Numbered from the whole stretch's first letter, positions 1 through 63,382 are shown. The stretch: DNA of 63,382 nucleotides, filler included, from Octopus bimaculoides (GCF_001194135.2; 4 parts of 4 records of this genome joined end to end with filler, not necessarily neighbours in it); one strand, 5' to 3'. Made by a program: numbers and translations. The notes: generated from the letters alone by a model not told the origin.

Positions 1-1
1 A

Positions 2-308
2 AAATACAAAGACCTGGAAATAGAGATAACTCGAATGTGGAATCTAAAAACAGAAACAATTCCTATCATAGTAGGTGCCTTAGGTATAATAAAAAAATAT
101 TCAGACAAATACATAACAAAAACACCAGGACTTACAAATATATATAACATACAGAAAATTGCACTACTGGGTACTGCACACATTCTACGCAAAACACTTT
201 CAATACAGTAAACATAAGAGCACCACAGCAAACCACAGCACATACCCAAGGCGCACAGAGCTGCGCTCGGTAGTGAAGTGAAAGCACGTTATAAAAATAA
301 AACTACTG
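2..308 (+). mobile_element. 3' end of an R4/Dong-clade non-LTR retrotransposon (restriction-like endonuclease C-terminus + 3' UTR)
   Basis: Frame 2..211 reads KYKDLEIEITRMWNLKTETIPIIVGALGIIKK...NIQKIALLGTAHILRKTLSIQ*, the KY-DL..E...W...P...GALG...QK..LLGTA.ILR pattern of R4/Dong elements. It is followed directly by (TAA)n. Confidence 0.85.
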
Positions 309-345
309 AATAATAATAATAATAATAATTAATAATATTAATAAC

Positions 346-377
<32 letters not shown>

Positions 378-389
378 TAATAATAAAAA

Positions 390-521
390 CACGAGAAGAT
401 TCCCAAATTCTGGTTAAAATATCTAAATGGATCACATAAGTAGCTGGCTGAAAAATTTAATGAAATACCTCCATAGCCAGAGACAATGCCTGAATGGCTC
501 ACGGAAAGGAAAACTATCCTT
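390..521 (+). mobile_element. Degenerate R4/Dong-type RT N-terminal fragment
   Basis: Translates as ..FWLKYLNGSHK*LAEKFNEIPP*PETMPEWLTERKTIL, matching the FWxK.L...H..LA..FN......P.WLT.G.T.L motif. Two in-frame stops. Confidence 0.6.
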
Positions 522-600
522 CACTCACCCCAGCTTGCTGGGTGTATTTTAGCAAGAGACCGTAACAAACATGCAGATTTAAAGTAAAATAATAATAATA

Positions 601-803
601 ATCTTGTCTACTACAGGCACAGCGCCTGAAATTTGTGGTGAGTGGATCAGTCGATTACATCGACCTCAGCAATTGACTGGTACTTATTTAATCAACCCCG
701 AAAAGATAATGGACAAAGTCGACCTCGGCGGAATTTGAACTCAGAATGTAGCCGCGAAGCATTTCGGCCGTCGTGTTAATGATTCTGCCAGTTCGCCGCC
801 TTA
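601..803 (-). mobile_element. SINE family A copy
   Basis: Reverse complement of the family A head and core (gtcgacctcggcggaatttgaactcagaa...ctgccagttcgccgcc). Confidence 0.85.
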
Positions 804-925
<122 letters not shown>

Positions 926-3900
926 TGATGATGATAATGATACTTATTTCCTTATTATTGTTGTTGCTCTTATTGTTGTTCTAGTTGTTGTTGTTAAATG
1001 TTTGGTTTTTGTACAAGTTGACTCCAAGTCTCATCAAGAGACCTCAAGAGACAACAAGTTAGAATTTCAAGTCGCTATTATGACTAGGGTTACACAATAT
1101 TTGGTTTTGCACAGAGTAATGTTTTAGAGAGTGTCTCATTATAAGAGAAAAATTAAATAGATTAATATACTGGATAAAAACATCTATGGTATGAGACTTA
1201 CACAAGACAGAGAAATACGTAAATCTTACGAATCAATTATCAAGAGTGTGGAATATTACGGATGCGTTAAATTAGTCTTCAAAACAATGCAATGTGAAAA
1301 TATGAAAATAAAATTGGCGTCACTAACATAGTTGTCTCGGGTAAAAGACATTGATACGATATTCTCAACTCGACGGTGAACGAATAACAAACTCCAGACA
1401 GTTAAACAACTAAATAATAGTGGCATTAGAAAACAGTATTTTGAAAATATGATACAGAAAGATTATATTTACGTGAATATAAGAAGAATATAGGGTCCCT
1501 ATATAAATCTAAGGTAAGATTTGGATTCAGAATTCCATGATAAAAAGTAATGGCTCGAATATATCCACCGATATAGAACAAAATTTATATCGTACAGAAT
1601 TATAAATAATTAATACTTTCTATTAACTGCAGACGACGCCAAATTTTAGGGTAGGTGGTCAATCGATTTTATCGACCATAAATAATGGGGAGTTTTATAT
1701 CTATTACTTTTCAAAATATGATATACAATCGATTTTATCGCTCCAATGTTCAACTAGTACAACTAGTATATATATCATAGATCCCGAAAGGAATGAAATG
1801 CAAATTTGACCTCGGCTGAGCGTATTTTTTAATATATTTAATACAACTACTTTACTTTATCTCCTATCCCTCTCTGTCTATTATTTACGTTAAGGACCCT
1901 CAATTCTCTCAACTTAGATGCAGCACCTTAATTGATATGAAACAAAATATATTTATTATTTATACTTATGTTTAATGATCATACCAAGCTATTTTACTCT
2001 AGTATGGTCTTCCATATATTGTATATATAAAGGGAATGTATACTTAGAGTTGACCCATTGGTGTAACCATGATGTTTTGGTGATCTGATGAGCCAGTTTT
2101 CTCTGTCTGCACTGATTTCTAAATATGCAATTGCATTGTAAAATGCATACCGTACATATTAGTTCAGACACGTCAACATAGCTTATATGATACACAGAGA
2201 TTCTTATTACAGGATGAAGGCTGCGAACCACTGCAAACCTATAGATGACAACAGTTAAATGAATGTATGCACCTCTCATGCCTCCTGACATTTTGTGGTT
2301 TATATATACCTCATGAAATAATTTTATGGAGCAAATGGTGAAAAATATGGCTTGACTGTATAAAGCAGTCGTTCGAGTGACGTCCCAGTCTTATAATAAG
2401 TGTTTGAAGGAGTTGTTATATTTTAGATTAGCTAGTAGCACTAACGCAAGAGACATGCAATAGTTACGAAGAAAAAACAATTTTTATATACAAAATCTAT
2501 ATTAGCTTAGATCACAGCACACAACATAAGAGATACAGAATCGCCTATTATTATTCTTCAAAATATCGCATTATTAAAGGAAGATACGACAATGAGAAAA
2601 AGTATTCCAAACTTTCAAAATCTTTAAAAGCGATAGAATATGCATGTCCCCAAAGAAATTCTTATCAGAGCCAAATTTCCAACCTGAAACACAATTCTAA
2701 TAAGTGGAGTGTGCAATAATCCCGTAGAAGTCATCAATTCAAATCAAGATTTATCTTCACTCTAAATAATCTCACATCACCTGAGATTATGCTACTACGT
2801 ATTATTTTCGTACCAAATAATACATTTGCAGAAATGAAACTCATTATTTCTAGGCAATAATTACAAGATCCTGTCGTTAGACAAAGTCCATTCGACGAAC
2901 AATTAGACAATTAAACAAATCGTCAATATTTGAAACCTGCCCAATTTACTTTTTTTCTTAAATACGGACGAATAAAGAAAATTTAATTTATTCAAAAAAT
3001 ATACACGACTGAATAATGTATAGCAACAAATCGCAGAAGCAAGTTGTGATTACTGAAATTTGAAATTCAAATTCGTTGTTTACAAATTTTCTAAGAAATC
3101 TTTTGATAAACAAAATGTAACTCGGAATTTAAGTAATGACCTCATGAAATGATTCATCAACGAATTTATTTGGATAAAAACAACTAACTGAGAACTTTGA
3201 CAGCAGCAAAATCATTAACCTATTAAATTCTTCAAACACGTAAAATTTGAAACAGTAATAGTTTTCAAGAAAATCTTTAATACAGAAATTAAATACGTAC
3301 CACCAGTTTGGTATTGACAAATCGGCTTTGATGTCGCTAAAAGATCAACGACTTCAATTCCCAGATGCATTTCCGACGTCACGAGCACTCTATAATCACT
3401 AACCCAAACAAAGGAACGAAAAACAACCAAGCATAAACGCAGACAGTCAGCTTACTTCAACAGCAAAGTGAATCAAATATGAAGAACTGCCGCACAAGCC
3501 ATGTGTGTCAAAGACCCACAAGTATTTATTCCATACAAATATGGTTTGGCCCCGGGATTCTTTCAATTTTCCCTTATTTGAAAGTCATGAAACGTGGAAC
3601 TGGTTCAGTAATATTAAATAAATTTTCACAGAATTCTTTTTATGTGTATGTGTGGGTTTTTGTGTGTATGCGTGTGTGCGTGCGTGTGCGTGTGTGCTTC
3701 TGTCAGTGTGTATAAGTACCTATGCATGTATATATTTAAGTCAGACAGAAAGACAAAGAGCACGTGCAGTTAGGTGCTGCGACTAAATGAAATAAAAAGA
3801 GCATGACAGACGGAGTGAGAGAGAGTGAGAAAGAGTGAGCGACAGAGAAAGACAGAGAGAAGGATAGAGAGAAGGAAAGAAAATTCCACAAAGCATAGAC

Positions 3901-6900
3901 AGAAAGATGAGCGAATAGTATCCTTCATTGCAGAGATGACTCTTTGAGAATTGATAAATAAATAAGTAGGGCGACATGAATAAAAGATTCGAAGAATGTG
4001 TCATTCAAACAGTGATGTCACCATGTTTGAGAAAGAAATATTTCCTTGGCAAAGCGGAGACACATATTCTAAGACCACTAATGACGACATATTGCAAAAC
4101 TATTTCTGTTACATTTATAAATAATATTATAATTTTAGTCTAGACGCATAGAAACTTTAAAAAAAGAGAAAAAAAAATCATTTGAAAAATCGAAATTGCA
4201 CAAAAAATTCAAGATAGTGAAATTAAAACGAACCTTGCCAGACAGAGAAATAACAAAGTGTGAAAGAAAATTACATAAGATATCAAATTACGTAAATAGT
4301 ACACACAAAAATATACACAGTATATGTGTACATATCTGTGCTCCAATATATATATATATACTCATATATGTTCTAGCAGGTTACTCTTGTATGCATTCAG
4401 ATATCAATACCTCTCAGATGTATACGTATACGAAGCGTTTTAACTGTAGTCTTTTGAATTGTTTACGAGAATTTCGTATGAAAGTTTCGTGTAATATGAG
4501 TGAGAGTGTTATCTTACAAATGTGTAATATATCACAGACTTTGGGAAATTCACAGCTTTTTAAATATTTCTATACTTACGCAATTGGAATGGAGGCAATT
4601 ATTTTTAAGAGTTAAGTTATCACGAGTGGTTACACTTGTAGATTATAACAGCTAAGGAAGTGGTGAGTATGATACCTTTAATGTTTTGCCTCAATAAGAA
4701 TATCTTACATGTAGACATCTGGAAAATTTCAGACAGCTCCTCGACTGACGGGAAGTCATTGGGTAAGGTGGTTACTTTGTTATGATATACAAAATTGACA
4801 TTGCTATAAGCTTTATCTGGTGGAATTAGTTATACAGAATACTAGATGCTTCATCTCAAGCAACTGTAATTTACGTTTGTATACTAATCACTTTATTGAA
4901 CGGCTGCGTGATATTTGCAGATCTTTTATAAGACCTTCTTCTTCTGTTAAACGTTTAATACATTTTTGTCTTTGGTGTTAACACAGACCCAGACTTGTGA
5001 GATTTACTCCTGCTATAAAATATTAATCAATTGGTAGGGACAGCATTCTTGTTTCCTCCGTGGTATCAGCAATGACATTGTGTTATGAATGGACGTCCAG
5101 ATATTTTAAGACCTATACATGCAATGGCACAATCACGTGACACTCACTTCCCGAGGCCCCTATGATGATTGTTTCAAATTATTTCCAGTTATGGATGTAT
5201 TCTACGCCTCTTAAGGATGAATAAGTTTGAAGCATAAATGATGGTGATTTAGAAGAATAAAAAGTGTAATTATTTGTAATGCAAAATTTCATATGTCGTT
5301 GTGAAGAAATAGAATTAAACATTTGCGATTTCAGATTTCACCGTATAATTCTAAGAGAATAGCAGAGAAGCTAAAGTGAAGAAACAAGGAACCAGTTTCA
5401 GGGATGAGAGAGAACTGCACATTGCAGTATGGGATTGTCATACCTGACGGTTTCGGTTCTTTTGTTGAAGTCTCTTCTCCTTATTTGTGTGTTAATTTTG
5501 AAGTCCCGCATGTTACTGTGTAACCTGGTGCATTCTAATCCCAAATCGATGCGATTGCCAACCTTTTTCAGTGGATCGTGTGGTATCCATTGTGGTAATA
5601 TTTGACGACGATTTGGAATTTGAAAAATGTTGCATGGAGTTCACATTTCCATTCCTCTTATGTTTTAAAATCTTTATAGATGGTAAGCCTGTATAGCATT
5701 ATTTTATTGCTTTTAGAAATCACCAGTATGATATAACCCGTGACGTACTGAATAAATATTTTATGAACTGGGATTAAAAATCAAAATAATTACATCCTTG
5801 AGGAATTATAATCGAATATGCTTTTAATCAGTTTATTTTTATAACATCTTCATAAGTTTTAGAAATAAGAGAAACGTAAGAAGGTTTTTAGCGTTTGCCT
5901 ACGGAATAATGTTTGTTCCAAGACAATTATAGCATGTGAAATTGTGCTTTAATAAACAATAATTTTGATTTCGCACAAGTTCTGGATTCTGGATTTCGTT
6001 CAACAATCAAATGAGAACACGTCTTTTGAACAAATTTCATTCCGACGTCATATGAAAAAATGATGTTAAGAGCTGCTTATATGTTATAAGATTGTAAACA
6101 TTGTTAAACTAGACCATCAGAGCAGCCAGAGCGAAATTAATGGCTATCTCTAGCAGTTGCCGACTCTAGCATGTAGCCTTTGGAATTTTGCCAAAATAAG
6201 TAGGACAGAAACAATATGACGAATGTCATGGTATGTTTGTCTGTTTATTCTTATGTATGCATGTGTGTGCGTATGTGTGTTTGTATGTATGGTATATGTA
6301 TGTCATTATTCCGTTTTATTTCAAGATTGTGTGCCAATAAAGAGAGAGCCGTTTTATAACATAGATCCAAGGCTTTTTTTTATTGGAATTTCAACTTCAA
6401 CAACAAGGTATTTTGGTTTGTATGTATGATATGTACAGATTTACATGCTTTGTTTTATGCATGTATTCTCATGCATAAAGCTGCATATCTAGACTTACTC
6501 ATTTATATTTAAATGACAAACTTCTTGTAGGTATGGTACGAGTGAACGCATGATATATTTCAAAGATCAAAAGTCATTCCAATGTTATAAGCTCATAAGC
6601 TCGGCCCCTGAATTCTGTAGATTTTATATACCGCTCTCAGGAATGGGACGCCGTTCCGTTGCAAGTTTCTTCATTTTTTCCAGGTGAGTGGAGCATCATA
6701 AACTGAAGGGCTGGACTCAAGAAAACAGCGCAACGAACAATTGAGGAATAGACACCACAGTCTTACGATCATAAAGTACAACACTTCTAACAAGTAAGAC
6801 ACGCGATTCTATGTATGGTACGTATGGTATGTGTGTATGTATCATATGAACGCTATCTGTGTACGTATACTATGTATGTAAGAACTGTGTATTCAATTAT

Positions 6901-7924
6901 TTAAATTCTTCCTCTCAGGAAGGATATTGTCTCTATGTGTGTACGCACGTATGTATGTATGTATCATCAGTCAAGATGAAGCAATCATCATGTGTATATG
7001 TATGAATGTATGCATGAATGTACATATGTATGTATGCATGCATGCATCTATGTATGTATTTTTCAATTCATTGCGACAGAATTCGAGAAAGTACAGTGGG
7101 AGAGAGAAAATGAACGAAGAGAAAAAAGTGTAAATATAAAAAAAAAATCTTTCTTGTTCTAGTTTTCTGGAAGCCCGTCCATAATTTAGTGTAATTTCTG
7201 TTATATCAAGGAAAGAGATAATAACAGTTTACTTGGCTACTTTGTCAGTTTATAGAGTGTCTTTAGATTTATAACATAAATTTACATTTAGACATACAGT
7301 CTACAGTCCACCCAAGCTCCAGATGACATTCCGACTAAAACTTTGACCTTTTTGGTATAAAGCACTTGAAATAAGTTGGAGAGGGCGCTTCAGAAATGCT
7401 TATGCATATATATATGTATGTATGAAGGTATGTATGTATGTATGTATGTATGTATGTATGTATGTATGTATGTATGTATGTATATATATATATANNNNNN
7501 NNNNNNNNNNNNNNNNNNNNNNNNNNNNNNNNNNNNNNNNNNNNNNNNNNNNNNNNNNNNNNNNNNNNNNNNNNNNNNNNNNNNNNNNNNNNNNNNNNNN
7601 NNNNNNNNNNNNNNNNNNNNNNNNNNNNNNNNNNNNNNNNNNNNNNNNNNNNNNNNNNNNNNNNNNNNNNNNNNTTGTCTAGACAGAATCTTACGAAACA
7701 GTCACTGAAGTAATTCGTCATCTTTGCACGGAATGGACTGATAAGGGACGTTCACTGTTATTTGATCATCCACAAATCCAAAAGTATCCAAAATTATCCA
7801 ACGATGAATGGCGACGTAAGAGTGTCGTAAAAATAAAATAAAAACAGACGAATAGGTTTCTAGTATTGCAATTGCCGGGAGAAACGATTCCATGAACTCA
7901 TAAATATATTACTAAAATATTATT

Positions 7925-8600
7925 AATATATCCCGGTCACTTTAATCAATAGGGGAATGAACTTACAAAAAACATAGACATCCAATAAAACCCCTTGATA
8001 CACACAACACTTTAATTTATGTATCAATACACAATCCAAGACAAACAGGAATCTACAACATTATCGATTGGAATATACCTCTATTGATGAACGACTTGTG
8101 AATGAAAACAGAAAACGCACAGCACATACAATACTGAGAATTAAAGGACAGCCTATAACTTTGAAAAGGATAATTACTTGTGCCAAAATCTCTATCAAAA
8201 TTTGATCCTCAGCGAGTAAAAAAGAAAATATAACCGACCTAATTGTGGAACCAACATGAACTTCTGTGGGTGTTCGACATATGAGTTTAAGTAACATAGA
8301 AAATAATTTTGTTTGCACATCCGGAAATTTAATTTATATTCTCAAATGTAGTGGGTCCGAGTGGAAACTACATGGGAGAATCAAGTAGAATTCTGAGGGA
8401 CAGAGTGATGCTACATAGGCAAGAGATTTGTCGAGAACTCATTAATAGGAAAAGTAGCTCTGAGTAAACATCTGGATTTGTGCCCCACAAATATCCAAAG
8501 TACTAAATTATCTCTCTATATCAATGTATAGGGAAAACTTCAGCACAATTCCTTTTAAATCTGGAAAATATGTTATAACGAAATAAAAGCCACAACTAAA
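7925..8600 (+). mobile_element. Degenerate Penelope-like element: RT C-terminal linker + GIY-YIG endonuclease
   Basis: Frameshifted pieces LIYVSIHNPR..IYNIIDWNIPLL, KGQPITLKRIITCAK, FVCTSGNLIYILKCSG, NYMGESSRILRDRVMLHRQ, LSKHLDLC and KPQLN follow the Penelope order (HNP; RQPxNLK; CxSxNLIY; YIGET..LR.R...H; KPxLN). Confidence 0.85.
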
Positions 8601-10984
8601 TCCTTTATAATAACACTACAATGAGAGAAATTGATATGTTGAATACAAATAAAACGAATCGGAACAAGAAATTAAACTTCAAGGTGGAAGTAAAAGGTTT
8701 CCTCCGAGATTCGAAACTATATCCTACACTTTCTCAACTCTGTTTGCTGACGTCAGTCTAGAGTTAACTAACTGGGTTGTATTTCTGGTCAGAACCGGAC
8801 CCTCAGGAAAAATGAAATAAACATTCAGCTGACCGAGGCAAGGCATGGGGCATTTTGGGGAATCAGTCAACTGTAACTCAGGGTGAACCATCAGATACAT
8901 CCATAGACATACGTATATACATGTTTGTGTGTGTGTAAAGACACGCACAAACACACACAAATATATACATATTTCTTTTACTGGCCCTCCGTCAGCTAGA
9001 CGATGAAAGCTGCAGCTGGTCCAATCAGACCGCTCGAGAAATTAGGGCGCCTTGTCTGAGCACTACACAGACCAGCGTGCTCTTAACGTAGTTCTCAGGG
9101 AGGTTTAGTGTTACACAGAATGAGACGGGGCTGGCCCCTTTGAATTACAGGAACAGCTCATTTTGCCAGCTGAGTGGACTGAGGTAACATGAATTGAAAT
9201 GTCATGGTCGAGGCCACAACGCACCGTCGAGGATCGAACTGACAATCATGAACCGAATACCAATAACCAATATGAATTGAAGAGAATTATGGGAAAGAGA
9301 TGCGTTTTCTGTTAAACCCTATGTAATGTTCTGAAACAGACGTATTGAATGCTTTATAAAAAATATCATTATTGGGATATGAACTCATAATTAACACACA
9401 CACACACACACATGATGAGGAGGATCATGTATTCAGAATTGTAATTGTAATTGTTTGGTGGGTTACGCTCCGATATATGTCATTCTGACATCTTTATTTT
9501 GAAATTTATCAAAAATTTGGGTAAGACGGCTTGTATCTACACTTCGTCGGTTGATTTCTAATTTTGAATCTAGCTGCGCTGCCAGAGATGTTATGTAACC
9601 CAGCTTCTCAGCAATGCTTTCCAAGGTATTCTTCTCTTAAAATCATATGCAGTTTCTCCCGATAAATATTTCCCTGATAATTCTGATAAAAGATATGTGT
9701 ATGCAAGATGTTGTAATTCGTCTATTTACACTTCTATGTACAATGTAACTTTTCTAAGGAGTCTTTTGTTGTTGTCGATCTTTATCACTTGTACGAAATC
9801 TTTGAATCCACGTTTGAAGGGGTTTCAATAGATCGTCACTAGGCAGATTTAAGAGAATTATCGAGGAACTATGAGTACCTGCTGCTGCATTTAATCTCAT
9901 TTTCTATATATATTGCAGATAGTACATCTTTTATACGAGTGTCATTGATGGATGTCATTTCTCTTTCTAAAGATGTTCTGTTCAACAACTCACCTGCTTC
10001 TCTTCTATTCAGGTTTTATAGTGAATCTAAAGGAAATAATTTTTATTTATTCATTCAAGTTTTCATTTTCCTTTTTAGAATCCTTCAAAAAATTAAATTG
10101 CAATCTTGTAATGACGTAAAGCTTTATACTTTATTTCCAGGAATCTCTATCGACACATAGCTTTTTATATTTTCCACTACTCTCATTATTTTTACTGCTT
10201 CTTCAGTATAAATGACAGTCTTAAGGATCTTTCCTGCGATTTTGAGATTGTTTCTTTACCTTTCCTGAAAAATATTGATGCGCCTGGGGAATGAATTTTT
10301 TTTCCTAAAATTTAACCATCATTTCTGGGAAATATTCCAGCAATACGCTTTGCATTGCTGGTAATTTCTTTAAGTTCCTGTTGAAAATTTTATAATAAAA
10401 TAATACTGTGCATGATCAATAGCTTTCCTATGAGATATGAAAAAAGGAAAACCAAAGGAATATCAAGTTAGACACCATTAGGCTAATTATTAGAATGTGC
10501 AATATGCCTTCACGGTCGATAAGAAAGGTTTAGATTGCATTGTTATTGTCAAAAGTATTGTAATTATTGTTGATATTTTGAGGATGAGTTATTCATGTTC
10601 GTATAATACCTGAGCCAAGTATGAGTTTCCTAATGCCATGTATCACGTCAGATTCTGAAAGAACAACACTTGGTGATATTATGGAGACATACTTCACTTC
10701 TTTAATGCTAAGAAAACAAGTATGAAATTCAGGAGGATCACTCGGCTATTTGTGGTTCAAGTTATACCTTAAAAACAAATTCACAGTTATATTATATAAA
10801 TGTGGTTATTGCCGTTATTTCCTTTCTTTTCTACTCATTTGGTAACATTTTACAATATGATTTGAAGCACATATGAAGTGTTTAGTGTATTTCTGCAATA
10901 AGTTTGTCAAATATAAGATTTTAACGTGAGAGATAAGAGAGTCAATGGTGTCACAAATCGACAGATGCCCGAGCTAATTTAGCA

Positions 10985-11830
10985 ATGAATTTGTTTCTTT
11001 CTTTGCGATACCGAGGGCAACATCTTTTTTCACAAATCTTTGTATCGCATTTGTTTATTGAAAATTTATATCCGAAAGTGACATGCACAATGACAATTGA
11101 AACCAAAGCACAGCGCCTGTGGTTGACGAGAGACTGCAAGGGAAAACCTGCCGCAGGGAAATCTAACTTAGACCTTGCTGTCACACCTAAGCAGAACACT
11201 GAGGTACGAAACGCTTGTCACTCTGAAATACCTAGAGCCATTATGGAAGAGTTAGAGGCTGTTGTAATAAACTTGGAGCTGAAGCAAAATTGGTCAGGGA
11301 AAGGTATGAAACTAACAATACAAGTGAATCCAGAAAGCATTGAAGTCATATCTGGCCTGATGAACCTCCCACTTAAACCAATCTATACGCAACAGTGGAG
11401 CGAAGAATATCAAGATATTCCTTATCTGAAATTATGACCCACTAAGGAGATTTCTGCCCCAAAATGGTTCACGAAAGAGCTGAGGCCCCCTCCCCACTTG
11501 TACACAGAGGCAACAAATCCAATCAAGAGCAAACACACAACCACACTGGATGTAACCAGCAATGGCAACAGTAGCAGCACCAACGGTAATACTAGCAGCA
11601 ACTGCCATGTAGACTGCAACATCAACAGCAACATCAGAGGTCCAAGTACACCAGTAGCAAGAACATCAGTACAAAGAACATTAGCAACATCAACACACTC
11701 AACTCTCACAGAATCACTGATACTTATAATAGGAACAACAACAGCGACAGCAGCAGCAGCAACATGAACAACAACAGCAACAAGTTCATCCTGGAAGATC
11801 ATAACAACAGAGGATATCTTTTATTGCTAA
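10985..11830 (+). pseudogene. Decayed ORF, possibly gag-like ORF1 of an L1/Tx1-type LINE
   Basis: Supplied ORFs 10985..11437 and 11498..11767 are the same frame, separated by a single TGA. The segment EVR...EIP...VINLELKQNWSGKGMKLTIQVNPESIEVISGLMNLP is followed by a low-complexity S/T/N tract. Family assignment rests on recalled resemblance only. Confidence 0.3.
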
Positions 11831-14253
11831 TAGTTATCCCGAGAGACTTATCTCGAATGCTCACAACATAGAAGACATCAACAAAATCAGTGAAAACACA
11901 TGAGTCGTACCAAATCTAAAATGCAAAAAGGAGAAAGAACTCTGCAAAGAACATCCAAAGTTTGTCCGCTTACCAAATTGAAATCGGAAGACAGTGTTTG
12001 ATCAGAGGCCCTAATAGAAGGCACTCGTTCGATCTAGTCAGCAAATGGAATCTAATGAGAAAACACGCAACTGTAAGCAAATGTTTTATGTTTCATTAAG
12101 TTTCACTACGAAGTCAACTTTGCTCTTCATTTTTTCCAGGATTGATAAAATATTGTGCCAGTAAAGTAATTATGTCAGATTAATAGAAACTTTTGTCCGC
12201 CCATGGTCGAGGAGATTTCCCTATATTAGTTATCAGTATTATATTGCGAGGAAAACAAAAATGATTTAATGTAACTATGAAAACGTCATATGGAATAACA
12301 ACAAAAATAGACACAGCTATGAACCCACGAGGGAAATATTATGATAGTTGGTCTGTATGTGACGATGCGTCACGTGTTGAACTTTAGAGTAAGAAAGACC
12401 TGCTAATTTCAAAGAAGTAATATGTGGCAGGAGAAAAAAGGTGAAGACGAAAGATCAACTGAGAGGGAGAGGGGGAGAGAATCTGGATGTATATGTTTAC
12501 ATTTGTATGTGCATGAAATTGTTAGACTTTACACGTACATATGCATACATATTTGTGTGTATGAGCGTGCGAGTGTAAAGTCTAAGTTAATTGTTGTGAA
12601 AGTTGTTGCGGAATGTGAGAAAATGTTACCAGAGAGTGGTAATAAGATTGCAGGAGGGGAGAAAAAATAGGCTAATAAGACGGGGTAAAATTGTCATGGA
12701 ATAAGGGGTGAATGAATTAAGGTAACTGAAGGGAAAGTTGAGGAATTTTAGGGAAAATAAGTGATGGGGCGAATAGCGGAAATGGGAGAGTGTAATGATG
12801 GAGAAATTGACGAAATAACGAAATAATTTTAAAGAAGAAATAGGATAGATTTGAGAGGATGCTTTTTAAACGACTGAAAACGATAAAAATAGAGAAGACC
12901 TAGTGAATGAATGTATGGGAAAGAGACATTGACAAGAATAGAGAAATGAAATAGAGAAGAGAAAGTATAGATTCGATTCGAATTATATGATTGTGTATAC
13001 GTATACGCATACATACATACACATATATTTATAAATATATATATATGTGTGTACAAAGAGAAAGTGATATAAAGTGGGAATCTAGAATGGAGTAGGAGAG
13101 TTCACTAGAATGTAGGGCAGAAATGAAGGACCACAATATTAAACGGTGTAGGAAGTAGAGATATGTATATTGATTGAATGTAAATGAATATATGTGAGTA
13201 ATAAAGAGAGACTTAAGCAAGTGTGACGTTAAACAGATAAGTATACAAAATCAACAACATATATACGCATATATATATANNNNNNNNNNATATATATTTT
13301 GTTATATTGGTATTTGTATGTCTATGTCTATGTGTATGTAGGTGTATGTCTATATATCTTTGCGTATATTTGTATATTTGTGTGTTCTGGTGTAGAGGAA
13401 AAAAGAAGACTGAAATTGAATAAGATCGAAAAAAGAAAGGAAAGTAGAAAAGTAGATTGAAAGGAAAAATTTTAGAGGGAGAAACAATGTGTATGTATAT
13501 GTACTTTTTTTGTGGAATAAGGATATGAATTTCAGTCTGTGCATATATATGTGTCTCTGTGTGTTTGAATAATTAAAAGATAGCTGAGTAAGAGTGTCAT
13601 ATTATGCGAAGTGTAGCAGGGGAAAAGGGGAGAGAAAAACTAATAAAAGTTTAAAAATAAAAGTAATAAAACATGAGCAAAAAGTAAAAAAAAAAAGAAG
13701 GGGAAAAAAACGAAATTTAAATTTGAGAAATTTGCAGACGGAACTGGAAGGAAAAAATATTAAAAACCAATCCCAAGGAGGAAAAAATTACAGAAAATTT
13801 AGAAAAAATATTGATTAAGAAAATGAGGACAGAAACTTAATCAAATTTAGGGAGGGCAAAAATGAAAAGGAAGAAAAAATAAAAAGTATAGTAAAATAAA
13901 AATAGAAATAAAATGATGGTGAAACAAAAATGCCCAAATTGAAAATGGAAAATAAGAAAGCTAACAATCAAAGACATATACAAATTTGTAGGCAAGTACA
14001 CTACAATGAACAGAGTGAATAAGACAGAAAGTTCCACAGTGTCTACATAGGTAAAAAATAAATTGAAAATTATAAAAAAGAAGAGAAAACAAAAAAGAAA
14101 TCCAATCATATCACAATAACGCAAACTTCTGTAAAACAAGGAAGATAATGGGCGAAACTATATTACAAGTAAATTCCAGAAACCAAATATTCGATTGAAA
14201 CGGTATTTTTTATTTCAATTATGTTTCTTGTTTATTATCTGAGTTCATATGCT

Positions 14254-14313
<60 letters not shown>

Positions 14314-14314
14314 G

Positions 14315-14388
<74 letters not shown>

Positions 14389-14703
14389 GTTATTATTGTT
14401 GTTGTTGTGTTTGTTTTGGGGTCGGCTGTTGCAGCTGATTTCGTTGATATTTTTATTTTTACTTATTGTTGACTGAGTCAGACGTGTCGGCCAAACGTTC
14501 TTCAAATTTTAGATAAATATTTTATTTACTGTGAATATAAGTCGTTCAATTTATTTTTTTTATTTTTTTTATTTCGTAAATAGAGAATTTCCATTTCTTC
14601 TGTTCTTTTAAACAACGATCTTTATTCTTCTTATTTAGGTGAACATACTTCAACTGCATTTTTGATTTGACGAAATGGTAAATACAATCTTTAAAAAAAA
14701 TTT

Positions 14704-14771
<68 letters not shown>

Positions 14772-14829
14772 ACAGCAGCAGCAACATCAGTAGCAGTAGT
14801 AATATCAGTAGTAGTTTAAAACTTCGTCC

Positions 14830-15005
14830 TGGAATGTTAGAGGGAATAATAGTAAGAGCCAATTACTGCTGGGTCCTTGGGGACAGTATCAGAAGGTACC
14901 GAGAGGAATATAAAGGAAAGTGGAATAGAGTGGCCAGTAGAACCGTTACAAAAGGTTTGCCTCCTTGGCACGACCAGAATAATCAGGTAGGTATTAGATA
15001 GCTGA
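14830..15005 (+). mobile_element. Second, more diverged R4/Dong-type endonuclease C-terminal fragment
   Basis: Frame from 14856: EPITAGSLGTVSEGTERNIKESGIEWPVEPLQKVCLLGTTRIIR*VLDS*, the same GxLG...LQK..LLGT.RIIR motif as at 2-211. Confidence 0.7.
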
Positions 15006-15104
15006 AAAGAACGAATAGCATGGTACCCTCTTTCTTATAAACAGTATTGACTGAAATAGATATGTCTGTAATACTGTATAACAATATAAGAAATATAGTT
15101 CTAT

Positions 15105-15237
15105 ATTTAAGAGATGAGGAGTTATATACATTATTTACCTTATTTACACGTTGACAGATATTTGTCCTCATCTTGTTTGTTAGTAACACAACGTTTCAGC
15201 TGATATACCCTCCAACCTTCATCAGGCAGTGACCTGA

Positions 15238-15238
<1 letters not shown>
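15105..15238 (-). mobile_element. Internally deleted relative of the 18.7-19.1 kb element, with an intact CTGATGA/GAAA hammerhead core
   Basis: Minus strand TCAGGTCACTGC-CTGATGA-A-GGTTG-GAGGGTATAT-CAGCT-GAAACGTTGTGTT...GATGAGGACAAATAT...CCTCATCTCTTAAAT, abutting (TAA)n. Confidence 0.75.
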
Positions 15239-15304
<66 letters not shown>

Positions 15305-15305
<1 letters not shown>

Positions 15306-15481
15306 TTAAGGAAGCTGACAAATACAAACAAGAAATCAATCTACCTAACAAATACGAAGAAGAAGAAGAAGAAACAACAAAAGCTATAAAACAAATGAAA
15401 TCCAAACTAAAACTAGAACAGCAACGGACCATGATAAAACGATGGCAAGAAAAGCCCCTACATGGTAAATACTGGGCTAAA
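15305..15481 (+). mobile_element. 5'-truncated R4/Dong-type fragment starting at a (TAA)n tract, cut by an assembly spacer
   Basis: FKEADKYKQEINLPNKYEEEEEETTKAIKQMKSKLKLEQQRTMIKRWQEKPLHGKYWA. W..KPLHG.Y is characteristic of the post-RT region of R4/Dong elements. Confidence 0.7.
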
Positions 15482-15581
15482 NNNNNNNNNNNNNNNNNNN
15501 NNNNNNNNNNNNNNNNNNNNNNNNNTTAATTAATTAANNNNNNNNNNNNNNNNNNNNNNNNNNNNNNNNNNNNNNNNNNNN
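15482..15581. other. Artificial 100-bp scaffold spacer N44-TTAATTAATTAA-N44
   Basis: 12-mer with stops in all six frames at 15526-15537, centred in Ns. Identical construct at two other sites. Confidence 0.95.
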
Positions 15582-15592
15582 ATACATATACA

Positions 15593-15645
<53 letters not shown>

Positions 15646-15646
15646 T

Positions 15647-15678
<32 letters not shown>

Positions 15679-15782
15679 ATACATACATATGTATGTATAT
15701 ATATATATATATATACATATGTATGTTTATATATGTGTATATATATGTATGCATATATATAGGCATATATATGTGTATGTAC

Positions 15783-15814
<32 letters not shown>

Positions 15815-17248
15815 GTATGTATATATCTCTCCCCCTCTCTCTATCTCTGTCTCNNNNNNNNNNATATATATATATATACATATATATATATGATGTAGGA
15901 TGTGTAGTTGCTAATGACAAGGGTAACATTGAACCAATGACCAACAAGAATGAGAGCAACAATAATGGAACTGAAACATGCAACAATAACAACAACAACA
16001 ACGTTGACAACTCGGATGGAGGAACAATTATAAAAATGAATGCCTCCACATTCATTTCTACCACGTATATTACGCATAGAAACACACGCACACACGCACA
16101 CACATTTACACCCGCATACACACACACAAGCAAACGTACACACACATGCACACTCAGTCACACATACATAGATTGTAGCACAAGCAAATGCGTACATACA
16201 CGCACAAACACACACATACATACACATATACGTGTGTCTTGTAGTCTTGTATGTTTGGCATGAACTAAGAGTTTCTAAATTGATGACTTTATGCATGCAT
16301 ACATACATACATACATATATATNNNNNNNNNNNNNNNNNNNNNNNNNNNNNNNNNNNNNNNNNNNNNNNNNNNNNNNNNNNNNNNNNNNNNNNNNNNNNN
16401 NNNNNNNNNNNNNNNNNNNNNNNNNNNNNNNNNNNNNNNNNNNNNNNNNNNNNNNNNNNNNNNNNNNNNNNNNNNNNNNNNNNNNNNNNNNNNNNNNNNN
16501 NNNNNNNNNNNNNNNNNNNNNNNNNNNNNNNNNNNNNNNNNNNNNNNNNNNNNNNNNNNNNNNNNNNNNNNNNNNNNNNNNNNNNNNNNNNNNNNNNNNN
16601 NNNNNNNNNNNNNNNNNNNNNNNNNNNNNNNNNNNNNNNNNNNNNNNNNNNNNNNNNNNNNNNNNNNNNNNNNNNNNNNNNNNNNNNNNNNNNNNNNNNN
16701 NNNNNNNNNNNNNNNNNNNNNNNNNNNNNNNNNNNNNNNNNNNNNNNNNNNNNNNNNNNNNNNNNNNNNNNNNNNNNNNNNNNNNNNNNNNNNNNNNNNN
16801 NNNNNNNNNNNNNNNNNNNNNNNNNNNNNNNNNNNNNNNNNNNNNNNNNNNNNNNNNNNNNNNNNNNNNNNNNNNNNNNNNNNNNNNNNNNNNNNNNNNN
16901 NNNNNNNNNNNNNNNNNNNNNNNNNNNNNNNNNNNNNNNNNNNNNNNNNNNNNNNNNNNNNNNNNNNNNNNNNNNNNNNNNNNNNNNNNNNNNNNNNNNN
17001 NNNNNNNNNNNNNNNNNNNNNNNNNNNNNNNNNNNNNNNNNNNNNNNNNNNNNNNNNNNNNNNNNNNNNNNNNNNNNCATGTTCATTATTATTTCTTCTT
17101 AACTTTCCACAAAACCCCATTTCATTTCATTATTACAATTATTTAAAAGGCAGTGATATGGCAGAATCTTTCGATCTAACCTACTGGCCCCTCCCACCAA
17201 AATTTCGGGCCTTGTGCATAGAGTAGAAAAGAATATTTATCATTCAAA

Positions 17249-17466
17249 GGCGGCGAGCTGGCAGAAACGCTAGCACGCCGGGCGAAAGGCTTAGCGGTAT
17301 TTCATCTGTCTTTACGTTCTGAGTTCAAATTCCGCCGAGGTCGACTTTACCTTTCATCGTTTCGGGGTCGATAAATTAAGTACCAGTTGCGTACCGGGGT
17401 CGATGTAATCGTCTAGTCCCCTCCCGCCAAATTTCAGGCCTTGTGCCTGTAGCAAGAAGGATTATT
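17249..17466 (+). mobile_element. SINE family A copy (tail fragment of another at 17150-17235)
   Basis: ggcggcgagctggcagaa...gagttcaaattccgccgaggtcgac...aagtaccagttgcgtaccggggtcgat. Confidence 0.88.
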
Positions 17467-17763
17467 ACAATTGCTAGCTGGCCCCGTGCCGTCAAAAATG
17501 ACGGCTAATTGTAGTATTTTATATATAAATAAGGACAGAAGATAGAACATGTATGCTAAATCAAATTAATACATTTGTCAATGTTATCCAGTGGTTGTCT
17601 TTTGAGATGTGACATCGATCATCATTTGTTACCGAAAGAACGCTGGTTCACACATACAAACATTCACATGCTTCCATTGTACACGCGCACACATACACTT
17701 ACAGAGTTGAAACGCTGTTTGATTTTTCTTTTCAACTTTGAATGTTCATCATCCCACATCCAT

Positions 17764-17796
<33 letters not shown>

Positions 17797-17966
17797 TCAC
17801 ATACCTCCTTTTACATACACATACATGTTCTCACACAGAGTTGAAACACTCCCACTACCAGTTTGCCATCACCCCTTCCTTCCTTGTTCATCTGTCAACC
17901 CGTACTGCCTCATTCATATGTTGTGACGGAGAAAATCACAAGAGTATTATTATAGTAGATTTAAAA

Positions 17967-18600
17967 GGCGGCGAGTTGGCAGAATTGTTAGCACGCCGGG
18001 TGAAATGCTTAGCGGTATTTCGCCCATTGCTACGTTTTGAGTTCAAATTCCACCGAGATCGACTTTGCCTTTCATCTTTTCGGGCTAGATTAAATAAGTA
18101 CCAGTTACGCACTGGGTCGACTTACCTCCTCCCCGCAAATTTCAGGCCTTGTGCCTATGATAGAAAGGAACATTCCGATTATTTAAGGCAGAATTGATAG
18201 AGCGAAGGACAAAGCACTTGTCATTTCGTCTATCGCTAGGTTCTGAGTTCAAATTCCGCCGTGGTCGACTTTGCCTTCCATCTTTTCGGAATCGATAAAA
18301 TAAGAACTAGTCGCGCAATGGAATCGAGATAAACTCCTTTCCTCGTCCCTCAACATTTCTGGCCTTACGCCAAAAGGAGAAATAATTATTAAGGCGTCGA
18401 ACACGCAGAATCGTTGGAGCATCGAAAAGAAATGCTTGGCGCTATTTCCCTCGGTTCTTTACTTTCTGAGTTCAAATTCCGCCGAAATAGAATAAGTACG
18501 AGGTTTACAAAGAATAAGTCCTGCGGTCGAATTGTTCGACTAAAGGCAGTGCTCCAGCATGGCCGCAGTCAAATGACTGAAACAAATAAAGGAATAAACG
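17967..18600 (+). mobile_element. Three tandem same-orientation SINE copies (two family A, one A-head/C-tail chimera)
   Basis: Heads at ~17967, ~18185 and ~18392. The third switches to the ggcagtgctccagcatggccgcagtc..tgactgaaac tail. Confidence 0.75.
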
Positions 18601-18741
18601 AATTCTACATTATGTCAGTAACTGGACGTTTAAAAAGGTTCGGCGCATAATTTAAAGAACATGCAACGGATATAATACAGCTCTTTTATTTAAGAGATGA
18701 GGAATTATCTACATTATTTACATTTGACGGACATTAGTCCG

Positions 18742-18810
18742 CATATGGCGCAGTGGTTAAGAGCGCGGGCTACTAACTCCAAGGTTCCGAGTTCGATTCC
18801 AGACAGTGAC
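18742..18810 (+). other. tRNA-derived (tRNA-Arg-like) head with A/B boxes; not a functional tRNA; inverted copy at ~18872-18932
   Basis: TGGCGCAGTGG (A box) and GAGTTCGATTCC (B box), CTAC..A anticodon-loop-like segment. No convincing acceptor stem. It sits inside a repeat. Confidence 0.6.
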
Positions 18811-19009
18811 CTTAATAATAATTATTATTATTATTATAGTCCTTATTATTATTATCATTCAGGTCACTGCCTGGAATCGAACTCGGAATCTTGGGGTTAG
18901 TAGCCCGCGCTCTTAACCACTGCGCCCTATGCGGACAAATATCCGTCAAATGTAAATAAACATCGAAAAATACCTTAGGAATGAGAACCCAGGTTCGAAA
19001 TTTCCCCAA

Positions 19010-19055
19010 GACACCCGATGAAGCCTAGAGGGTATATCAGCCGAAACGTTGTGTT
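19010..19055 (+). ncRNA. Type I hammerhead ribozyme motif (Penelope/retrozyme type), mutated copy
   Basis: GACAC-CCGATGA-A-GCCTA...CAGCC-GAAAC-GT-T-GTGTT. Stem I GACAC/GTGTT pairs and palindromic ACGT forms stem III (dimer-type). Core U4 is changed to C and stem II has 2 mismatches. Confidence 0.65.
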
Positions 19056-19741
19056 AACAACAAACAAGATGAGGAAAAATATCCGTCAAATGTAAATATT
19101 GTAAATGCAACGGATATACTTACCTAAATCGAACTGAAATTATGATTCTCCACTGAGTGCCATAGTTATAAGAACGCACGTACTTCCGTTAATCTTCGTT
19201 TTAAGAATTTAAGTTTTCATAATATGTAATGTTGATGGATTCTGCCATTGTATGAGCGTCCAGACATTCGATCGACCGCACGGTCGACCCTATGACATAG
19301 AGTGGCAAATGACTGAGGATTCCATGAACATGTGTAAGATCTGGTAAGATCAGCATGACACAGGGCGACAACACTGGACCGCCATCGTCGTCGTCATCAT
19401 CATCGCCATTGTTTTCTTTGCCGCCGTCCACGCCATCGCTATCGTTGTTAACATCATCATCGTCGCACAAAATATCATTATCGTCGTCGTCGTCGTCGCC
19501 ATCACCAACATCATCGTCATCGTCGTCGTCGTCATCATCATCATCATCATCGTCACCATCGTCATCATCATCATCATCATCAACATCTTTATCATCATCA
19601 TCGTTGTCGTTTCCATCTACCCAGTTTCACTCACACAAGCCCTGGGCCGACTCCAGGCTTCGGTAGAGACCCTTTGGTCGCGATTCTGAGAAGCGGGATG
19701 GAACTTCTCAACCACCCTGCCATGCCAGTGTGCATAGCCAC

Positions 19742-20547
19742 GGTATATGATGGCATATAAGATTCACGATCGCATTAGACACACCTCACTATCAACAGAG
19801 AGCATTCAAGGACAACAGAAAATTTTTCAACGTATTAAAGCTTATGGGAAACCTACCTTCATACCAAGAACCCAGAATGATTCTTTGAGAGATATTTTGA
19901 GGAAAATGTGCGTTTTATTTGCCATCGATTCCCGTATTTCCTTTCACTATAAGTTCTGTTTCTCGGAAAAAGCGAGCTCTTCGCATTACTGACTACAATA
20001 TACAAACTGCGGTCACATGTACTTTTTAAAAGGATTTTTCGAGAAACATCGTAGTTCCTTTATTTTTAAATCCCACTTCTTGTCGTTGTTTCTTTTTTTT
20101 ATTCTCGCTATAACTGGTGTTAATCCCTGTTGCGAATTGCGAATACAATGGCGTTTATAAACTTCCGTGGTATTCGTATTACTTTTGCAAACAATGATTT
20201 CACGTAAGAACAAAAAGATAACCGCCACCCCCACCACCCCACCGCCCTGTATTGAAAAGAAGCAGAAAATGGTAACTTGTGACATATGTTTGTTCCATTA
20301 AAGTAATTATTTTTATTGCAGTTTAACCATTTATTGCTGAATTCATTTGACCAGAGAAACGAATTTCACATTACGACGTCAAAAAAGGACCAATGAAACG
20401 TCAGGTTCCACTACTTTATGCTCAACAATATTCCACTATGTTCCACTATGTTCCACTGAATTAACTTATCCCGTGCCCAGATTTTCGTAGTTCTTTGTGT
20501 CAAATTTAGAAGCTATTATAATCAATGCCACCACCACCACCACCACC

Positions 20548-20594
<47 letters not shown>

Positions 20595-21420
20595 TGTCGT
20601 CGTTTACAACTACAGAGTTTCAGTCAGGAGGCTTGAGTGGATTCGTGACTTTGGTAAAGACACTTGGTTTTGATTCCGAACAGTGGGATCGAACCCGAGA
20701 CAATCAGACATGCCTGTGCCCAAAGCTGCCGTATTTGATGGCATATGAGACGCACGAGCGCATTAGGCGCACCCCAATATCAGCAGCCAAGATTCAGGAC
20801 AAAAGAAGATATTTAGTGCATTAAAGCGCATGGAAAGCTTAAATTCATACCGCGGATCTCAAGTGATTCTTTGAGACATACTTTAGGGGGGAAATGTGCG
20901 TTGTATTTCGCCTTTTATCGTTTCGGCGTCAATAAAATAAATACCAGTTGAACAGTGGGGTCATTGTAATCGATTTAATCTCTCCTCCCAAATTACTGGC
21001 CTTGTGCCACAATTTGAAATCAATATGGTGTTATAACAAATTGCGAATACAATGGCGCTTATAAACTTCTGTGGTATTTGTATTACTTTTGCAAACAATG
21101 ATTTCACGCAAGAAGAAAAAGATAAAAATCCCCTGTATTATAAAGAAGCAGAAAATGGTAACTTGGCGGTGAGCTGGCAGAAAGGTTAGCACGCCGGGCG
21201 AAATGCTTAGCGGTATTTCATCTGCCGTTACGTTCTGAGTTCAAATTCCGCTGAGGTCGACTTTGCCTTCCATCCTTTCGGGTTCGATTAAATAAGTACC
21301 AGTTACGGACTGGGGTCGATGTAATCGACTTAATCTTTTTGTCTGTCCTTGTTTGTTCCCTCTGTGTGTAGCCCTTTGTGGGCAATAAAGAAATAAGAAA
21401 ATGGTAACTTGTGATGCATG
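19742..21420 (+). repeat. Local diverged tandem duplication (unit 1 ~19742-20290, unit 2 ~20730-21420)
   Basis: Collinear matches, e.g. gatggcatat.aga..cacga.cgcattag, tgattctttgaga, attgcgaatacaatggcg.ttataaactt..gtggtatt.gtattacttttgcaaacaatgatttcacg.aagaa. Confidence 0.85.
21165..21395 (+). mobile_element. Full-length tRNA-derived SINE (family A) with 15-bp TSD
   Basis: GGCGGTGAGCTGGCAGAA...GAGTTCAAATTCC (A/B-box-like head), GCCTTCCATCCTTTCGGG..GATTAAATAAGTACCAG core. AGAAAATGGTAACTT at 21150-21164 and 21396-21410. Confidence 0.9.
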
Positions 21421-21983
21421 CATTTAGAAACAGGAACGTAAACCAGAAACCTAAATTTCAAGAGAGTTAGTGATGTCAGTAAAATGCTTAGACTTAACAG
21501 CAGATGTAGACCCTGTGATGTAACCACCGATGTCACCCGCATTATAAGAAATTATCTTAAAAAAGCTCCTTGCGATACTATATATCTATGAGTTATGCTG
21601 CTATTACCGAGACATTATAAAAAACCAAACCGCTAATAGGATAGTGTTGAGGACAAAATATATAAGAACTGGCAAAGATGTTCAGAGAACAGGCGTCGGT
21701 GCGCCGTTGCGAACCTCGCTTTGCAACTGTTTGCTTTAGGATTGAGTCCCACAGCATGGAAATTTGGGCAAGTGTTATCTACCTTATTTCCAGGGCAGCC
21801 AATGCTTTGTGAATGAATTCAGCTGATGGAAACTGTGTAGAAGCCTGTCGTATATATATATTCTTATAAGAATGAGATAACAAATCCAAAGCTCTGAGGA
21901 GTTTTCAGGACATCTACAGCTGTTTCTGGGATATTATGGATATCCCTTCGTCAGAGACGGTGTGAGAAAATATACATATATAA

Positions 21984-22029
<46 letters not shown>

Positions 22030-22959
22030 TTGTGCGTTGTGATATAGTTATTTCGTTTCCCTAACATTTTGAGTTCTAATTTCGTCGCTGCTAACTGTGC
22101 CTTTTATCCTTCTGGGTTCAACAAAATAACGTACCAGTCACGTAATGAGGCCAATATAATTGACTGAACCTTCTTCCAAAATGTCACTTCTTGCGCCTAT
22201 ATAAAAACCAAAAGTATAAATTTCATCTAAGCAGGATTTCTACTCAGAGCTAAAAGATCAGCAAGGAATATTGAAAAATACTTCTGTCAACCGCTCTAAC
22301 AATTCTGTCAGCTCGTTGCCCTAGAAACAATAATAATTATCATTATCATAATTATCTTTATTTTTATTCCTTCGCTTAATTTATCGGAATCGATAAATTA
22401 AGTACCAGTTGCGTACTGGGGTCGATCTAATCGACTAGCCCCCTCCCAGCAAAATTTCGGGCGTTGTGCCTAGTGTAGAAAAGAATATTAGTTACATGGT
22501 TTCCATGGTTTTTAAGGGGCCGGGACCACAAGATTTCTCTGAACGAGAAATCAGGTATTATTTCGCTAACTTGGTGATATTGATCTTCGTGACTATCTTT
22601 ATAAAGTCTGTAATCTCACTCATCGGGCTGTGGGCACTTCTTTGCGATGTTTAGTCGAACAAGTCAATCCCAGTACTTATTTTTAAGCCTGGTACTCATT
22701 CTACCAGTCCATTTTGCCAAATAGCTTATTTACGAGGATTTAAGTGAACTGAAACCGGTTATTGAGCGGTGATAGGGGACAGACATGATAAAAACTCAAA
22801 GACACACATACATGCAAAGATGCAAATACACACACACACATATACATACGCATATAGGCATATATGTATCCGATGAACTTCTTTCAGTTTCCATCTACCA
22901 AATTTACTCATGCTGGAGCACCGCCTTTCCGTGTGTTTGGATTTCTTTTCTGTGCTGAT

Positions 22960-23345
22960 TTTGTTGAAGTAGCGAATTGGACGGAGTTGTTCTTCATTGT
23001 ACCTCCAACCACAATGTATAGAATCATCTGGTAACCCAGATAAAAATTTGTTCGGACGCATTTTGAAGACCTCCACATCTACGCCTTGCAAATTTCTGAG
23101 GTTGTTTGGCAGAATATTGAATAGTTGTGGACCCTTGAAATCCAAGCTATTACAGCTACTAGGCCTTTAATCCGGATGGAGAAAATGGCATATTTGGTAC
23201 TATGTGGAGCCGTCCAGTTCAGTGGGTGATATAGCTTTCAATTCCGAAGTTGGGAGCTAGACTTTCCAGGATCTTCCATATGTATATAGTTGCATGTCTT
23301 TCACGCCTTCTGTCTATGGAGTAGCGTTTCAGATCCATTAGATAC
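22960..23345 (-). mobile_element. 3' end of a CR1-type LINE (RT C-terminus), degenerate
   Basis: LKRYSIDRRRERHATIYIWKILESLAPNFGIESY...TGR, frameshift, then DFKGPQLFNILPNNLRNLQGVDVEVFK...FLSGLPD: the YSLERRRER..IY.WKIL / GPQLFNILP / LD.FL..PD signature. Confidence 0.85.
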
Positions 23346-23869
23346 AAAAATTTCTAATGACTTCTAATGACTTGTTAATTACAAGTTAATTATAAACAGA
23401 CTTTAACACTATCATTTCAAACATGAGCAATTCAAAAATACTTTCTCCTACTTACTGTATCGACTGTCAGTTATATCATGTAGGATATGAAAGGCTTCGG
23501 CTATAACATAACGAAGTATTACTATAAGAGTAACCAGCAGTCATTGATTTCTATAAGAGAAGTGGCAAGTGGGTATGATTGATTGCTGGCAATTTACAGA
23601 ATGGGAAGGAAGCAGGGTCCATGTGAAATTTATCTTCAGGGCTCTTAGCTTCCAGTTTTATCTATGCTTCTAATAAAACGACACATGTAATAACAGTGGA
23701 GAAGAAGTGTCTCCGATGTAACTTAATAAAGAAAATTAATATTCGAAATGGGATGCCAAGATGATGGATGACTGGATTTGAAATAAAACTCTGGATGCAA
23801 AGTGTTCAGTGAGATGTTTAACGTATTTTGCGATTTAAAACAAAAAATGGGTAGACTGGATTGTTTTAT

Positions 23870-24235
23870 CCTTTACATGTTTCAGTCATTAGGCTGCGAC
23901 CATGCTGGAGCACCACCTTGATGGAGTTTTGCTTGAATGAAACGACCCCGGGAGTTTTTTAAAACCTGATACTTATTTTAGCTGTCTCTTTTGTCGAACC
24001 GCTAATGTTACGGGAATCTAAACAAACCAACACCAGTTGGGAAACAAAACACACACACACATACACACACACGACGGACTTCTTTCAGTCTCCACCTACT
24101 AAATCCACAAGGCTTCTGTTGGCCCTAGGCTATAGTAAAAGACATCCACCCAAGGTGCCACGCAATAGGACTGAACCCAGAACCATGCGGTTAGGAAGCA
24201 AGCTTCTTACTCCACGCAGCCACCACTGCGTCTAT
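23870..24235 (-). mobile_element. Composite SINE: CORE-like head module B + (TG)n + module C
   Basis: Minus strand: head..ggcaccttgggtgga..ggagactgaaagaagtccgtcg, then (TG)n, then ..cggttcgacaaaagagac..ggggtcgtt..ggtggtgctccagcatggtcgcag..tgactgaaac. Confidence 0.65.
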
Positions 24236-24788
24236 ATGGTCGTTTGTGTTCTTTCCTGAAGTGAAAAGTCTCTTTATCTTTCTGGTGGGTGAATTGACAA
24301 AACTAATGACATAATTATAATGAGCAACACGTGATTATTGTAATAATGTACAGAGATACATTATTAAATAATACGCACACGTGGCGACCAATTAGCAAAG
24401 AGGCTGGAATGACGGACAGATTTCTTTGCAGTAATTGGTTTTGCGCTCTAGGTTCAAATTCCACCGACGTCAACTTGATCTTTTTCGCTTTGAGGATCGA
24501 TAAATAAAGTACCACTTTAAATTAAGAATATTTACGTACTGAACTTAGTGAGGTCAGATTGACTTTCCATTCCTCCGGAGTTTATAAAATAACCCACCAG
24601 CCAAGAAGGCAGTGGAGACCAGAAGACCCCACTCTTCAGCATTATCGGACACGGTTCCGGAGACAGAGAATTCAATAGCACCGTTAGTCGCATTATCGGT
24701 TGTAGCTCCAAGAACAAATGCAAAATTCACTTCACCTTAAGTTCTAGAAATAAAACCGTGCCAAAGTCTCTCCACGAGCCGCACCTAT

Positions 24789-24831
24789 TCTTCTTCTTCT
24801 TCTTCTTCTTCTTCTTCTTCTTCTTCTTCTT

Positions 24832-24862
<31 letters not shown>

Positions 24863-24965
24863 TTCTTCTTATTCTTCTTCTTCTTCTTCTTCTTCTTCTT
24901 CTTCTTCTTCTTCTTCTTCTTCTTCTCCTCCTCCACCTCCTCCTGCTCCTCCCCCTCCTCCTCCT
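24789..24965. repeat. (TTC)n/(CTC)n microsatellite
   Basis: Direct reading. Confidence 0.95.
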
Positions 24966-25141
24966 NNNNNNNNNNTCCGACGACGATAAGTTGGAAAACG
25001 AGCGAGAAGAGCGAACTACCAGAGTGAGCGTCATCTTCATTAAAAAAAAGAGGCCATTCAACAAAAAAAATTAATTTAATGAGAAATCTGCTAGAAACAT
25101 ACACCTGTTTCTGCTCTCGGATGCTCCTGTAGTTTTTACAG

Positions 25142-25241
25142 TGTTTCATAAAGAAAACAAATACCTAACGGACGACCTCCATGATTTACATGAACAATAT
25201 GTGACAAGACAGTATGAAAACAGACGATGCAGATCTATGAG
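25142..25241 (+). CDS. Candidate orphan exon (V)FHKENKYLTDDLHDLHEQYVTRQYENRRCRSM
   Basis: Acceptor tttttacAG, donor GAG|GTAATG, only one of three frames open. No homology recognised. Confidence 0.25.
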
Positions 25242-51341: not shown

Positions 51342-52277
51342 TTAAAGTCTGGCATTTTCATACTGAGGATTAGTAGCTCCCCATGAATCTCTTTGTGAAT
51401 CATCTAGAAGCGGGGCATAAGCTATTTCATTGTTTTGTGACAATTGATTCTGTGTTTCTTCAGGTGATCCTTCGTCTGCCTGTTGTTCAGCATCGTCCTG
51501 ACCATGTTGATTGCCATCGTTGTCAGCAACAACCCACGTCATTTCTTCCTCGTTGGGTTTTTCTCCAAATTTATTTGCAGAATTGGAATGATCATCGTCG
51601 TCGTCGCCGCCGCCATTGTTAATATGTTCGACGTATGAAAGACCATCCGTCTGGTTATTATCTTCACCATCGTTGTCATCTTGCAACAGATTGTTGTCAT
51701 CAGCAAAACTGACGTTACTTTTCTTGCCTAAATCAGCAAATGTCATGGTTACTGGAGCTTCTGAAGATAGTTGAGACGCCACCTCTGTGTAATCATTGAT
51801 TCCATCCACATCTTCCGGAAAGCTGCTTGGAGTAGGAATACTTTCCAATTGGTCATTTACAACGGTATCAATTGGAGGTTTATCATCTGTAACTGAATCT
51901 CCAACTGCATTGCCGTGAATTGATGGGCCAAAAGTAGTATACAAGTTTTCATTTTCTGTCTTTTCAATAAAGTTGCTTGTATCAGGAGGCGGCACACTGT
52001 CATAGTCTTCTTTTGGCAGCTGGCCGCTCTCTAGTGCATCTGATAAATTTGCGGCGTTGTTATCAACGCCGTTCATCTTGGAAGAAGTCTTCGAAATACT
52101 GTCATACTCTGCTTTGGCAAACGGCTTTGTGTTCGCTGAGTTCGCCTCACTGTAACTTTCATCCTCTTTTCGTTTTCGCCACCAACAATAACCCAAAAGT
52201 ATCACTGCTATCAAAATTATTATAATGAGCAGTAACACTCCGACAGCACCGAAAAACTCGCCAGTTGTGTAGGCTTC
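51342..52277 (-). CDS. Terminal coding exon B: stalk + single TM helix + acidic Tyr-rich cytoplasmic tail (311 aa)
   Basis: Strong acceptor (gttttttttttcctatatttttcAG, AG at 52279-52278), phase 0, then EAYTTGE-FFGAVGVLLLIIIILIAVILLGYCWW-RKRK and an open, non-repetitive frame to TAA (...NPQYENARL*). The part of the supplied ORF upstream of 52277 is intronic microsatellite. Confidence 0.88.
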   Translation of the reverse strand, partial: EAYTTGEFFGAVGVLLLIIIILIAVILLGYCWWRKRKEDESYSEANSANTKPFAKAEYDSISKTSSKMNGVDNNAANLSDALESGQLPKEDYDSVPPPDTSNFIEKTENENLYTTFGPSIHGNAVGDSVTDDKPPIDTVVNDQLESIPTPSSFPEDVDGINDYTEVASQLSSEAPVTMTFADLGKKSNVSFADDNNLLQDDNDGEDNNQTDGLSYVEHINNGGGDDDDDHSNSANKFGEKPNEEEMTWVVADNDGNQHGQDDAEQQADEGSPEETQNQLSQNNEIAYAPLLDDSQRDSWGATNPQYENARL

Positions 52278-52373
52278 CTGAAAAATATAGGAAAAAAAAA
52301 CAAGATAAATAATTAGCAGCGGAGCAGCAGCGGAGCAGCAGCAACAGCAGCAGTATAGTGGTGAAGATAGAAG

Positions 52374-52375
<2 letters not shown>

Positions 52376-52435
<60 letters not shown>

Positions 52436-52436
52436 A

Positions 52437-52528
<92 letters not shown>
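52376..52528. repeat. Compound (TAG)n-(TCG)n-(TAG)n microsatellite ~100-250 nt upstream of the exon B acceptor
   Basis: Direct reading. Confidence 0.95.
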
Positions 52529-52529
<1 letters not shown>

Positions 52530-53283
52530 AGATTTGCGTATTCTTATGTGACTGTACTGCATATTGCATACACACATGTATATGTATGTATGTATGGATC
52601 ATCGAGGTAAAAGTCGTGTGAGTCGTTTTAGACCTCCGATCATTTGCTGGCATAGCTTCTTAGTGGACCTATTGAACATATATAACAAACTACGACAAAA
52701 TAAGTTACCAAAATACGATTATGAAACAAAGGATAGCATGCAGCATGCTAGGTAACGGTGATACATAAGAGTACACTTATATCAAGCAATATGTTCCGTT
52801 TCGTGTGCGACGTGTGGATTATGGGTTAGTCGCGTTTTGTGATATTTTCTATTTTCTTTCTTCACTTCTACTTTCACTTTCAAATGTTGTGCTCAATGAA
52901 TGATTTGTGCAACATAAAACTTAGCTGCATACACACACATATATATGTGTGTGTGTATGTATGTGTATGTATATATACACCCTCTCACAACTAAGTGATA
53001 TGTTGTACACATCATATAATATATACATGTTGCAAATTTGAAGCTGCTGTGATATATATTATTAAAGCTTTTCGGTGCAATTTTTAAACAAAAAGATCTT
53101 AAATTGACACGTAGGATTAGATATAGAGAAAGTGAGTGACGGAGAGAGACCAATATACATCGGTTAGACAGATATACAGACGGCCGGACAGACAGACAAA
53201 CAGTTAGATAGATAGATAGATAGATAGACAGATAGGTAGACAGATAGATAGATAGACAGATAGATAGACAGATAGATAGATAA

Positions 53284-53336
<53 letters not shown>

Positions 53337-53502
53337 CAGGCAGGCAGACAGACAGAGAATGAGACAAGTTAAACAATAGATGTGTGTGGTACGTGAGGAC
53401 GTTAAAGACATGCATTTTCCTACATTTATGATGGTGGTCCACTGACGATTGTAACCGCACTTGAGAAATAGTCAGTGGATTTAGTCGGTGAAATTCTGCC
53501 AT

Positions 53503-53535
<33 letters not shown>

Positions 53536-53862
53536 GTGTTTTGTGCATCGTGCTCGTTTCGTCATTGTTCTGTTTTACTCTCTACCAGTGCTAATAGTTG
53601 GTGAACTTCAGTGAACTTTGGAAGAATTTTGGTGAAGTTTAAGGCGGTGAAAATATATTTGAAAAGAATCATACTCGTTTCATTTCGTCATTTTGCTTCG
53701 GTGGTCTCACACGGGTTCACGTAGTTTCATTTTCAGCCTCGCAATAAATAGCAGAATTATTTTTTTTTTTTTGTTATGCGTAGTGGTTTCTTTAAGAATT
53801 TGCAGATACATTAGCAGAATTTTTGAAATGATATTATACAATTACAAGCAAAATAGTGTGGC

Positions 53863-53905
<43 letters not shown>

Positions 53906-53975
53906 GTATATATATATTTATATTGCATGGATGCTTCAGACTACCCCTGAAGGATTGAGGCAAGCCTATCATTTA

Positions 53976-54008
<33 letters not shown>

Positions 54009-54454
54009 CTTGTATATAATATATAATGTATTATAATATATACTAGATATATGCGTGGATACATACATATATGCACACACATACATATATGTATATATAT
54101 ATATATGCATATATGCATATATATGCATATATGTATATATATATATATGCATAATATTAACGGCTTCATTCTCGTTTCTCGTTGGGTTTTTTTTTTTACT
54201 GGAGTGATTTTTGTTGGGTAGATTTTTTCATCCTTCCGTATTTCATTGTTCCTCTTCTCTGAATTAATATGTACAGATATAGGATCAAAAGGGCATGGAA
54301 TGTCATCAAAGGTATCATATATGATCGGCAGATTCATAGGCCGTAATAATAGTAATAATTACAACCACCTGAAATATTCCATAGATTAATTGTCAGCTTG
54401 ATTACTAAAGTTTTGTTGCAGACAGGATCAATAAGTTACTCGAAAGCTGATAGA

Positions 54455-54837
54455 ATCGCTAGCACATTGGACAACGTGCTTGGTGTCATTTCTACCGTCT
54501 TTACGCCCTGAGTTGAAATTCTGCTGAGGTCGACTTTGTCTTTCATCCTTTCGGAGTCGATGAAGTACGTAACGTTTGAGTACTGGAGTCGATGTAATCG
54601 ACTAGCCCTCTCCCCTAAAATTCCAGGTCTTGAGACTATTGAAGAAGGCTTTATAAAACAGGAGAAGATACATGGGATGGAGGGTCGCTGAAGAGGTCAT
54701 AGGATGTGTGAGGACAGATTACAGACAAATAATACTAGAATGAGAATAATTATAAATCGGAAATGAAGACTAAGTACATAGTATGGGTGGCTAAGTGGCA
54801 AAAATATGACCATCTCCAAATATAACATCATCATGGC

Positions 54838-54881
<44 letters not shown>

Positions 54882-55622
54882 TTATTATTAGGGAGGTGAG
54901 CTGGCAGAATCGTTAGCACGTCAGGCAAAACGCTTAGCAACATTTCGTCCGTCCTTACGTTTTTGAGTTCAAATTCCGCCGAGGTCGACTGCTTAATTAT
55001 CCTTTCGGGGTCGATGAAATAGGTACCTGTTGAACACTGGGGTCGATGTAATCGACTTAGTCACTCCCCACAAATCTCATAGTAAAAAGGATTATTATTA
55101 TTATTAATATCTGGCTAGATTTAGCGGCATCCCTTTGTAAAAAGGATCATTATGAGTATTGCTACATCTTGATGTCCACGAGCAACCATCTTTACTACCC
55201 GTTACTCCGGGCATCCAAAGTAATGTTTTCATATTTTGAAACAAGGCCAACAACTTTAAGAGAAGGGGCAGGGAATTCGATTACATCGGACCCTTGTCCT
55301 TGACTGGGCCTTTATTTTATTGGCCCTGAAATATGAATGGTAATGTCGATTTTGGCGGAATTTGAACTCAGAACGTAAAGAGTTGGAAGAAAAGCCACTA
55401 ATCAGTTTTGCCAGATTCGTTAACGATTCCACTCGCTCGCCGCCTTCCTGAAATCACTAATAATAATGTGCCATTGAAGTCTTATGATCGATTTAATCGA
55501 CTAACATCCCACAACAACTGTCTGGCGTGGTATTTTTTTTTTTTAAGATAGTGTTATTATCAAAATCTGGTTAATCTCAGAATCTGTAGATGAGTGGATA
55601 AGCTATCGTATGCACTGATTTT

Positions 55623-55654
<32 letters not shown>

Positions 55655-56466
55655 TTCCGAGTTCAAATTCTGTTGTGGTTTTACTTTACTTTCAATCTTT
55701 CCGATGCCAGTAAAACAGAAGTGGTGGGAGTAAATATTTGATAAATCACGTTTAACCGACTCTACAGTCAAGAAATATAACGCTGCCTTTAGTACAAACT
55801 GCATTAATTTTATAAACGTATGACATTTTTGTATAGTGATCTGTTGATTCTTTTGCCTCCCAACCTAATAATTCTTTTCTGAAAATTCAATAGAAAGTCA
55901 AAAATTTTAGGGGAAAGGTAAGTTGATTACATCGACCAAAGTACTTGACTGGTAATTTATTTTATTGGCTCCGAAAGGATGAAAGGTAAAGTCGACCTCG
56001 GTGGAATTTGAACTCAAAAGGTAAAGACAGAGAAAATACGCTCCTAATCTTGTCCAGCGCATTAAGGATTCTGGTCGCTCTTCGCCTTCTTCATGATGGT
56101 TTCAAATTTTGGCACAGAGCCAACAATTTCAGAGGAGGATGAAGTTGATTACATTGATTACATTGCTCAACTGGTACGTATTTTATCGACCTTGAAAGGA
56201 TGAAAGGGAAAGTCGACCTCGGCAACAAAATACCTATTTCGTTATTGCCCACAAGGGGCTAAACATAGAGGGAACAAACAAGAACAGACGAACGGATTAA
56301 GTCGATTACATCGACCCCAGTGCGTAACTGGTACTTAATTTATCGACCCCGAAAGGATGAAAGGCAAAGTCGACCTCGGCGGAATTTGAACTCAGAACGT
56401 AACGGCAGACGAAATACCGCTAAGCATTTCGCCCGGCGTACTAACGCTTCTGCCAGCTCATCACCT
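54455..56466. mobile_element. Cluster of about seven SINE family A copies in both orientations between exons A and B
   Basis: + copies at ~54455-54640, ~54891-55090 and ~55630-55740. Minus copies at ~55240-55446, ~55880-56080, ~56105-56225 and 56228-56466. Confidence 0.8.
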
Positions 56467-56942
56467 TATAATGCTTTCTGATAACACATTTTACTATTGT
56501 ATGAAACTTTGATGCCAGCAGATGAGGAAGATTCGAGATTCACAAATTCCGCTGATTCTTCTTCTCCATATGAGAGGGCAATGGCAAGCTTGTTTTAACG
56601 CCGGATATGAGAAAGCAGCAGGAGTGACCAAACTGTCCATGCACAACTATCAGCCAAGCGCAACAGGAATATCCAGTCTTTCCGTACGAGATAAATATAT
56701 AACTATGATCTGTTAATGATTTCGATTACTCTGACAGACTACAAGACAGGCATGGCTGTGTGATGAAGAAGTTCGCTTCGAAACTACTTGGTTCTAAGTT
56801 CAATCTTAGAGTGCAGTACCTTGTGTATATGTCATCTACCATAGTTCCAAGTCGAGCAAAGTCGTGAGATCGAAATTCAGTGGAAGGAAACCATGTGGAT
56901 TCCTGCTGGAGAGAACGTCTGATTCATCGCCCAGTTTAACAC

Positions 56943-57016
56943 CATCTTCTGATCCATAGATGGGACATCTTCTGATCCATAGATGGGACATCTTCTAATC
57001 CATAGCAGGGACATCT
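56943..57016. repeat. 23-bp tandem repeat x3 (CATCTTCTGATCCATAGATGGGA)
   Basis: Two exact units and one variant. Confidence 0.9.
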
Positions 57017-57419
57017 ATGGAGTTGACTGTGTAGCAAACGCTTGGGCCAAATTGCCACTCTGAGTATAATTTTCTCTCTGTTCCTTTACTCAATAATAGA
57101 AGCCTTGTGAAAGGTTATGTATTTTATCTGTCCTCTGATTAATTCCTTTCAAATAAATCGTTAGTGTGGGTTTAAATCAATTGATGGTAATCGATGAAAT
57201 TCATTGCATCTTAATATTGTTGTTGTCATTGTTGCTTAGCCCCAGTCAACTATGATCGAACAAACTATTGATCAAAAGTGTTCCAGCCACGACTATCAGC
57301 ATAGAAGGAAAGTGTTAACCCCTTTTATTCTACGGTTCAATAAAGTATCGCGCAGTTCGATAAATGATCAGTTCTCACTCCAAATTTCCGTTAAAATAAA
57401 AGTAAAACACTTCTTACAT

Positions 57420-57425
57420 TTTATT
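57420..57425 (-). terminator. Candidate AATAAA polyadenylation signal for exon A (second AATAAA at 57324-57329)
   Basis: TTTATT on + strand, 54 nt and 150 nt downstream of the exon A stop. AATAAA is common in AT-rich DNA, so this is supportive only. Confidence 0.4.
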
Positions 57426-57478
57426 GAAATATCGCTCAAGTTGAAATATGTCCGACTTGCTTCGTTCATAACAAACGT

Positions 57479-59437
57479 TCAGTATACACTGCTGACCTTT
57501 AGACTAACGTTCTTCTTTGCTGTCTTCTCGTCCCCTTGTATGTCATTGGTAGAATCTGACTGACGATTCTGCACATAGCTGTCTGGGAAGCTTCTTACAA
57601 CTGCATCCGTTTGCTGAACCTGGTAACTATAGTTCAAGTCGTTTAGAACTGGCAGGAACGTGAATGGCATATGCCCCACATTCACATAGTAAGAGGTAGA
57701 TTTAGGGCGTGAATCTTCATTTAAACGACTAGAAAGGAGAAAATTATCGTCAATGCTGGTATGCTGTTCTTCATGGTGTTGTTGGTAATATTGCTGCTGC
57801 TGCTGCTGCAGCTTATGATGCTGATGAGGGAGGAAATTATGTTGTAGACGCAGCTGCTTCTGATGTTGGTTGTAGCTGTGATGGTGATGACGGTGATTAT
57901 GAGGTCTGTGGTGTCTATTATGATCATGTTGATGATAGCAGCGATGAGGAACCTCGTTACTTCTATCACCTTGTAACTTATCATCACCACTGTCACCACC
58001 ATTGCCACCATCACCATCATCATCATCATCATTATCATCACCTCCAACACTACAATTCTCATGATCATCATCATCTTTTTCATAAATTGCATCGTCTTCG
58101 TCTGATCGGTAGAATGATGAGGTCCCTTGAATAAATAAATTATTGATCTCCTGTTTTTCATGAGATTCATCGAGAAACAAAGGTGCACAAACTGATTCAC
58201 TCGAAGAAAATGTCAACGAGTCGTTATCGTCAGCAAATATAGAATCGAGGAGGTTCAAAGAGTCGTTCGTTTCACAATCAGTATTGACTGAACGAGGAAG
58301 TGTCGAAGAGTTCTCCATGGTGAATTCTTCTGAGATACATCGATTCGTATTAGTGTCGTGATTAAAAGAACTGCAATCTTCATACTTCAACAGTTCCACC
58401 GAACTCTCAAGAAAGGGTTTCCTTTTACAGGAACCCTCGACTATTTCCTTCGTATCGTTGAGTATTGAAACTGTTCCCTCTCCATCTTCGTTTACTGTAT
58501 GCTTTCTGGAGCTAACTTTTAATGGCTGTTTCGATATGTGCATCTTTTCCATGCTATTTGTTTCTGATAAATGTATTTCGCTTTGGGAAAGTTCGCCTTG
58601 ATCTTCAGGACGAGACAAACTTGTTTGAGGTACTTGTTCTTTTCGACGATGGTCCGAAGATATCAGTCCATGTGGCCCATCACTTCCACCTGGCTCTCTT
58701 TCAAGCTGATGTCTTTGTAATTTTTTATGATTCCGACATTGTATCGTGCTCTCCGCACAAAGAATTTTCTGCGGAGCTGCTGATGTTCTTGCTTTTGCTG
58801 TTGCTGACTCTGTTGCTATTGTTATTAATGTCACTGTTGTTGTTGCTGCCATTGCCGCTGTCGTAACTGCCGGTGGTGGGGACGTGGGTATAGATGATAA
58901 TACAGTTAATGCTGGAGATGATATCGAAGATATTGGGAGCAACGGTGCTTGTGATAACACACACACTGGTAGCAGCAGAAGCTGTGGTGGTGACAAGGCT
59001 GGTGAAAGTGTTGATGGTAGTGGCGGCGGCGACGGTAGTGGTGGTGGTGGTGGCGGTGGTGGTGGTGGCGGTTGTGGTCGTAGCCGTTCACTCTTTGCCG
59101 GTGCCGTTGGTGTTACTGATAATTNNNNNNNNNNNNNNNNNNNNNNNNNNNNNNNNNNNNNNNNNNNNNNNNNNNNNNNNNNNNNNNNNNNNNNNNNNNN
59201 NNNNNNNNNNNNNNNNNNNNNNNNNNNNNNNNNNNNNNNNNNNNNNNNNNNNNNNNNNNNNNNNNNNNNNNNNNNNNNNNNNNNNNNNNNNNNNNNNNNN
59301 NNNNNNNNNNNNNNNNNNNGTGGTGGTGGGGAAGAGGTTAACCTTAGTGGCCGCTGTTCTGTCCATGGTAGTGATGAAAACGCTGATGAAGTCGAAACAG
59401 TAGCTTCTTCAGGCAAAGTAGTAGTAGCAGCAGCAGC

Positions 59438-59489
<52 letters not shown>

Positions 59490-61684
59490 ATAGTAGTAGT
59501 AGTAGTAGCGGCGTTGGCAGTGGGAGTGGTGGAGGCAGTGACACCGGTAGAATTCTGAGATGACGAAATCGTTGTTTCCCGGAGTGATTCGGTGTGGTCC
59601 TTTTTATCTCTGAATTTCTTGAGGTGTCTAGTATCGAAACTGGGTGTCTGGTAAAGAGCCAGAGAGGAATCCCCTGTTAGTCGCAATGATTTCTGCCTTT
59701 CGAAATTATTTGAAGAAATACGTTTATCCATTTTGTTTCTTTCGGTGGAAATATCAGTGAAATTGCTGGTTATTCCCAGAACGTCTTCAACATCCAGCGT
59801 AGAAGACAAGTTCTCTAAAGTTTCGCTTGTTTGCTGTTTCTGAAGTATTTTCAATTGTCTTTGTTGTTCTGCATATTTTAGTATTAACTCTAGCTTTGCT
59901 CTCGCAATTAAATCAGCTTCAAGGCAGGAGCTTCTCAAAAACGGTTCTAAATAACCATCATCACATCTAGTACTGTAAGACTTTGAAGCGTAAACGTTGT
60001 CAGATTCAGGGACGTTATCCCAACTTGTTTTCGAAGTGTTTGTCGACTCTGCAAGGGATTTTGCTTGCGATTTCCTAGCGTTTGACGATCGTGACATATT
60101 TATATAATGCGGATCCGTATGGTAACCCAAATTATCCGGACCTAAAGTTGGCTTATATTTTTTCGATTTCCTCTTCTCTTCATTTTTGAGGATATCATTA
60201 CTCTTTTTATTATACTTACTGCTTTTGCTTGTGTTTTTGTGTCTGTTGTTGTTGTTATTGTCATCACCGTCAACATTATCGTTTTCTTTGGTGGTTATCG
60301 TTGCTGGTTGACATGGAATACCATATGAGGTCTGTACAGTTGGCGGTATTTTTGGCGGCCATGTATCTTCGTAAGACGACGACAATGTTGTTGAAGAATG
60401 ATCTACGTCAACGGCTAAAGGTAGCAGTGTTTCATCAGAGTTTCTGTTACTACAGTATCGTGTTCGATCGAGTGACATTGAAATTCGTTTCGACAAAATT
60501 TCTTCTTTCGTCGCTAGAAGAGAACTTTTATCATAGACATTGAGAGATTGATTCAGGCAGTCGTCTCGTTTCTGAAAAGACGGAGAACTTATTCTTTTAA
60601 TATTTTGTTCCATAATCCATGTTCTTGGAGGAACAGAAGGTGGTCTCTCTTTAATACCAGAACAGTCATCTGATGTCACTTTGCACTTGGCTGGTAATCG
60701 GGACACAGTACTTGCATTCCCTTGCTCTGTCTTTGGTAACTCAGCTCTCTCAATGCCGGTGAGTTTCCTAATTGTGTTTCCGGGAGAATATCTTTTTAAT
60801 CTATGGTTCAACCTTGAAGCAGAACTCTGTTTAACTATCTCAGGTGAACGTCTAAATGACCTCCTTCCTTCGCTTCTCTTCAAAGATTTTCTATCACTGA
60901 ACATAACTTCGTTATTGCTGTTACTTCTATTATTACAGTTGTTGCTGTATTTACTTTTTCTGTTGATTTCCTTATTAAATCTTGCTTTTCTTCTGCGTTG
61001 TTTGTCTGATTCCAATGGGGTTTTGACGGCCATTGATGGTAAACATAAAGTTTCGGTGTCAATGTTATTAGAAGCTCGATCTGATGTGAGTTGTTGACGT
61101 AATTCTTGCAACTCTGATTTTCCGTACCGGTTTCTTGTGGGCGGATGTTCGATTTCAACTATTACTTCGTTACTTTGAATAACACTGTTGTTCTTAGCAG
61201 GCCTTTCGTCTAATTTCTGCAATGGGGGTCTTTTTGGAACTTCCAAATGTACAGGGGTCAATGAACGAGTAAGTCGAGGTGGAGCACCAAAAGTGTCACT
61301 TTCCTTTATATTCAAGGCTGGTCTTTTTGATTCGTTTTTAGAGGTGATCGATTTAATCACAAGTGAACCGTTCTGGTCCTTACCTAAAGAAACTGACAGC
61401 TTCCCAGCCCCATGTCGGCGCAACGGCGCTAAAGACGCAGCTTGCTGATTTTTGTTCTTAGTATTGTCTGGAAGAATGTCAGTCGAATTGTTTTTAGCTA
61501 TATTCGATAGGCCATTGAAAGATTGTTGAAAAGGGAAGATGGGCATTAGTTTTCTAGCACGTATGCACAGCACTAACAAACAAATAACAACTACAAGAAG
61601 AACAAGACCCATAATGGTTAAAATATAGAAGAAAATAACTACCGATGCTGGAACACCTAGTGGAGTTGTCGACGATGGAATAAG
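57479..61684 (-). CDS. Terminal coding exon A: stalk + single TM helix + ~1350-aa low-complexity cytoplasmic tail (1401 aa including a 195-N gap) of an unidentified single-pass membrane protein
   Basis: Supplied ORF 57479..61612 extends 24 codons upstream (LIPSSTTPLGVPASVVIFFYILTI) to a phase-0 acceptor (ttttctataatttcAG, AG at 61686-61685). Hydrophobic run VVIFFYILTIMGLVLLVVVICLLVLCI is followed by RARK. The frame is open for ~2.36 kb before and ~1.65 kb after the N gap (59125-59319). Frame continuity across the gap assumes the gap size is right. Confidence 0.85.
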
Positions 61685-62287
61685 CTGAAATTATAGAAAA
61701 TAAATAAATAAATATAAACAATTACATTAAAAGCAAAAGTATTTCTTGAATGAAAATAATATACAGTTAATAAGTCACAACAAGTTAATGCTCAAAGTCT
61801 TAAAAATTATAATGACTTTTAACATTAACTTTTGTTATTAAATATTTTTCATTATGCATATCTATACAACAAATCCTTGTGTCCTTATTGTTAGGTGTTG
61901 GTCTCAGAATTCTAGGTCCGTATGTTCGATTCTCTGACCGAGGTGCATCTTGCATCTTTGAGCAAGGAATTGCATTGTTCATCCTCCAAATCTATTCAGC
62001 TAGAAGTGAGCACCTGCAGCAGTTGGAGTTAAATTTGGAAAGGACTGGCTTCCGAATCAAAAGGCAAAAGTAACCAACGACAGACGTTTCATTTTCCACT
62101 ATAAAGATGCCATCATGGTAACCCTTACTACTCATGGACTCGACTCACGCAGTTAACACATGCATACATACACACACACACAGAGAAACATACACACAGA
62201 GAGAGAGAAACATACACACATATATACATACATATATATATATGCATGTATATATACATATATATATGTATGTATATATATATATAT

Positions 62288-62320
<33 letters not shown>

Positions 62321-62321
62321 T

Positions 62322-62382
<61 letters not shown>

Positions 62383-63382
62383 AGAGTTGTACTCAGCGCA
62401 CGACAATTTTACATTTCAGGTTTCGTCTTTTATTGCTAAACGTAATATAAAGACCGCATCAAGAATGATGAAGCGTTCAGGTTGATTATGCGTGCTGCAT
62501 TTATGAGGTGTATCTAAGGATTACATTTGTGTGATATCATGTGTTGCGGAATACTGAAACATATGTAACATGACATAAGGAATACTAAGTTCAAGCTCAT
62601 GGTCTTTTCTCCGATTTTATGTACATATCAGCATCACATTGATGTCATTTAACAAAATCACAACATGGAATTTGTAAAAGCATATTATGAAACAAGTTTA
62701 TCATTTTTCTTAATTGCAATCAAATATCTTACACAAGAAATGTCTTAACATATATATATATATATTCTAGGATAAAACAACAATAGTAGCAACAATAACA
62801 AACAACAATAACAACAATTACAACAATGGGATTCCTCGTAAGGATTGTATGCCATGATTTCATAAACGGAAAATATATCTTTGAGGAGCTAAAAGAAAGT
62901 TTCACATAAGAAAACAACACAAGATTGATCTATCCAACATAATTAAATTCTATATGCATGTATCACTAGAAACGAAAACATGTTTTGATACAGTTTGTCT
63001 GAATTAGGCTTTACTGGCTTTATAGAACTCAAAGGTAAAATGTGATTCTTAGATTTTCTAAATTAGAAACAAAATGAAAAGTGACACATTCAATTATATT
63101 ATCATCATTTATATATACATATATATTACATTATATTATATTAAATATTATATTATATTATATTATATTATATTATATTATATATTTATGAAAATATTTT
63201 CTCAAATTAAGATCGAGTATTATAAAAGGAAATCTTTTGAAATCCTAAACACAGATCTGAGGGAAGGAAACTTTTGTGTAAGGGTTTTCAAATTTTTGTT
63301 GTGACCATATCAAGAAATTCTTGTAAATCTTTATATGTATATATACATACGTACATATATATTATATATGAATATATATATA

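What the first reader, a model, noticed from the sequence alone, without database searches (positions are those of the whole stretch)
51342..61684. Two parallel TM + signalling-tail terminal exons: a possible receptor with swappable intracellular modules
Seen: exons 61684->57479 and 52277->51342 lie in tandem on the minus strand in one contiguous assembly block. Both start at strong phase-0 acceptors. Both encode a short stalk, one TM helix, juxtamembrane Cys (ICLLVLC-IRARK; GYC-WWRKRK), a basic cluster, then an unrelated disordered tail (~1350 vs ~280 aa) and their own stop. AATAAA follows exon A at +54 and +150 nt. Inference: any upstream phase-0 donor could join either exon, so one ectodomain (encoded beyond 63382) could get two entirely different membrane anchors and signalling tails by alternative last-exon choice. 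That is the mirror image of vertebrate clustered protocadherins (variable ectodomain, constant tail) and much larger than the Dscam exon 17 TM swap. The ectodomain is not visible and novelty is unverified.
Basis: partly seen in the sequence, partly recalled or inferred. Interest (0 to 1): 0.8.

Follow-up and report, generated by a model that had tools for sequence, protein, structure and literature searches.

The report
Two tandem membrane-anchor tail exons, octopus
Two real coding exons of one already-annotated, uncharacterised Octopus bimaculoides gene each encode a membrane helix plus a disordered tail, and most likely give two alternative 3' ends, which is an ordinary mechanism that cannot be proven without RNA data.

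Summary
On the minus strand, exon A (61684-57479) and exon B (52277-51342) each start right after an AG. Each encodes one hydrophobic helix, a basic cluster, a low-confidence (disordered) tail and its own stop. AATAAA lies +54 and +150 nt after A's stop. The N gap (59125-59319) sits in a (CCA)n tract that reads Pro on both flanks, and only one frame stays open after it, so A is probably one continuous exon.

The locus is already public as UniProt A0A0L8HCL0 (Octopus bimaculoides, uncharacterised, 1681 aa). That model joins A to B in series through the AAG|GTCAGC donor. It also contains two artefactual introns around the gap, so the join is not independent evidence.

B is conserved in another octopod (57-61% aa identity, dN/dS 0.37, conserved acceptor and 3'UTR). 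A has no detectable relative anywhere.

No separate first coding exon for B lies between A and B. The donor at 57496 is the only decent phase-0 donor in A. Both anchors have N-out/C-in flanks.

Best reading: one transcription unit with a proximal (A) and a distal (B) 3' end. A shared ectodomain is not shown. Precedents exist (CRB1-A/B). Low to moderate interest.

The parts
61685..61722 (-). T-rich tract and AG acceptor of exon A (tttcag|CTT)
   Evidence: Read directly. 74% pyrimidines in -21..-4 and C at -3. The public model A0A0L8HCL0 uses this acceptor: aa 76 starts at 61684.
57497..61684 (-). Exon A coding body, from the acceptor to the candidate donor. It encodes a 14-aa stalk, a hydrophobic helix, the IRARK cluster and a tail of about 1350 aa. 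Length is nominal because of the gap.
   Evidence: Stop-free 61690-57482. P about 1e-18 and 1e-12 for the two halves. 100% identical to P0002 aa 76-857 and 899-1370. No Pfam domain.
61562..61642 (-). Hydrophobic segment of A (VVIFFYILTIMGLVLLVVVICLLVLCI). It is either a membrane anchor or, if translation starts at ATG 61612, a signal peptide or signal-anchor.
   Evidence: KD19 up to 3.39. AF2 helix 13-49 with pLDDT 86-96. ATG 61612-61610 sits in the context ACCATTATGG, with A at -3 and G at +4.
59125..59319 (.). Assembly gap (195 N) inside exon A, within a (CCA)n / (ACT)n(GCT)n low-complexity tract
   Evidence: (CCA)n reads Pro on both flanks in the long frame. The other two frames stop 3 and 11 codons after the gap.
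57488..57499 (-). Candidate 5' splice site AAG|GTCAGC. The exon would end at 57497 and the GT is at 57496-57495. It is phase 0 and lies 5 codons before the stop.
   Evidence: PWM 2.84. It is the only phase-0 site >=2.8 among 181 GT sites in A. The public model uses it to join B.
57479..57481 (-). Stop codon TGA of exon A (…KVSSVY*)
57324..57425 (-). Two AATAAA poly(A) signals, 54 and 150 nt after A's stop (57425-57420 and 57329-57324)
   Evidence: Background is one per 1036 nt on this strand. Poisson P(>=2 in 150 nt) is about 0.01.
52278..57478 (-). A-B interval (an intron or intergenic DNA). It holds SINE-like repeats and microsatellites and no credible coding first exon.
   Evidence: Repeat families D6-D9. 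Only 6 donor-like sites, none preceded by an ATG plus a hydrophobic signal. No ORF >=80 aa other than low-complexity ones.
52278..52305 (-). Polypyrimidine tract and AG acceptor of exon B (ttttcag|GAA)
   Evidence: 89% pyrimidines; one of 2 of 781 AG sites in the piece that pass the stringent filter. The acceptor and its phase are conserved in L001, where it reads ttttccag|GAAGCC.
51342..52277 (-). Exon B. It encodes a 7-aa acidic stalk, a helix, the WWRKRK cluster, a 274-aa acidic tail (net charge -44) and the stop.
   Evidence: The ortholog is P0001/L001: 57% identity by BLASTP and 61% in the MAFFT alignment, all indels are multiples of 3, and dN/dS is 0.37. AF2 gives helix 5-48 and pLDDT<50 elsewhere.
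52179..52256 (-). Transmembrane segment of B (FFGAVGVLLLIIIILIAVILLGYCWW)
   Evidence: KD19 up to 3.43. AF2 pLDDT 96-97. The first third of the exon has the lowest dN/dS, 0.17.
51040..51341 (-). Conserved 3'UTR of exon B
   Evidence: 82% identity to L001, against 73% for the coding part, 56% at synonymous sites and 48% in the upstream intron. The first AATAAA is only at +743.

Best explanation
A and B are the last two coding exons of one Octopus bimaculoides transcription unit, already deposited as the uncharacterised protein A0A0L8HCL0. The unit has two alternative 3' ends.

Proximal end: cleavage at the AATAAA pair just after A's stop gives an mRNA whose protein ends in anchor A plus the ~1350-aa basic/mixed-charge tail.

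Distal end: if that site is bypassed, splicing continues to B. B is the older, conserved terminal exon. It encodes a type-I anchor and a 274-aa acidic tail with conserved Tyr motifs (ENENLYT, I-x-Y-A-P-L) and a constrained 3'UTR.

I think B is mostly joined to the exon upstream of A, with A skipped. Both acceptors are phase 0, and two N-out/C-in anchors do not fit in one chain. The donor 5 codons before A's stop could also make A a composite exon that is sometimes spliced to B.

Shown here: both exons are coding, B is under purifying selection, and the signals are present at the stated positions. Inferred: use of the poly(A) sites, which donor feeds B, the membrane topology, and any signalling role.
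For: - Coding reality: ORF statistics. For B, frame-preserving indels and dN/dS 0.37.
- Same locus: the public model contains both exons. No candidate first coding exon for B lies in the 5.2-kb interval. B has no Met before its TM, so it needs an upstream coding exon.
- Proximal 3' end: A has its own stop plus two AATAAA within 150 nt, against one per 1036 nt in the background.
- Distal 3' end: B has the strongest acceptor in the piece. Its acceptor and 3'UTR are conserved.
- Against a series reading as the main product: the N-flanks are uncharged or acidic and the C-flanks are +3/+4 for both helices. B's tail has no Cys beyond the juxtamembrane one, and its N-glycosylation sequons are not conserved.
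- A-like ORFs were not found in a library that does hold the B ortholog.
- Proximal/distal terminal-exon choice is a common, documented mechanism (PMC5928244).
Against: - No RNA evidence of any kind.
- The exon upstream of A lies outside the piece.
- The AAG|GTCAGC donor placement (about 0.6-3% by chance) and the public model both point to A->B splicing. If that were the only route to B, there would be no swap of tails.
- A's acceptor is only moderate. An ATG in good Kozak context (61612) allows A to be an independent intronless gene.
- The public N-terminus (75 aa, 12 K/R, no hydrophobic stretch) gives no signal peptide, which a type-I reading of both anchors needs.
- The donor PWM was built from human frequencies recalled from memory.
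Confidence: 0.42

Rival explanations
1. Nested or independent gene. A is a separate, essentially intronless gene that starts at ATG 61612 (MGLVLLVVVICLLVLCIRARK…). Its N-terminal hydrophobic segment followed by a basic cluster acts as an N-out signal-anchor, its large disordered region is cytosolic, and it ends at its own poly(A) signals. It lies on the same strand inside the last intron of the gene that owns exon B. The AG at 61685 and the GT at 57496 are chance matches.
For: - ATG 61612 has A at -3 and G at +4.
- The frame opens only 2 codons upstream of the AG, and the in-frame stretch before the ATG is T-rich DNA.
- A has its own stop and two AATAAA.
- A is unrelated to B and has no detectable homolog, whereas B is conserved. 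This fits a lineage-restricted insertion into an older gene.
- A's acceptor is only moderate.
Against: - The public model splices an upstream exon onto 61684, though possibly ab initio.
- The donor 5 codons before the stop would be a 0.6-3% coincidence.
- No parent gene or paralog of A was found, although proteins of the window's own genome appear to be hidden from the word-index search.
- No promoter evidence.
Confidence: 0.25
2. Series model with a different topology. The hydrophobic segment at the start of A is a signal peptide or signal-anchor. The ~1350-aa A region is then extracellular (S/T/P-rich, 21 N-x-S/T sequons), and B supplies the only stop-transfer anchor and the cytoplasmic tail. 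Splicing 57497->52277 gives the membrane form. Reading through the unused donor for 5 codons to the stop, with polyadenylation at AATAAA, gives a secreted or untethered form. That is the IgM mu-s/mu-m type of switch. In the obligatory variant, only the A->B mRNA exists, as in A0A0L8HCL0.
For: - The only decent phase-0 donor in A lies 15 nt before the stop.
- B's acceptor is phase 0 and strong.
- The public model joins the exons this way.
- Poly(A) signals lie just after the short read-through, the layout of a composite terminal exon (PMC5928244).
- MGLVLLVVVICLLVLC-IRA|RK fits the -3/-1 rule (inference).
- This reading removes the topological conflict.
Against: - The A region looks cytoplasmic rather than extracellular. 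It has 32 dibasic pairs, a KRIS motif three times (0 of 2000 shuffles), a poly-Pro run, a His/Gln-rich tract, a 50-residue helix, and only 28% S+T+P.
- Sequons number 21 against 16 expected, so they are not enriched.
- In the public model the hydrophobic segment sits at aa 90-116, which is not N-terminal.
- A main-body exon that is undetectable in a species retaining B at 57-61% identity is odd.
- The same model contains two artefactual introns.
Confidence: 0.22
3. Two unrelated neighbouring genes with entirely separate upstream exons and promoters, with B's upstream exons interleaved with or upstream of A's. Alternatively, A is a recently decayed or non-functional ORF.
For: Tandem same-strand genes are common. 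A and B share no sequence similarity. A has no homologs.
Against: A 4.2-kb open frame cannot persist without selection. No first exon for B lies in the interval. Interleaved exon sets are rarer than alternative 3' ends.
Confidence: 0.1

Closest known systems
Alternative last exons by intronic polyadenylation ('skipped' and 'composite' terminal exons; IgM mu-s/mu-m is the textbook case; PMC5928244)
   Same: A proximal exon with its own stop and AAUAAA lies in the intron before a distal terminal exon. A 5' splice site sits just upstream of the proximal stop, which is the composite layout. The choice would change the membrane-anchoring and C-terminal part of the protein.
   Different: The proximal exon here is huge (about 4.2 kb of coding sequence). 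It carries its own hydrophobic anchor rather than removing one. Usage of either 3' end is not shown.
CRB1-A versus CRB1-B (mouse and human retina; PMC7335077)
   Same: The two isoforms share ectodomain sequence but use different 3' exons that encode different transmembrane and intracellular domains.
   Different: CRB1 isoforms also use different promoters and signal peptides, and they were proven by long-read RNA and antibodies. Here no ectodomain is visible, no RNA data exist, and there is no homology to Crumbs.
Dscam1 exon 17.1/17.2 and PCDH15 CD1/CD2/CD3 isoforms (from my own knowledge, not tested here)
   Same: Alternative exons swap the transmembrane segment (Dscam1) or the cytoplasmic domain (PCDH15) on a common ectodomain.
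   Different: Dscam1 exons 17.1 and 17.2 are short, mutually exclusive internal exons that are homologous to each other. The PCDH15 CD isoforms share one TM. A and B are unrelated terminal exons, and no Ig or cadherin domain was found.
Vertebrate clustered protocadherins
   Same: Only the general idea of modular exon choice in a cell-surface gene.
   Different: Those have arrays of many homologous variable first exons, each with its own promoter, spliced to constant exons. Here there are two non-homologous 3' exons and no cadherin signature. This locus is not a member of that family.
UniProt A0A0L8HCL0_OCTBM (the deposited model of this very locus)
   Same: 100% identity to exon A (aa 76-857 and 899-1370) and to exon B (aa 1371-1681).
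   Different: The model joins A to B in series. It hops the gap with a 250-nt intron, 43 aa in another frame, and a 53-nt intron. It adds 75 N-terminal aa encoded outside the piece.

Membership tests
   AG at 61685 with 74% pyrimidines upstream in AT-rich DNA. The public model uses it. No RNA evidence.
   TGA at 57481-57479. AATAAA at +54 and +150, against a background of one per 1036 nt.
   Exon B: strong conserved acceptor, stop at 51344-51342, and a 3'UTR 82% identical to the ortholog.
   The upstream exon lies beyond 63382. No transcript data are reachable. The protein searches returned only a genomic ORF (P0001) and the deposited model (P0002).
Composite terminal exon (IgM-type switch) | A 5' splice site followed closely by an in-frame stop and an intronic poly(A) signal | tested here: met
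   AAG|GTCAGC at 57496 (PWM 2.84, the only phase-0 site >=2.8 in A), a stop 5 codons later, and AATAAA 54 nt after that. These are sequence signals only.
Composite terminal exon (IgM-type switch) | Both spliced and read-through mRNAs exist | not testable with these tools
   No RNA data.
Type-I single-pass membrane receptor | One hydrophobic helix with positive charges on the C-terminal (inside) flank | tested here: met
   A: V15-I41 followed by RARK. B: F8-W33 followed by RKRK, and the ortholog has KRKK.
Type-I single-pass membrane receptor | An N-terminal signal peptide and a folded ectodomain upstream | tested here: not met
   Within the piece, no exon lies upstream of A. The only public N-terminus is 75 aa, has 12 K/R, and has no hydrophobic stretch or domain. 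The true 5' end may be missing from that model.
Clustered protocadherin-like variable/constant organisation | Cadherin repeats and an array of homologous alternative exons | tested here: not met
   No Pfam cadherin or protocadherin hit in A, B or P0001. A and B are not homologous. Only two exons are present.
Membrane mucin-like protein (series reading) | A long extracellular S/T/P-dominated region between the signal sequence and the TM | tested here: inconclusive
   S+T+P is 28%. There are poly-Thr/Ala and poly-Pro runs, but also 12% K+R, 32 dibasic pairs and three KRIS motifs.

The most novel reading that the evidence does not exclude
One octopus membrane-protein gene gained, in the O. bimaculoides lineage, a giant (about 4.2 kb) lineage-restricted terminal exon. 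That exon replaces both the transmembrane anchor and the whole cytoplasmic tail of the ancestral protein by proximal poly(A) choice. The same N-terminal or extracellular part would then be wired to two unrelated intracellular modules: a ~1350-aa basic/mixed-charge tail with three KRIS motifs, a poly-Pro run and a coiled-coil-like helix, or a 274-aa acidic tail with Tyr motifs.
Probability: 0.25. Interest if true: 0.45.

Novelty: new member of a known kind. Interest (0 to 1): 0.25.

Why it matters
If RNA data confirmed the two 3' ends, this would be a clear invertebrate case of anchor-plus-tail swapping. One of the two tails would be evolutionarily young. That would be useful for studying how cephalopod cell-surface proteins diversify beyond the known protocadherin expansion.

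As it stands, the value is practical. The deposited model A0A0L8HCL0 is probably wrong around the assembly gap, and its A-to-B join needs transcript support. The mechanism itself, alternative terminal exons and intronic polyadenylation, is ordinary and has vertebrate precedents.

Tried and rejected
- Homology for A. I ran a word-index search of aa 1-718 and of 326 C-terminal aa. I also ran full HMMER of aa 1-721 against 1.84 billion representatives and a metagenome scan. Nothing came back but the deposited model itself.
- Homology for B. One Logan genomic ORF was found (P0001), carried on 3 contigs of about 1.4 kb, two of which were shown (L001 and L002). They hold no upstream sequence. A metagenome scan found nothing.
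- The word-index search never returned P0002, although P0002 is in the collection. 'No hit' therefore says nothing about O. bimaculoides transcripts.
- The look-up of encoding contigs for P0002 returned nothing on record, so no DNA beyond 63382 could be fetched.
- Pfam gave only sub-threshold hits of the transmembrane-helix type.
- Tandem duplication of A and B is rejected, because they share no similarity.
- A separate small gene for B inside the A-B interval is rejected as unlikely, because no ATG, signal and donor combination exists there.
- Rfam gave only sub-threshold 'miRNA' matches on TA/CA microsatellites. No tRNAs were found.
- Paper searches for the accession and for the SRA runs found nothing. 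The 2015 octopus genome paper is not held, so I could not confirm how the model was built.

Full report
**What is there.** The piece (47370-63382) is AT-rich animal DNA full of microsatellites and SINE-like repeats. On the minus strand there are two long open frames.

- Exon A starts after ...ctataatttcag| at 61684 and is stop-free to TGA at 57481-57479.
- Exon B starts after ...tatatttttcag| at 52277 and ends at 51344-51342.
- The local background has 5.0% stop trinucleotides. Open runs of 788, 547 and 311 codons therefore have P of about 2e-18, 6e-13 and 1e-7. Both exons are coding.

**Features of each exon.**

- Each begins with a short stalk and one strongly hydrophobic segment. In A this is V15-I41 and in B it is F8-W33, with KD19 up to 3.4 in both.
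- AF2 predicts helices at A 13-49 and B 5-48 with pLDDT of about 86-97.
- Each has a juxtamembrane Cys and a basic cluster (IRARK in A, WWRKRK in B).
- Each then has a tail that AF2 leaves at pLDDT<50. The exception is a 50-residue helix in A at 580-629.
- There is no Pfam domain. The two tails are unrelated to each other.
- AATAAA lies +54 and +150 nt after A's stop. This strand carries one AATAAA per 1036 nt.

**The gap.**

- 59125-59319 (195 N) lies inside A between trinucleotide repeats.
- Before it the frame ends ...TCC CCA CCA CCA C.
- After it, two frames stop within 3 and 11 codons. The third runs 547 codons to A's stop and again reads (CCA/CCG)n as proline.
- One continuous exon is the simplest reading. 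The true length, and whether a small intron hides in the gap, are unknown.

**Identity.**

- A full HMMER search of A aa 1-721 against 1.84 billion representatives found one protein. It is P0002, equal to UniRef100_A0A0L8HCL0, 'Uncharacterized protein', Octopus bimaculoides, 1681 aa.
- I mapped it onto the piece and rebuilt it.
  - Aa 1-75 are encoded outside the piece.
  - The rest is 61684-59343 + 59092-58965 + 58911-57497 + 52277-51345.
- The deposited model therefore joins A to B in series through AAG|GTCAGC at 57496.
- It crosses the gap with a 250-nt GT..AG 'intron' whose donor scores -0.69. It then reads 43 aa in a His-rich alternative frame and returns through a 53-nt 'intron'.
- That is frame juggling by a gene predictor, so the A-to-B join cannot be taken as transcript evidence.
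- Its 75-aa N-terminus has 12 K/R, no hydrophobic stretch and no domain. No ectodomain is documented.

**Conservation.**

- B has one relative, P0001. It is a genomic ORF on ~1.4-kb Logan contigs from runs SRR11869390 and SRR11869384.
- Identity is 57% by BLASTP and 61% in the MAFFT alignment.
- The AG acceptor and its phase are conserved. All six indels are multiples of three.
- dN/dS is 0.37 overall and 0.17 over the stalk-TM third.
- The 300 nt after the stop are 82% identical, against 56% at synonymous sites and 48% in the upstream intron.
- B is thus a constrained terminal exon with a constrained 3'UTR.
- A has no detectable relative in any search, although the same library holds the B ortholog.
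- Caveat: the word-index search hides proteins of the window's own genome. It never returned P0002.

**Which donor feeds B?**

- B has no Met before its TM, so it needs an upstream coding exon.
- In the 5.2-kb A-B interval there are only six donor-like sites (PWM >=2). None is preceded by an ATG and a hydrophobic signal.
- That interval is mostly SINE copies and microsatellites.
- B is therefore fed either from A or from exons upstream of A.
- Among 181 GT sites in A, four reach PWM >=2.8 and only one is in phase 0. That one is 57496, five codons before the stop. The chance of such placement is roughly 0.6-3%.
- The PWM uses human donor frequencies that I recalled from memory.
- This points to real A-to-B splicing and gives the layout of a composite terminal exon: donor, short read-through to a stop, then AAUAAA (PMC5928244).

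**Arguments against the series protein as the main product.**

- Both helices have uncharged or acidic N-flanks and +3/+4 C-flanks. Both therefore look like N-out/C-in anchors, which cannot both hold in one chain.
- B's tail has conserved Tyr motifs (ENENLYT; I-x-Y-A-P-L). It has no Cys beyond the juxtamembrane one, and its sequons are not conserved. This suggests a cytoplasmic tail.
- A's tail also looks cytoplasmic. It has three KRIS motifs (0 of 2000 shuffles), 32 dibasic pairs, and poly-Pro and His/Gln-rich tracts.

**Verdict.** I rank the readings as follows.

1. One transcription unit with a proximal (A) and a distal (B) 3' end, with B reached mainly by skipping A: about 0.42.
2. A as a nested intronless gene starting at ATG 61612 (context ACCATTATGG): about 0.25.
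3. The series/IgM-like reading, in which A's hydrophobic start is a signal sequence and B is the only anchor: about 0.22.
4. Other readings: about 0.1.

Its interpretation cannot be decided here.
- Its novelty is overstated. CRB1-A and CRB1-B already show shared ectodomain sequence with alternative 3' exons that encode different TM and intracellular domains (PMC7335077).
- Alternative terminal exons are widespread (PMC5928244).

Noticed in passing
window 58912-59342: The deposited model A0A0L8HCL0 crosses the N gap with a 250-nt GT..AG 'intron' (59342-59093). It then reads 43 aa in a His-rich alternative frame (59092-58965) and returns through a 53-nt 'intron' (58964-58912). The long frame is open throughout, so these are annotation artefacts.
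   Followed up: yes
window 48006-48092, 49838-50070, 54442-54621, 54999-55075, 55311-55393, 55957-56039, 56137-56467: At least seven copies, in both orientations, of a SINE-like element of about 230 nt (shared core ...TCGACCCCGAAAGGATGAAAGGCAAAGTCGACCTCGGCGGAATTTGAACTCAGAA...). They fill much of the A-B interval and the DNA downstream of B. ARAGORN finds no tRNA in them.
   Followed up: partly
window 51040-51341 versus L001 1106-1390: The 3'UTR of exon B is more conserved between the two octopods (82%) than the coding part (73%) or synonymous sites (56%). This suggests regulatory constraint. The first AATAAA is only at +743, beyond a (TA)n microsatellite.
   Followed up: partly
L001 60-157: The orthologous contig carries a tandem duplication of about 62 nt covering the polypyrimidine tract, the AG and the first ~27 nt of the exon. 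It therefore has two acceptor copies, and only the second is in frame with the conserved ORF.
   Followed up: no
window 52330-52560: A compound microsatellite (CTA)n(CGA)n(CTA)n(CTG)n lies directly upstream of B's acceptor. It is open in the exon's frame (poly-Leu/Arg), which extends the mechanical ORF to 411 aa. A (TAC)n run sits at the same place in L001.
   Followed up: partly
window 60595-60584, 60487-60476, 59722-59711 (exon A aa 364, 400, 655): The tetrapeptide KRIS occurs three times in tail A (IKRISSPSF, SKRISMSLD, DKRISSNNF). None of 2000 shuffles reaches that count. It may be a basophilic-kinase or docking motif.
   Followed up: partly
window 61606-61624: The first in-frame ATG of exon A (61612) lies inside the hydrophobic segment, in a good Kozak-like context (ACCATTATGG). 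An independent start giving MGLVLLVVVICLLVLCIRARK… is therefore possible.
   Followed up: partly
window 48487-48759: A second assembly gap (273 N), flanked by (TA)n, lies downstream of exon B.
   Followed up: no
window 50813-51038, 54047-54153, 62212-62387: Rfam E-value hits to mir-297, mir-466, mir-3149 and similar families. All are far below gathering score, occur on both strands and sit on TA/CA microsatellites. They are composition artefacts.
   Followed up: yes
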